Virus record (IMG/VR): IMGVR_UViG_2545824688_000002
Span: 8,428 to 72,427 of that record
DNA from: a virus
Lineage: Duplodnaviria; Caudoviricetes
Reading direction: 5' to 3' (one strand)
Length of the DNA stretch: 64,000 bases
Below the pieces are notes generated by a model that made no database searches, had not been told where the DNA came from, and saw only the letters and a list, made by a program, of their open reading frames with translations. A program made the translations under genes and the position numbers. Shown here in pieces: positions 1 to 64,000 of this stretch. Numbering within the stretch: the first letter of the stretch is position 1; each line of letters starts with the position of its first letter.

Positions 1-268
1 ACGTTCCCTCACGCTGTAAGACGGTTTCAAACGAGACGAATGGGGCGCGGTCAATACGGAGGGCGGCGCGGTTCAACCGTTCAAGTGGCGATTGGTAAAC
101 GCAGAGTGTTTGCGCGAACTGTTCGACGGCTTCGTTGGTCAGGCGTGCGTCTGGAGTTATCCGTAGGTGGACTACGGGCGCGGCGTCACCATCGCTTTGC
201 CTACGCTCACCAATATCTGCATGATCGCGGGGGCAAACTGCATCCCCACGTAGCCTATCGCCGCCCAC
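1..268 (-). CDS. Partial ORF running off the window; possibly N-terminus of a VirD4/FtsK-like ATPase
   Basis: Open frame ...DGDAAPVVHLRITPDARLTNEAVEQFAQTL...ETVLQREGT to base 1; start uncertain; function inferred only from the neighbouring pilin-like gene. Confidence 0.35.
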   Translation of the reverse strand, partial: MGGDRLRGDAVCPRDHADIGERRQSDGDAAPVVHLRITPDARLTNEAVEQFAQTLCVYQSPLERLNRAALRIDRAPFVSFETVLQREGT

Positions 269-606
269 TTGAGAAACGCCAGCCCCTTCGAACGCTGCCC
301 TACCATGATCAGCAGGAATCCACCGCATATCATCAGGAACGCGACCGGATACGATACACCCTGCGCCACCTCGATCAACGGGTCGAACGCGCGGATAATC
401 CGGTCGGCTATTCCGCTCGCCGCCTCCGCGTGCTCCAATCGCAACACGTACGCTGTCGTCACGCCCGCCAGGAGAGCGCTGAGTTTTCGTTTCTGCCGCG
501 TTGTCAGTGCGCTCCCCATTTCGTCGAAAAAATCGCGCCACGGTATCACCTCGACTTTCTCGCGCCCAAATCGCGGAAATGATGGTAATGCGACCGAATA
601 AAACAC
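172..606 (-). CDS. TrbC/VirB2 pilin-like membrane protein
   Basis: Two hydrophobic helices (YPVAFLMICGGFLLIMVG; LKWAAIGYVGMQFAP) after an AxA-type motif; GTG start after GAGGGGAG. Confidence 0.55.
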   Translation of the reverse strand: MFYSVALPSFPRFGREKVEVIPWRDFFDEMGSALTTRQKRKLSALLAGVTTAYVLRLEHAEAASGIADRIIRAFDPLIEVAQGVSYPVAFLMICGGFLLIMVGQRSKGLAFLKWAAIGYVGMQFAPAIMQILVSVGKAMVTPRP

Positions 607-667
607 GGTATACCACTCCCCTCGTTTGTCGATACTACGCGTATACACACCGTTAGGAGGTCGCCCT

Positions 668-748
668 ATGCCGTTACTCGTTTACGCTGGATATACGCTT
701 GTTGCCGGTGGTCTCGGAATTATCGCGATCAAACTGTTCGCGTCCTAG
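668..748 (+). CDS. 26-aa hydrophobic micro-protein MPLLVYAGYTLVAGGLGIIAIKLFAS
   Basis: Strong SD AGGAGGT at 655-661, ATG 668, TAG 746-748; below the ORF-track cutoff. Confidence 0.6.
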   Translation: MPLLVYAGYTLVAGGLGIIAIKLFAS

Positions 749-972
749 TCGTAAATTACCGCATTCCCCTCGATCCTGTACCGGACCCGATAACGCTCCT
801 CTGCGTTGTTAATCCGCTGCACATGGTCGATAATATTCGGCGTATTCAAGCATAGTTTCACGAGGTCGAGTGCCATCGTCGTCGGATGCTTTCCGCACGC
901 CACCGCCAGTCGCACGAGTTTCTTTCGTGTGTCTTCGTCAGGCGTGAGGCCAACGCGTTTTCCTGCGATCAT
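745..972 (-). CDS. Small hypothetical protein, possibly ribbon-helix-helix DNA-binding
   Basis: SD AAGGAGG before MIAGKRVGLTPDEDTRKKLVRLA; beta-strand/helix/helix pattern. Confidence 0.55.
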   Translation of the reverse strand: MIAGKRVGLTPDEDTRKKLVRLAVACGKHPTTMALDLVKLCLNTPNIIDHVQRINNAEERYRVRYRIEGNAVIYD

Positions 973-1040
973 ATGACCGCCTCCTTTCGTCATCTGTCGT
1001 AACCATACGCGGTGACCGCGTGACCTATGCACGTACGCAC

Positions 1041-1086
1041 AAATAAAAACGAGCCCCGGCGCGGATTTCTCCGTACCAGGGCCGTT
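1041..1086 (-). terminator. Intrinsic terminator downstream of the YolD-like gene
   Basis: GC hairpin GGCCCTGG...CCGGGGCTCG followed by a T-tract on the minus strand. Confidence 0.6.
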
Positions 1087-1192
1087 CTTATTCGGTGGGC
1101 AGACTCTCCCCCAACGCTGTCGCGCCTACGCGCTTAATCAGCGTATGATCGCGCCGACGAGAATATGCGTGTACCTCCGAAAAAATACGGAG

Positions 1193-1534
1193 TCACTTCG
1201 TAACACTCACCACGTCCTCAATCCGAATCCACTTCGCATCCCAATCGCTGACAAGTTTAAAACGTTTCCGCACCGCGTCAATCTCCTTCACAACGCCCCA
1301 ATCCGTTTCGAACACGCCAAGCCCGCGCCGCATCTCCCGGAACCACTTTACGGTGATCGCGTAGTCATACTGCGTACTGTCGTAGATACGGAAACACGCT
1401 TCGTCAAAGTCCGCCTCGTCTACGTTCGGGCGCGGTTCCAGGTCTCGATCCGCGCTCATCCGTTGGATTTCCGCCTTGTACTCCGGTAGGATCATACGCA
1501 TACTGCCGAATAGGTCATCGATCTTCTTCGCCAT
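1193..1534 (-). CDS. YolD-like protein
   Basis: SMRMILPEYK...YDSTQYDYAITVKWF...WGVVKEID...IRIEDVVSV matches the YolD family pattern; SOS box upstream. Confidence 0.85.
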   Translation of the reverse strand: MAKKIDDLFGSMRMILPEYKAEIQRMSADRDLEPRPNVDEADFDEACFRIYDSTQYDYAITVKWFREMRRGLGVFETDWGVVKEIDAVRKRFKLVSDWDAKWIRIEDVVSVTK

Positions 1535-1551
1535 TTCGCTCACTCCGTTTA

Positions 1552-1565
1552 CGAACGTTTGTTCT
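1552..1565. promoter_or_regulatory. LexA/DinR SOS box
   Basis: CGAACGTTTGTTCT fits the Bacillus consensus CGAAC-N4-GTTCG; lies between a TTGATA-type promoter and the yolD-like RBS. Confidence 0.85.
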
Positions 1566-1687
1566 TATATTATGCGCTCGCCGAACGAAAATATCAAGCC
1601 GGTACCGTCTTCCTGAGACAAAAAAAAATAACGCCCCGGTAACGTGGTCACTCTATTGCGGAGTGATTGCGCTGCCGGGGCGTTCGT

Positions 1688-1876
1688 TTATTCCGTTTTC
1701 CCTTCCGAGCCAGCGCCGCTATACACGCCGACACCGATCAACACGTAAGACAGTGCGTCGACTACGAACTGCCACGATTGGTTATCGATTGCCAGACCGT
1801 AAGTCTCCGTCAGAATACGATAGGCGAGCGCGGCCATACCAGCAATCACCCAGGGCTTTTTCAAACGTTCCAACAT
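1688..1876 (-). CDS. Small two-TM protein, putative holin
   Basis: Directly after the endolysin; two hydrophobic segments. Confidence 0.6.
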   Translation of the reverse strand: MLERLKKPWVIAGMAALAYRILTETYGLAIDNQSWQFVVDALSYVLIGVGVYSGAGSEGKTE

Positions 1877-1900
1877 CGTATCATCCTCCGTTCGTTTTCG

Positions 1901-2626
1901 TTAGGATCGCGGGATTCCCGCCGCATCCCGTAGCGCATTCGCGGCAAGGTGCGCCGCCTCTCGTACTTGCGCGTTATCTGACGCCATGTACAGCGCGCCA
2001 AGTACCGCGATTACCTTTTCGGCAGCCTCCCGGTCCGTTTTCGGCACGGTCACCGCCTCCTTCCGTTTGAGTCCGTAAGTCTTGACGAGCCCGTCCACGA
2101 TTGCCTGCGCCACTTTATCACGGTAGGACTCCGCCTTCAACAGTTCGCACTCTTCGCGATTCGTCATGAATCCGCACTCGACCAGGATCGCGGTCATCGC
2201 CGTTTCGCGCAGGACGTGGAAGTCTGCCGTCTTTACGCCGCGATCTCGCCGTTTGGTGCCGTCAATTAACGCGGCGTGGACATTGGTCGCGAGCTTACGT
2301 GTTTCTGCGTTTTCTGACGGATAGACGAACGTCTCGATGCCGTTCGCGTCGCTCCAAGCGCTGCCAGATGCGTTTGCGTGAATTGAAACGTAGGCGTCCG
2401 CTTTCCATTTATTCGCACGATCCGTACGTTCCTTTAACGGGACATCACGTCCTTGCTCGTGAACTTCGAGTGTAATAACGGATTCGTATGCGGACAGCAG
2501 CGCGACCACCCGTTTGGCGACCGATGAGTTGAAGTGGAACTCGCGCAAGGAATCGTCGGGCGAGCGCTTGCCGGGCGTGTCGGGTCCGTGGCCTGCGTCA
2601 ATGGCAATCCGCATTACTTTCGCCAC
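1901..2626 (-). CDS. Endolysin, N-acetylmuramoyl-L-alanine amidase (Amidase_3)
   Basis: IDAGHG, SIHANA and LVECGFMTN zinc-amidase motifs. Confidence 0.95.
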   Translation of the reverse strand: MAKVMRIAIDAGHGPDTPGKRSPDDSLREFHFNSSVAKRVVALLSAYESVITLEVHEQGRDVPLKERTDRANKWKADAYVSIHANASGSAWSDANGIETFVYPSENAETRKLATNVHAALIDGTKRRDRGVKTADFHVLRETAMTAILVECGFMTNREECELLKAESYRDKVAQAIVDGLVKTYGLKRKEAVTVPKTDREAAEKVIAVLGALYMASDNAQVREAAHLAANALRDAAGIPRS

Positions 2627-2808
2627 CTTTCTTCGAGTTTATCGAGGCGGTCGACGATCAAATCGTACTTCTCCGAGAACTTATCGAGGACTTCGTGCAG
2701 GCGCGTCTCTCGCTCTCGGCTCTCCTTTTTCGTTGTGACGAGTAACCAAACGAAAAGGACCGCGAACGGTCCTTGTGTTAGAAAGTATTTAAGAACATCG
2801 AGTTCCAT
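2614..2808 (-). CDS. BhlA/UviB family holin-like peptide
   Basis: TQGPFAVLFVWLL...SRERETRL signature. Confidence 0.9.
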   Translation of the reverse strand: MELDVLKYFLTQGPFAVLFVWLLVTTKKESRERETRLHEVLDKFSEKYDLIVDRLDKLEERWRK

Positions 2809-2828
2809 CGAGTACCTCCGAAAATAAA

Positions 2829-3062
2829 CTAAGCGCCCGGAATGAGCGCGACCGTATCGTCATATTCCGTTTGGTTCACGTACCCGAATGCGAGCGCATT
2901 GTCGATCTGCGGACGCGAAAACGTAGTGGCGGCATGTGCCTTAACGGGATCGTGATAGGCCGCAGGGATTCCGTTGAATCCGTCGCGTGCCGTGAATCGT
3001 TCGGTGCCGTACAGATAGATGTTACGCGCGTAGATGCGTACCAACGTGTTATTTACCGTCAT
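2829..3062 (-). CDS. Small phage protein at the end of the tail module (XkdX-like position)
   Basis: Position between fibre chaperone and holin; SD AAGGAG. Confidence 0.55.
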   Translation of the reverse strand: MTVNNTLVRIYARNIYLYGTERFTARDGFNGIPAAYHDPVKAHAATTFSRPQIDNALAFGYVNQTEYDDTVALIPGA

Positions 3063-3082
3063 GTTATCGTCTCCTTTCGTTA

Positions 3083-3472
3083 TTAAGCGCCGAATACGTG
3101 CTCCGCGATGTCCTGTAGGTCGCGGTTGGTGGCGGCGAGTTGCTCGCGGAGTTCCGCGTTTTCTTCCGCAAGAGATTTGCGATACACTGGCGGCTCATCT
3201 GGCTGGTTCGGGTCGGGATAACTAAACTCAAGCGTCCGGGTTTCAGGGTTGACGCGGTAACCGTTGCATTCCGCGAAGTCTTGCGCGTATTGTCCGTATT
3301 CAAGCTGGATATAATCAACGGTATCGCGGGTACGCTCTGCAAGGGCTGCGTAGCTTGCGAAGTCTTCGTCAACGGTAGTTTCTCGGACGAAACCGAGACG
3401 TTCGCCAGTGTCGATGATTACATTCCCCGTTGATTTTTCGTAATAAATTCTTCGTCCGACTCCATTTTCCAT
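3083..3472 (-). CDS. Tail fibre-associated protein (XkdW-like position)
   Basis: GRRIYYEKSTGNVIIDTGE... with C-terminal coiled coil; ATG 3472 after GGGAGG. Confidence 0.65.
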   Translation of the reverse strand: MENGVGRRIYYEKSTGNVIIDTGERLGFVRETTVDEDFASYAALAERTRDTVDYIQLEYGQYAQDFAECNGYRVNPETRTLEFSYPDPNQPDEPPVYRKSLAEENAELREQLAATNRDLQDIAEHVFGA

Positions 3473-3485
3473 ACATCTTACCTCC

Positions 3486-4340
3486 CTATTCAAAAGCAGC
3501 CCAATAGAACAGTGCAGACCTTTGCGAAGTATCAAAAACACACGTAAATCCGGTATCACTTAGTGTAAAAGGTGGTGGTCCTGTGTAGACGCCCTCCCCG
3601 GAATAATACCGTTGATTAACCCCTCCACCGTCTATATAAGAGGACGCTGCGTATACTGCCATCGGGTTTCTGTACTGCCCGTCCTTATGGACAATGATTA
3701 ATTTTGGTCGAAATGTTAGCCCACTTACCTCTACTGCGCTAGAATAACTGGTCGTTGTGTAAGAACCCGTCGCGGTTTTTTTAGGGACGGGAGCCGTCCC
3801 CAATACACCAAAAAGGGTTATCCCATTAACGATGTTTGCCGCCAAGAGGTTTGAGTCTCCTTTTATGGTAATAGCGCTCGAATAATAGCCAGCGGCTTTT
3901 GTCTGGTCCGTCCTGCCAGGCATAACCGTACCTCCGACTCCTCGATCCTGTATGGTTCCCGTCACCTTTCCGCCCTTTATATAGGCCGTTTTTGGGGCGA
4001 GAATATCTGCCGCGGTAGCCGTAGCATCGGATGTGTCTGTGCCTGACGGGATTTGCCCGATTTTCGTTGCGAGTTGCGTAAACGTATCGCTACCGCTCGC
4101 GGCTACTCCCTTGTCAGTAACGGCGCGAGCGATCTCATTTTTTCCGCTACTGACAGAGGACTTTAAACCTTCCAACGCCGCCTTTACGTTTGTCTCTGTA
4201 AATTGCGGACTAGATAACGCGATGTCTTCCGCTTTCAAGGCGTCCAACCGCTCAAAGTTTTCGTTTATCTCCGGTCGGCTTACGCGGTCAGAACCGGACC
4301 ATACGTTTAGGCCAAGGGTTGGTGTTTTCCCACTAGCCAT
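3486..4340 (-). CDS. Tail fibre protein 2
   Basis: KTPTLGL anchor; SGKNEIARAVTDKG and TSDATATAADILAPKTAY fibre motifs. Confidence 0.8.
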   Translation of the reverse strand: MASGKTPTLGLNVWSGSDRVSRPEINENFERLDALKAEDIALSSPQFTETNVKAALEGLKSSVSSGKNEIARAVTDKGVAASGSDTFTQLATKIGQIPSGTDTSDATATAADILAPKTAYIKGGKVTGTIQDRGVGGTVMPGRTDQTKAAGYYSSAITIKGDSNLLAANIVNGITLFGVLGTAPVPKKTATGSYTTTSYSSAVEVSGLTFRPKLIIVHKDGQYRNPMAVYAASSYIDGGGVNQRYYSGEGVYTGPPPFTLSDTGFTCVFDTSQRSALFYWAAFE

Positions 4341-4353
4341 TATACTCCTCCTC

Positions 4354-4992
4354 TCAGTATAGCACCTTCCATGCAGAGCCAGGGTACGATATTTTATAAC
4401 TGTCGATTACTTTGAAACCATCGTTCGTAATTAAAATGCCACCTGAAATTCCATATATGGGTGCTGAAACATCCGGGCCTCGTGTAGTCGTACCCGAAAG
4501 ATACCTCTCAAGCCAAACAAGTTTCGGTTTTGCAGGCAAGCCCGTAACGGAAGGGAAGGTATCTCCATTTGCCCCCTTAAACGAACCTTCTATCATTTTG
4601 TAATCAGTTGATATGTTAGCTACCTTATCAACAAGGCTTGACAAGGACTCAGAACCACTTGCAGACTGCCCCTTACCTACGAGATTGGTAGCTAGTTGAT
4701 CCTTTGCATTCTGAATTTTTTGCGTCAGTTGTGCAAAAGTATCACTCAGTAAAGCCGGAGGGCCGATAACGGTCACAATCGACTTTTTTCCGCTATCGGC
4801 ATACGTAAAAAGTTCTTTCATTCCACCCTCGACATCCGTAGCTTTGAAGAGGTTGTCTTTATCCGCTAATTTGATGTTTGCCGCCATTGCTAGTTCATCA
4901 ATTTTGTCGTAGTTTTCATTAATCACGGTTATATCCGCAACCTCTGTCGGTAGCGGCTTTTTTAACCCGAGTCGCGGCGTAAGGTTAGGCAT
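4354..4992 (-). CDS. Tail fibre protein 1
   Basis: LTPRLGLKKP...INENYDKID anchor; follows the YmfQ-like gene. Confidence 0.75.
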   Translation of the reverse strand: MPNLTPRLGLKKPLPTEVADITVINENYDKIDELAMAANIKLADKDNLFKATDVEGGMKELFTYADSGKKSIVTVIGPPALLSDTFAQLTQKIQNAKDQLATNLVGKGQSASGSESLSSLVDKVANISTDYKMIEGSFKGANGDTFPSVTGLPAKPKLVWLERYLSGTTTRGPDVSAPIYGISGGILITNDGFKVIDSYKISYPGSAWKVLY

Positions 4993-5644
4993 TCCATAAT
5001 CCTCCTTTTACGTCTCCCCACGTATAATTCGCGAGATTCCCCCACGTTGTTTTCCGAACGTCCTGCCACAACGAGTATTCGTTCGTAAACTCCACGCCAA
5101 TGTGCGCCGGAATGATTTCGAGCACGGCCGCCTTTGCAGATTCGTAGTTCGGAGGAATCCCCACGTTGCTGACGAATTTAATCGTGATCGCGTACCGGTC
5201 GTTATGTTCCGTAATCTCCACGGTCCCGTTCGTATACGACTCGACCACACTTTTTACCATCGCTTTTGTTGCTGTTCCCGTTCCGCGCATTCTCGCCTTG
5301 ATCGCGGAGCGACGGTCGACGTCAGGCTGCCTCACAAATGGCGCAATGTCCAATTCGTCCCACGTATATTTTTCGAGATCATCGAACGTTGCGACGTTTG
5401 CTTCCAGCACGTCCCACGTCAACGGAGCGTACTTGTTCTGCGTTAGGCCGAAGATCGCCTCCCACCGATCAAGCGACCACGTAGCTGTCTCAGGCGAATA
5501 CTGATCGGTCACGTCCCGGATCGCCGCGTGCAGTCGTTCGAACTCCGCCGCCTCAACGTTCATCAGATTCGAGACCGCCACGGACTCGGCGTAATAATCC
5601 GGCAGGTAATCGTGCATATCCCGTCGAATATCGCGCTCCATCAC
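4985..5644 (-). CDS. Baseplate protein, YmfQ/DUF2313 (XkdU-like)
   Basis: YLPDYY, TATWSLDRWE, EIIPAHI motifs. Confidence 0.9.
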   Translation of the reverse strand: MMERDIRRDMHDYLPDYYAESVAVSNLMNVEAAEFERLHAAIRDVTDQYSPETATWSLDRWEAIFGLTQNKYAPLTWDVLEANVATFDDLEKYTWDELDIAPFVRQPDVDRRSAIKARMRGTGTATKAMVKSVVESYTNGTVEITEHNDRYAITIKFVSNVGIPPNYESAKAAVLEIIPAHIGVEFTNEYSLWQDVRKTTWGNLANYTWGDVKGGLWNA

Positions 5645-6696
5645 GTAAACGTCACCGTCCCTATGATCGCGACCGAGCCGTCAGGAACCGTTAGGTTTCC
5701 GGTGCTGCCGTTCACCTGAAGGTTCGCGTAGTCGATCACGCCGTCCACGTCGAGAATCATGTTCGCGATCCGAGATATACGGATGACCGACTCCTTAAAC
5801 GCTATGGCCGTCAGGTAAGCGGACAAGCTCGCCTGTACTGCGCTCGTCACCGTAGCAATAGAGGTTCCGGGCTTGAGCGTGAGCGTCGCGGTTACGTTGA
5901 TCTGCAGCTCGGTCGCAGCCGCAACCGTTACTGTAGCGCCAATGGGTCGGACGGCCTCGATATGGGCTGCGACCTCCGCCACTTTCGCCGGGGTGGGCGC
6001 GCGCTTGTTGCCGTCAATGACAACGACCTTGACCGTCCCGTTTCCGTTCCATAACGGATAGACGCGGGCCTCTCCGATTCCGGCGACCTCCATCGCCCAC
6101 GCACGGTAATGGTTCGCGTTGCCTGACGTGATCGGACGGCGGGCGCGGTCGAAATAGCGTTCGCGGAGTGCTTCGTCAGTCTCTTCGTCAACACCGCCAG
6201 CAAACGGTTTTTCGTTGGTCACCGCCGTTACTCCGGTCAGGTTGCCGGTCGTCAGTTTGATCGCGCCAGCCGCTACATTTCCGTTCTTGCCGCCGACCTT
6301 GGCCTCCGCCGCCACCGTTGCTTTTCCGTTCATGATCGTCACCGCCGCTTTTGTGACGAAATAGATCGGTTCGAGACTGTCCGTCCACACTTCGGTTCCT
6401 GCGTCAATGACCGAGCCGTCCACGCCTGAGAACGTGACTTCGCCGGTCGCTTTTACGGCAGGCTTCCGATCAAGTCCGAGGGCGGCCGCAACGCGGTCGA
6501 GGTATTCGCCGGTCGCGGTGTCCGGCATTCCCCTGTCGAGCGTCACGTCCAGTTCCATGTACGCGGTCTCAAACTCGACTGCGGCAGGTCCCGTCAAGTC
6601 GTATGTGACCGAGCCGGGCCGCTTGTCGATGTCGTCGGGCGTTGCGTCGAGCATTCGTTGGTGGACCGCTTCTTTCGTTTCGTTTTCGTAGGCCAC
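5641..6696 (-). CDS. Baseplate J/gp47 family protein (XkdT-like)
   Basis: TATGEYLD, GGVDEETDEALRER, NGNGTVKV motifs. Confidence 0.95.
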   Translation of the reverse strand: MAYENETKEAVHQRMLDATPDDIDKRPGSVTYDLTGPAAVEFETAYMELDVTLDRGMPDTATGEYLDRVAAALGLDRKPAVKATGEVTFSGVDGSVIDAGTEVWTDSLEPIYFVTKAAVTIMNGKATVAAEAKVGGKNGNVAAGAIKLTTGNLTGVTAVTNEKPFAGGVDEETDEALRERYFDRARRPITSGNANHYRAWAMEVAGIGEARVYPLWNGNGTVKVVVIDGNKRAPTPAKVAEVAAHIEAVRPIGATVTVAAATELQINVTATLTLKPGTSIATVTSAVQASLSAYLTAIAFKESVIRISRIANMILDVDGVIDYANLQVNGSTGNLTVPDGSVAIIGTVTFT

Positions 6697-6698
6697 GT

Positions 6699-7115
6699 TT
6701 AGATCGTCACCTCCTCGCGAATTGTTCCTTCGGTCGTATCAACGAAAAAAGAGACGTACAGGCCGTCTCCTTCGCGTGTAATTGTGAAGTTGTATACGTC
6801 GGCAATCCGGTCATCTATCAGAAGGGCCTCCGATATGACGCGTGGGATTTCCGCGTTCAGCAACTCTATCGGCAAGTCCTGGCCGATCAGGTCTTCGAGG
6901 TCACATCCGTATAGGTGCTCGTGACCGTAAATTAGATACCGGAATCGCGCCGTTACTATCGCTTTGCGAATGGCCTGCCGGAGTGCCGCCTCGCCATCGA
7001 TCATGCCGCCAAACTCGCCCGTCTCGAAATTGTACTCGTACGTCCGGGAGGGCTGCGGAGTTGGTTCGATCTCAACCGCGCGGGCTTCCTGCGGCCTTAG
7101 TGGACTAAGAGCCAT
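6699..7115 (-). CDS. DUF2634 baseplate wedge protein (XkdS-like)
   Basis: TARFRYLIY...EALLIDDRI. Confidence 0.85.
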   Translation of the reverse strand: MALSPLRPQEARAVEIEPTPQPSRTYEYNFETGEFGGMIDGEAALRQAIRKAIVTARFRYLIYGHEHLYGCDLEDLIGQDLPIELLNAEIPRVISEALLIDDRIADVYNFTITREGDGLYVSFFVDTTEGTIREEVTI

Positions 7116-7530
7116 ACTGCACCACCCTATCGAGTATGACGTACGCCTGCCCGTCGTTCATGCTCGCCACCAGCACGCGGTCGCCCGACTTGAGCACGTC
7201 CTCGAACGTCATCTCCACGTATGAGTACGTCCAGGCGAGCGAGCCGGTGCTATCGTTGTCACGCGGAAACGGAATCGTATCACCAACGTCGCGCTCCGTG
7301 TCTTGAACGTGTTTGATCGTGACAATTCGCTTATGGCGCGTGAGGTGTTCGGCCACTACGAGGTCGTCCGCCTCGAACGTGATCCCGTCCACGTTATCGA
7401 TTTTGATTCGGATGGCAGGCGGAGGGCTGACGATAGTAGCGAGTTCGAACCGGTCGAAGTCGTTGTATCCGATCTTCTGTATGAGCTGCGCGAGCTGACT
7501 TGCGCCCGAGCCTTCGAGCCTAGTCGTCAT
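7105..7530 (-). CDS. DUF2577 protein (XkdR-like)
   Basis: ATIVSPPP...LKSGDRVLV...GQAYVILDRV. Confidence 0.85.
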   Translation of the reverse strand: MTTRLEGSGASQLAQLIQKIGYNDFDRFELATIVSPPPAIRIKIDNVDGITFEADDLVVAEHLTRHKRIVTIKHVQDTERDVGDTIPFPRDNDSTGSLAWTYSYVEMTFEDVLKSGDRVLVASMNDGQAYVILDRVVQYGS

Positions 7531-8542
7531 CGCTCGTCCTCCTTTTCCGTTTCTTCGGTTCTGGTGGCGGCTCGTACTCCATTCTGGGCAGTTGGTCAGT
7601 AGCGCTCAACGTCAGGCTCATCATGTGATTTCCGTTCGCGAACGTGTGAGTGTCCGCTGTAACGTAAAAACCACCGATCAATCCCGTCATTGACTCACGG
7701 GCATAGATCGCGGTGCCCGCCGTCACTTCCGCGTTGCCCAGCGCGTCCACTTGCGCGTTGTCATCGATTGTGCCGAGCTCGACGAGTAGCTGTTTCGCGC
7801 GCTGTTCGATCTGCGAACGGGTCATATCTGAGTCCACGCGCTCTAAGTGTTGCGTGACGCCGAACCGTTTGATTAACGCGTCGTCTTTGACCGTTGCGAC
7901 AATCGGCTTCTTTTCGGAGTCGCCGCCGATCACCTTTACCTGCGTCCGCATGTCTTCGATAGACTGCGAATAGGCTGCGCCGGTAATGTTACGGCCGTTT
8001 TCGAGAAGCCACCGGACGAGTTGCTCCTTTCGCTCAAGCAGGTGGAGCCGCCCTTCTCGCGAGGTAATAAAAAAGCGCCGACCCGTCTGCTTTTGCGTGT
8101 AGGTCAGCGCGATCACCATCATTTCCCATAACGTTTTATCCCGGAGAATCAGCTTCGGAATCACGTACCCCGTGTCCGCTATCTCTCCGGTCGAGATCCC
8201 GAACTCGTCGCACAATTGCTTTACGATCTGGCTCGCCTTTATCTTCGTAAATTTCCGCGTATCCGTGCTACGCGTCAGATACGTGTTCTCATCGTACGCG
8301 ACAACGTTCATCCGTCCGCGATGATCAATCCGGAAATCGAACACGACGCCCCGGAACAGTTCGCGCCCCTCGTAATTAAGACGGAGTTCCCGCCCGTGTT
8401 CAATCCGCCACGCCTGCGTCCGCCCGTCGACCGTATTGACGAAGGAAACGTTAAGCTTACGCGCCGCCTGCGTAATATCGCCCGACCACGTTACGCTTTC
8501 GGCAGGTAACGGCGTGCCTTCGTATAGGACTTGTACCGTCAT
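7520..8542 (-). CDS. Baseplate hub protein (XkdQ-like)
   Basis: VTWSGDITQAARKL, AYDENTYL, KASQIVKQLC motifs. Confidence 0.9.
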   Translation of the reverse strand: MTVQVLYEGTPLPAESVTWSGDITQAARKLNVSFVNTVDGRTQAWRIEHGRELRLNYEGRELFRGVVFDFRIDHRGRMNVVAYDENTYLTRSTDTRKFTKIKASQIVKQLCDEFGISTGEIADTGYVIPKLILRDKTLWEMMVIALTYTQKQTGRRFFITSREGRLHLLERKEQLVRWLLENGRNITGAAYSQSIEDMRTQVKVIGGDSEKKPIVATVKDDALIKRFGVTQHLERVDSDMTRSQIEQRAKQLLVELGTIDDNAQVDALGNAEVTAGTAIYARESMTGLIGGFYVTADTHTFANGNHMMSLTLSATDQLPRMEYEPPPEPKKRKRRTSDDD

Positions 8543-9189
8543 GCCAGCGCGAGCACCTGTCCGGGGTAGATTCGGTTCGGGTCGGGTCCGATCACCTTCG
8601 TGTTCTTTGCGTAGATGTCGCGCCAAGGCTTGCCGAACCGCAAGCCGATCTTCGTCAGGTTATCGCCAGCCTTGACGGTATAAGAGGACGGGATTTCGCG
8701 GTTGGTCGGGCGGGTGCTTTCCGATTTTACCTTCGCGGTGTCTCCGAGGACTTCAACCGTTTTCGTATCAATGAACACGTACTCTTTCAGCGCGAGATCG
8801 TAATAGATGTCGCCCGGCTCTCCGCCTCTTTCCGCGTCGATATTGAACGAACGAACAGTCACCGCATAGTTGATCGGTGTGCCCGTAATAGTCAGGCGGA
8901 TAGGGCGTCGCGATTTCATCCACGTCTCAATCGTTTGGACCGCATCCCACGGAGCCGGGATCGTTTCGTATTCGCAATAGGACGAGTTGTAGTCGCGTGG
9001 AAAGAACGAGGAAAAAGAAAAGTCCCACAATTTGGCGTCACCGATAACGGTGTATTCACCTAACTGCGAGACTGTTACGTCCTCGTACGTATGGGACGAT
9101 TGTATACGGATGGATTCGGGATTGACCGGGAGCTGCAAGCGTTCGGCTCCATTTCCGAACGAGAGCCAAAATTGGATTGCGTTGGGCAA
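8539..9189 (-). CDS. LysM-domain tail protein (XkdP-like)
   Basis: LPVNPE N-terminus; C-terminal LysM YTVKAGDNLTKI...IYPGQVL. Confidence 0.9.
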   Translation of the reverse strand: MPNAIQFWLSFGNGAERLQLPVNPESIRIQSSHTYEDVTVSQLGEYTVIGDAKLWDFSFSSFFPRDYNSSYCEYETIPAPWDAVQTIETWMKSRRPIRLTITGTPINYAVTVRSFNIDAERGGEPGDIYYDLALKEYVFIDTKTVEVLGDTAKVKSESTRPTNREIPSSYTVKAGDNLTKIGLRFGKPWRDIYAKNTKVIGPDPNRIYPGQVLALA

Positions 9190-9204
9190 TCGCGTCACCT
9201 CCGA

Positions 9205-9525
9205 TTATTTTGATAGACCGCGTTCAGACTTCCTGCGAAGACGGTCGTTTTCGAACGTTGCTTCGACGTAACTACCGTCCGGGTTTGTCCAAGTATATGC
9301 CGTGACAACAGTCCCGTCGCTTCTCTTATTTTCATAAAGGATTTTTCCTTTATTTCTTAGTTCCTTTGAAACTTCTTGAGCGCTCATTCCCATTCCGATA
9401 TTCTTATACTCTTCATAGGTAAAAGGAGCTGTTTGTAATAGGTACGATGGAATTGTGAAGAGAACCACAACCACGAGCGCGATTACAACAGCCCCTATTT
9501 TTGAACGAGCAAAATTTTTCAACAT
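9205..9525 (-). CDS. Membrane-anchored moron protein with BLIP/DUF3862-like domain
   Basis: N-terminal TM, then YKNIGMGMSAQEV...YTWTNPDGS...ATFEND; AT-rich with its own upstream spacer. Confidence 0.65.
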   Translation of the reverse strand: MLKNFARSKIGAVVIALVVVVLFTIPSYLLQTAPFTYEEYKNIGMGMSAQEVSKELRNKGKILYENKRSDGTVVTAYTWTNPDGSYVEATFENDRLRRKSERGLSK

Positions 9526-9594
9526 GCGACCACCACCGCTCCGAGATTATATTGTCAATATTACCACATTTTGCAATGGTCGCGTAAGTGAAGG

Positions 9595-11550
9595 TTATGG
9601 GATAGTTACTTCAACCAGCTTTCTAACAAAGCCGTCCATTAACCTGTCAATTACCTTCTCGTCATTCAGGTCGCCTCCGGCTGCATTGACTACGAAGGTG
9701 TTACCTGAAATGGTAACTCCTCCTCTACCACTGCCACTGGAGTAATCCTTGTTCTCCTGCGCGGTAAGAACCCGCTCTCCTTTGTGTAAACGGGCGCTGT
9801 ATCCGTCACGCGGTACGTACTCAATCCCGTGATAGTGACTTTGCTTGGGACCAAAGAAGGTGTCGGCAGCCCAATTTCGAAGATCGCTTCCAAGGTTGAA
9901 GCCAGGAACTACCGAGTTTATGGCAGCTTGCCCAAATCCGGTACTGTTAAGACCTTGACGCATTCCTTCTAGTGTAGACGCGGCTATCTTTGTTCCGATA
10001 GAAAGACCGGCCTTTGCGATAGGCGCGGAGTTATCCTCAAGGAATTTTGCAAAATCTTTCGCGACACTAGAGGCTCCGTCTTCTATCAACTGCTTACCGC
10101 TGGTATCGTACCACTCGTTAAAGCGCCCGAGAAGATTTTCCCAAAACGGAGGCGGACCATTCGGTTGGTCAAGCATCTCCATCTGACGGAACTTGAACTC
10201 GGCTTGCCCTTCGACCTTCCACGTTTTCGGATCGTTCAAATATGGGTCGAGGAACTCGCGGATACTCCTTCCGATATCCTCGAAAGTTGCGGCAATCTGC
10301 GGACCGTACTGCTCCGCCATATCCGCGAACATGAGCGTGAGGTCCTTAATCACCGGCAATAACGGCTGCAACGCGGAAATCTGTATCGTTTCAATCGCGC
10401 CAGATAGTTGCTCGATAGCGCCTTTGGCGTTATTCATCTTTTCTTTGGCAACGTCCAGCGCGGTTACCTTCGACATTTCCGCTTGGAATTTACGAACACC
10501 CTCAGCGCCTTCGTTAAACAAGATCGTCGCGCCACGCACGCCATCCGTTCCGAATATCTCAGCCAGCGCGTCCATCCGCGCCTTCGGGTTCAGTTTTTCG
10601 AGGGACTTACGGAGGACGTCGGAAATTTCTGCCAGACTACGCAGTTCTCCCGTTGCGGTGTAGAACTGGTTCTGTCCCTTCTTCGTAATGATCCCGAGTT
10701 TCTGCATGAGCTCGGTGGCTTTCTTCGTTTTTGGCGAAAGGTTCATCATCATTACTTTCAACGAAGTACCTGCGTCCGACCCCTTGAGCCCGTTATTCGC
10801 GAACAAGCCGAGCGCGGTATTCGTATCCCTGAACGACTGCCCAACGCCAGACGCCACCGCCGATACCATCGCGAGAGAGTACCGGAGTTCCATAACACTA
10901 GTTGCGGACGCGTTCGCTGTTCCTGCGAGAATGTCCGATGCCTCCGCTGCTGTCATGGCGTCCCGCTTGTAGGCGTTAAGCGCGGTCGACATGATTTCGG
11001 CAGCGTCCGCAAGGCCGAGCCCGCCCGCTGTTGCGAGATTGAGCGCCGCCTCAAGACCGCCAGCTTCGACAGCCGCCGGAGAAAGACCGGCTTTCAGGAG
11101 TTCCTCGATGCCCTGCGCGGCCTCAAGCGCGGAGTATTTCGTGTCTCCACCCATCTTGATCGCGAGGTCGTTCATACGCTTCATTTCTTCGTTAGACGCG
11201 CCCGTTAACGCTTTGATCGTGGACATTTGCTCCTCGAAGTCCATCGCTTTCTTGAGCGAACTGTACGCGAAACCTACCGTTGCTGCCCCAACTGCAAGTC
11301 CGCCCAGGAACCCCTTTACCCGATTAAGACTGCCGCCAAGTAAATCGAACGATTGCGCCACTTTTTTATTTTCGCTTATAAAACGTCCGTTCTCATCACG
11401 CAGCCGTCCGTTAGCGTCCCGATACGCGTTTGTTGCCCTGGTAACTCGATTGACTGCGTCATCCGTCCGTCTAAAGCTATCGGTAACACGACGGAGTGGC
11501 GAAGTCATATTGTCGACCAGCCGTAGCCGCGCCGTTAAATCATACGCCAT
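9595..11550 (-). CDS. Tail tape measure protein (TP901 family)
   Basis: TKYSALEAAQGIEEL, GLKGSDAGTSLK; position in the tail module. Confidence 0.95.
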   Translation of the reverse strand: MAYDLTARLRLVDNMTSPLRRVTDSFRRTDDAVNRVTRATNAYRDANGRLRDENGRFISENKKVAQSFDLLGGSLNRVKGFLGGLAVGAATVGFAYSSLKKAMDFEEQMSTIKALTGASNEEMKRMNDLAIKMGGDTKYSALEAAQGIEELLKAGLSPAAVEAGGLEAALNLATAGGLGLADAAEIMSTALNAYKRDAMTAAEASDILAGTANASATSVMELRYSLAMVSAVASGVGQSFRDTNTALGLFANNGLKGSDAGTSLKVMMMNLSPKTKKATELMQKLGIITKKGQNQFYTATGELRSLAEISDVLRKSLEKLNPKARMDALAEIFGTDGVRGATILFNEGAEGVRKFQAEMSKVTALDVAKEKMNNAKGAIEQLSGAIETIQISALQPLLPVIKDLTLMFADMAEQYGPQIAATFEDIGRSIREFLDPYLNDPKTWKVEGQAEFKFRQMEMLDQPNGPPPFWENLLGRFNEWYDTSGKQLIEDGASSVAKDFAKFLEDNSAPIAKAGLSIGTKIAASTLEGMRQGLNSTGFGQAAINSVVPGFNLGSDLRNWAADTFFGPKQSHYHGIEYVPRDGYSARLHKGERVLTAQENKDYSSGSGRGGVTISGNTFVVNAAGGDLNDEKVIDRLMDGFVRKLVEVTIP

Positions 11551-11769
11551 CTATCTTCGCCGCCTCCTTTTGACTGGACCGTGACCGCCCGCCATTTTCT
11601 CAACTTCTTCCGCCGCCTTCCGCTCGTCCTCGAGCACTACCGCCATACTCGCGTACATGAACCGTCTAGGACCGTCAGGGGCGTTATAGACCTCGTGCGG
11701 CATGCGGCCGGTTCGCTGAAAAATTTCGTGGAGTAAATACGCCTCACCGCCGCCGCGAATTAGTTTTTT
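11551..11769 (-). CDS. -1 frameshift extension of the tail assembly chaperone (gpGT-like)
   Basis: Slippery A AAA AAC at 11763-11769; -1 frame reads LIRGGGEAYLLHEIFQRTG...FMYASM to TAG abutting the TMP ATG. Confidence 0.8.
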   Translation of the reverse strand, partial: KKLIRGGGEAYLLHEIFQRTGRMPHEVYNAPDGPRRFMYASMAVVLEDERKAAEEVEKMAGGHGPVKRRRRR

Positions 11770-12143
11770 AGTTCGTCATGATCCGTCCCGAAACCGGACA
11801 AATTGTGGATGGCTGTAACGAGCTTGACGATCTCGCCTGGGAGTAGCCGTTTGCCAATTGCCTCCTCTGCTGTCTGTACGCCAAGGCCCGCGAGTAGCTT
11901 CGGGTCGTTCCAGTTCGGCTCTACGCAGCAATGCGCGATCATGAGCAGGCTGAACTTGTCTTCGTCGAATTTTTCTCCGCCTTTAACTGGGTAGGTCGCT
12001 TTTTCAACGAGCCGCTTCCGCTCTTTCTCGTCCAGGGCCCGTACTCGAAACGATGCCTCTTCGCCAAAACGGCGCATTGGCACGTCCTTTTCCGGTTTAA
12101 ACTCCGCGTCAAGTAACGCTTGAATCAGGTTAAACTCCGCCAT
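11760..12143 (-). CDS. Tail assembly chaperone (XkdN-like)
   Basis: CVEPNWNDPKL...LLPGEI...LSGF. Confidence 0.9.
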   Translation of the reverse strand: MAEFNLIQALLDAEFKPEKDVPMRRFGEEASFRVRALDEKERKRLVEKATYPVKGGEKFDEDKFSLLMIAHCCVEPNWNDPKLLAGLGVQTAEEAIGKRLLPGEIVKLVTAIHNLSGFGTDHDELKN

Positions 12144-12204
12144 CTATAAATCATCCTCCGTAGGTTGTTTTCGAAATCAAAAAGGAGTGGCCGAAGCCAC
12201 TCCT

Positions 12205-12645
12205 TTAGTTCTCCGTAATCGGATCGAGCCATTCCACGCCGTCGTACACAAACGGCCACTCTTCCTCTACTAGCGCGCCGTGTTCGAAACGTGCGACGTC
12301 AACCTTCGTGAATTGAACGCCCTTTAAGCGAACCCGCTCAAAGCCGTACGCCTCGGGATCGGCGGTTTTCATGATGATCTCGCAAACAAACGCGCCTCTC
12401 CGATTGTCGAAGACCTGCGCCACTTTCCGCGCTAAGTCTGAAGTAACTTTATACCCAGTCAGGGTTCCGTTGTACTCGATGCCAACGACCTTATTCCCGT
12501 CCGCCCGACTGCCGGAACGCTTAACTTTCTCGTACTGAAATTCGGCCGTGGCCTCCGCACTATGGAAGTTCGTTAACCACTCGCCGTCCATCCAGATTTC
12601 ACCGAATTTACCGTTTATGACCCTGGTCGAATCAAGCTCTGGCAT
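12205..12645 (-). CDS. Tail tube protein (XkdM-like)
   Basis: INGKFGEIWMDG, DPEAYGFERV, EEEWPF. Confidence 0.9.
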   Translation of the reverse strand: MPELDSTRVINGKFGEIWMDGEWLTNFHSAEATAEFQYEKVKRSGSRADGNKVVGIEYNGTLTGYKVTSDLARKVAQVFDNRRGAFVCEIIMKTADPEAYGFERVRLKGVQFTKVDVARFEHGALVEEEWPFVYDGVEWLDPITEN

Positions 12646-12661
12646 CTATTTTCACCGTCCT

Positions 12662-13708
12662 TTATACGTTAACTGTCAGGAAAATCCGCTCGATACTGTC
12701 GACGTGAGCGAACGAAATCAGCAGGTACACCGAATCGCCCACGGAGTCGTAGTCGGGATCGAGCATTACAACTGGCCCCATCAGGACGTTGCTCGCTTCC
12801 AACCGCTCAAGGTACGCCTTGATTGCGGAAATAAGCGCCGCCTGCCCGTCCGGGTTGTTGTCGATCTTGCCGATATACGCGTCCGCCGCCGTCTGCGTAA
12901 TGTCGGTCGCAATCGCTTGGCGAGCGCGAATCACCCGGATTTTCTTACCGGAAGTTACGAGGCCCTGAACGACCTTGACCTTCTCGCCGTCGTTAATTAG
13001 AACGAGCGACCCCGCCTTGAGTGCGTCGCGTACCTGCGTTGGCGTCAAGCGCTTGTTCACGTCATCCAGCGCCACCTGCGCGTACGTGATCGCCTTGTTG
13101 ATCGCCGTCCCAGCGATAAGGCCTGCAATGTAAGGCGCGTACTCTGCGGACGTGTACGTTTTGCCGCTCAACGTTCCACCAACGATCAGATTCGCGATAT
13201 AGTCGTGCTTCAAGCGTGCTGATCGCGCGTTGCCAAGCGCAGGGTCGGCGTCATCGTCCGCCGTGCCACCGGCCACGAACATAAAATGCTTGCCCTCCGT
13301 CCGGTTTCGTTCGACCCACGCTTTTGTCAGGTCTTGTTCGGACGCGTCCGCCTCCTGGTCGAAGACGAACACGTTGAACGAGCGCGAATCGAACGCGTCA
13401 CGCATATCTACGTAGTCGGACGGTTGAGGATCGGCAGGCATCGTATAGACGAGCACCTCTTTCGCGCCGCCCATAAGGACAAGCCGGATAGACGCGAGGT
13501 TGTCCGCGCCGAACAGGTCCTGTGCCTCTTTCTCCTTGCTTACCGTGTAAAATTGCTTGGCTGTCGCCTTGGCTCCGTACTTGAGCAACGGAAGGGCGAC
13601 GATACCCCGCGCCCCGCCTTTGATCGCAGCCGCTGCAGCCTCTACGAAATTGGTATATAGGCCGGGCTCAATCGGAAGGTCGGTCGGGTCCCACGTTCCA
13701 CTAGCCAT
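12662..13708 (-). CDS. Tail sheath protein (XkdK-like)
   Basis: PGLYTNF...GARGIVALP, KKIRVIR, YIGKIDN. Confidence 0.9.
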   Translation of the reverse strand: MASGTWDPTDLPIEPGLYTNFVEAAAAAIKGGARGIVALPLLKYGAKATAKQFYTVSKEKEAQDLFGADNLASIRLVLMGGAKEVLVYTMPADPQPSDYVDMRDAFDSRSFNVFVFDQEADASEQDLTKAWVERNRTEGKHFMFVAGGTADDDADPALGNARSARLKHDYIANLIVGGTLSGKTYTSAEYAPYIAGLIAGTAINKAITYAQVALDDVNKRLTPTQVRDALKAGSLVLINDGEKVKVVQGLVTSGKKIRVIRARQAIATDITQTAADAYIGKIDNNPDGQAALISAIKAYLERLEASNVLMGPVVMLDPDYDSVGDSVYLLISFAHVDSIERIFLTVNV

Positions 13709-13746
13709 CGAATCACTCCTTCGTTGGAAAATAAAAGGCCGGGCTT

Positions 13747-14208
13747 TCACCCGACCGGAATCCGCAACTCATATCGCGGATAAACGTGCATAATTTTGTC
13801 GTATTGTTCTTGCGTCCGTGCCTGCCGTACCTCCGTCTGCAGCACGCCCACACACGCCCACAGACCGCTCTCCGTCCGAAAGGCCGCGCTATAGGCAAAG
13901 CTGTCCGTACGGATATACCGGAGCGTTCCCAAAATCGGAATCATCGTCGTCTTGTCGTTCACCTTTCGGGACACCGTGTCCATCCGTTCGAGAACGGTCG
14001 GAGAGTCTTCGCCAAAAATGACGACCTGATACGCGCGGTCAATCCGGTAGTGGTATCGCGTCTCCGATTCGGTGTCCGTCGTCAGCATACGTACAACAAC
14101 GGTGTTCTTCGTTGGTTTCGAAGGGACTTCGTTCTTAATCTGCGCGGTTGACGGCAGGACGGACTCGATAAATACGCTGACGGACTCAAGATCGTTGGCT
14201 TGCGTCAC
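13747..14208 (-). CDS. Putative tail terminator / neck protein
   Basis: Size and position between gp10-like and sheath genes. Confidence 0.55.
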   Translation of the reverse strand: MTQANDLESVSVFIESVLPSTAQIKNEVPSKPTKNTVVVRMLTTDTESETRYHYRIDRAYQVVIFGEDSPTVLERMDTVSRKVNDKTTMIPILGTLRYIRTDSFAYSAAFRTESGLWACVGVLQTEVRQARTQEQYDKIMHVYPRYELRIPVG

Positions 14209-14214
14209 TTTCCG

Positions 14215-14637
14215 TCACCATCCGTCCTTTTTGAGTTCGCGGCGAATTTCGTTCTCTATCTCGCGCACCCACTTCTTCTCGTTCTCTTTTGCGGGAAGAT
14301 CGAGGAACTTCGCCTCTGTGCCGGGCGTGGTTGGGTTGGTAATCTTGCCCTTGACCTCGTGCAAATAGTACGCGTAGTTGAAGCGTGGCCATTTCGGACT
14401 GTCTTCGATTGCGATAGCCGTTACCTCGCCGACCATATCGAGGCCATCGCCCTCTATTCGCGTATCGATGCCGCGCCGCAACGTTCCCTTGTCCAAGGGC
14501 GCGATGTCAACCGCCTCCTGCCGCCACTCGTCCAACGCATCGTGCATGCCGCGCTTGGCCGCCTTGAACACGGTTTCCGGCACCTTTTCGAGCGCCTCCG
14601 CAAATTTGGAGAAGTCTATCGTTAACTCGCGCGCCAT
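14215..14637 (-). CDS. HK97 gp10-like tail completion protein
   Basis: APLDKGTLRRGI, NYAYYLHE, AKFL. Confidence 0.8.
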   Translation of the reverse strand: MARELTIDFSKFAEALEKVPETVFKAAKRGMHDALDEWRQEAVDIAPLDKGTLRRGIDTRIEGDGLDMVGEVTAIAIEDSPKWPRFNYAYYLHEVKGKITNPTTPGTEAKFLDLPAKENEKKWVREIENEIRRELKKDGW

Positions 14638-15002
14638 TAAACGTCCACCACCGTTATCAAAGACTTTCCGTTAAGCCACGGTTTCACTGCGATATTCAAC
14701 GGCCTGTATTCGAGTGTGTTGCCGTTATCGTCAATGTACGTGAGCTTGTCGTAATAGCCGAGGTGCGGGTGCTTGTCGAAAATGAACGAGCCGACCGATA
14801 CGACTTCTTGCGCGGTCACGCCGTGGACACCGCCCGATCCCGTTGCCGACCGGACGAGTTTCGTACCCTGCGTGAACCGGCACTTGAGTGTGAACGGCTC
14901 GCCCGTGATCGGTCGGTCGTAGCGGTCCGTCACCGGATTGCCGTCCTCATCGCGTAAAACTGGCGTAACGGTTACGCGTTGTTTCAACGGAACTATCGCC
15001 AT
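14637..15002 (-). CDS. Putative head-closure protein
   Basis: Position and beta-rich sequence. Confidence 0.55.
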   Translation of the reverse strand: MAIVPLKQRVTVTPVLRDEDGNPVTDRYDRPITGEPFTLKCRFTQGTKLVRSATGSGGVHGVTAQEVVSVGSFIFDKHPHLGYYDKLTYIDDNGNTLEYRPLNIAVKPWLNGKSLITVVDV

Positions 15003-15397
15003 TACATCACGCTCCATCCTACGCGACGTCTCGATGGGCTCGGCAGGTCTGTGTTGTCCGGGTCCTCACCGATAATGTCGAGCGCTGGTTGTGGAATTAA
15101 GTCAGCCAGTTCGCGCGCCCAATCTCGGAAAGTGAACGAGGCCACGCCCGTCAGCGAGAACGACTGGACGCCCTGGATCGCGAGCTTATTCTGATCGTTA
15201 AATGCCGTAGCAAACGCCGCCGCCGTCTCGTAAACGGCCGCGTCAGGAATCGTATATTTCGGGAACCGGGTCGTCAGCGTGCGAGAGGCGACGTTCAGCA
15301 ATCGTGTTTTACTCGCTTCGTCCGCATCAAACCAGTCCTCGACAACGATCACCCATTCCGCGATATAGGCGTCCGCTGCCGCAATACTTATCGCCAT
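15002..15397 (-). CDS. Putative head-tail adaptor
   Basis: ISIAAADAYI...LLNVASRTL...GVQSFSL; position after head genes. Confidence 0.6.
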   Translation of the reverse strand: MAISIAAADAYIAEWVIVVEDWFDADEASKTRLLNVASRTLTTRFPKYTIPDAAVYETAAAFATAFNDQNKLAIQGVQSFSLTGVASFTFRDWARELADLIPQPALDIIGEDPDNTDLPSPSRRRVGWSVM

Positions 15398-15418
15398 AGA
15401 GCGAATCCCTCCGTTCGG

Positions 15419-15637
15419 TTACTTTGCGGAGGATTTACGCGCTGGCTTGGCGGGCGCTTCGGGCTCCTCCGTCTTTGGTTCGGGTTCGTCAACGCGTTTG
15501 ATCCACGTCGGACACAACGCGTCAAGCACCGCGATCTCTTTCGGATCGTCCGTGCGGTATTGGCCGAAATAATCGAAATGAATCGTGCGACCGCCGACAT
15601 TCACCGCGTACGCCGGGTGTGCTTTGTACTGCGCCAT
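15419..15637 (-). CDS. Small head-region protein
   Basis: SD GGAGG; Pro/Lys-rich tail. Confidence 0.55.
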   Translation of the reverse strand: MAQYKAHPAYAVNVGGRTIHFDYFGQYRTDDPKEIAVLDALCPTWIKRVDEPEPKTEEPEAPAKPARKSSAK

Positions 15638-15649
15638 GCTGTCGCCTCC

Positions 15650-16084
15650 CTACGCCATGATTCCGGCGGCCTTCAATTTCGCCAGTAGAGCGTTGAAATC
15701 CGTCACAAGGCCCGCGATATCCGTTGCGGTACTGTTCGCTTGTGTGGCCGCCTTGGTTGCCGTCAGCTTTCCGTCGAGTGCCGTTTGGAGACCGGTAACA
15801 TTGGCGATTGTGTGCGTATGGTTTCCGGCTGCTGCCGTCGATGCCGTTGTGCCGAGCGCGAGGTTAGACGTGCCCGCGCCGATTGCCGTCCGCGCTGCGG
15901 CGGCGTCGGTGGCGGTCAGAACGCTCTTTCCAACGGCGGTTGCGTCCGTGATTTGGGCGGATGTTACGCTAGTGCCGCCGGACTCTCCCTCTTGCAGCGC
16001 CTTTATGATATCGCCGAGTTTTACGTCGTTTGCGACAGGCATACTTTCGTTCAAGCGCTGTCTGTCTCTATCTGTAATTGGCAC
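15650..16084 (-). CDS. Head fibre / decoration protein
   Basis: C-terminal QANSTATDIAGLVTDFNALLAKLKAAG. Confidence 0.8.
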   Translation of the reverse strand: MPITDRDRQRLNESMPVANDVKLGDIIKALQEGESGGTSVTSAQITDATAVGKSVLTATDAAAARTAIGAGTSNLALGTTASTAAAGNHTHTIANVTGLQTALDGKLTATKAATQANSTATDIAGLVTDFNALLAKLKAAGIMA

Positions 16085-16135
16085 GAGTGCATTCCTCCTT
16101 CTCATAAAGAAAGGGCGGTCAGCGCCGCCCGATCA

Positions 16136-17260
16136 TTAGGAAACAGTTGTAGAGATGTTTTCGAGGATCGCGACCTTCTCTTTCGCGTTCTTAACCTTGA
16201 TACCGTACTCGCCGCGAATCTGACGAGCAACAAAGTCCGCGCCAGGAACGTCTGCCGATACGTCATACAGCGAGCGGAGGGCGTGCATGGACAGAATGTT
16301 GCGGTCGAACAGTACCATCTTGTTTTTCGGCATGTTCGGGTCGACCACGATCACCGCTTCGCTGCCGCCGGTAATGTCGGAAACGAACGTAGAAATGCGG
16401 TGACCGGTTCTTTCGTCGGTTTGAACGGTACGGATCGTATCGCTCGCGAGTTTCGAAATCTGACGCGCCCCTGCGGTATTGGTCAGGATTGTATTGACGT
16501 TACCGCCGCGCAAGTAGACCTCTTCCATGAGTGCGTTCAAGTCCTTGGCTCCGACTTCCGCCCCGTTCAGATTCTTCTTGGCCGCGCCCTTCTTGTCCGC
16601 GAAATACAACAGACCGCCTGTTGTGCTCGGAGTACCTTTGGAAGCCTCGATACGGCGGCCGTAAATCAACCAGTCGTTCATTTCTCGCGCCAGCTCTTTC
16701 ATACGGAGTTCAACCTGGTAGTTCAACTCGTTCGAAACGTTGTAAGTTTTTACGGCCATTTGCGTGTTGGATACGGCAGCATAGCGCTCGATGATTTGAG
16801 TGTAGTTGTAATCTGTATAACGGTCGTGTCCTTCATCTTGGCCCGGCCCCGCGCCTTGCAATTGCGGACGCGCTACGATACGAAGTTCAGCACCAGCCGC
16901 GAGGTCAGCCGCCGTCGTACCGTCAAATCCACGAATAACAGTGATCGTGTCACCGTTAACGGCGGTTACTTTCATGTACTCCTCGCCAGAGACGACGATT
17001 GCGTTCACGCGGAATTTTTCGCCGTCACCGTCGTTAACCACAATGTCCGTAGTGGCGGCAGTCGCGGCAGTCTTCACGTTAGCGCGGTTGGAGTTCAAGT
17101 TATCGCTCATCCACTCAAATTTCGTCTGCGTCAGCGGCTCTCCACTCAACCCTACCAGTCCGAGCAGCGTGGGAGAGTCACTGATAATCAGGTCAATACC
17201 GGCAGAAAGATCGCGTACTTGGTCTTTAAAGTCGTAAGTAAAGTTCATTGGTTGTCCCAT
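16136..17260 (-). CDS. Major capsid protein (DUF5309/SU10-like)
   Basis: NYTQIIERYAAVSNTQ, QIRGEYGIKVKN; follows the scaffold gene. Confidence 0.85.
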   Translation of the reverse strand: MGQPMNFTYDFKDQVRDLSAGIDLIISDSPTLLGLVGLSGEPLTQTKFEWMSDNLNSNRANVKTAATAATTDIVVNDGDGEKFRVNAIVVSGEEYMKVTAVNGDTITVIRGFDGTTAADLAAGAELRIVARPQLQGAGPGQDEGHDRYTDYNYTQIIERYAAVSNTQMAVKTYNVSNELNYQVELRMKELAREMNDWLIYGRRIEASKGTPSTTGGLLYFADKKGAAKKNLNGAEVGAKDLNALMEEVYLRGGNVNTILTNTAGARQISKLASDTIRTVQTDERTGHRISTFVSDITGGSEAVIVVDPNMPKNKMVLFDRNILSMHALRSLYDVSADVPGADFVARQIRGEYGIKVKNAKEKVAILENISTTVS

Positions 17261-17315
17261 AAATTAGAATCCTCCTTGTTTTGGAAAAATAAATAGCCGC
17301 CAATTTAATCAGCGA

Positions 17316-18020
17316 CTACTTTTTCAAAAGGGCTTGTATTTTGTTCGAAAGTTCGACTACCTTGCTAAAATTACGCTGTTTCTTGGCGTCCTCGAGTTGG
17401 GCTTCCAACGTCTTCGCCTCGTCGTTATTGCTGTACCCCGAAGGCCCTCCGATTGTTTTCGGCTCCTTCTTCGCCTGCTCAACGAGATACGATTTGCCCG
17501 CGATCAACGATTCAATGACCGCCTTCACGCCGTCCACATTCCCGTCTTCATCCACGGTAACACCGGAAAAATCCGCCAGCTTATACGCATCTTCCAGCGC
17601 GTCCGCACGGATACCAGCTTCTTTCGCGAGCAACTTAAACTCCGATTTGATCAAGCGTTGGTTCGCGGTAGACATCGTCCGTTGTGCGGCTTCTTCCGCC
17701 TCTTGCGCCTTTCTCAGCGCCTCGGCCTTCTCCGCCTCCAAGCGCTCCTGCGCGGTCATTTCCGCTTTCTTACGCTCTTCTTCGGCCCTCTCGTACTCTT
17801 CCGCCTTTTTCTTGAGGTCGTCATAATCCGCGTACTTTTCGTACTTCTTGCGCTCACGTGCGATGCGGTCTGCGACGATCTTATCGAGCTCCTCTTGCGT
17901 GAACGTTTTCGTCGGCTCGGGATCGGCCGTTGGTGGTTCCGCAGGCGGATCGGTAGGTTCCGGCGTTGGTTCGGAGAAATACTGCAAATCGATAGGAAAA
18001 CGGAATTTTGCGTTATTCAT
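17316..18020 (-). CDS. Capsid scaffolding protein
   Basis: IDLQYFSE leader, KTFTQEELDKIVADRIARE, coiled coil. Confidence 0.9.
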   Translation of the reverse strand: MNNAKFRFPIDLQYFSEPTPEPTDPPAEPPTADPEPTKTFTQEELDKIVADRIARERKKYEKYADYDDLKKKAEEYERAEEERKKAEMTAQERLEAEKAEALRKAQEAEEAAQRTMSTANQRLIKSEFKLLAKEAGIRADALEDAYKLADFSGVTVDEDGNVDGVKAVIESLIAGKSYLVEQAKKEPKTIGGPSGYSNNDEAKTLEAQLEDAKKQRNFSKVVELSNKIQALLKK

Positions 18021-18105
18021 TCGTTACCTCCACGTTTAAGGTCCGCGTAGACCGTAGATTCCGTTGCAGTTTAACGTCATGAACGTTCGGACACGAAAAA
18101 GACGC

Positions 18106-18939
18106 CTACTCGGCGTCCGGTTTTATTCGTCGAGGCGTGAGCGTGTGGCGGCAGTTCGGATGAAACAGGGTGCCCGCCCGTGCCTCGTCAATTGTCGGGT
18201 AGTCTCCGGGATAGTCCGAGGACAACTTGAGAATACGGCCTTCCCACTTCGCACAGCCGTCTTTTGCGCCATGCCGACTGACCTGAAACGTGTACACGTC
18301 GCGACCCAGCGCCTCACTTATCGTTGCCTCTCGGTGTGCCTCCGCCATCTTCGTGCGCGTCAGCATATCAACGTACACTTCTGGCCGCCACCGCCGCCCT
18401 GCCGCGTCAATGATTCCGGTATTTACGGAGTCACCGAGCCTCTTTCGCAGACCATCGAGAATATCGCGGCTGATCGTGCGTCGCCCGTTCACTCCGCGTG
18501 CCATGTTCGCACGCATGGATTCGGCGGTCACCTGACGGACGGCGGCGCGGACTTTCCGCTCGACATTCGTTGTCACCGCGAGGAGGTCCGCCTGCGTATC
18601 CGTAATCACCGCGTCAACCATCGCTTTGTTCATACGGTTGAACTTCGCGATCTTCCGGGCCTCGTCGAACGTGTCCGCGACGCCGAGCGCGTAGATGGCC
18701 GCCGCCACGCCGTCCGTTGCCGCGATTGGCAGATTGCGCGTCACCCATTCGGCGGAAGTTTCGTTCAGCTCGGTAAGGATACGGACAACTTCGGCAAGCG
18801 CCGCCCGTGCGTTGGCGCGCGATAGTTCCGACACGTCCAAGCGTTGGAGTTCGGCGGCAATCCGGTACATGGCGCGTGTGTACTCGGAGACGAGGCGGGC
18901 GATTTCGTATTCGTAATCGGGTTCCGGCGGCTGGCGCAT
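18106..18939 (-). CDS. Phage minor capsid protein
   Basis: IDAAGRRW...YVDMLTRT, CAKWEG, FHPNCRH. Confidence 0.85.
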   Translation of the reverse strand: MRQPPEPDYEYEIARLVSEYTRAMYRIAAELQRLDVSELSRANARAALAEVVRILTELNETSAEWVTRNLPIAATDGVAAAIYALGVADTFDEARKIAKFNRMNKAMVDAVITDTQADLLAVTTNVERKVRAAVRQVTAESMRANMARGVNGRRTISRDILDGLRKRLGDSVNTGIIDAAGRRWRPEVYVDMLTRTKMAEAHREATISEALGRDVYTFQVSRHGAKDGCAKWEGRILKLSSDYPGDYPTIDEARAGTLFHPNCRHTLTPRRIKPDAE

Positions 18940-19006
18940 TGGTCACCACCCCACCTTCGCGTTGTACCAAAGTGTTATCGCGAGAGCCAGCGCGATTACT
19001 GCGGCT

Positions 19007-20587
19007 TTAAGCCGGTTCACGAGCGCCACCTCCCGGTTCATTAAAAACGGACGAGTCGACGAACCCGGCCGCCTTCTCATCCGCTTCTATCCGCGCCATA
19101 ATTTCGCGCGCCTTTTCGTCGTCAACCTCGTCCTGGCGCTTGATCGCGCTCTGAACGTCGATTGTCGGTTTGTGACCGGTCCGAATCGCCATGATCTCCG
19201 CCAATTCCTTTTCGTCACGCGGGATTCCGTCTTTCCACGCGATATTCGGGTACGGCGGATCGTACGAAGTGAACTCATCGACGCCTTCGTTCGCGTAGTT
19301 TTCGAGAACCATCGCTGTCCATAACGCGTCTCGGAAGGCGCGGTCAACGTGCGTCCGAATCCGCTTGACTTTCGAGAGGATCGGCATAAACCGTGCCTTG
19401 ACCGCGACGCCATCGGTGTGTGACGTGCCGGTACCGCCCTTGTCTTCGGAGAGTGTGGTGCCGAATAGCCATTGCGGTGTTTCGCTCATCTGGAACACGA
19501 TGCCGAGCAGAATGTCGAGCTCCTTGAACGCACCGTCCAATTGCGAATTCCATGTCATGTATCCGGGTGTGGCATCGTCCTTGTCGACCGGAATGTAGCG
19601 CCCGGCAAATCGCGTTTCAGCCTCGCCAAGGTCCGGGCCGTAGGCGGTCGGGTCCGAGTGCTTCCACAGGATATAGTCGATCTGGACCAGCCGGTCATTG
19701 ATCGCGGCCAGAACGGATTCGAGCTTTTCGATACCGCTGATTCCGCGCCAATCGATGTCGGTCGTCTTGTACGGAACGTGGAACACTGGAATACGCGTCA
19801 GTCCCGTTTCGACAACGTCCGATTCGCGGCCGGTAGCCACCGCCTCCAAAATCGTAAACGTCTGAATTGGCGCGTCGTACGTGGTGTCCACGCCGTTTTC
19901 CAAGAGCCGGTAGCGTTCGTAGAAGATGAATCCGGGAACGTGACGCTCAACGTTCAGATACGGAACCTCTACGACTTCCGGCTGCTTCTTTAGCGAATAC
20001 TTCTCGATTCCGGGTTTCGTAGGCTCCGCCACCCACTCAACGTACGCGATATTGACCGCCTTGAACCGTTTACGGGAGCCGCGTGACAATTCCGGGAACA
20101 CGTACGACGGGTCGACCGCCTCAATGATCGGTTCGGGCGCGGCAGATACGAGAGGCTTGCCGTCGGCGTCCGCTGGGACTTCGGACAAATCCTGGCGAAC
20201 GCCATAGTACACCTTGAGCCACGCGTCTCCACGGATACCTGCGCCGATTACGATTTCGTGACCGAGCTGGTTCAGGTCGTTCTCTTCAACTATCGAGTTG
20301 AGGCGGGTTTGTTCAATGGATGCGTCGGGCTTGCCGGATTCGTAGGACGGGGGCTCTCCGAACATGAGATCGGCGGGTTTCGTTAGTAATACGTCCATTA
20401 AGTTGACCGCGACGTACAGTTTCGCCAATTGCGGCGCGTGCGGTGTGTCGCGCAGTATCTCCGAGGCGCGTTCGAGGACTTCCGCTTGGCGTCCGTCGAA
20501 AATCTTGCCACCGCGATAGTACGTGGCGAGCCGTTCGATGTCGGCGGCTGGCGGGTATTGCGCGCCTGGAACGAATAGTTTACCGAT
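19007..20587 (-). CDS. Portal protein (SPP1 gp6-like); probable ATC start
   Basis: Portal motifs (INDRLVQIDYILWKHSDP; YMTWNSQL); frame open to ATC 8 nt after AAGGAGG. Confidence 0.9.
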   Translation of the reverse strand: MGKLFVPGAQYPPAADIERLATYYRGGKIFDGRQAEVLERASEILRDTPHAPQLAKLYVAVNLMDVLLTKPADLMFGEPPSYESGKPDASIEQTRLNSIVEENDLNQLGHEIVIGAGIRGDAWLKVYYGVRQDLSEVPADADGKPLVSAAPEPIIEAVDPSYVFPELSRGSRKRFKAVNIAYVEWVAEPTKPGIEKYSLKKQPEVVEVPYLNVERHVPGFIFYERYRLLENGVDTTYDAPIQTFTILEAVATGRESDVVETGLTRIPVFHVPYKTTDIDWRGISGIEKLESVLAAINDRLVQIDYILWKHSDPTAYGPDLGEAETRFAGRYIPVDKDDATPGYMTWNSQLDGAFKELDILLGIVFQMSETPQWLFGTTLSEDKGGTGTSHTDGVAVKARFMPILSKVKRIRTHVDRAFRDALWTAMVLENYANEGVDEFTSYDPPYPNIAWKDGIPRDEKELAEIMAIRTGHKPTIDVQSAIKRQDEVDDEKAREIMARIEADEKAAGFVDSSVFNEPGGGAREPA

Positions 20588-20615
20588 GGGTTACGCCTCC
20601 TTTCGTTTGGGATTG

Positions 20616-22319
20616 CTATAGCCACGCGGGCTTGTCGATTACTTTCTTCCGTCGGGAACTCGTCGCACCGTACGCCATATGAAGGGCATCGGGTCCGTCG
20701 TCAAAATTGTGGTTTGGGTAAAGTTCGAACATCTCGATGAGCAGCCGTTGGTCGCGCTTGAACCGAATACGCCCGTTCTGAATGTCGGGCAATAACGATT
20801 CAATGCGGAGCGCTTTACGCATCCGTTGTTTTACTTCTTTCAACCGCCCGTGCGTCGGATACCCTTTCTTCCGCAGTTCCTCCGCCAGCTTGTTCGCGAA
20901 CCATTCTTGCGCCTGCTGCGCCTCGACCGCGATCCCTTCGTACTGGAAACGGAGTGCTCGGTCGACGACCTCTTTCAGCAGGACGTCCGGATGAACTCGC
21001 TTCAAAAAGACGTCCACAACGTAACAAACGCCCGTGTCGCGGTTGCGGCCGAGCGTAATGATTGCGGAGTAATCGCCTTTTTCTTTCCCCATCGCGAAGT
21101 CAATTCCGCAGAAATAGTCGAGCGTCAGGTAGCGCAGGTCTTCGTCCGTGTAGTACGTGAATTGCTCCGGTTTAAATATCTGCGATTCCTCGTCGACCGG
21201 GTTGCCGAGGTACTCCTGGTTGAAGGCTCGCGCCCCCATCGCCTCGCGCTTCTCCATGAAGAACTTATACGTATACATTTGCGGCCACAAAGTTTGAGTT
21301 CCACGTAGCATTTCGGATTCATTGGCATTATAGAACGCGTCAGCCTTCTGTTTAGCTTCTGGGTCATCCGAGTTGTATATACGACGCCACTCTTCCCACA
21401 AGTCCTCGCGTTCTGACCACGACAAGATTGCCGGAAACTTGCGTGATACGAAGTCCTTACGCTTGGTGAGCACATGGTTGAGAAGCGAATCATAATGGAC
21501 GATGGTTCCCATGTACACACAAATGCCACCGAATCCAAGTGCCTCCATCATTTCCGACCGGAACCAGTGGAGGTTCTTCGCGCGCAATTCGGGCGTGTTT
21601 GTATTCTCCCCGGACTCCAAATCGTCTAGCAGAAACAGGTCTGGGCGTGCTGACCCGTGACGGAGTCCGCGCATCTGCGTTCCCATCCCCTTAGCTTCGA
21701 CCTTTGTTCCGGTCGTTGTAACGAACTCATACTTGTTGTCAACGTCATTCATCGACTTCTTTTCGTGAAGCAACGGTCCAAAATCCTCACGCAACTTCTC
21801 GTTGAGTACGAGTTGATTTCGCGTCCACTGGATAAAGTCTCCCGCCACATCCGTCGTTTCAGATACTTCGACGATATATCGTTTGTGACGATAAACAACA
21901 TTCTTGCACAATCCTCCATTGGAGAGATATGCAGTCTTTGCGTGACGACGTCCTACTGACCACGCAACGTTAGCTGATGTTACTCCACGCGCTACGTCGT
22001 CCAAGAGGCCACATAGCGTTCGGTGGAAGTCGGCGGCATCCTCAAGCCGCTGCCCCGCCGGAATGAGATTATCGGGGTTACCCGGATTCATGTCTTCCGA
22101 AAAATATTCGTAAACAAAGCGCAATAAGTCGTACTCGCAAGCATGAACGCGCTGGAGCTTCGTTAGCTCCGCGTCGAGCATCTCCCATTGGTCAACGTCG
22201 TAATCGGTCAAGTCGCCCGCGTCCGCTAGAAGTTTGTATTGCGCGATGAGTTCGATTCTACGGTCGATTTCGACCTGTCGCGCAGGGCGGTCGAGCCATT
22301 TACCGTTGAGGAACGCCAA
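20616..22319 (-). CDS. Terminase large subunit
   Basis: RRHAKT Walker A-like, RPDLFLLDDLE, GIDFAMG, HNFDDGPDAL. Confidence 0.95.
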   Translation of the reverse strand: MAFLNGKWLDRPARQVEIDRRIELIAQYKLLADAGDLTDYDVDQWEMLDAELTKLQRVHACEYDLLRFVYEYFSEDMNPGNPDNLIPAGQRLEDAADFHRTLCGLLDDVARGVTSANVAWSVGRRHAKTAYLSNGGLCKNVVYRHKRYIVEVSETTDVAGDFIQWTRNQLVLNEKLREDFGPLLHEKKSMNDVDNKYEFVTTTGTKVEAKGMGTQMRGLRHGSARPDLFLLDDLESGENTNTPELRAKNLHWFRSEMMEALGFGGICVYMGTIVHYDSLLNHVLTKRKDFVSRKFPAILSWSEREDLWEEWRRIYNSDDPEAKQKADAFYNANESEMLRGTQTLWPQMYTYKFFMEKREAMGARAFNQEYLGNPVDEESQIFKPEQFTYYTDEDLRYLTLDYFCGIDFAMGKEKGDYSAIITLGRNRDTGVCYVVDVFLKRVHPDVLLKEVVDRALRFQYEGIAVEAQQAQEWFANKLAEELRKKGYPTHGRLKEVKQRMRKALRIESLLPDIQNGRIRFKRDQRLLIEMFELYPNHNFDDGPDALHMAYGATSSRRKKVIDKPAWL

Positions 22320-22320
22320 A

Positions 22321-22776
22321 TCATACGTCTCCTTCCGGCTTGAGCGATTCCGCCCTTTCCTTTAGGCGTGCGAGGCGGTCTTCGAGCGATTGGACGGACG
22401 CGCTGTCATCGGTTACGACTTCCTGGCGGTCAATGAGCAATCCGCCGAACTTATAGAACAGCTCGATCCCCTTCATGGAGCCCTGCCCCTTGATCGTCAT
22501 GTCCAGATGCTTCTCCATGATCTGCGGAAGGTGCGACATGAATGCGTCCGCCGACAGCTCGTTCGTGTACCGGATGAAGTCGCGGTTATGATGACGCCAC
22601 TTATACAGGGCGCTGACGGAGCATCCCGCCTGTTCCGCGATCTCATCGAGCGTCAGGCGGCCTTTTTCGCCTTCGGACGGATTGCGCGGAAGAAAATTGT
22701 TGATCGCGAGCAACCGGGCGGCTGCGATTTGTTCGCGGGATAGCTTCGCCTCTAGTTTACGGAGGTCTTTCGCCAT
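22321..22776 (-). CDS. Terminase small subunit (phBC6A51-type HTH)
   Basis: TLDEIAEQAGCSVSALYKWR HTH directly upstream of TerL. Confidence 0.8.
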   Translation of the reverse strand: MAKDLRKLEAKLSREQIAAARLLAINNFLPRNPSEGEKGRLTLDEIAEQAGCSVSALYKWRHHNRDFIRYTNELSADAFMSHLPQIMEKHLDMTIKGQGSMKGIELFYKFGGLLIDRQEVVTDDSASVQSLEDRLARLKERAESLKPEGDV

Positions 22777-22985
22777 GTTATCGTCTCCTTTCGGTAGTTT
22801 GCGTGTGTTGGCGGGCGGTTCCGCCGTGTTTCGGGCATAAAAAGAAGCCACCGATAGGCGTCCGGTAGCTTCCGTTTAGACCCGAGGTTTTGAAATTTGC
22901 AAGAAAACGTCGGAGTCTTGACCGGCCCTTCGCAGCCGCCCGGCTTGGGGGCTTCGCGGTCGCGACCGGGGATCGCCGCCGGGTC

Positions 22986-23248
22986 TGCATACGGCTGTAT
23001 ACGTTATGCATGTTCGCATTTTGTTCGAGTCCGATAATATGCAAACAGTAAAGTGTTCACAATTTCGCAAATCGACCGCAAACCCGCGCCACACCAACGT
23101 TTTTACCGTATCCCACCGTTTACATAACCCGTTATGCATACGCCATCAAACGTGCATAAACGGAAAACCGCGCCACATCAACGTTTATACATCGCTTGCA
23201 TACGGTGCATAACCGTATATACATTGCATAACGGATGCATAAAAACGG
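22986..23248. repeat. Cluster of TGCATA(A)nC(G/C)G-like repeats upstream of terS
   Basis: About eight copies, e.g. 22986, 23135, 23153, 23197, 23206, 23225, 23236. Confidence 0.75.
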
Positions 23249-23439
23249 AGGCGCAGGCGGTCGTTTCCGTAGGAGGGTCGAAGTTTTCGGAGGGGTCGCG
23301 CGTGGAACGCTCTCGCGGATAAATCCGAGGTTATCGCGCCAACCCTTCGGTACATTCCGTCACACCTCCGTCCGCACTTCCGTTCGCGACGCTACATTAT
23401 ATGGCGCGGTGAAAACGGTGGGTATGCGGTGTGTACCGA

Positions 23440-23667
23440 TTACGTCCGCAAAAACGGTAACACCTCGTGCCTCTCGTACTCTGCATGCCTAACGCCCGTA
23501 TACCGAATCTCCACCCGTTTGTGCCGCGTCCCAATACAGTGTGTGCCGTAAGGTTGCGCCCACACTTCTGCGGAAAAGTCCGACTGCTTGACGCCATTCT
23601 CCGCATTGATAGCGTCTGCTTCCGCCTGCGTGTCCGTTAGGATTCGCGTTCCTATATAACGTGGCAT
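23440..23667 (-). CDS. Hypothetical protein
   Basis: SD GGAGGAG before ATG. Confidence 0.55.
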   Translation of the reverse strand: MPRYIGTRILTDTQAEADAINAENGVKQSDFSAEVWAQPYGTHCIGTRHKRVEIRYTGVRHAEYERHEVLPFLRT

Positions 23668-24015
23668 GGCCGGACTCCTCCCGTCTCCAAACGTAATGAG
23701 CGCGGAACCAGGGCGGCCCGCGCGCGAATCGAGTACGTATATACTTCTTCGAATATGCTAAAGAGGAAATACCAAGCGCCCGGCCTATGGCCTTGCGCCC
23801 GATCCGGCTTGCGCCGTCTCGGTATCAGTCATCTCTTACCGCGTAATAATTACTTCGCGACAAAGGGATGATCGTGCAAGGCCCGTGGCCGCAGCACTCG
23901 GCGTTAGCCGAAATCTTCCCCGTTGTTACTAGAAGAAAAGAAGGAAATTGCCCGTTTTTGCGTCGAAAAACGCCCGAAACCCTTGTGGCTGTAAGGCGGA
24001 AGCCCTCTCGTCCCG

Positions 24016-24070
24016 CGTGCAAAAAAGGGGACGCATTTCCCCGGAATCGTGCAAAAAAGGGGACGCATTT
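24016..24070. repeat. Two direct repeats CGTGCAAAAAAGGGGACGCATTT (iteron-like)
   Basis: Copies at 24016-24038 and 24048-24070, immediately 3' of the RepL-like gene. Confidence 0.85.
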
Positions 24071-24071
24071 T

Positions 24072-24944
24072 TTACGCCCCTCCCTCGCCACCATCCACCT
24101 GCGCCTCGAACAACGCCCGCAACGTCTCGTCCGGCTCCCCGTTCTTCCGGTAGAACACGTACGGATTCAGCACCGTAAGCGTCTCGCGTTTATCCGCGCC
24201 CTTCCATTCGCCAATGACGCCAGCCTTCCGTAATCGAGCGAGCGCCTCCTTCGTTTTCCCTTCCGCCATCCCCACGATTTCGGCAATCTGCCTCTCGTTC
24301 AGAAACCGGATGTCGCCCGGATTCTCCGCGAACGGGTCTGAGCATATCACGTTCGTCGCGTAGTGGACGTTCGGCAGCAGTTTGTACACGAAGCCGAAGT
24401 CAGCCGCCGACAGCCGGAACCGTTTCAGCGCGGTAAAGAACGTCTTGATCAGCGCGTCCACGTCCGATCCCGCCTTCTTGCGGAAGTGGTACCGTTCGTT
24501 GATCGTATAACCCCCGTCACCATTCGCGAATACAATGCTACGCCGTTCCAGTTCGGCCACGACCGTTTTGGCCGTCCGCCTGGATACGTTCCATATCTTC
24601 GCGAGATCGTCGGTTGTGAGCGGACGCCCTTCGGAATCGTTCGTTACCAGGACGTTCATGCGATATTGGATGTGCGGTTGCAACATGAGAACGTAGCCGC
24701 AATACTTATTCGATAGCCCTTCCGTTATCTCGCGGATATTCCGCATGTTGGTGAACGAGAATTTACGTTGGTCGCGCTCGACCAACCGACGTTTGCGGGC
24801 GGCTTCGAGCTGCTCTAGCGTATAAATACGAAAAATACGGCCCGCTGTGTCGCGTCCGTATCCGTTGTTTCCTACCGGTGTAATATCGCCAATTGGTGTG
24901 TTTCTTTTAATGCGGAGGACCCGCGTTCGCAGGGCGTTACTCAT
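24072..24944 (-). CDS. RepL-like tandem winged-HTH replication/maintenance protein
   Basis: Two wHTH-like units ending YTINERYHFR and TVLNPYVFYR. Confidence 0.6.
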   Translation of the reverse strand: MSNALRTRVLRIKRNTPIGDITPVGNNGYGRDTAGRIFRIYTLEQLEAARKRRLVERDQRKFSFTNMRNIREITEGLSNKYCGYVLMLQPHIQYRMNVLVTNDSEGRPLTTDDLAKIWNVSRRTAKTVVAELERRSIVFANGDGGYTINERYHFRKKAGSDVDALIKTFFTALKRFRLSAADFGFVYKLLPNVHYATNVICSDPFAENPGDIRFLNERQIAEIVGMAEGKTKEALARLRKAGVIGEWKGADKRETLTVLNPYVFYRKNGEPDETLRALFEAQVDGGEGGA

Positions 24945-25191
24945 GCGCGGACACCTCCGCCTTAAACAACTTCGTCGGATCAATCGGCTCTATCGAAACG
25001 TACCCGTTGTCATAGTCGATAATTCGCGCATTGTCTCGCAAATCTACCGCACCAGACGCCTCTAGCCTACGTTCATAGCACGATTTACTCGCGCAAAATG
25101 GATTCGCTAAATAGGCTCGGTGGCAGCGGTCATTTATCTCATTTCCGCAGAATTTACACGTTAATTTCGGGTGATTCCGTAGTTTTCTCAC
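24937..25191 (-). CDS. Small Cys-rich hypothetical protein
   Basis: CKFCG...FCASKSC. Confidence 0.5.
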   Translation of the reverse strand: MRKLRNHPKLTCKFCGNEINDRCHRAYLANPFCASKSCYERRLEASGAVDLRDNARIIDYDNGYVSIEPIDPTKLFKAEVSAHE

Positions 25192-25329
25192 ACTATCGAC
25201 CCCTCATCGTTATATTCCCGATATTAGGTAAAACAGCGCAACAGGGACGCTTCGGGATACGTCCTTTTCGGCTGGCCGACCTAGCCGCGCTTTAGCGTCA
25301 GGTCACGCAAACTAAATAAGACGTCGGAA

Positions 25330-25503
25330 TCACGTCCGACGCCCGATTAGGCTACGTACCAGTTCGTTATACTCCGTTAACCAATCCGCAGGTATCTCTT
25401 GTCTCGCAAGCAAGCGCAAGTCCATCGCGGAGACTAAATCGTCCAGCCTGCGTTCTTCCCAAAGGAATCGCGGCATGACTCCGAGAGGCGGGCGATCGCT
25501 CAT
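25330..25503 (-). CDS. 57-aa phage hypothetical protein (MSDRPPLGVMPRFLWEERRL...EYNEL)
   Basis: SD GGAGGTG; ATGA overlap with the upstream gene; translated by hand. Confidence 0.65.
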   Translation of the reverse strand: MSDRPPLGVMPRFLWEERRLDDLVSAMDLRLLARQEIPADWLTEYNELVRSLIGRRT

Positions 25504-25844
25504 TCGGACACCTCCGGCCGGAACGGAAGGAAATCGCCATTCTCGCGTACGAACCCGACCGGCTCGCCACGTTCGTCCTCGATCCAGCCACGGAAGCCCG
25601 CCGCAGGTGTCGTATACTCTCGCAATACCTTCAACGCTCGCACCGCCGCATCAGCTTCGCGCCTGAGCGCCTTCAATCCCGTTAGCGCGTCCGATACGTC
25701 TACGTTTACTTTGACGGTGAGATCGCGGCTGGGACCAACTCCGGTCGTTGGCGCGTATGGTCCACCGTTGTCTGCCGCAGAAATGACGCGTTCACCCGTG
25801 TGCAATTTCGCTACATAGCCGTTCGACTCACGCTTAATTCCCAT
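25500..25844 (-). CDS. Hypothetical protein with TMP-like LHxGERV motif
   Basis: SD GGGAGGTG; GYVAKLHTGERVI. Confidence 0.6.
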   Translation of the reverse strand: MGIKRESNGYVAKLHTGERVISAADNGGPYAPTTGVGPSRDLTVKVNVDVSDALTGLKALRREADAAVRALKVLREYTTPAAGFRGWIEDERGEPVGFVRENGDFLPFRPEVSE

Positions 25845-26076
25845 TTGGCGACACCTCCCGTAAAAAGTCGTCGATAACGATTGCCCGGCTATATACGAAA
25901 AATATCCGATAGCCTTCTCCGCGTTTTTCCGTAAGGAAATCGTGCAAATCGGTTCCACGCGGAAGAAGAAACGTATCCATCGCGGAAAACACTTCTCCTT
26001 CTCGTTTGGACGCCAAGATCAGAAGGTGCCCGTCAGTCGGGCGGAATTTGTTTGACTCGCGCGGTTTATCCGCCAT
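25834..26076 (-). CDS. Hypothetical protein
   Basis: SD AAGGGG before MADKPRESNK. Confidence 0.55.
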   Translation of the reverse strand: MADKPRESNKFRPTDGHLLILASKREGEVFSAMDTFLLPRGTDLHDFLTEKRGEGYRIFFVYSRAIVIDDFLREVSPNGN

Positions 26077-26183
26077 GTCACAACGCCCCTTCATTCGTTT
26101 ATTTGGCGCTAAGATTCCGCGCCTTGACGCAAACAAAAAGAAAAACACCGGCGCGCGACCGATGTCCTTCGTTTTGATTACGG

Positions 26184-26369
26184 CTATTTCAAAGTAAACG
26201 GGATGCCCTTATCTAACTCCTCGTCATATTGGCGGATGCTGATCACCTTCAAATGTACGCGGTTCGGATGGTTCAAATAACGGTCTATAGCGGATCGGCT
26301 CCCGAACTTATGTTTATACTGTCTGTTTCCATGTCGCGGGTTCTCGATAATAACCACAACTGTTCTCAT
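26184..26369 (-). CDS. Moron hypothetical protein
   Basis: SD GGAGGT; followed by a terminator at about 26133-26167. Confidence 0.6.
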   Translation of the reverse strand: MRTVVVIIENPRHGNRQYKHKFGSRSAIDRYLNHPNRVHLKVISIRQYDEELDKGIPFTLK

Positions 26370-26675
26370 CTACATTACCTCCGTTCGAGACTCCGGCTGC
26401 TCTGCAAGGATCGCGTAAGCCTTTTCGATAGCCTCGTCCAACTCTGCCAGCAATTTCTCATACCATGCAACCGGCCGCGACTTCGGAAACTTACCGTACC
26501 CACCAATCGGAAACTCATCGACAAACCAGTCCAGCGCGGCAAATACTTTTACGATTTCGGGCGTAGTTCCTTCGCGCTCGCACTTTTCCGCGAGTTTGGC
26601 GAGGATTCCGCTATTTTTTACTTCAAGTGCGCGATAGGATATGCAGCAGTAAAGCGATTTTTTCGTTACTCTCAT
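26370..26675 (-). CDS. Moron hypothetical protein
   Basis: SD GGAGG; own TTGACA-17-TATTAT promoter. Confidence 0.6.
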   Translation of the reverse strand: MRVTKKSLYCCISYRALEVKNSGILAKLAEKCEREGTTPEIVKVFAALDWFVDEFPIGGYGKFPKSRPVAWYEKLLAELDEAIEKAYAILAEQPESRTEVM

Positions 26676-26691
26676 TTATTCCGCCTCCGTT

Positions 26692-26789
26692 TCGACCCGT
26701 TTATCGTGTCGTTCTTATGTCTCGATAATACACCGACCCATTTAACGTGTCAATAACTTTTTGACACTTTTTTCGTGTCGATTTATAAT
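26692..26789. promoter_or_regulatory. Divergent sigmaA promoters with three GAC-N11-GTC operators
   Basis: TTGACA(26761)-17-TATAAT(26784) on +; TTGACA(26753)-17-TATTAT on -; operators at 26694, 26735, 26763. Confidence 0.85.
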
Positions 26790-26805
26790 CAAGGCATAGC
26801 CGGAG

Positions 26806-27027
26806 GTGTTCCCGATGATTTTACGGTCTAACTTAAAAGCACTAGCCGAAGCTCGCGGCGTTTCCATCCGAGAAATTGCACGTAGTATCGACTATCGTTT
26901 CGATTCCGTCCGCGCCATGTACAACGACGAAATGGAGCGTTATCCACGCGATCTCCTGGCGAAACTTTGCGATTATTTCGGCGTTACGGTTGCGGAACTG
27001 TTCGTTATCGAAAAAGAAAAGTGTTGA
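26806..27027 (+). CDS. XRE/Cro-family HTH regulator
   Basis: SIREIARSIDYRFDSVRAMY...LAKLCDYFGVTVAELF. Confidence 0.9.
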   Translation: MFPMILRSNLKALAEARGVSIREIARSIDYRFDSVRAMYNDEMERYPRDLLAKLCDYFGVTVAELFVIEKEKC

Positions 27028-27052
27028 CACTCTAAACGAGTCAACTTACTAT
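27024..27052 (+). promoter_or_regulatory. sigmaA promoter with fourth operator
   Basis: TTGACA-17-TACTAT overlapped by TTGACACTCTAAACGAGTCAA. Confidence 0.8.
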
Positions 27053-27092
27053 GAAATTATACCTTAAATCTATTTTGAAAGGTTGTGACTGG

Positions 27093-27305
27093 ATGCAATG
27101 GATGGCGAAATTCTTGATCGTTGGAGATATAATCACTCTTAATAGGCACGCGTACCGAATCCTGTCCATCTCGAAGGGGATTGGAGTCTACACGATGATG
27201 GTTGAATCAGTCCGTTACAGAACAGTAAAAGAAGCCTTGTTCTATCCGTCAGAATTTGTGTCTGTAAAGAAGGACTCGGAGATTGTTAAAAATGAGCGCC
27301 ATTGA
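27093..27305 (+). CDS. Moron hypothetical protein
   Basis: Follows the promoter at 27024; SD-like GAAAGG. Confidence 0.55.
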   Translation: MQWMAKFLIVGDIITLNRHAYRILSISKGIGVYTMMVESVRYRTVKEALFYPSEFVSVKKDSEIVKNERH

Positions 27306-27871
27306 TTACGGCTCAACAGCGCGGAAAGCCGGATCAAACCGGTGCCAGCCGTAAGCCAGCGTTCGAGCTCCGAAAACTCGCGGCACCTAGCCGTTAAGTC
27401 GTCCGCGATTGCTTATCGTCCTTTCGCACTGGCTAATCGGCAGAGCCATCTACTCGGACTATTCGGAGCCCCAACGCCGGGCCCGTCATACACGGGCTCG
27501 TACGGCATCTGTTATTAAACGGTTTGAGGCGGGTCAAACGGCCCCATTTTCGGTGGATCGAACGGTCCTTTCATAGCGGTATTCCTCCGTTTCGTCATCG
27601 TAGTGTGCGCGGTTTTCTGGCGGAAGATTCCGCAAGCAATACGACTTCAACCGCGCGAAAGCCGGACTCAATTCCGGACGATGCCGGTATGCCCGAACGG
27701 GACTGAATGCGTTTAGTGGCCGCAATGGGCGCTGTGCTTCGCAAGGCGTCAGAGGCACCGGACGCATCTCCCTGGCGCGCGCTCCCGAACTGGAACGCAG
27801 GGTGACGGATGCCTTTCCGTCCTCTTGCGGAGTCTTTCCACCTCCAATGTTAACTATCGTACGCACTGTCG
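27304..27871 (-). ncRNA. Candidate highly structured RNA region surrounding a micro-ORF
   Basis: Many nested stems (GACGGA/TCCGTC, CCCTG/CAGGG, GCGCGGTT/AACCGCGC, GGGCTCCGAA/TTCGGAGCTC); no convincing long ORF. Confidence 0.45.
27515..27574 (-). CDS. 19-aa micropeptide MKGPFDPPKMGPFDPPQTV
   Basis: GGAGG 9 nt upstream, tandem TAA TAA; repeat copies differ only at synonymous positions. Confidence 0.75.
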   Translation of the reverse strand: MKGPFDPPKMGPFDPPQTV

Positions 27872-28396
27872 CTAGTTACCGACCAAATACGTCACCACCT
27901 CGCCTGCCCGCGTATCCCTTGCGTATTGCCTTTTCCGTTCCGCGTTCCGTATCTTCGCGGCCCTATCCACGAACACGTTCTCGTAGTTCGACCGTTTTCT
28001 CCGCGTTGGGACTCGGTAGTTCCGCCCGTCCGTGCCCTCGTAGTGCGCCGCATGTAACGGAGCACTCGCGTTCTGTCTCCGCGCCAGTTGTTGCTCGCTC
28101 ATGATCGGATACTCCGTCCGCGTCACCTTATCCGGGTGGCTGTCCGTCAGTTCCTCGTACAATACCGCGTCCGCCAGGCGTTCCAACTCCGCCACGTCCG
28201 GTCGCTCGCCCGTTGAGGCTACGTATTCGTCCGTCAGGGCTTCGATTAGCGCCATCCGTTCGGAGCGCGGTATGGGATTGGCGCGGTTGGACGCGGTGAG
28301 TTCGGATACGGCCGCAGAGAAGGCGGATTTGTAGTCGGCGTGGCCGCGGAAATAGAGCGTGTTTGTTTCGTTATTTTTGCGTTTTATTTTCGTCAC
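27872..28396 (-). CDS. Phage hypothetical protein
   Basis: Long ORF in operon direction; LERLADAVLYEELTDSHPDK. Confidence 0.7.
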   Translation of the reverse strand: MTKIKRKNNETNTLYFRGHADYKSAFSAAVSELTASNRANPIPRSERMALIEALTDEYVASTGERPDVAELERLADAVLYEELTDSHPDKVTRTEYPIMSEQQLARRQNASAPLHAAHYEGTDGRNYRVPTRRKRSNYENVFVDRAAKIRNAERKRQYARDTRAGEVVTYLVGN

Positions 28397-28473
28397 CCCA
28401 TCGTTTTTATCGTTTACTTTCGTTACTTACGTGGTATAATAATCGTAAAAGAGGAGAAACGGAGGAGATTTAT

Positions 28474-28713
28474 TTGAGCCGAGTACAAATGTTTGATCGA
28501 CTGATTAATTCGGATATGTCTGACCACGTTGTTGCTTTAAAAATGGGCGAATATCTCAGCCGCATACCTCAAATTGACAGGAGCAGCCAGGAAGAACTCC
28601 TAGTCGCTTACTACGAGCGTTGCGTCAAGCACATAGACCGTCAAGTTTCTTTGACTAATGCCAGCGAGATACTCTGCCGTATAGAAAGAGAATATCTGTC
28701 GTCAATTCACTAA
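28474..28713 (+). CDS. Antisense moron hypothetical protein
   Basis: TG-G-TATAAT extended -10 at about 28432-28440; SD GGAGG; TTG start. Confidence 0.55.
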   Translation: MSRVQMFDRLINSDMSDHVVALKMGEYLSRIPQIDRSSQEELLVAYYERCVKHIDRQVSLTNASEILCRIEREYLSSIH

Positions 28714-29144
28714 AACGCCATATCAGGCGTTATTTTTTTTTTCGCTTCCTCCTCCGTAGCCCTCCGCCACTGTTCCGCCCGTGACACTTCCCCGTAATTC
28801 CACCGCGCATACACCGCAGCCACCCGGTTCAATCCCGTTATCACCAATCGGCTCACGCGCTGCTTCCCGATCCCCATGCGTTGGCCCACGTCCTCCATCG
28901 TCAGGTCATCGACGTAGTACAAGCGCAGGGCCTCCGTCTGCCTCGCGGTCAGTTTCGCCGCCTTGATTGCGGTGGCCAGATCGATCAGCACGTCGCAGGC
29001 CGCGTAATCGCCACGCTCGAATCGGCGGGAGGCCAGCCGGTGCCAGTCGCCGAGGAGCGCGTCAACTCCGGTCCGGTCGTTTAGCGCGTACTTGACGTTG
29101 TACTCGCGGTGTCCTTTCGTTAAGTCAACGGCACACGCACCCAT
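28710..29144 (-). CDS. Sigma-70 region 4-like HTH protein, putative late transcription activator
   Basis: LTARQTEALRLYYVDDLTMEDVGQRMGIGKQRVSRL. Confidence 0.8.
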   Translation of the reverse strand: MGACAVDLTKGHREYNVKYALNDRTGVDALLGDWHRLASRRFERGDYAACDVLIDLATAIKAAKLTARQTEALRLYYVDDLTMEDVGQRMGIGKQRVSRLVITGLNRVAAVYARWNYGEVSRAEQWRRATEEEAKKKITPDMAF

Positions 29145-29293
29145 CAGGCGGACACCTCCGTAATCAGGCGCTTATCAACACATCGCGTCAATAGCTCGTC
29201 CCCTTTTCGTTTATTTTCGTTATCCTTGCATGTATCTCGCCTAATCGCGTATAATGGTACGTAACACGTTATTTGATCGGAGTGTGACCGTAC

Positions 29294-29722
29294 TTGCCGT
29301 TTATCGTATATAACTTTCGTTCGGGCGACGACCTGCCCGCCATTACCGTTGACCACTTCGGACGCCTCTATATGAATTCGGCCCTCCGTAAGAAGCTTGG
29401 CGTTGTAAAAGGAGCACCGTTCAAGGCGCATATTGCGTACGACCCGGACACCGGCAATATCGGACTGGCACGGCCCGGCGAGGTCAGCGTCGGCGACGAA
29501 GTGGTTCCGGCAACCTTCGACCGCAACCGTTACTACGCGACCGTTCGCGGATTCATGCGGAGGTTCTCGCCCAAACTCGGAAAGTACGTCTATATCGAGC
29601 GCCAGAACAATTGGTACGCGTTCCGCCACCAGGAAACGGAAGCGCCGCCAACATTTACGGAGATGGTTCCGCCTCGGAAACGGACGAGGAAGAAGGCTGG
29701 GCCGCCGGAGCCGACGGAGTAG
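29294..29722 (+). CDS. AbrB/MraZ-like swapped-hairpin protein (tentative)
   Basis: ITVDHFGRLYMNSALRKKLGV; own TTGCAT-18-TATAAT promoter. Confidence 0.55.
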   Translation: MPFIVYNFRSGDDLPAITVDHFGRLYMNSALRKKLGVVKGAPFKAHIAYDPDTGNIGLARPGEVSVGDEVVPATFDRNRYYATVRGFMRRFSPKLGKYVYIERQNNWYAFRHQETEAPPTFTEMVPPRKRTRKKAGPPEPTE

Positions 29723-29836
29723 GGTCGCGTTCACTTGGCGGGCGGCTATCGTACGGCTTCGCTTCGGCCGCGTCCATGCGTCCGTATGCGTAGCCCATCG
29801 CGTACCAATAGCGGTAGTCGTCGAGGTCGGCGGAGG

Positions 29837-30202
29837 TCATTCGGCGGCCTCCCAACGTTCAAACTCGACCGATTCCGAATAGTGTCCGTTTGAACTACCG
29901 TACCAGCGAATTGTGACGTAACCTTTCGCAGTCGCGAATTTGTAGAAAGTCCACGTAAAAGTACCTCCCCATTCGCCGTCATCTCCGCTTTCGCTGACCT
30001 CCTCTGCGAGTTGGATAGGAGCGCCAATCATGTCGTCTAAGTCACCGCAGATGTCTTCGATAGACACGGTTTCGCAACAGCATTGGTCGTGGTACATTCG
30101 GTAACACTCGCCATCGTCTGTATAAAAGTACAGTTCATACTCGCGATCTCCGCCGATCTTCGTGAGTGTCTTTCCGACAAGCACGTCAATGTTCGCCATC
30201 AT
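29837..30202 (-). CDS. Conserved phage hypothetical protein
   Basis: HDQCCCETVSIEDICGDL...WYGSSNGHYSE. Confidence 0.7.
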   Translation of the reverse strand: MMANIDVLVGKTLTKIGGDREYELYFYTDDGECYRMYHDQCCCETVSIEDICGDLDDMIGAPIQLAEEVSESGDDGEWGGTFTWTFYKFATAKGYVTIRWYGSSNGHYSESVEFERWEAAE

Positions 30203-30882
30203 TCCGCCTCCCCTTCCATTTGAATGCGATACATTTCGTTAATACTCTCCTCTGCATCCCGTAAGCTGACGCCATACTGCGTCATAAACTCGAGTTCAAG
30301 TTGCTTCCGGGACAGATCCGCCATCACCGCGTCCACCTTCGCATGCAACTCCGCCAACGTCCCGTTATTCTCAATATCGAAATCGACCGCGAACCCGTCC
30401 GCATGCAACTCGGTCTCGTGCGTAAGGTCGCGCTCATCAAACGCGTCGCCTGCGTCAATTATGCGTTGCCTGCGAATCGCCTCGTCACACGTTACGCGGA
30501 CGATGACGAAACCTTCCGCGCGCAGCCGCTCGTATTCACTGGGCTGGCGGAGGTCGGTGATTACGGGGCGGAATGGCAGGCGGGCGTGCGCGTTCCACGG
30601 CATTTCGTAATACGCGTTGTCCATGCGTTCCTTATCCGCAATTCTCCGAAAGCAATCGTTAACCCACACGTCGGGATCGAACGCCCGCATCGCCTGCCCC
30701 ACGCCTTGTAATAGCGCGCGGGGCTTTCGGTCGCCTGCGAATCGGTCCGGGAACAGTTCGCGGCAGACCTTACGGATGCCGTCGCCGAATGCGAACCGGA
30801 CGAATCCGTATTGTTGCGTGAGGTGGGCGGCGACCGAATCCTTGCCGCTACGCATTTTCCCGCACAGCGCAATCTTTACCAT
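30199..30882 (-). CDS. Deoxynucleoside monophosphate kinase
   Basis: GKMRSGKD P-loop, ITDLRQPSE, NNGTLAEL. Confidence 0.85.
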   Translation of the reverse strand: MVKIALCGKMRSGKDSVAAHLTQQYGFVRFAFGDGIRKVCRELFPDRFAGDRKPRALLQGVGQAMRAFDPDVWVNDCFRRIADKERMDNAYYEMPWNAHARLPFRPVITDLRQPSEYERLRAEGFVIVRVTCDEAIRRQRIIDAGDAFDERDLTHETELHADGFAVDFDIENNGTLAELHAKVDAVMADLSRKQLELEFMTQYGVSLRDAEESINEMYRIQMEGEAE

Positions 30883-31471
30883 AGTACACCTCCATAAACT
30901 CTTCTTCCGTTACGGACGGATCACGATGCTTTTTATAATTGTGGAAACTGACATGTGCGCTATTACTGGGGAACAAGAATAGATTTTCTGGTGAATTATT
31001 AAGTCTATTGCCATCACGATGATGGACAACCTCACCGTCTTCTAAATAACGCCCGGTCAGCGACTCCATGGCAGCTCGATGCTCCAAAACATAGCCATCC
31101 TTGTCCCTTTTTGGGTGGTCGTCAGCCTTTATAAGTCTATAACCTCGGTAGTTTATAGGCTTTCCGCCGCTCCATGTAGGAGACCTTTCTCCTGATAATT
31201 TTTCACTTGTTCGCATAATTGATGGGTGGTCATGTTTTGTCAAACCCTTGCTGAAAGGCTCCCTGCCCTTCCCAGTCTCCGAGATCTTTTTTAGACAGCG
31301 TGCTGTGTATATTGCGGGTCCACTTCGCCTTGGAATGTCGTATTTTCTCATCCAGTACTCAATATTCTTTCTAGTGCAACCCGCTAATTCCGCCATATCA
31401 TGAGTGGAGAGTTCTAGTTCGTAGTAGTGCTTCTCTAACCACTCTTTATTTTTCCACGGCCTTTCCGTCAA
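30848..31471 (-). CDS. HNH homing endonuclease
   Basis: YVLEHR...VVHHRDGNRLNNSPENL; AT-richer than neighbours. Confidence 0.9.
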   Translation of the reverse strand: MTERPWKNKEWLEKHYYELELSTHDMAELAGCTRKNIEYWMRKYDIPRRSGPAIYTARCLKKISETGKGREPFSKGLTKHDHPSIMRTSEKLSGERSPTWSGGKPINYRGYRLIKADDHPKRDKDGYVLEHRAAMESLTGRYLEDGEVVHHRDGNRLNNSPENLFLFPSNSAHVSFHNYKKHRDPSVTEEEFMEVYYGKDCAVRENA

Positions 31472-32689
31472 TTAGGCGGACACCTCCTCTCGCGAGTCGT
31501 CGACTAACTCGAATTGCTCCGTTCCTAACCACATTCCGTTGTCTGTGCGGAATGCCTTTCCGTACCCGTGATTATCGTATTTCTCTAATCGCTCCGTAAG
31601 TGTTCGAATCTGACCGTGACGCTTTCCGCGAACGACGTCACCCACGCGAACCTCCGTCGGCTGCGGCGCGTTCCGATACTCGGACGGAACGAACAAGTCC
31701 AACGCTCGGCGCAACGCGATTGCACGGCCGATGTGCGAGTTGAATACGTCGCCGGGCGCGCATTTGGCTACGCCACGGTAATCTACGGTATGCGTACGTA
31801 AGCTTTTAATCAACGCGACTACAGTACGCTTCTCGCGGTTAACAACGAAATCAACGTAGTGAACGGGCGTAAATCCTTCTTTGGCGCACGCCTTCGGCCA
31901 GAACGACACTTTTCCGTCAGATTGCCAACTTGCGATCCATTTACGCTCTAATTCCGCCACATCCGCCTTCGCCCGTTCCACAATCTCGTCGCGCAATTCC
32001 TGCGGACTCTTCGGTTTTGGCTGCGTCATCAGTCGCGCGACCGTCGTGTGTACGTCTTCGCGCTTGTGTAATTCCGCCTTCACAGCGTCCGCCACCGCCG
32101 TCCCAACCGTCCTCAACGTCAACCTTACGGTCACAATCCAGCCGGGCGTGGACGTTGCCCAGGCGGTGGCGGACGCTTTTGGCGTGAGGACTACGTACTC
32201 GTAATCCTTAACGTGCTGTGTCAATGCTCCGTTAGTAGCCGGGCTATCTCCACGAACGTCCATTGCGTTATCAGAGAATCCGTATCCAATAACCGTACCT
32301 GTCGTGCCATTTCGGAATTTGGCGAACGATTGATTAGTGATCAGTACACGCTCACCAACGCGCGCTTTCCGCTTTTCTTCGCGGTACCGCACGCCGTCGA
32401 CGATGACGGTCGAGGTCGGTTCAATTACGACGTATTCGTCCCAGGAGATGTAACCGTCAGGATTACCGTCCTCATCAATAACTGCGTCTACCTCTACGCC
32501 TTGCGCGATGTCATGGTTATATACGCGGTCTACTACGAACACATCTCCGTTTTCGTACTTCCCGAATGTGTACGCCGCGTCCACAATCTTAATCCGTTCC
32601 CCAACGTTAGCCTCACGCTCAACCACGTTATACTCGCGTTGTACACCGTTTTCATCCGTCAATACCGTCACATTCGTTTGTTTCGCCAT
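31472..32689 (-). CDS. Multi-domain protein with SH3/KOW-like repeats
   Basis: Repeats RxAxVGE...EYVV(I/L)xP; GVAKCAPGDVFNSHIGRAIALRRA. Confidence 0.7.
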   Translation of the reverse strand: MAKQTNVTVLTDENGVQREYNVVEREANVGERIKIVDAAYTFGKYENGDVFVVDRVYNHDIAQGVEVDAVIDEDGNPDGYISWDEYVVIEPTSTVIVDGVRYREEKRKARVGERVLITNQSFAKFRNGTTGTVIGYGFSDNAMDVRGDSPATNGALTQHVKDYEYVVLTPKASATAWATSTPGWIVTVRLTLRTVGTAVADAVKAELHKREDVHTTVARLMTQPKPKSPQELRDEIVERAKADVAELERKWIASWQSDGKVSFWPKACAKEGFTPVHYVDFVVNREKRTVVALIKSLRTHTVDYRGVAKCAPGDVFNSHIGRAIALRRALDLFVPSEYRNAPQPTEVRVGDVVRGKRHGQIRTLTERLEKYDNHGYGKAFRTDNGMWLGTEQFELVDDSREEVSA

Positions 32690-32741
32690 TACCCGATCAA
32701 CCTCCGATTTTTTTTATTTGCGCTCGTTGGCGCTATCATAG

Positions 32742-32774
32742 AGATTACCGTTCGACATCGGCTGTTCCGCGCAC
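32742..32774 (-). promoter_or_regulatory. Putative phage-sigma promoter GTGCGCG-N18-GGTAATCT
   Basis: Exact motif upstream of the gene at 32689. Confidence 0.75.
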
Positions 32775-32775
32775 C

Positions 32776-33132
32776 CTACGGCAATTTTACGGACACCAAC
32801 GCCTGCTTCCGACCGAACCGGAGCGCCTCCGAACGGTCCGCGATATAAACGTCGAGCTTGCGCCCTTTTATCCGGCCTCCACGGTCGAGGCACGTTCGCT
32901 CACCGACGCCAGCGATATGGATGCGCGTGCCGAACGGGAGCTCCGGCGGGCAGGCGGCGGTCGTCCCTTCGCGGACTCGCGCGCCAGATGCCGTTACGCC
33001 ATACGCTGGGTGGCCGGGAGTCTTGCCGGTTGATTCCGGCCCAGCCGTGTACGCCGTGACTTCGTATGTTTCCGCCAGTGGGACGGACACTGCGACCGAG
33101 AATGCGACGATCATTGCGTGGATTATCGTTAT
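32776..33132 (-). CDS. 3D (Asp-Asp-Asp) domain protein; probable ATA start
   Basis: VTAYT...GVTASG...PFGTRI...DRGGRIKGRKLDVY. Confidence 0.85.
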   Translation of the reverse strand: MTIIHAMIVAFSVAVSVPLAETYEVTAYTAGPESTGKTPGHPAYGVTASGARVREGTTAACPPELPFGTRIHIAGVGERTCLDRGGRIKGRKLDVYIADRSEALRFGRKQALVSVKLP

Positions 33133-33150
33133 AGTGGCGTCCTCCTTTCG

Positions 33151-33972
33151 TTAGGTGCTCGCGAAGTAAGCGTCGACCCACGGATCGACCGCGACGACGG
33201 CTTCGCGAAGCTTCTCCGCCAATTCCGCGACCTCCCACTGAGCTCCGCGACCTTTCCGGCGTTTACCGTAAAAATCGAGCAGCGCCCGGAGGTTTGCCGT
33301 CATCGTCAGGTTGGTTGCGGCCGCGTTCGGGAGGACCATGCGGGCGTCTTCGGCGGGGACTCCGGCACGGCGTAAGCGATCGTACGCCTTTTGCGCCTCC
33401 TCCATAAATTCTCCGTACACCTCGCGGGCAGATAACGGCGTCATAATAGGCACGCCCTTCTCTTCGTCAAATCCGCGAAGACGCGTATATCCTTCAACCG
33501 GACTGTCTCCGACCGTTTCCGGAACAACGTAGTCGAATCCACCGCTCTTATCGCCCGACCCCATCCGCACATAGCGCTGACTCTGCACGCTGAACGAGAA
33601 CCCTACGCGATGCCGCGTCAATTGCGCAAGGAGCGCGCGGGATACGCCTTCGATTGCGAACGTGTACGAGATGTGTTCGAGAGTTGACGTATGGCCCGAC
33701 CGTGTAATGTGGCGGAACAGGCGGTCGGCTTCCGTGCCGCCTTCGCCATCTGACGCATCTTGACGGAAATACTTTCCGCCTTCCTTCTCGAAAATTTCCG
33801 AAGGCTTATTCGGGCTATAACACGTTCGGATCGCGGTAAGCGCGACTGCCTGCGAGTCTGTTGCGTCATAGCCAAAGTTGTCGACGCAAGCGTACCATTC
33901 GTTATCAATCGCGAATTGTTCAGCCAGCTTCGTGTGGGCGAGCAGTTTAACGGACATTTGCGCCTCTGCCAT
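33151..33972 (-). CDS. thyX: FAD-dependent thymidylate synthase
   Basis: GHTSTLEH, QLTRHR...SVQSQRY, EDARMVLP, AQWEV. Confidence 0.95.
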   Translation of the reverse strand: MAEAQMSVKLLAHTKLAEQFAIDNEWYACVDNFGYDATDSQAVALTAIRTCYSPNKPSEIFEKEGGKYFRQDASDGEGGTEADRLFRHITRSGHTSTLEHISYTFAIEGVSRALLAQLTRHRVGFSFSVQSQRYVRMGSGDKSGGFDYVVPETVGDSPVEGYTRLRGFDEEKGVPIMTPLSAREVYGEFMEEAQKAYDRLRRAGVPAEDARMVLPNAAATNLTMTANLRALLDFYGKRRKGRGAQWEVAELAEKLREAVVAVDPWVDAYFAST

Positions 33973-34416
33973 CTATTCGCACACCTCCGAGCGAAAAACT
34001 TCGTACCCTTCCTTCGTACTTGTCCCGTCCTGGCGTGCATGATTCTCCGCATTTTTCGCGCAATATACGCGGTATACGTCCTCCGCCGTCAATCCGACCT
34101 TTTGCGATAGGCTGACGAGGAAGTGCCACAAGTCGATGACCTCGCCGCGCAGCTCGTCGTAATCGACCGCCTTCGGATTCTTCCACCACTTCCAGTTAAT
34201 CAGCGAACGGATTTCGGCAATCTCGTCCTCCAGCGCGACCGTCAGGCCGAGCACCCATTCGTCCGTTGTCTTATCGACCCCGCGCTCGTCAATTATTCGT
34301 TGGTCGAGTGCGTATTGCATATCGAAAATGGCCGCAAGTTTATCGGTTGGCATCGTACCGCCTCCGTTCAATATCGTCATGAGTTCGCGTTGTTCCGGTG
34401 TGGGTGCGTAGGTCAT
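33973..34416 (-). CDS. Dimeric (all-alpha) dUTPase
   Basis: EIAEI...WKWWK...EVIDLWHF...KNAENHARQ. Confidence 0.9.
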   Translation of the reverse strand: MTYAPTPEQRELMTILNGGGTMPTDKLAAIFDMQYALDQRIIDERGVDKTTDEWVLGLTVALEDEIAEIRSLINWKWWKNPKAVDYDELRGEVIDLWHFLVSLSQKVGLTAEDVYRVYCAKNAENHARQDGTSTKEGYEVFRSEVCE

Positions 34417-34733
34417 CGCGTTACCTCCTGAATAACGAATATCTTGCCGCGCTGCTCGATGATTTCGTATTTGTCCGTGTCGAAGGCGGCCATGTCCGTA
34501 ATGAGGACTTCGTACTTGGCGGGCTTTGGCGTAGCGTAATCGGCGAGCGCCGAGGTACTGAGAAGTGTTGCAATGATACCAACTATTCCGAATAAAACCA
34601 TGAATCCGTACCACCCATCGCGGTTACACTCAAATACACCAACGAGTGAAAATACAGCGCAGACAGCAAACCAGATTCCGAAAAAGAGTGTCGCGCCTTC
34701 TCCGCCGGTGTTAACCGTGTTCAAAATCTCCAT
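34413..34733 (-). CDS. Two-TM hypothetical membrane protein
   Basis: Two hydrophobic helices; KYEIIEQRGKI tail. Confidence 0.65.
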   Translation of the reverse strand: MEILNTVNTGGEGATLFFGIWFAVCAVFSLVGVFECNRDGWYGFMVLFGIVGIIATLLSTSALADYATPKPAKYEVLITDMAAFDTDKYEIIEQRGKIFVIQEVTR

Positions 34734-34874
34734 CTACCTCGCCACCTTCCGGTTAATCTCGCATAACTCCGAGTAGCACATCGCAAGAAACGCAACCACA
34801 AACGCTTCTACTGGCGATCCTCCGATAAGGTACGCGATAGCTACCGCAATCAAGCTGCAAATTAACGTCCACAT
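34734..34874 (-). CDS. 46-aa hydrophobic protein
   Basis: MWTLICSLIAVAIAYLIGG...; SD GGGGTG; translated by hand. Confidence 0.5.
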   Translation of the reverse strand: MWTLICSLIAVAIAYLIGGSPVEAFVVAFLAMCYSELCEINRKVAR

Positions 34875-34931
34875 CCGCAGTCACCCCCGTTTATCTTTCC
34901 GGCCGAAGCCGGAGAGCGCCGGAGCGCCCGC

Positions 34932-45360: not shown

Positions 45361-45747
45361 TCATTGTTGGCGGATTTCCGTAATCAGCTCGGACAACGCG
45401 TCGTTCCCAGCCTTGGCGAGCGCTTCCGCCGCCTTTGCGAGAAAGCTGTCGGAGACAACGAGCGTATACGTCTTTTCGGTCGGTGGAGTCACGGACAGAA
45501 CCGTGATTGTACCGGAGGATTCTACCGGTTCGAGTACGGAGTAATACGCCGAAGTACAGAGGTCGTACTCGTCACCGTCATCGTCAATAATCTGCGGGTC
45601 GCCAGCGTAATCAAAGCGTTTAATTTCGTAGATTTTCCCTCCCGTCAGTAATGCTGATCCACCCGTGTAGAGAACGAACTTGTCGCCCTCCTTCGCGTGC
45701 CGCTCGACCTTTTTGTACGCCTTGCCTTCGTGCATAACGGTTTCCAC
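45361..45747 (-). CDS. Single-repeat paralog of the SH3/KOW-like family
   Basis: HEGKAYKKVERHAKEGD...YSVLEPVE. Confidence 0.65.
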   Translation of the reverse strand: METVMHEGKAYKKVERHAKEGDKFVLYTGGSALLTGGKIYEIKRFDYAGDPQIIDDDGDEYDLCTSAYYSVLEPVESSGTITVLSVTPPTEKTYTLVVSDSFLAKAAEALAKAGNDALSELITEIRQQ

Positions 45748-45902
45748 TCACATCGCTCCCTTTTCGTTTAATCTTCGTTCGGACACCGGATATTCCCGCG
45801 TCCGCGAGACGGAAGCAGTGCGTTAAATTGCGGTCGGATAATCCGCTTGCTCTGCCTCCGCCTTGCCGACGCGAGATGACCGGCCGTTTGGCGTTCCTAT
45901 AG

Positions 45903-45935
45903 AGATTACCGAACGGCCAGCGCATTCTCGCGCAC
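45903..45935 (-). promoter_or_regulatory. Putative phage-sigma promoter GTGCGCG-N18-GGTAATCT
   Basis: Exact motif heading the SSB/PolA operon. Confidence 0.75.
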
Positions 45936-45942
45936 TTTTTCG

Positions 45943-46707
45943 TCAGATTGCGATATATGCATTCGCGACTCGCTTCTTCTTTTCGATTAACTGCGCCAGC
46001 TCTTCGTCGATTTCGTTAATATACGTGTCGAGCGCGTTAATTCTCGCTTGAAGTGCCATCCTCTTCGCTACACTTCGCGTTGACATTAGCGCCAGCTTGC
46101 GCTCGGCCCGTTCGAATTCTAGCGCGGCCTTCTGTAAGGGCAACGCTCTTTTAATGGCGTTGATTCTCCGGTCGAGCTTACGTATCTCTTTCGCAACAAC
46201 ATCACGTACTTTATCCGAGACTACTGGCGGAAACCTCTTTGTGTTGTAGTAGACCGTGCGGATCGTTTTCCGATCAGTACCGACACCTATCGCAACCCCT
46301 CGGGCCGCGTACGTATGTCCCTCGTTTGTGTAGCTCCGGATATTCTCGGCCACGACTTCGGATTCAAGAAATCGTTCGTATATCCATTGCGCCGCCTGCT
46401 CGCGAGGTATACGAAATCGTTGGACTGCTCGATCTATAGCGTGCTCCTTAATTGTTATCCCGTTGATAACCACGTCGGCACTCCGTTTGATGTCGTTCTC
46501 CTGACGCGTTACCCCCGTCACCTTCACGCGGTATCCGGTATGTTCCGTCAGGAACAGGTAGTCTCCGTATTGGTACGTTGTTTCCGTCACTTGAACGGAC
46601 TTTCGGATTCTTTCGTTGATCCAACTATGCGCGCGGTTGAGTTCGATTCCGACGAGTGCGGCAACGTCCGCCTGAGCCTTCGGCGTAATGCGCAACTTTT
46701 CGTTCAT
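45943..46707 (-). CDS. Hypothetical protein with two related small domains and a coiled coil
   Basis: LRITPKAQ...SWINERI and ITIKEHAIDRAVQRF...QWIYERF. Confidence 0.65.
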   Translation of the reverse strand: MNEKLRITPKAQADVAALVGIELNRAHSWINERIRKSVQVTETTYQYGDYLFLTEHTGYRVKVTGVTRQENDIKRSADVVINGITIKEHAIDRAVQRFRIPREQAAQWIYERFLESEVVAENIRSYTNEGHTYAARGVAIGVGTDRKTIRTVYYNTKRFPPVVSDKVRDVVAKEIRKLDRRINAIKRALPLQKAALEFERAERKLALMSTRSVAKRMALQARINALDTYINEIDEELAQLIEKKKRVANAYIAI

Positions 46708-46835
46708 GCGATCCTCACCGCCTTAATCGCGAGGTCTGGCGGAAGGTAGTCCGCCGGGTCTTCGTCAATCGCGAAGTCTCCTTCGTAATCGAGAAGCGTG
46801 CGGCCGGTTACGTTGTAGAGCGAGTATTTATCCAT
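46704..46835 (-). CDS. 43-aa acidic hypothetical protein
   Basis: MDKYSLYNVTGRTLLDYEGDFAIDEDPADYLP...; SD GGAGGG; ATGA coupling. Confidence 0.55.
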   Translation of the reverse strand: MDKYSLYNVTGRTLLDYEGDFAIDEDPADYLPPDLAIKAVRIA

Positions 46836-46941
46836 CGTTTAATCCCTCCATTTATCGGAAATAATTGAAATGTGAGGTTCGGTACAATATAATGACAAAG
46901 AGACGTTCTATGACGCAAAGTCCAAGCGACATATAGCGTTC

Positions 46942-47532
46942 TCAGCAGGCCAAGTAGTCCTGGATGCGTCCGAAACGATTGGCGTCGTATCGGTTGCGTA
47001 GCTTGTCCAGCGCTCTACTTACCTTCGAATGGTGCACTCCGAGTTCTTTGGCGAGAGCGGTCGGAGTACTGCACTTTGACAACAAAGCTAAAACCTGAAC
47101 AGTAAAGTCACTTTGGCCGGTGGCGAGAAAGGAGATCAGTTGGCGCTGGTCTCTTTTCTTTATTACCACTTCTTCGGGAGTTGGCGTATGCTCCCGGTTG
47201 AAGTCCTCTGACATCGTCTCGACGTTGGCGTCATCGAGCGATACCGTTTCGTGAATGCGTCCGTGCTTTCGGAGTAGATCGATCTTTCGGCTTTTTAGCC
47301 GCGTATAGAACAACCCCGCGAAACTTCCCTTTGATTCTTGATAGTTGGTTACGAGATCGAAAATGACGTCATCGTAAACCGCTTCTACCTCATGAGGATC
47401 AATCCCCATTGTTCGAATGTCGTACTGCAGCTTGTCCGAGAGGTGGTCTCTAAGCTTTCGGTAAACCTCCGCAAAAAGTGTTTGACACTTTGTTCGTTGA
47501 TACTTGCGGATTAATGGCACATGGATATTCAA
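46942..47532 (-). CDS. Phage-encoded sigma-70 family (ECF/SigH-like) factor
   Basis: Region 2-like YQESKGSFAGLFYTRLKSRKIDLLRK, VSLD, TPEEVV, region 4 HTH LAKELGVHHSKVSRAL. Confidence 0.8.
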   Translation of the reverse strand: MNIHVPLIRKYQRTKCQTLFAEVYRKLRDHLSDKLQYDIRTMGIDPHEVEAVYDDVIFDLVTNYQESKGSFAGLFYTRLKSRKIDLLRKHGRIHETVSLDDANVETMSEDFNREHTPTPEEVVIKKRDQRQLISFLATGQSDFTVQVLALLSKCSTPTALAKELGVHHSKVSRALDKLRNRYDANRFGRIQDYLAC

Positions 47533-47561
47533 TTGGCATCCTCCTTTTTGGTCGGTCACTT

Positions 47562-47594
47562 AGATTACCGATGGGGCAACCGAAGTCCGCGCAT
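47562..47594 (-). promoter_or_regulatory. Putative phage-sigma promoter upstream of the sigma gene itself
   Basis: ATGCGCG-N18-GGTAATCT. Confidence 0.75.
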
Positions 47595-47615
47595 CTTTTT
47601 CCCAATTTTTAAAAT

Positions 47616-47643
47616 AAAAAATGGTAGGAACTTGTCCTACCAT
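47616..47643 (-). terminator. Intrinsic terminator after the XRE-TPR gene
   Basis: ATGGTAGGA-CAAGT-TCCTACCAT perfect stem followed by a T-tract. Confidence 0.7.
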
Positions 47644-47742
47644 AAAATTAACAATCATTGGATTATTTGTAATTCGGTTTTCAGTAGCTTTGTATATGTT
47701 TATACGCGATCGCCCTAACTTTTCGACAAAATTTTACAGCGC

Positions 47743-49041
47743 TTATGCGAGCCGTTTCTTTAGCTCGCGAATGACTATACGTTGCTCATCGGTTAATTGA
47801 TTACTGCAAATTGGCTCGATCCCAACGAGTGGGATTGCTACCGTCACCAACTCATCCTCGAGTTTGCCTCCGTGCAAACTTAATGCGCTGTGTAGTAAGT
47901 AGTTCAGGGCCTCCTGGTATTTTTTATCCTGGATTGACAGAATGCCCTTATTTCTGAGGTGGAGTGCTACCTCATCTTTAAATCGGTAAGCTGTTTCCGC
48001 CTGTCCGTCGACCTTGTTTATCAGGTCCTCAGACTGCGCAAGGTACTCCCGCGCGGCAGCATAATTCTCTTCTGTGATCTCCGCAAAACAAAGGTCAGTC
48101 AATACGTGAATCCTCGCCTCGTCACAGGGCTCTGTTGTCTCGAGAATCTTATGCCAGTATTCTCGAGCGAGATCGCCGTTCTTCTTTTTCCAGTAAGCTC
48201 GGGCTATATTTGACACACATCCAAAATAATACATATCTTTCTCTTGAGGATCACCCGATTCAATGCACTCTTCGTACCGCTTGATCGCGTCGTCATACTC
48301 TCTTTGCTGCATCAGAATATTTCCCCAACGAATAAGAAGATACCGCAAGCAACTCTTATCGACATGACTGCGATACTCATAAGCTGATCTCGCTACTGCT
48401 TGCGCGTCCGAATAGCGGCCTGAGTAATAGAGCGCTGAGCAATACTGGTAGAGTAATGAGAACAATTCGTTTTTTGGTAGTTTTTTCGGTCGATCAGTCG
48501 CTTTGTAAATTTCAACAAGGACTTCAAAGTACATGCTTTCCCTCGAGATTTTGTACATTTTATCTAGCCATTTGAAAATGTCTGCTCGATCCATTACTCG
48601 AAGCATCTCTCTTGCAAGCAGCTTCACATTCCCTTTACGTTTTTCTTTAATCCTGCAACACAAGATCAGGAATATTCCGGTTGCAACGTAAGCTTTTGCA
48701 GACCGCGCCCCTTTTTTCTTGGAAAGTGAGAAGAGGCGGTACGCGATTTTGTGCACATTCTCTAAGTAGCCTTTTTCCAACCACATGAGGCCTAACGTCT
48801 CCAGCTCACTAAGGTCTGTTTGAACACGAAGATACTTGTCTGCTACTGCTTGTATCTCAAAACACAGCACTTGAGCGATATCCAGGAGAGTTTGGAGTTT
48901 TGGAACAACCTTCCCTCTCTCTATTTCGCAATAATGCCCTATATTTAACCGAACTGGATCGGCGAAGCAAACATCTTCCTGTCGAAACCCCCGCGCTAGA
49001 CGTTTCAGCCTAATGAAGTTTCCGAGTGCTTTTCTTGACAT
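47743..49041 (-). CDS. XRE-HTH + TPR regulator (RRNPP-like architecture)
   Basis: IRLKRLARGFRQEDV...EIERGKVVPKLQTL HTH; TPR-like WGNILMQQREYDDAIKRYEEC, NIARAYWK. Confidence 0.85.
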   Translation of the reverse strand: MSRKALGNFIRLKRLARGFRQEDVCFADPVRLNIGHYCEIERGKVVPKLQTLLDIAQVLCFEIQAVADKYLRVQTDLSELETLGLMWLEKGYLENVHKIAYRLFSLSKKKGARSAKAYVATGIFLILCCRIKEKRKGNVKLLAREMLRVMDRADIFKWLDKMYKISRESMYFEVLVEIYKATDRPKKLPKNELFSLLYQYCSALYYSGRYSDAQAVARSAYEYRSHVDKSCLRYLLIRWGNILMQQREYDDAIKRYEECIESGDPQEKDMYYFGCVSNIARAYWKKKNGDLAREYWHKILETTEPCDEARIHVLTDLCFAEITEENYAAAREYLAQSEDLINKVDGQAETAYRFKDEVALHLRNKGILSIQDKKYQEALNYLLHSALSLHGGKLEDELVTVAIPLVGIEPICSNQLTDEQRIVIRELKKRLA

Positions 49042-49119
49042 GGTGATACCACACCTTTCCATTTAGAGGTCAGTAAAGTAGAATAAGAAAGAACTTTATA
49101 TATTCTGGGGGAGCGTACG

Positions 49120-49344
49120 ATGCGAATAGTAATCGGACGCTGTCATCTCCTCGAATTACTTAATGATAGGAACCTTTCACAAGCGGAATTTGCTCGACGG
49201 ATTGACGCCCATCCACAAACGGTTGCTAAATGGGTGAAAAGGGAAGACGTCATGTCTCTCGCCAAAGTCCTCTCAGCGTGCCGCATCTTGAGTTGTTCTA
49301 TCGATGAACTCTACGAAATTATCGAGGAGAAGACGGACGAGTAG
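49120..49344 (+). CDS. XRE/Cro-family HTH regulator
   Basis: LSQAEFARRIDAHPQTVAKW...ILSCSIDELY. Confidence 0.9.
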   Translation: MRIVIGRCHLLELLNDRNLSQAEFARRIDAHPQTVAKWVKREDVMSLAKVLSACRILSCSIDELYEIIEEKTDE

Positions 49345-50338
49345 GCGTATGCCTGCTTGTACCCCGATTATAAGCGAATTCGCTTATATTTAATGTAAAC
49401 GAAATCAATCGCGCCCTGCTAACATATTTATGCAATTTTTCGATACTACCGATCTCATTCGGGTCTTTGTACCTAAACGGATACCCCGCGATTCCAACGT
49501 TCATGTACGGAGCCAGCCGCTCGATAACGCTCCGTTTCAACTTCTGTCCGGCCTCGTCATGGTCCGCCATAACGACGACCGTATGTAGCGGACTCTTCCG
49601 AATCAACTCCGCCTTCACTTCGCTAAACTCCGATCCACCTACGGCAATGGCCGCAAACCCCGCCGTCCGTACGTAAAGGGCGTCAATCTCCGCTTCCACA
49701 AGAACCGCCAGTCCATCGCGTTCCTTGTAAATCCGGTCCATCCCGTACACGATCTCGCGGGTGGGACGGCCGCCCTTTGCGTACCAAAACGTTTTTTCTC
49801 CGACTTTCCGGTACTTGACCGTTTCTAGCGTCCCATCCGCTCCGATCCACGGGAACACTACGGCCTTACTTTTCGGACAGTATCCGGTGTGCATTTGGCG
49901 CTGCACATCTTCGGATATTCCGCGTTGAGTGAGATACGGGTGGGGCCCGATCAGTCCGTCCAGCATCCGCCAGTCCAACGTTTGGCGTCGTTGGGGAAGA
50001 CGGAGGGTTCCCGACAGGTCAAGCGTAAGTTCGTCGGGATCGACCGGACCGTCTCCGCCCCATCCGTATCGCAACCGCAGGTATTCGCGGACCTCGCCTT
50101 CCGTTTCGTTTCGGAGGAAAGCGAGAAGTTTAACGATACCGCCGCGTGCGTATTCGCCAGTTCCGCCGCTGTCTACCCAATCGCCAGCTCGCGCGCCAGT
50201 GGCCGGGTTATCGCGAAGCCATACCATGAATGACGGGTGGCTGTCGTACCGAAACGGGGAGGCTGCGAGTAGCTTGTCCTCCGTCCAGGTGGCGCGGGTC
50301 CAGGAGTAGGCGGAGAGTTCGTCACTTATCGAAATCAA
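49319..50338 (-). CDS. DNA primase (TOPRIM)
   Basis: SPFRYDSHPSF, LVEAEIDAL, ADHDEAG, KDPNE. Confidence 0.9.
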   Translation of the reverse strand: MISISDELSAYSWTRATWTEDKLLAASPFRYDSHPSFMVWLRDNPATGARAGDWVDSGGTGEYARGGIVKLLAFLRNETEGEVREYLRLRYGWGGDGPVDPDELTLDLSGTLRLPQRRQTLDWRMLDGLIGPHPYLTQRGISEDVQRQMHTGYCPKSKAVVFPWIGADGTLETVKYRKVGEKTFWYAKGGRPTREIVYGMDRIYKERDGLAVLVEAEIDALYVRTAGFAAIAVGGSEFSEVKAELIRKSPLHTVVVMADHDEAGQKLKRSVIERLAPYMNVGIAGYPFRYKDPNEIGSIEKLHKYVSRARLISFTLNISEFAYNRGTSRHTPTRPSSPR

Positions 50339-50362
50339 ATAACCACCCCATTTAAACCAAAA

Positions 50363-50674
50363 TTACTCCTCTTTTAAAATCTTTTTTATAGGCTTTTCTG
50401 ATGCTAACTTTTCCTCATATTCGGGATTTTTCACTATCATTCCATTTTTGGTTACCGCTGCTAAATCCATCTTAACCTCAAGATCATTAAGTGCTGCCAG
50501 AATAATTCCTTGTAAAAACTCTTGCTTCGATAGTTTCAACGCCCGCCGTATATACTCAATCCTCCGATTGTTGTAGGTGCTGAACGTGAGAGAAAATCTC
50601 ACCTCCTCGGCTTGAACATCGCTTTGGGTTCTCGATACCAACTGGTTCAGGTGCTTTTCTAGGAACTCACTCAC
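50363..50674 (-). CDS. AT-rich moron, possible RHH DNA-binding protein
   Basis: VRFSLTF...RIEYIRRALKLSKQEF; inserted between helicase and primase. Confidence 0.55.
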   Translation of the reverse strand: MSEFLEKHLNQLVSRTQSDVQAEEVRFSLTFSTYNNRRIEYIRRALKLSKQEFLQGIILAALNDLEVKMDLAAVTKNGMIVKNPEYEEKLASEKPIKKILKEE

Positions 50675-50807
50675 ATGAACTCTCCTTCCATTGTCTTCCT
50701 GAGAAGATAATAACACCATAAAAGAGGATATGCAAGTGATTTTTTGCACCAATTTGGTGTATTTTATAGTCAACACTACCTGCATTATTGACTATAATCA
50801 ACGGTAA

Positions 50808-52151
50808 TTAAAATTGGAACTGCCCCGCAGCCTCCGCACCCGTCTCCATTTCGCGCACGATCCCGTAATTTGGCAGATACAGCAGCTCAACCGTAGTCCC
50901 TTCGCCACCATTCCGCCCTTTCCCGAGCTCGATCACGCCCAGCCCATCGCTCGCGACGGTATCAATTCCGAAAACGTTCGTCGCGTCTTCGAGGACTGCC
51001 TTCGTCTTCTTGATTTCGGCCCGCTGCGGCGGACGCAACTCGCGGTGTCCATCGTCGGTTTTCTCGTCCTTTACCTCGTCAGCTTGCGTAATTACGTGGA
51101 GGACCGTTCCATACTTGCCCGCCAACCTACGCAATTTCTTCGACGTTTCCGCCGCGTCACCGCCCGTTGTTTTGCTCGTATTCGTTTCGTAGTCCATGTA
51201 GTAGAACGGATCGACCAGCACGACATCGGCACCGGTTGCAACAATGTCCGCCTCTAGGTCGCGCACCTTTCGCGAGTCAAAGTCCTGGTCGTCTACGGAC
51301 CGGATGATGATTGTCCCCGGCATCTCTTCGGCAATCCGCTCCAAAAACGCCTTGAACGCCGCCTCGAACTCTTCCGCAAGCTGCCCTCGTAATAGCGCCA
51401 GATTATCGAAGCCAGCTTTCTGAATCACGCCATCTATCTCGGCGTCACAAACGCCAAGGCGTGCGGAGATCGACGTATAGGCCCGCGCCATCCACTCGTA
51501 ACGCGACATTTCCATGATCCACGCGAGAACAACTGCGCCCTGGAACGCGGCCTCGATAACTTCCTCCGCTGTGATAACGGACTTGCCCCGGCCTGATCGC
51601 GCGTACCACGTATACATACTACCGGACAGGTAGCCGCCAATCTCGCGGTTAATGGTCGGAAACTTGCTCCGCCATATCTTGAACGAACGCCCCTCTTTGC
51701 GCTTCCGATACTCGTCGAGGAAGGCGACCGTATCCCGTTTAATATCCGTGCCCACCTTCGTTCGGCTGGCGGTCCCGGCTTCGATCTCACCGAGTTTCCC
51801 TCGGACCCACTCCGCGAACTCCTCCGGCTTCATGGTCGTATATTTCTCGCTGAACTCCCGGCTGGTGAAAAACGCGTGCTGCCGGTATTTGGCCGCGCCC
51901 TCCTTGACCTTCCGCGCCAGCCACTCGAACGAATCGGCCACGTCCGGCCTGTACGTAAAGCCCGCAACCTCGGCCGCGACCGTTCGATAGTCCGGGGCCT
52001 GGCCGTTGGCTTCCGCATAGTCGCGGATAAACCGGTAGGCCCGGCGTTCTGGCTCCGTGAGGAAGTGGTCCTCACGGATGTCGTGGCGGATGAGGGCGGC
52101 CGGGTCGTTTGCGTCGATGACTTTCGATAAAAGCGATTCTCCGTATGCCAT
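50808..52151 (-). CDS. DnaB-like replicative helicase
   Basis: ARSGRGKS Walker A, VLVDPFY, ITQAD, KGRNGG. Confidence 0.9.
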   Translation of the reverse strand: MAYGESLLSKVIDANDPAALIRHDIREDHFLTEPERRAYRFIRDYAEANGQAPDYRTVAAEVAGFTYRPDVADSFEWLARKVKEGAAKYRQHAFFTSREFSEKYTTMKPEEFAEWVRGKLGEIEAGTASRTKVGTDIKRDTVAFLDEYRKRKEGRSFKIWRSKFPTINREIGGYLSGSMYTWYARSGRGKSVITAEEVIEAAFQGAVVLAWIMEMSRYEWMARAYTSISARLGVCDAEIDGVIQKAGFDNLALLRGQLAEEFEAAFKAFLERIAEEMPGTIIIRSVDDQDFDSRKVRDLEADIVATGADVVLVDPFYYMDYETNTSKTTGGDAAETSKKLRRLAGKYGTVLHVITQADEVKDEKTDDGHRELRPPQRAEIKKTKAVLEDATNVFGIDTVASDGLGVIELGKGRNGGEGTTVELLYLPNYGIVREMETGAEAAGQFQF

Positions 52152-52198
52152 TCGGGTCACCTCCGTTAATGTACGTTAACAAAATGATCATACTTTAC

Positions 52199-52212
52199 GG
52201 AACGTTTGTTCT
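52199..52212. promoter_or_regulatory. Putative LexA/DinR SOS box upstream of the helicase
   Basis: GGAACGTTTGTTCT; 13-bp core identical to the box at 1553. Confidence 0.65.
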
Positions 52213-52405
52213 CTTTTTTGTACAAGTACATTGTACTTCCGTTGGTACATTTTTGCAACATTCGACAAAAAATTCCGCCATTCGAACTACTTCCTCGTCA
52301 AATACCACGCGAGATAATGCCGGTCCCACAGACGTCGTGCTCTCGCTTCCATCCGTGCAGCCCTCCGCAACTGCCAGCCGTGATAGCGTTCGCGAACCCA
52401 CCGGA

Positions 52406-52621
52406 TCATTCCGTCACACCCCCGCGAACCAGCAGAGTATCGTACCATTCCGTCAGCTTCATTTCGCAGAAAGCGTAACGCCCTTCGCTCAATCTTCCGC
52501 GATAGAAACGATCCTCCAACGCCTTGTCGTACTCATTGATCGCGTGCTCGCAGAACGCAAACTCTTCGGCGGACAATTCCGGCTTTGGCGTGCGGCGGCG
52601 GGTGCGTTTCGGTTGTGTCAT
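52406..52621 (-). CDS. Hypothetical protein
   Basis: SD GAGGAGG. Confidence 0.55.
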   Translation of the reverse strand: MTQPKRTRRRTPKPELSAEEFAFCEHAINEYDKALEDRFYRGRLSEGRYAFCEMKLTEWYDTLLVRGGVTE

Positions 52622-52633
52622 CGCGATTCCTCC

Positions 52634-52822
52634 TCAATGTATCGGTATTGGCGACCAATCCATCGGACTACCTGTTAATAGCGAAATTAATCCGCGCCAA
52701 ATTAATACCGGCAATGCTATCGGATTTCCCCCAGCGTAAATAATGACGAACTCTAATACGAGTAATCCGAGCGCAAGGGTATTGAGAATTGACATTACTT
52801 GACGCATCAAAAAGCGTATCAC
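52634..52822 (-). CDS. Small membrane protein
   Basis: Hydrophobic; GTGA overlap with the loader stop. Confidence 0.5.
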   Translation of the reverse strand: MIRFLMRQVMSILNTLALGLLVLEFVIIYAGGNPIALPVLIWRGLISLLTGSPMDWSPIPIH

Positions 52823-53604
52823 TTCCGCATCCCCCTTTTTGATTCGCCAACAAACGGAACCACCGCGCACTGATCCCGGACCCGATCCGCCAGCCGCGCG
52901 TCAAACACCTGCGCCAGCTCGTCGATTGTGACGTTCGAAGTGTACACGGTCGGCTTGCGCTCGGTGACCCTCGCATTAATGATCGCGTGCAGGTCACCAC
53001 GAAACGCTTCGGTCGCCTCCCGTACGCCAACATCGTCGAGCACCGCAAATGGTGCGGACTTGGCGGCCTCCATGGCGCGATAGTACGCCGCCGACGCTGG
53101 TCCTGCGATGTGGTCCGGCACACGCGGCCGGTTGAACGCGTTAAATTGCGTCTGCCATTCGTTCACGTCCAGGAAGTACACCGGCCGTTCAAGCGGTCGC
53201 CTATTCCGTTGAAGGCTGCCGATATAATGGCGGACTAGGTACGTATTGGCAATCGCTGCGGCTGTCGTCGTCTTGCCGGTGCCGGTCGCGGCCGAGTACA
53301 GGTATAGCGATTTTATCCGGTCGGCGGGATCGTCCGAGAACATCCGGTCGAACGTCTCGATGTACATGTCGACCTTCCGGTATGCGTCCGCCTGGTCCGC
53401 GCGAGCGACCGAGGATGCGACCGTCACGTTGCGGTAGTCGGCCGGGATGCTCGCGGCGGCTACGCGTCCGCCCGTTCCGCTGGCTCCGTGGAGGGCGATG
53501 AAGTGCGGGCAAAGGCGGGTGCAGACGGCAGGGTCGGTGGACGTCCGGCAGGGTTCGCGTAGGATGCAGGCGGCTGCGTTGGTTTGCGGTGTTGTAGCGG
53601 TCAA
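52819..53604 (-). CDS. DnaC/IstB-like AAA+ helicase loader
   Basis: TGTGKTT, VLDDVG, TSN, RLADRV. Confidence 0.9.
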   Translation of the reverse strand: MTATTPQTNAAACILREPCRTSTDPAVCTRLCPHFIALHGASGTGGRVAAASIPADYRNVTVASSVARADQADAYRKVDMYIETFDRMFSDDPADRIKSLYLYSAATGTGKTTTAAAIANTYLVRHYIGSLQRNRRPLERPVYFLDVNEWQTQFNAFNRPRVPDHIAGPASAAYYRAMEAAKSAPFAVLDDVGVREATEAFRGDLHAIINARVTERKPTVYTSNVTIDELAQVFDARLADRVRDQCAVVPFVGESKRGMRK

Positions 53605-53619
53605 ATCGCGTTCACCTCC

Positions 53620-53647
53620 ACTATCCAAAAGTAATGTTCTGTTAAGT
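53620..53647 (+). repeat. dif-like site 1 ACTATCCAAAA-GTAATG-TTCTGTTAAGT
   Basis: 11-6-11 layout; arms match B. subtilis dif at 7/11 and 8/11. Confidence 0.7.
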
Positions 53648-53842
53648 TCTTGTAACAGTGAACTCCCAAATGCACTCATTCACACCGTTTGCTGGTGCAA
53701 TATCTTTAATGTTTGCTCTCGTAAATACCTTTCCTTTATGGCATCCTTCAACGCATTTTGCTTCGTACTCCAAGTCTAAAGCTATGCATTTCATATGGTA
53801 TTCCAGTAATACCTTTGTGTCTATCAACTCAATTTTACCCAC
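53642..53842 (-). CDS. Cassette gene, Cys-containing hypothetical protein
   Basis: Stop codon lies inside site 1. Confidence 0.55.
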   Translation of the reverse strand: MGKIELIDTKVLLEYHMKCIALDLEYEAKCVEGCHKGKVFTRANIKDIAPANGVNECIWEFTVTRT

Positions 53843-53867
53843 TCACATCGTGCCCCCTAAAGTTTTA

Positions 53868-54020
53868 TTAGTTTTGATCTTCCTTTGGATTTGCTCTCCA
53901 AGGAATGTTTTTTGTTCGTTTTGTGTAACCACATGTATAACAATCATAACAGCGTTTTCCTTTTAATGCTTGATATCTACCACAAGCATTGCAATACCCC
54001 AGATTAAAAGTAAAATTCAT
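53868..54020 (-). CDS. Cassette gene, 50-aa zinc-ribbon-like protein
   Basis: MNFTFNLGYCNACGRY...RCYDCYTC; SD GAGGGG just after site 2. Confidence 0.55.
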   Translation of the reverse strand: MNFTFNLGYCNACGRYQALKGKRCYDCYTCGYTKRTKNIPWRANPKEDQN

Positions 54021-54036
54021 ACTTTATACACCCCTC

Positions 54037-54064
54037 TCTTAACAAATCGATTGTTTTGTAAAAC
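54037..54064 (+). repeat. dif-like site 2 TCTTAACAAAT-CGATTG-TTTTGTAAAAC
   Basis: Same layout and orientation as site 1. Confidence 0.7.
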
Positions 54065-54072
54065 AGTCATGT

Positions 54073-54267
54073 TCAGTCTTCTTCAAATTCAGTGTCAACA
54101 CCATCATCCCTGAGAAAATCGCTTAAAATCTCTAAATCGCCACTAGCGACAACCATTTCCCAGGCTTCCCCTTCATAGCCGAATTCCTCAGCAAGCGTAG
54201 TGATAGCACGATCGAATCGTGTAAATTCGTACTCACCGCAATTAACAACCAATTTCATCACTTTCAT
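54073..54267 (-). CDS. Cassette gene, small acidic protein
   Basis: SD GAGAGGA; strongly acidic 64 aa. Confidence 0.6.
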   Translation of the reverse strand: MKVMKLVVNCGEYEFTRFDRAITTLAEEFGYEGEAWEMVVASGDLEILSDFLRDDGVDTEFEED

Positions 54268-54298
54268 CCTCTCCGGTTTCGATTGGTTTGTTTATGAC

Positions 54299-54523
54299 CT
54301 ATCCTTGGTAAGAGTACGACTCTTGCACCATCTCAAAATATTCATCTGGCAGCACATCTTTTGCCACCTGACACCAATAGCCCAAATCCCGAACAGCTTC
54401 TGCCAGCTCATCGATCGCATGCTGCTCTTCGATCTCCTTCCCGTCTAAAAACCATTTGCCAGTGTCGTTTCTTTCCAGCATGTGCGCATCCTTTTTATGC
54501 AGGCATACTTTAATTGGCTTCAT
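54299..54523 (-). CDS. Cassette gene, hypothetical protein
   Basis: ATG 54523 after GGGGAGGT adjacent to site 3. Confidence 0.6.
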   Translation of the reverse strand: MKPIKVCLHKKDAHMLERNDTGKWFLDGKEIEEQHAIDELAEAVRDLGYWCQVAKDVLPDEYFEMVQESYSYQG

Positions 54524-54538
54524 CGTTCTTACCTCCCC

Positions 54539-54566
54539 ATTTAACAAATCGTGTGTTTTGTTAAGC
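54539..54566 (+). repeat. dif-like site 3 ATTTAACAAAT-CGTGTG-TTTTGTTAAGC
   Basis: Same layout and orientation. Confidence 0.7.
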
Positions 54567-54740
54567 GTATGAGCCTCGAAAATCACCATCAGGTTCAGCT
54601 TTCGCCATAACATCGTCAAGTGAGCATTTAGCATTTTCGCAACACCAATACTTGAATGAATCGTAATAACCCACATATTCGACTAGTTTCATTTTCACAC
54701 CACAAGAACAAATTGGTCTTTTCTCAAATTTCACTCTCAT
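54561..54740 (-). CDS. Cassette gene, 59-aa zinc-ribbon-like protein
   Basis: MRVKFEKRPICSCGVKM...WCCENAKC; SD next to site 4; TAA inside site 3. Confidence 0.6.
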   Translation of the reverse strand: MRVKFEKRPICSCGVKMKLVEYVGYYDSFKYWCCENAKCSLDDVMAKAEPDGDFRGSYA

Positions 54741-54751
54741 GTCGAACCTCC

Positions 54752-54779
54752 ATTTATCTAAATTACCGATTTGTTAAAT
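54752..54779 (+). repeat. dif-like site 4 ATTTATCTAAA-TTACCG-ATTTGTTAAAT
   Basis: Same layout and orientation. Confidence 0.65.
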
Positions 54780-55054
54780 CAGTCTCTTTGTCGCGCTTCT
54801 CTCCGCCACTTTAAACCAAGAGGATCGTCAGCGGCTGCCTCAATTCGCTCATAGTCAGATTCAGTGCCCCATTGCATCACGGCTGTCTCAGTTTCATTTT
54901 TGTACCCGAAAAAACCAACAGATCTCCAATCTTTGAATTGTTCGGTTAATCCTCGCTCCATGCACCATGCTTTGAACATTTCCGCTAGGAATACGTTGCT
55001 ATTTGTCCGAAAAGCCTTTACAGGCCTTCCGTTAACAATTGCTATACCCACCAT
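54779..55054 (-). CDS. Cassette gene, hypothetical protein
   Basis: SD GGGAGG; stop touches site 4. Confidence 0.6.
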   Translation of the reverse strand: MVGIAIVNGRPVKAFRTNSNVFLAEMFKAWCMERGLTEQFKDWRSVGFFGYKNETETAVMQWGTESDYERIEAAADDPLGLKWRREARQRD

Positions 55055-55078
55055 ATTGACGATCCTCCCGATAACTAT

Positions 55079-55252
55079 TTAGTTGAGGCGATCATTTATG
55101 AAATCAGCAACCTCGAAGTCCTCACCTTCGAAAACTCTCTTCCCGTCTTGAATAACCTCAAATGTATCCATATTTCTTCTTTTTACAGTAAACTCCCCAA
55201 ATTTCTTTTCCTCATTTTCAATAACGAAAATATCCATATCTGTGACCTTCAT
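55079..55252 (-). CDS. Cassette gene, small acidic protein
   Basis: MKVTDMDIFVIENEEKK...; SD overlaps site 5. Confidence 0.6.
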   Translation of the reverse strand: MKVTDMDIFVIENEEKKFGEFTVKRRNMDTFEVIQDGKRVFEGEDFEVADFINDRLN

Positions 55253-55261
55253 GCTCTTCCC

Positions 55262-55289
55262 CCTTTTCAAATTACACATTGTGTTATGT
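55262..55289 (+). repeat. dif-like site 5 CCTTTTCAAAT-TACACA-TTGTGTTATGT
   Basis: Same layout and orientation; most divergent copy. Confidence 0.6.
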
Positions 55290-55356
55290 CAAACTCATTG
55301 ACTATAAGTTCCAATTACACCAAAATGGTAATATGCGTTACTAAGGAGAGGATCCC

Positions 55357-55653
55357 ATGCCCTTATTCTTTGGAGTATCGTTTATAGTTCTTGCGGCGAT
55401 TGGCAAGGTGCCTTCAACAAATCTACTCTGCTTATTGATTGCGGCACTATTATTGATTGCCCGTGAATTTATTACAAGAACGAAGATTTCGGATTCCTTG
55501 CTGTTCTTCGTTGTTTTCAGTGTTGTTGTTCTACCGCTTTTTAATTTTTGGAAAGATGTAAATCTACCGGACGTTCAACCGACTGTATTATTAACTATGT
55601 TTGGGGTCGTTCTCGTGTTGACCGGGTTTAAGACGCACCTACACCGACAGTAA
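55357..55653 (+). CDS. Antisense four-TM membrane protein (moron)
   Basis: Four hydrophobic segments; SD AAGGAG; AT-rich. Confidence 0.65.
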   Translation: MPLFFGVSFIVLAAIGKVPSTNLLCLLIAALLLIAREFITRTKISDSLLFFVVFSVVVLPLFNFWKDVNLPDVQPTVLLTMFGVVLVLTGFKTHLHRQ

Positions 55654-55657
55654 CTCG

Positions 55658-56062
55658 TCACAACCACCCCGCCAGCTCCTCCGCACTCGGAGCGTCAACC
55701 ACCGCCCGCCCCCGTTCCTTTTCCCGCGCCACCTCCGCCAACACTTTCGGCAGCACGCGGCCCTTCATATACACAGACATAAACGTAAAGTTGATGCCGG
55801 GGTACTCGCGCGTCGGCCGGTACTCGCGGAAGCACGCGTCAATAAACCGGCGCACCACCTCCGTTCCATGTTCGCCCACCATCCGCTTTATCTCGCCTTG
55901 TTCCCGCCTCCATCCGCCGCGTCCGGGCACGTAGTCGATTCCGTACAGCTCGCGGTGGCGGTCGCGGAGGTACTCCGTAAACGTCAGCGTGTTCCAGTCC
56001 GAGAGCTCCCGTTCGCGCCAGGCTTTGGCGGGCGGGAGGCGGCGTTTAGTCGCGTGTGTCAT
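55658..56062 (-). CDS. Phage replication-associated protein (tentative)
   Basis: WNTLTFTEYL...YGIDYVP...FIDACFREY; upstream of the loader in transcription direction. Confidence 0.55.
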   Translation of the reverse strand: MTHATKRRLPPAKAWRERELSDWNTLTFTEYLRDRHRELYGIDYVPGRGGWRREQGEIKRMVGEHGTEVVRRFIDACFREYRPTREYPGINFTFMSVYMKGRVLPKVLAEVAREKERGRAVVDAPSAEELAGWL

Positions 56063-56336
56063 CGGAACCCTCCCCTGTTAACGCCCGCAGCGCAATCCGA
56101 CGAGCAGACGTGGAATATATGGTTGGAACGAGGGTGATCGCGGATAGTGCCGACCGCAACCGTTTGACCTCCGCCTCCAATTCCGCCACGCGGTCGTTCG
56201 CCTTCTGTCCGTGTTCCGCAACGCGTTTGCCGCGCGCCGCCATACTCCGCGTCGAGTCCGGCAATCGGTCGTCGTTCATCTCACGGTCAAAATGCGCGAT
56301 TACACGTTTCCAGTACGTTGTGTTATCGTTGGTCAC
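56046..56336 (-). CDS. Hypothetical protein
   Basis: Coupled early ORF with coiled coil. Confidence 0.55.
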   Translation of the reverse strand: MTNDNTTYWKRVIAHFDREMNDDRLPDSTRSMAARGKRVAEHGQKANDRVAELEAEVKRLRSALSAITLVPTIYSTSARRIALRALTGEGSDDTRD

Positions 56337-56661
56337 TGGCGAGCACCTCCTTTGGCGGACATTTGACGTCGCGAACCTTTCCGTGGAATATCGTTTGTAG
56401 CCGGACCTTTGCGGCTTTGACCGCTCGAGTTCGTGACAATTCCTCCTCGTAGAGCGCTAATAGCTTACAAATTACCGCGTCTATTTCACCTTCTAATTCC
56501 GTAACTTTGGTGTCCTTAATCACAACAACCTGAACAGTTTTCCATCCGTACCACTTCCGTGTCTGCAACCTGGCTTCGAAGTCGTACCACGCGAAGGACG
56601 ATTCTGGCTCCGAAATTACAACGCGCATCCCAGTCGGCAGGTAAACGTGAATGTCGTCCAC
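56323..56661 (-). CDS. Hypothetical protein
   Basis: Coupled early ORF. Confidence 0.55.
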   Translation of the reverse strand: MDDIHVYLPTGMRVVISEPESSFAWYDFEARLQTRKWYGWKTVQVVVIKDTKVTELEGEIDAVICKLLALYEEELSRTRAVKAAKVRLQTIFHGKVRDVKCPPKEVLASDQR

Positions 56662-57017
56662 TACTCGGCCGCCTCCCTCAATATCCGAACCACCGATTTT
56701 AGGGCGTCCTCATAAACTCCCCATTCGGAGCTTTCGAGTGCCTCGTCAATGACACGTTTCAAACGCGCAACCTCCGCTTCGGCCACCAATGCACGCTCTA
56801 TCGCGTGAGGCCATCCGGCGCGGGCTTCGGCGATGAACCGGGCGTCCGCTTCCTCCGCGCAGTCGGCTACGATTACCCCACCGCCCCAAGACGGTACCTC
56901 CATAGCTTCAACGAGCGGTCTGCGCGTCTCAACATCGTAATCAAGCGTCCAAGGCCCGACCGTAGCCGCACCACATATCGCCAAGTCGACGTGTAAGTCG
57001 CGTTTGTTTTCGCTCAT
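56661..57017 (-). CDS. Ead/Ea22-like protein
   Basis: ATVGPW...DARFIAEARAGWP. Confidence 0.65.
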   Translation of the reverse strand: MSENKRDLHVDLAICGAATVGPWTLDYDVETRRPLVEAMEVPSWGGGVIVADCAEEADARFIAEARAGWPHAIERALVAEAEVARLKRVIDEALESSEWGVYEDALKSVVRILREAAE

Positions 57018-57346
57018 CGCGCCAACACCTCCATGATTTCGCGGATTGCGTAGTATTCCGGGTTGATAATGTGTCTGACTCCTGCACCGCACGCAAGCAA
57101 GCACAGCAGGAATGCCCCGCATCCGGTAATAAATGCGTTAGCGGAAAAGTTCTCGTAATCATTGCGCGTTGCCCAGGATGCGATCCCACAAAGCAGGACG
57201 ATTAACAGGAGCCCCACAGCAAGCACCACATAAGTCCAACCCTCCGCCACCTGCTGACGTACGAGTACGCCATATACGTGTTCTGCCGCGACTCCGAGCT
57301 TGGCCGCCATCTGTTCGAGGTATTGCGTGAGTTTATCCGTTGTCAT
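57014..57346 (-). CDS. Two-TM membrane protein
   Basis: LEQMAAKLGVAAEHVYGVLVRQ...INPEYYAI. Confidence 0.7.
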   Translation of the reverse strand: MTTDKLTQYLEQMAAKLGVAAEHVYGVLVRQQVAEGWTYVVLAVGLLLIVLLCGIASWATRNDYENFSANAFITGCGAFLLCLLACGAGVRHIINPEYYAIREIMEVLAR

Positions 57347-57696
57347 TGCGTATCGCCTCCGTTATCTAACGCCTGTCGCGCCATAATTCGTAATACCTCG
57401 TAACCTTCCGCTTCGAGCCCGTATGGCGCTTCGTAGGTCGCCATTTCGGCGAGTGCCGTGCGCAACCGCTCAACCTCCGCCAGCAACTTCGGAATGTCCT
57501 CGCGAGCGTGAGCGATGAATTCGGCGTCCTCTACCGTATGAATTAACGACCTGTCTAACCGATCCTGTACGTCAAAAATCGGGAATCCTCCGATGTTGTC
57601 CGGGACCACGCGCCACGGACCCGGCGTCGCCTTTTCCGCACGCTCTCGGGTCGCGGCGATTTCTTCCGGCGTCAAATGTTTTACTGTCGCGGTCAT
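57343..57696 (-). CDS. Ead/Ea22-like protein
   Basis: KATPGPW...DAEFIAHAREDIPKLLAEVERL. Confidence 0.7.
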   Translation of the reverse strand: MTATVKHLTPEEIAATRERAEKATPGPWRVVPDNIGGFPIFDVQDRLDRSLIHTVEDAEFIAHAREDIPKLLAEVERLRTALAEMATYEAPYGLEAEGYEVLRIMARQALDNGGDTQ

Positions 57697-57887
57697 TTCG
57701 TTACCTCCTCGTATTGTTTCGGTGGGATTGCGAGAAAACAATGGAAATCATCGCAATAAAACGAACGGTCCGTTTCTTCGCCAGTTTTCGCACACACCCC
57801 GTCATACTCTCCGGTTATCTCGTGCCCATCGCGGAAATAGACGCAGAAATCACAGACTGCGTGGCAATCGTCGTTACACGTTATCAA
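57693..57887 (-). CDS. Small Cys-rich protein
   Basis: CNDDC, CDFC, GVC, YCDDFHC. Confidence 0.6.
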   Translation of the reverse strand: MITCNDDCHAVCDFCVYFRDGHEITGEYDGVCAKTGEETDRSFYCDDFHCFLAIPPKQYEEVTK

Positions 57888-57989
57888 ACCGAAACACCTC
57901 CGTTTACCCCTTATTACTCCGTGATTTCTCGCAGCAACATTCCGTCGGGTACTCTTTATCCCGGCGCGATTGTTCCGTTGAGTCTTCGC

Positions 57990-58277
57990 CTATTCGCTAG
58001 GGCGTTTTGAACGTAATCTTGCGGCAATTTCGGCGCGTTGCTCGTCCGTCAGCTCACGCGGTTTTGGTTTCGTGACAATACGGACTTGTTTCGCGGTTAG
58101 CGTGGCGCGGACTGCCAACGGCTCGCCCGATTCTGGGTGATCCAGTACGCTGTAGTCCGGCGCGATTGCGATGATTCTTCGGACGTGGGCGGGAACGCAG
58201 CTATACGCAGTCCATTCGTTGGTTTCGCGGTCGAACGTGAGTACCGTCTCTTGTTCGTTGCGTGGGTATGTCGGCAT
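57990..58277 (-). CDS. Conserved phage hypothetical protein
   Basis: EQETVLTFD...WTAYSCVPAH...LTDEQR. Confidence 0.7.
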   Translation of the reverse strand: MPTYPRNEQETVLTFDRETNEWTAYSCVPAHVRRIIAIAPDYSVLDHPESGEPLAVRATLTAKQVRIVTKPKPRELTDEQRAEIAARLRSKRPSE

Positions 58278-58278
58278 A

Positions 58279-58635
58279 CTATCGAGCCTCCTCCATGACA
58301 CGAGCGTTGTGGGCTAACGCATCGCGAGCGTCTTGATACGTGAACGTCCGAATCTCACTATCGCGCATGACGACGGCGTTTCCGGTGCGTCCGCGATTCT
58401 TATACCATGTCATTACGATATATCCGGCGTCGTCGCCTTCGAACGGGACGAATCCGATTGAGCACGGACCCATATCGTCTCTGTGCGTATGACCTTGTGC
58501 CTCCGCAATATTGCGTAAAGCGTTCATGGTCGCGCAATTCCAGTTATCGGGCGAGAACGTCTCCCTTTCGAATGCACAGCGCGGATCATCGCCTGACCAC
58601 GGCTTTCCGCGTTCGACGCATAGTTTGCACGGCAT
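58279..58635 (-). CDS. Hypothetical protein
   Basis: CKLC...DDPRCAF...NWNCATM. Confidence 0.65.
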   Translation of the reverse strand: MPCKLCVERGKPWSGDDPRCAFERETFSPDNWNCATMNALRNIAEAQGHTHRDDMGPCSIGFVPFEGDDAGYIVMTWYKNRGRTGNAVVMRDSEIRTFTYQDARDALAHNARVMEEAR

Positions 58636-58636
58636 G

Positions 58637-58735
58637 TTATCGTACTCCTTTCGTGTTATTGGCGGCATATGCGTAGAGCAAGCGTATTTTGGTGGCGCGG
58701 GATAGGGTGCGCCAGGTTCCGGTGCGGATTCGCAT
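58637..58735 (-). CDS. 32-aa basic micro-protein
   Basis: MRIRTGTWRTLSRATKIRLL...; SD AAGGAG; translated by hand. Confidence 0.45.
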   Translation of the reverse strand: MRIRTGTWRTLSRATKIRLLYAYAANNTKGVR

Positions 58736-58755
58736 GGTGGCGGGCTCCTTTCGGT

Positions 58756-58950
58756 TTAATCGCGGGTTAACGTCATGCTTTCGAGCGCCTCTTCGCTATA
58801 CGCCGCGATTACGTTGGAGGGCATGAGCGGTGCGCCTTCGGGTACGAACAGGACTCCGTATCCCTCGCGGTAGTGGGCGTCGGTGCGGACGCCGAGCGTG
58901 CGGTGGATGGCGGCTTGGATGACGATGAGGGCTTCGGTGTGGTCGCGCAT
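58756..58950 (-). CDS. Hypothetical protein
   Basis: SD AAAGGA. Confidence 0.5.
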   Translation of the reverse strand: MRDHTEALIVIQAAIHRTLGVRTDAHYREGYGVLFVPEGAPLMPSNVIAAYSEEALESMTLTRD

Positions 58951-58969
58951 AGGTACCGTGGTCCTTTCG

Positions 58970-59809
58970 TTAGGATGCGAGGTCCCGGAATAAATCCATG
59001 ACCGCTCTCACGAGCCAAGGCTCCGCCTGCTTACGTTTAAGTACACGAGAGAAAAGTTCGCGAGTAAAGGCATCGCTTTGCAGAGCGGCGATTTTTACGC
59101 TCTTTTCCGCATCCATCTTCGCAAACATACGGTATTCGTCGATAAGATCGGTCCTACGCGTGAAATACGGGTCGATCTCGCTTACTTCTTGAAGGCAACC
59201 GGAAAGGTCGATTGTTTCCGCAATTTGCGAGAGCGCGAGCGTGTCGTCATGGTCGATGCCGAGTTTCGTCATGATCGTTCGGAAAGAGCTTTCTTTTTTG
59301 ACATACCGTTTCATGATGGCGATGTCGATCTTTCGCGCGGAATCTGCGTCCATCTTCATTCCACCAATACGACTGTAATAGGCGGCTTCAATGAGCGCGG
59401 CCTCCATCATTGACGTAGAAAAGTCTTTTTCGGACTTTCCTCTTCGCTTGAGCAACTCCCTCAGTCCAGGGTAGTTTTCGTATGCGAATTTTGCGGAGGC
59501 AACGCCGCGTTCCGCCGCTGTGTAAACATTCATCTTATCGAGAGACCCTTCTTCGTGAGCGAAGTCTTGCGCCCAAAGGTTCGGTCGGAACACGTAGATG
59601 AGTTCTTTATGAGAGTCTTTAATAATTCCGTTATCACGAAAAGCAAGCGTGACGAACGGCTTCTCTTCGGCCAGCTCCGCAGCGTGCTTAATTGCGGTCG
59701 CCTGGAACCTCGCATCACTCAGTTTGTCGTTCTTGGCAACCAATTGTGTGAATTCGGAAAATACACGTTTCCCAACACGTCGTTTCAAACCATCAAAGTT
59801 AGTTGTCAT
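58970..59809 (-). CDS. Hypothetical protein coupled to the ParB-N gene
   Basis: 279-aa ORF starting 2 nt after the ParB-N stop. Confidence 0.7.
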   Translation of the reverse strand: MTTNFDGLKRRVGKRVFSEFTQLVAKNDKLSDARFQATAIKHAAELAEEKPFVTLAFRDNGIIKDSHKELIYVFRPNLWAQDFAHEEGSLDKMNVYTAAERGVASAKFAYENYPGLRELLKRRGKSEKDFSTSMMEAALIEAAYYSRIGGMKMDADSARKIDIAIMKRYVKKESSFRTIMTKLGIDHDDTLALSQIAETIDLSGCLQEVSEIDPYFTRRTDLIDEYRMFAKMDAEKSVKIAALQSDAFTRELFSRVLKRKQAEPWLVRAVMDLFRDLAS

Positions 59810-59811
59810 TC

Positions 59812-60813
59812 CTACTCCTCCTCATTTTTATTGGATTCTTTCGCCTTTTTGAAAACCTCTAAACAAAGTGACAACATCGCCGACTTGTCCGAATCATCCG
59901 CGTACCTATCGAGCAGAATAAGAGCCCCCTCAACGAAAGATTCCAGTTGAGTTAGATACGCTTTCCTCGCGCCCTCGCCAGCCGAACCGACGAGTCTGTA
60001 CGTTGACACCAACGCTGTTGTAGCGTCAAACACGTATTTTCGCGCGGAGATCACAGCGCTGTCCGTATCGGGCAAATCATCGCTGCCCTCGTCACTAGGC
60101 GCAGATTCCTCGACTGCACGCGCCTCTTCCTCGATCTCCGCGATGCGTTCGTCGTGCCTTTTGCGCTTTTCCTCCGGCTGGATTCCGGCGGCTATCGCTT
60201 CATCGCGTTTCATTTCGGCGTAGACCGTACCGATCCGCACCTCCTTCCCGGTTTCGTCGTAGCCGTTGAATAGGCGTTGGTATAGGTCGGGGCGCTTGCG
60301 TTTGACTTCAATAGCCTGCTCTATTGCTCGTTGCGAAACCTGCGCTCTATCTGCTATAATGGCGGACGTCTTCAAACCTGAGCGCATTTTTGCGCTAAGG
60401 TTTTTTCGTTTACCTCTACCGCCTTCGTAACCACCCTCAATTTGTTTCCGCTCTGCCTCCTCAAACAACCCTTCGGCTTCCGCTCGATTTATCTCAATAC
60501 ACACCCGTTGTCCAACAGTCAGCGAATCACGCCCGAGTTTATCGGCAATAATGCGGTCTTTTACCTGGTTGTCAGTAAGTTCCTCGTATATCACAGCTAC
60601 CTCGGCCAGCCCTAATTCACGCGCAGCTCGGAGCCGATGTTTACCATTGAATACGCGACCGTCAGCAAGAGCGAAAATCGGGTACTGTATCCCCTCTCGC
60701 GCCACCTTGTCAAACCATGCTTGCCAGCGCGCCTCGCTCATCCACGGGGACAGCCTCTCTTGCAACTCGTGCTCCCTTAGTTCAGTTATCCTTACATATT
60801 GTATCGCGCCCAT
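59812..60813 (-). CDS. ParB/Srx N-terminal domain protein with HTH
   Basis: GIQYPI...FNGKHRLRAARELG; IADRAQVSQRAIEQA. Confidence 0.8.
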   Translation of the reverse strand: MGAIQYVRITELREHELQERLSPWMSEARWQAWFDKVAREGIQYPIFALADGRVFNGKHRLRAARELGLAEVAVIYEELTDNQVKDRIIADKLGRDSLTVGQRVCIEINRAEAEGLFEEAERKQIEGGYEGGRGKRKNLSAKMRSGLKTSAIIADRAQVSQRAIEQAIEVKRKRPDLYQRLFNGYDETGKEVRIGTVYAEMKRDEAIAAGIQPEEKRKRHDERIAEIEEEARAVEESAPSDEGSDDLPDTDSAVISARKYVFDATTALVSTYRLVGSAGEGARKAYLTQLESFVEGALILLDRYADDSDKSAMLSLCLEVFKKAKESNKNEEE

Positions 60814-60886
60814 ATCACCTACCTCCTTGAGTATCTTTTTTATATGACTGACTTCGCGAACGACAGTGAGCGATATCTTTTATCTA

Positions 60887-60923
60887 GTTTAAAGATGGTT
60901 ATTGTTTAAAGATGGTTATTGTT
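60887..60923. repeat. Tandem 17-bp repeat GTTTAAAGATGGTTATT x2 (origin-like)
   Basis: Copies at 60887-60903 and 60904-60920, at the 3' end of the HTH initiator-like gene. Confidence 0.85.
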
Positions 60924-60927
60924 AGTG

Positions 60928-61383
60928 TCAAGGAGAGCCGTATACGGATAGACCCGTGTCGGCTCCGCTTGACATGGCTTCCGCCTCCCCGTTGAAAATC
61001 GCGAGCTGGCTGACCGGCAGCACCGTATACCGCGTATTATCAAACCGCTGACTCCCGTCCTCCCTCCCTCTTGTCGCGTGCACCAACGGACGCCCCCGCC
61101 ACCTGTACGCAAGCAACGATTTTATCCGGGCCGCCGCCGTCTGCCGGGATACTCCGAGCCTCCTCGCGATGTGTTCTTGCGACGGGTAGCAATCGCCGTT
61201 TGCGTCCATGAACGAGGCGAGCACGCAGAGCGTCTGCCACCTTTCCGCGCCCATGTCCGCGATCAGACCGGAGATGGCGGCGTCTACGTACATTTTTACG
61301 AAGATACGCGTTTCTCGGCGTCCAGTGGTGACGGAGTATTCCGATTGGGTTTCGACTGATACGAGATTTTGCTCAGCGGACAA
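60928..61383 (-). CDS. HTH replication initiator-like protein
   Basis: CYPSQEHIARRLGVSRQTA (HTH_36-like). Confidence 0.75.
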   Translation of the reverse strand: MSAEQNLVSVETQSEYSVTTGRRETRIFVKMYVDAAISGLIADMGAERWQTLCVLASFMDANGDCYPSQEHIARRLGVSRQTAAARIKSLLAYRWRGRPLVHATRGREDGSQRFDNTRYTVLPVSQLAIFNGEAEAMSSGADTGLSVYGSP

Positions 61384-61384
61384 G

Positions 61385-61600
61385 TTATCGCCTCCTTTTC
61401 GGTACGTACTCGCGTATCACGTATTTACCGATCTCGCGCCGGACTAGGTCGTCAAACTCCGCTTGGCTCGGGAATATACGTAATTCCGATTGAACGTAAT
61501 CCTTCGCCATGTTTTCGAGTGCCATGAGCGCCTGTTTGCGGGTCGGGTACGTACGCTTCATTTTGTTGCGAAAGAAAAGAACGAAAAGTGATTCGGACAT
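61385..61600 (-). CDS. Hypothetical protein, first gene of the early operon
   Basis: SD GGGAGGTG. Confidence 0.55.
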   Translation of the reverse strand: MSESLFVLFFRNKMKRTYPTRKQALMALENMAKDYVQSELRIFPSQAEFDDLVRREIGKYVIREYVPKRRR

Positions 61601-61693
61601 TTACGGAGTCACCTCCCTTTTCTGCTTTTACTCTTCTTAACGCACTAATCAGAGAACTGTACAACTCTATTTGAAATATTTTCGTGCTCAACT

Positions 61694-61726
61694 AGATTGC
61701 CGATAGATTCGACCGTTATCGCGCAC
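61694..61726 (-). promoter_or_regulatory. Putative phage-sigma promoter GTGCGCG-N18-GGCAATCT
   Basis: One mismatch to the motif. Confidence 0.7.
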
Positions 61727-61755
61727 TTTTTTTCAAGATTTTTTCATCCTCAATG

Positions 61756-61788
61756 AGATTACCAGTCGGGTCGGGAGATTCCGCGCAC
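61756..61788 (-). promoter_or_regulatory. Putative phage-sigma promoter GTGCGCG-N18-GGTAATCT
   Basis: Exact motif just downstream of the integrase terminator. Confidence 0.75.
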
Positions 61789-61796
61789 TTCCGGAC

Positions 61797-61830
61797 AAAA
61801 AAAATAACGCCAGCCCCGAAGGACTAGCGT
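61797..61830 (-). terminator. Integrase terminator
   Basis: ACGCTAGTCC-TTCG-GGGCTGGCGT then T-tract. Confidence 0.8.
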
Positions 61831-62870
61831 ATAATTTTCCGTTCCTTATTCAGTTTTCCAGTAATCTCGTTCATAGGCGAATATTGCTCATGCTGGTGCT
61901 TGATCGACGCCTTTGATAGATGAGTGTACCGCATGACCATTCGCAAATCGGAGTGCCCGAGGATAAGTTGTAGATGACGGATGTCACCGCCTGCCTCCAG
62001 GAACATTGTCGCTGCCGTGTGTCGGAAAAGGTGCGGATGCACCCGGATTGGGATACCCGCCTGTCTCGCGTAGTCTTTCAAGCGGTGACGAAATTGTCCG
62101 TCACGCAACCGTTCCCCATAGTTCGCGAGAAAGACATAGTCCGACTCAAAGTCGGAATTCTCTTTTATTAACTCTTGAATCAACTTTACAGTCTGTCGCT
62201 TGAGCGGCACCGTGCGTGACTTTCTGTTCTTTGATTCCTCCGCTCGTACCGTAATCATGCCCAAATCAAAGTCAATATCCGTCCGCCTCAAAGACAGTGC
62301 TTCATTAATACGAAGGAATCCATCAAGCAATACGTTCATAACCACATAATCACGGAATCCGCTGTACCTCCGTTGATTTGGCGCGGCCAGGAGTTTTCTC
62401 AACTGCTCGACCGACATAATGTGAATCTCGTTCTCGTTCTCTTCAACGGGCTTTACGCCGTCAAACGGATTTGTGTCGATCAGTTCTTCTTCCGCGAGAT
62501 ACCGGAACATCGTCCGCATTGTTTTCAGCCGCGTATTCACGGAGGAGGCAGTAATCCCCACGGTCTGCTCCGCCTCCGACTTGAACTTGTGCCCGTCAAA
62601 CCGAACCTTCTCGTTCAGATTCCATACGATATACTCGCGGATAAAGTCCGGAGTCACCAGTCGAACGTCCCTCCCGTAACCACGCAAATCCATGTACTCG
62701 ACGAAGAATCCGTAATTTTCCCGGTAACTTTCTAGCGTGCGTTCCTTCCTCCCCTCCGCGACCTTTGCGTGATAGAACCGCTCGAATAGCGCATCTAATG
62801 AATTATCGGACGCGACCGAGAATCTTTCCGTTTTCTGACGCCGTCCCTTACGCTTGTCCAAAGCGCCCAT
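61824..62870 (-). CDS. Tyrosine integrase
   Basis: LRINE, HLFRH, LGHSDLRMVMRY catalytic motifs; next to tRNA. Confidence 0.95.
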   Translation of the reverse strand: MGALDKRKGRRQKTERFSVASDNSLDALFERFYHAKVAEGRKERTLESYRENYGFFVEYMDLRGYGRDVRLVTPDFIREYIVWNLNEKVRFDGHKFKSEAEQTVGITASSVNTRLKTMRTMFRYLAEEELIDTNPFDGVKPVEENENEIHIMSVEQLRKLLAAPNQRRYSGFRDYVVMNVLLDGFLRINEALSLRRTDIDFDLGMITVRAEESKNRKSRTVPLKRQTVKLIQELIKENSDFESDYVFLANYGERLRDGQFRHRLKDYARQAGIPIRVHPHLFRHTAATMFLEAGGDIRHLQLILGHSDLRMVMRYTHLSKASIKHQHEQYSPMNEITGKLNKERKIIR

Positions 62871-62954
62871 AAATCAAAAACGCCCCTTTCCGTTTGTTAC
62901 GGAATAGGAGCGTATGGGTTCACGGCCAGTCCCCGTTTAACCTTACGTGACCAC

Positions 62955-62989
62955 CGACACCTTGCGAAATCTAGGAGCGACACCTTGCG
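62955..62989. repeat. Direct repeats CGACACCTTGCG x2, putative integrase arm sites
   Basis: 62955-62966 and 62978-62989, between integrase and att. Confidence 0.7.
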
Positions 62990-63060
62990 TTACAGTCTCC
63001 GGTACGTCCATCGGTCAGTCAATCGGGTTAAAACGTTGATATAGCGCGGTTTTTACGGTA

Positions 63061-63136
63061 TGGTGATCCGGACTGGGTTCGAACCAGCGACCCCCACCCT
63101 GTCAAGATGGTGCTCTCCCAACTGAGCTACCGGATC
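63061..63136 (-). tRNA. tRNA-Val(GAC); likely attachment site
   Basis: Cloverleaf GATCCGG...TTGACAG...GTTCGAAC...CCGGATCACCA. Confidence 0.95.
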
Positions 63137-63176
63137 ATGGGATATTTGCTATTGTGACTTCACCACATACGTTCAA

Positions 63177-63253
63177 TGGTGGGCCCTGTAGGACTCGAAC
63201 CTACGACCAATCGGTTATGAGCCGACCGCTCTGACCAACTGAGCTAAGGGCCC
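63177..63253 (-). tRNA. tRNA with CAT anticodon, Ile2 (lysidine) type
   Basis: GGGCCCTTAGCTCAGTTGG...CTCATAA...GGGCCCACCA; resembles Bacillus tRNA-Ile(CAU); paired 1:72. Confidence 0.9.
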
Positions 63254-63371
63254 GAATCGTACCGGACGTCGATCACATGTTTTAATATACAGGATTTCTT
63301 TTCCGATTTCAAGAGGAAAAACAAAATTTCTTTTAAAAAATTTTACCACCATCAAAAACCCTGCAAAATCA

Positions 63372-63397
63372 AGGAGCATCCCGATAGGGATGCCCCT
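63372..63397. terminator. Hairpin after the host PgpA-family gene
   Basis: GCATCCC-GATA-GGGATGC stem. Confidence 0.5.
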
Positions 63398-63430
63398 TCA
63401 CTCCACCTATCAACCAGGCACAACTAAAGG

Positions 63431-64000
63431 TCACCCAGCCTCATCCACAGCCTTGCCTTCCACTCGAATCTGCCCCGCAGCCAGCACCTCCGACTGCTCC
63501 TGCTCATCTCTCAACCGATGAGCCATCCGGCTTGAGGCATTCGCCGCCACGCTCGCGACCAAATCATCCAGGAACGTATGCACTTTTCCACCGGATGTCT
63601 TCGTATCCAGCCGCTTGATCACGCCAATCTTATGCTTATCCAAATGTCCAAACGTCGTTACCGCAATGCTCCCGTACCCGAACACCGAACCGAGCGCCAA
63701 GGTTTCGTCGCAGCCAAACAAGCCTTCATCCGAGGCGATAATCGACTGCAGCGGCTCGGACAATAGGCCCTTTTCCGCCAATGTATCCAGCTCAATGCCC
63801 ACGAGGATGGCATGCTGCATTTCCCTTTTCTCCAGAACAGCCTTTACGCTCTCGATGCACGGTTCCATGGTCAGGTCAGGATGATAGGGCGATTGCATCA
63901 AATATACGATCTCCGCGATATCCTCTACGCGCACACCGCGCTCTGCCAAACGATCCAATGCGGCTTTTCTGACTTCGCTGCTGTGTACCTGCTTCTTCAT
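63431..64000 (-). CDS. Host phosphatidylglycerophosphatase A family protein (YpjQ/YutG-like)
   Basis: RGVRVEDIAEIV, VLEKRE, DEGLFGCDE, VHTFLDDLV. Confidence 0.85.
   Translation of the reverse strand: MKKQVHSSEVRKAALDRLAERGVRVEDIAEIVYLMQSPYHPDLTMEPCIESVKAVLEKREMQHAILVGIELDTLAEKGLLSEPLQSIIASDEGLFGCDETLALGSVFGYGSIAVTTFGHLDKHKIGVIKRLDTKTSGGKVHTFLDDLVASVAANASSRMAHRLRDEQEQSEVLAAGQIRVEGKAVDEAG

What the first reader, a model, noticed from the sequence alone, without database searches (positions are those of the whole stretch)
53620..55289. Integron-like gene-cassette array delimited by five directly repeated dif-like (Xer-type) sites
Seen: an AT-rich island splits the replication module between the DnaC-like loader and ORF 55658. 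It carries five 28-bp 11-6-11 sites in the same orientation: ACTATCCAAAA-GTAATG-TTCTGTTAAGT (53620), TCTTAACAAAT-CGATTG-TTTTGTAAAAC (54037), ATTTAACAAAT-CGTGTG-TTTTGTTAAGC (54539), ATTTATCTAAA-TTACCG-ATTTGTTAAAT (54752) and CCTTTTCAAAT-TACACA-TTGTGTTATGT (55262). Arms are conserved while all five 6-bp spacers differ. Each site is directly followed on the minus strand by an RBS, and stop codons of cassette genes fall inside or touch sites 1, 3 and 4. The four intervals hold 1-2 tiny ORFs each (seven in total) with no promoter that I could see. Known: B. subtilis dif is ACTTCCTAGAA-TATATA-TTATGTAAACT, acted on by CodV/RipX; Acinetobacter pdif modules move genes with dif-like sites, but usually in alternating orientation. 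Inference: a phage gene-capture and shuffling platform using host Xer or another tyrosine recombinase, with cassettes expressed from the early transcript. No dedicated recombinase is adjacent.
Basis: partly seen in the sequence, partly recalled or inferred. Interest (0 to 1): 0.87.

Follow-up and report, generated by a model that had tools for sequence, protein, structure and literature searches.

The report
Ordered junction linkers between swappable phage genes
The five sites are real copies of a widespread family of short, partly palindromic linkers that sit between small early genes of Brevibacillus-type phages, keep a fixed order from phage to phage while the genes between them are swapped, and so look like built-in joints for gene exchange rather than a proven Xer or integron system.

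Summary
All five 28-bp sites are where stated, each abuts the ribosome-binding site of the next minus-strand gene, and they are the only five hits of an arms-only matrix in 64 kb.

They belong to a large family, TTAACAMAW-N6-WTKTGWTAA plus SD. I found 162 unique copies in 111 loci plus the window. Named Brevibacillus laterosporus phages also carry it.

The 6-nt centres fall into about ten discrete types: 145 of 162 copies are canonical. The types keep one order in 39 arrays, with 93 of 93 adjacent pairs in order.

The genes behind a given type are almost all unrelated, for example 21 families after 22 CACACG linkers. Cassette E with both its linkers (54532-54779) occurs at 98-99% identity in other samples with unlike flanks.

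An RNA hairpin, a promoter and an integron are not supported. Xer action is untested. The arms match the host XerD arm at 7-8 of 11 positions, the XerC arm at 5 of 11, and no centre matches dif.

Best reading: recombination linkers, like the PeSLs of T4-type phages. Whether exchange is short-homology or site-specific stays open.

This scan's earlier AI notes describe similar linker arrays in other phages.

The parts
53620..53647 (-). Site 1: linker of centre type CATTAC, directly 5' of the SD of the DnaC-like gene. It contains the TAA stop of ORF A.
   Evidence: The same type sits before DnaC in L005 and L006.
54037..54064 (-). Site 2: linker of centre type CAATCG, 5' of the SD of ORF B.
   Evidence: 18 nt are identical to the L005 copy.
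54539..54566 (-). Site 3: linker of centre type CACACG, 5' of the SD of ORF D. It contains the TAA stop of ORF E and has perfect 8-nt inverted arms.
54752..54779 (-). Site 4: linker of centre type CGGTAA, 5' of the SD of ORF E. The TGA stop of ORF F abuts it.
   Evidence: 29 nt are 96.6% identical to the L005 copy.
55262..55289 (-). Site 5: linker of centre type TGTGTA, 5' of the SD of ORF G, in the divergent gap between G and H. It is first in the array and probably lies close to the array's promoter.
   Evidence: Relatives of this type occur in L004, L006, L073, L083.
54268..54298 (-). Degenerate CAATCG-like linker between D and C, so ORF C is flanked by two linkers of one type.
   Evidence: (D1 repeat)
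55060..55090 (-). Degenerate TAGTTA-like linker between G and F. The homology of cassette G in run X3 ends here, at 55071.
53642..53842 (-). ORF A, 66 aa, no family found.
53868..54020 (-). ORF B, 50 aa, Cys-rich (CxxC motifs), no family above threshold.
54073..54267 (-). ORF C, 64 aa, phrog_4117 (unknown function). DNA relatives occur in Bacillus cereus-group phages.
54299..54523 (-). ORF D, 74 aa, no family found.
54561..54740 (-). ORF E, 59 aa, Cys-rich. With both linkers (54532-54779) it recurs at 98-99% identity in other samples with unlike flanks.
   Evidence: More distant homologues without linkers.
54779..55054 (-). ORF F, 91 aa, no family found.
55079..55252 (-). ORF G, 57 aa. The cassette 55071-55283 is present in run X3 with 3 differences.
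55357..55653 (+). ORF H, 98 aa, hydrophobic protein on the opposite strand. A 43%-identical homologue sits at the same place in L006.
52819..53604 (-). DnaC-like helicase loader, the GC-rich flank of the array.
55658..56062 (-). ORF of phrog_6154, the GC-rich flank on the other side. The gap from this gene to DnaC is the variable slot in relatives.
61824..62870 (-). Tyrosine integrase of the provirus, the only recombinase found in the record. It lies 6.5 kb from the array and is not shown to be linked to it.

Best explanation
The five sites are copies of a conserved family of about 26-30-nt junction linkers: stop codon, TTAACAMAW, a 6-nt type-specific centre, WTKTGWTAA, then the SD. These linkers separate small, AT-rich early genes in Brevibacillus-type phages.

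The linkers form an ordered scaffold: TGCTCA > TGTGTA > TAGTTA > CGGTAA > CACACG > CAATCG > CATTAC > GAGAAA > TATTTC. The window carries five canonical copies and two degenerate ones, inserted between a phrog_6154 gene and dnaC.

Genes are exchanged between phages at these linkers. A crossover inside a linker joins an intact upstream ORF, which ends in the left arm, to an intact downstream translation start, with the SD after the right arm.

Shown: the family exists, its order is fixed, the cargo is diverse, and homology breaks fall at the linkers.

Inferred: the exchange runs mainly by recombination on the short shared sequence. That means about 30 nt between linkers of the same type and about 9 nt of arm between different types. 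The machinery would be host or phage general recombination functions, as proposed for the PeSL cassettes of T4-type phages. The palindromic arms may in addition bind a dimeric protein.
For: Family and statistics:
- The arms-only matrix gives 284 hits against 15 in shuffles at 13 bits or more. That yields 162 unique copies, 106 of them with an SD just behind.
- The 55-row alignment is gapless.
- Exact-pattern scans of IMG/VR gave 8, 42, 10 and 23 stretches for four centre types.
- 14 records of Brevibacillus laterosporus phages match.
- 4 of 61 Brevibacillus-family genomes hold the 21-nt pattern; reversed-pattern controls gave 0.

Order:
- 39 arrays, with 93 of 93 adjacent canonical pairs in one order.
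- The centre at a position defined by its neighbours is the expected one in 42 of 48 cases. The other 6 are exact other canonical types.

Cargo:
- Distinct protein families directly behind a linker type: 21 for 22 CACACG, 20 for 22 CAATCG, 18 for 19 CGGTAA, 16 for 22 CATTAC.

Breakpoints:
- The only significant DNA similarity between the window's and L005's gaps is the linkers (29 nt at 96.6%, 18 nt at 100%, 21 nt at 95%).
- Most pairwise HSPs of +-400-nt contexts span only about -2 to +33 of the element.
- One-sided homology blocks start exactly at the element: L065/L090, 97% over 0..426; L060/L066, 92% over 0..332.
- L005 and L111 share a cassette at 95.4% up to TTAACAAAACA and then continue with different centre types.
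- Cassette E plus both linkers (54532-54779) lies with 2-4 differences in contigs of runs X1, X3 and X14 with unlike sequence on both sides. Cassette G (55071-55283) lies in X3.
- Internal ends of HSPs of 90% identity or more fall inside an element in 6 of 37 cases, against 2.6% expected.

Upstream ORFs:
- Of 51 with a stop nearby, 26 end at the TAA inside TTAACA and 8 at a TGA 3-5 nt before it.

Variable slot:
- The gap from o55658 to DnaC is 52 to 3243 nt in 30 relatives and always of lower GC than the adjacent DnaC gene.
Against: - No recombination was observed directly. All evidence is comparative.
- 30 of 37 internal HSP ends are not at a detected element. Several of these lie in conserved flanking genes or at junctions without a canonical linker.
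- No RecT, ERF or RecA gene is in the record.
- A 9-nt arm is very short for homologous exchange between linker types, yet 6 of 16 recurrent gene families follow different types.
- The centres are invariant while several arm columns are polymorphic. Plain homology-driven exchange does not predict that.
- Conservation could be due to a cis-regulatory role alone, with breakpoints sorted by selection.
Confidence: 0.45

Rival explanations
1. The linkers are core sites of a tyrosine recombinase, either host XerD-like or a small phage-borne enzyme. Inverted arms bind the enzyme. The 6-nt centres act as heterospecific overlap regions, so that each site recombines only with its own type. This keeps the array in register while cassettes are swapped. 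It is the first reader's idea in sharpened form.
For: - The geometry is 9-11 / 6 / 9-11 with inverted arms: 73.6% of arm cells are complementary, against 29.5-46.1% when slid.
- The centres are discrete and invariant, while the arms vary at fixed degenerate columns.
- In the IMG/VR arrays no two neighbouring elements share a type: 0 same-type adjacent pairs in 39 arrays.
- Both arms match the XerD arm of the candidate Brevibacillus dif at 7-8 of 11 (counted by eye).
- A 185-198-aa protein made of the tyrosine-recombinase catalytic domain alone (PF00589, E 1e-24) lies on the same strand at the head of several arrays. It is present in 11 of 40 array-bearing records.
- Duplicated same-type linkers flank an insert, as a circle integration would leave. 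The X14 contig has 34 identical nt on either side of 798 nt. G035 has two CACACG copies 622 nt apart.
Against: - No recombinase is common to the arrays: 29 of 40 records lack the small one, and only 4 of 16 records that are at least 90% complete have it.
- The window has only its 348-aa integrase, 6.5 kb away.
- The XerC arm matches at 5 of 11 and no centre is TATATA.
- Same-type direct repeats persist in X14, G035 and Jenst. An active enzyme should delete between them.
- The same gene family follows different types in 6 of 16 families.
- The breakpoints seen at centre borders are equally expected from any crossover in the shared arms.
- The tight fusion with stop codon and SD is not needed for a recombination site.
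Confidence: 0.22
2. The linkers are cis-regulatory elements of the early operon, and recombination at them is incidental. One form of this is an operator for a dimeric repressor or roadblock protein, in the manner of stoperators. Another is a translation stop-restart leader, in the manner of the SAS/ESAS of Cluster K mycobacteriophages.
For: - Every copy in the window, and 106 of 162 overall, ends right at an SD.
- The left arm carries the upstream stop codon.
- The consensus is palindromic without RNA covariation, as for a protein-binding DNA site.
- Precedent: ESAS are imperfect inverted repeats just upstream of start-associated sequences and have no known function (PMC3203893, passages read).
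- The A-rich stretch before GGAGG extends complementarity to the 3' end of 16S rRNA (recalled, not tested).
Against: - An operator does not explain type-specific invariant centres kept in one order.
- ESAS stay with their gene family, while these linkers stay and the genes change.
- In the window the elements are confined to one 2-kb island, and close relatives do without them (L002, L003, L007-L009).
- No phage protein common to the arrays was found. One candidate regulator is present in 4 of 41 records.
- Near-identical cassettes in unlike contexts need recombination at or near the linkers whatever their other role.
Confidence: 0.22
3. The palindrome folds in the mRNA into a hairpin that serves as a processing or stabilising signal between cistrons.
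For: Site 3 can form an 8-bp stem of -8.7 kcal/mol. Intergenic processing sites are known in T7 and SP82 early RNAs (recalled).
Against: - No covariation: 73.6% of cells paired against 73.5% in shuffles, with 239 of 500 shuffles at least as high.
- Fold z-scores are -1.6 to +0.5 for the five sites.
- Two stem positions are unpaired in 25 and 38 of 55 copies.
- There is no Rfam match at E up to 1.
Confidence: 0.04

Closest known systems
PeSL (promoter-early stem-loop) cassettes of T4-type phages (Arbiol et al. 2010, PMC2839356; Comeau et al. 2014, PMC4122927; abstracts and outlines read)
   Same: Both are short conserved intergenic motifs between non-essential small genes in hyperplastic regions. 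Both serve as points of exchange between otherwise unrelated sequences. Duplicated linkers around an insert fit integration of a circle, as proposed for PeSL mini-circles.
   Different: A PeSL is a sigma-70 promoter plus a terminator stem-loop. Here no promoter or terminator is present. The element is about 26 nt, carries a stop codon and abuts the SD. It has inverted arms and comes in about ten centre types kept in a fixed order. The phages are temperate Firmicute phages.
Short conserved 'boundary sequences' or linkers of the modular theory of lambdoid phage evolution (as cited in PMC3029335, passages read)
   Same: Homologous recombination at short conserved sequences at module junctions is the proposed source of mosaicism in both cases.
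   Different: [quoted passage not shown] Here they form a dense, ordered, typed series at single-gene resolution.
dif / pdif / IMEX sites acted on by XerC/XerD
   Same: Both have 11-6-11 geometry with inverted arms. The outer arm motif TGT[T/A]AA is like the XerD arm of the candidate Brevibacillus dif.
   Different: No arm resembles the XerC arm, and no centre is TATATA. The context is a phage operon. No binding data exist.
Integron attC cassette arrays
   Same: Both are co-oriented, promoterless small cassettes expressed from upstream, with highly diverse cargo.
   Different: There is no intI, attI or Pc. By recall, attC sites are 57-141 bp and conserved in structure, not sequence, whereas these linkers are 26 nt and conserved in sequence. 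Each slot has its own linker type.
SAS/ESAS of Cluster K mycobacteriophages (PMC3203893, passages read) and stoperators of Cluster A (search listing only)
   Same: These are repeated motifs in one orientation, right upstream of translation starts. ESAS are imperfect inverted repeats.
   Different: ESAS follow the gene family from genome to genome. Here the linker stays and the gene changes.

Membership tests
Xer-type (dif/pdif) site | 28-bp site of two 11-nt inverted arms around a 6-nt centre | tested here: met
   The alignment of 55 copies is gapless. Arms are 73.6% complementary, against 29.5-46.1% when slid.
Xer-type (dif/pdif) site | One arm like the host XerD arm | tested here: inconclusive
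   The candidate dif of 5 Brevibacillus genomes has the XerD arm TTATGT[A/T]AAC[T/A]. Element arms match at 6-8 of 11, counted by eye, where about 3-4 are expected in AT-rich DNA.
Xer-type (dif/pdif) site | Other arm like the host XerC arm | tested here: not met
   GAGTCCGATAA against the left arm of site 3: 5 of 11. Both arms of the element look alike instead.
Xer-type (dif/pdif) site | Binding and cleavage by XerC/XerD (CodV/RipX) | not testable with these tools
   This needs EMSA and cleavage assays.
pdif module | Modules bounded by sites in alternating orientation | tested here: not met
All five sites, and all arrays, are in one orientation relative to transcription.
Integron | intI integrase with attI and Pc next to the array | tested here: not met
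   The only full PF00589 hit in the record is the 348-aa phage integrase at 61824-62870, 6.5 kb away.
Integron | attC sites: long imperfect inverted repeats conserved in structure, not sequence | tested here: not met
   The linkers are 26-30 nt and conserved in sequence, with 90-100% identity within a type between phages. The attC definition is recalled.
PeSL cassette | Strong sigma-70 promoter plus terminator stem-loop | tested here: not met
   No promoter or terminator match lies at the sites. Fold energies are not better than shuffles. The element ends at the SD, so a -10 box inside it would leave the SD out of the transcript.
PeSL cassette | Exchange point between unrelated sequences in a hyperplastic region | tested here: met
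PeSL cassette | Mini-circles formed by recombination between neighbouring copies | not testable with these tools
   Only indirect evidence: same-type linkers duplicated around an insert.
SAS/ESAS-type start-associated element | Element tied to a given gene family across genomes | tested here: not met
   21 families follow 22 CACACG linkers. 6 of 16 recurrent families follow different types.
Structured RNA element | Base pairs kept by compensatory change | tested here: not met
   Covariation score 0.054 against 0.051 in shuffles. No Rfam family matches.

The most novel reading that the evidence does not exclude
The linkers are a natural set of heterospecific recombination sites. One dimeric tyrosine recombinase, either host XerD-like or the small catalytic-domain-only enzyme found at the head of some arrays, binds the shared arms. 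The about ten invariant 6-nt centres act as addresses that let each slot recombine only with the same slot of another phage. That would be a natural form of recombinase-mediated cassette exchange, keeping an operon in register while its cargo turns over.
Probability: 0.2. Interest if true: 0.9.

Novelty: new variant of a known kind. Interest (0 to 1): 0.7.

Why it matters
How phage genomes become mosaics at single-gene resolution is an old open question. Linker-mediated exchange was proposed decades ago, but such linkers are rarely visible.

Here a typed, ordered and abundant linker family marks the exchange points. It is present in cultivable Brevibacillus laterosporus phages such as Jimmer, Osiris, Abouo, Davies and Jenst. 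The mechanism can therefore be tested directly, by mutating arms against centres in recombination-deficient hosts.

If the centres act as addresses, this would be a new natural recombination logic and a ready-made toolbox of orthogonal sites. The arrays also point to a large pool of small early phage genes, which are likely host-takeover or anti-defence functions.

Tried and rejected
RNA hairpin: rejected. There is no covariation, the folds are no better than shuffles and Rfam gives nothing.

Promoter or terminator at the sites: none.

Cargo function:
- Pfam and PHROGs on the eight island ORFs matched only C, to phrog_4117 of unknown function.
- ORF F has no relative in IMG/VR by pattern scan.

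First matrix iteration: it drifted into AT-rich noise and was dropped.

Phage-encoded partner:
- RecT, ERF and RecA are absent from the record.
- The small tyrosine recombinase is in 11 of 40 array records.
- A phrog_36/1058 regulator is in 4 of 41.
- Neither is common to the arrays.

Its 19-nt right part found the candidate dif.

More distant homologues of E (52-66% identity) in metagenomes: 0 of 5 are flanked by linkers.

Array neighbourhood: the arrays of other phages are not next to this DnaC module. Only 2 of 74 pattern-derived loci are, and both are second pieces of the L005 and L006 contigs.

Sequencing runs: no run holds the whole stretch, the best share being 0.19. Parts of the island without cover say nothing.

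Literature:
- The Berg et al. 2016 motif of Jenst and SecTim467 (PMC4909266, passages read) is probably another element. They did not find it in Osiris or Powder, where this linker occurs. Its letters are only in a figure that I could not see, so identity is not excluded.
- Merrill et al. 2014 (PMC4168068) has none of the searched words.
- Text searches for the linker's letters and for the concept found nothing relevant.
- Supplements of all papers were not opened.
Full report
THE OBSERVATION

The window is 64 kb of a 72.4-kb provirus record whose genes run on the minus strand. An island of about 0.36-0.47 GC (53620-55657) interrupts a flank of 0.59-0.70 GC. On one side is a DnaC-like loader (phrog_50, E 1e-42; true start TTG 53604, SD 53613-19). 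On the other is ORF 55658-56062 (phrog_6154).

On the minus strand each one ends at an SD that is followed by a start codon. The stops of ORFs A and E lie inside sites 1 and 3, and the stop of F touches site 4.

The sites are partly palindromic. Site 3 reads TTAACAAA-N8-TTTGTTAA. The 8-mer or its complement occurs five times in 64 kb, four of them in the island.

Two more copies, both degenerate, were overlooked. A CAATCG-like one lies between D and C (54268-54298). A TAGTTA-like one lies between G and F (about 55060-55090). Only the A/B junction has none.

RELATIVES OF THE SAME PHAGE

I fetched 31 IMG/VR loci through the DnaC-like protein. In 30 of them both flanking genes are found. The gap between them ranges from 52 to 3243 nt and always has lower GC than the adjacent DnaC gene. 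So this is a variable slot.

Three relatives (L004, L005, L006) carry the same kind of element in front of the SDs of quite different genes. Between the gaps of the window and L005, the only significant DNA similarities are the elements themselves: 29 nt at 96.6%, 18 nt at 100% and 21 nt at 95%.

Only ORF H has a protein homologue in those gaps, in L006 at 43% identity. The closest named host for the DnaC gene is Brevibacillus sp. SYP-B805, at 77%.

A WIDESPREAD, TYPED AND ORDERED FAMILY

Exact-pattern scans of IMG/VR for four centre types returned 8, 42, 10 and 23 stretches. The 17-nt pattern includes chance hits.

A 41-nt query found the element in 14 records of Brevibacillus laterosporus phages: Jimmer1/2, Abouo, Davies, Osiris, Powder, Jenst and SecTim467. 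Four of 61 genomes of the Brevibacillus family hold the 21-nt CACACG pattern, with 0 hits for the reversed control.

Fifty-five copies align without a single gap (A1). The consensus is TTAACAMAW, six central bases, then WTKTGWTAA(A), followed by the SD.

I built a matrix from the arms only, leaving the centre neutral. At 13 bits or more it finds 284 hits in 1.15 Mb of loci, against 15 in block-shuffled sequence. After merging strands and removing duplicate contexts, 162 unique copies remain.

Their centres are not random. The counts are CGGTAA 31, CACACG 26, CATTAC 23, CAATCG 21, GAGAAA 9, TAGTTA 7, TGTGTA 6, TGCTCA 6, TATTTC 5 and GCTCAA 3. The first four types were used to fetch loci and are inflated. 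The others were not. In all, 145 of 162 copies are canonical.

In 39 arrays with two or more canonical copies, all 93 adjacent pairs follow one order: GCTCAA .. TGCTCA > TGTGTA > TAGTTA > CGGTAA > CACACG > CAATCG > CATTAC > GAGAAA > TATTTC. None is out of order.

The window follows it: TGTGTA (site 5), TAGTTA-like, CGGTAA (site 4), CACACG (site 3), CAATCG-like, CAATCG (site 2), CATTAC (site 1), then dnaC. The lytic phage Jenst is an exception, with CACACG twice and a different sequence of types.

I also assigned an element to a slot by its neighbours instead of by its own centre. The centre is then the expected 6-mer in 42 of 48 cases, and an exact other canonical 6-mer in the other 6. Single-base variants were not seen. 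Several arm columns, by contrast, are polymorphic in every type.

THE CARGO CHANGES WHILE THE LINKERS STAY

Directly behind 22 CACACG linkers stand 21 unrelated protein families. The figures are 20 for 22 CAATCG, 18 for 19 CGGTAA and 16 for 22 CATTAC.

Sixteen families recur directly behind a linker in two or more loci. Ten always follow the same type and six follow different types. Slots are therefore preferred but not absolute.

Of 70 elements from a first regex set, 51 have an upstream ORF of 40 or more codons ending nearby. In 26 of these the stop is the TAA inside TTAACA. In 8 more it is a TGA 3-5 nt before it. The element is thus the whole intergenic space, from stop to SD.

In other phages the arrays are not next to this replication module. 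The array is a module of its own, which in this lineage sits before dnaC.

BREAKPOINTS

In pairwise blastn of +-400-nt contexts, most matches cover only about -2 to +33 of the element.

One-sided blocks begin exactly at the element: L065/L090 at 97% over 0..426, and L060/L066 at 92% over 0..332. Others end just behind it: L045 and L052 against L081 at +31.

L005 and L111 share a 304-nt cassette at 95.4% up to TTAACAAAACA. L005 then continues with a CAATCG linker and its gene. L111 continues with a CATTAC linker and the gene that L059 has behind the same linker.

Contigs of public runs gave the cleanest case. The 248 nt from 54532 to 54779 are the CGGTAA linker, gene E, and the CACACG linker with its SD. 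They lie with 3-4 differences in an 8.5-kb contig of X3 and a 10.9-kb contig of X14, which share one context, and 54532-54768 lies with 2 differences in X1. The sequence is unlike on both sides.

In X2, gene E is preceded by a hybrid linker with a TAGTTA centre and E's own right arm. Cassette G (55071-55283) is in X3. One X1 contig joins 53569 to 55660, which is a relative without the island.

A blunt count is less flattering. Of 37 internal ends of HSPs with 90% identity or more between arrays, 6 lie inside a detected element, against 2.6% expected. The other 30 or so lie elsewhere. Some are in conserved flanking genes and some are at junctions without a canonical linker.

WHAT THE ELEMENT IS NOT

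- It is not an RNA hairpin. Pairing is 73.6% against 73.5% in shuffles, folds have z-scores of -1.6 to +0.5, and there is no Rfam hit.
- It is not a sigma-70 promoter or a terminator. A -10 box inside an element that ends at the SD would leave the SD untranscribed.
- It is not an integron. There is no intI or attI, and the sites are short and conserved in sequence.

THE XER QUESTION

Five Brevibacillus genomes share a candidate dif, GAGTCCGATAA-TATATA-TTATGT[A/T]AAC[T/A]. Both arms of the linkers resemble its XerD arm at 6-8 of 11 positions, by my own count. The XerC arm matches site 3 at 5 of 11. No linker centre is TATATA.

The record has a 348-aa integrase 6.5 kb away and no RecT, ERF or RecA.

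A 185-198-aa protein consisting of the tyrosine-recombinase catalytic domain alone stands on the same strand at the head of several arrays. L059 has one on each side of its array. However, it is present in only 11 of 40 array-bearing records, and in 4 of the 16 that are at least 90% complete. It is absent from the window.

Same-type linkers duplicated around an insert are what integration of a circle would leave. Examples are X14 (34 identical nt, 798 nt apart), G035 (two CACACG copies 622 nt apart) and gene C in the window. They also show that such repeats persist.

Breakpoints at the centre borders are expected from any crossover within the shared arms. They do not decide between homologous and site-specific exchange.

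READING

It is shown that the linkers are real, typed, ordered and abundant, and that homology between phages breaks at them.

I infer that they work as crossover points, so that whole ORFs are exchanged without damage to stop or start signals. I put short-homology recombination first (0.45). A recombinase with heterospecific centres (0.22) and a purely regulatory element (0.22) follow.

COMPARISON WITH THE LITERATURE

The nearest described things are the PeSL cassettes of T4-type phages (abstracts read) and the 'boundary sequence' linkers of the modular theory (passages read). ESAS of Cluster K mycobacteriophages resemble the position and the inverted repeat, but they stay with their genes.

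I found no description of this family:
- The Brevibacillus phage papers report another, promoter-like motif or nothing.
- Text searches for the letters and for the concept gave nothing relevant.
- Figures and supplements were not visible to me.

EARLIER NOTES OF THIS SCAN

These are AI notes, which I did not check. They describe comparable palindromic junction linkers with ordered centres in SPbeta-like, Bacillus cereus-group and gut Clostridia phages, and the same stretch of this genome. I saw them after reaching my reading. They agree with it and were not used as support.

Noticed in passing
L059:9291-9887 (minus) and L059:1588-2127 (minus); also L060, L076, L089, L115, L123: A 185-198-aa protein made only of the tyrosine-recombinase catalytic domain (PF00589, E 1e-24) lies on the same strand at the head of several linker arrays. 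L059 has two copies (47% identical), one on each side of the array. In L089 its stop abuts the GCTCAA linker. It is present in 11 of 40 array-bearing records.
   Followed up: partly
L104 (G043:C1:3444775-3444802), L102 (G039:C26:102027-102045), L098: Brevibacillus genomes hold extra dif-like sites besides the candidate dif. One is a nearly palindromic site with two XerD-like arms around TATATA. Another is a second dif copy with centre TATATC. These could mark elements that exploit Xer.
   Followed up: no
window 50363-50785, 52161-52300 and 52634-52870: Further AT-rich insertions lie in the same replication module. One is a 140-aa ORF between primase and DnaB. Another is a low-GC gap before DnaB with a TTTGTTAA half-site at 52176. 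The third is a hydrophobic 78-aa ORF after the DnaC-like gene. None carries a full linker.
   Followed up: no
L127 (G035:C53:25656-28521): A chromosomal array reads TAGTTA > CGGTAA > CACACG > CACACG > CAATCG. Several of its slots lack a good SD or ORF, so it looks like a decaying prophage array with a duplicated linker type.
   Followed up: partly
L094 (Jenst) upstream of locus positions 2850 and 20617: Two intergenic regions share a CTCCACCATAKATAGTG-like word. This may be the promoter-like motif that Berg et al. 2016 reported 19 times in Jenst. It is different from the linker.
   Followed up: no
L130-L134: More distant homologues of cassette protein E (52-66% identity) sit in other metagenomic phage contigs with ordinary junctions and no linkers. 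The cargo families therefore also circulate outside the linker system.
   Followed up: partly
window 53569 / 55660: A contig of run X1 joins these two places, skipping 2090 nt. A close relative without the whole island exists in that sample.
   Followed up: no
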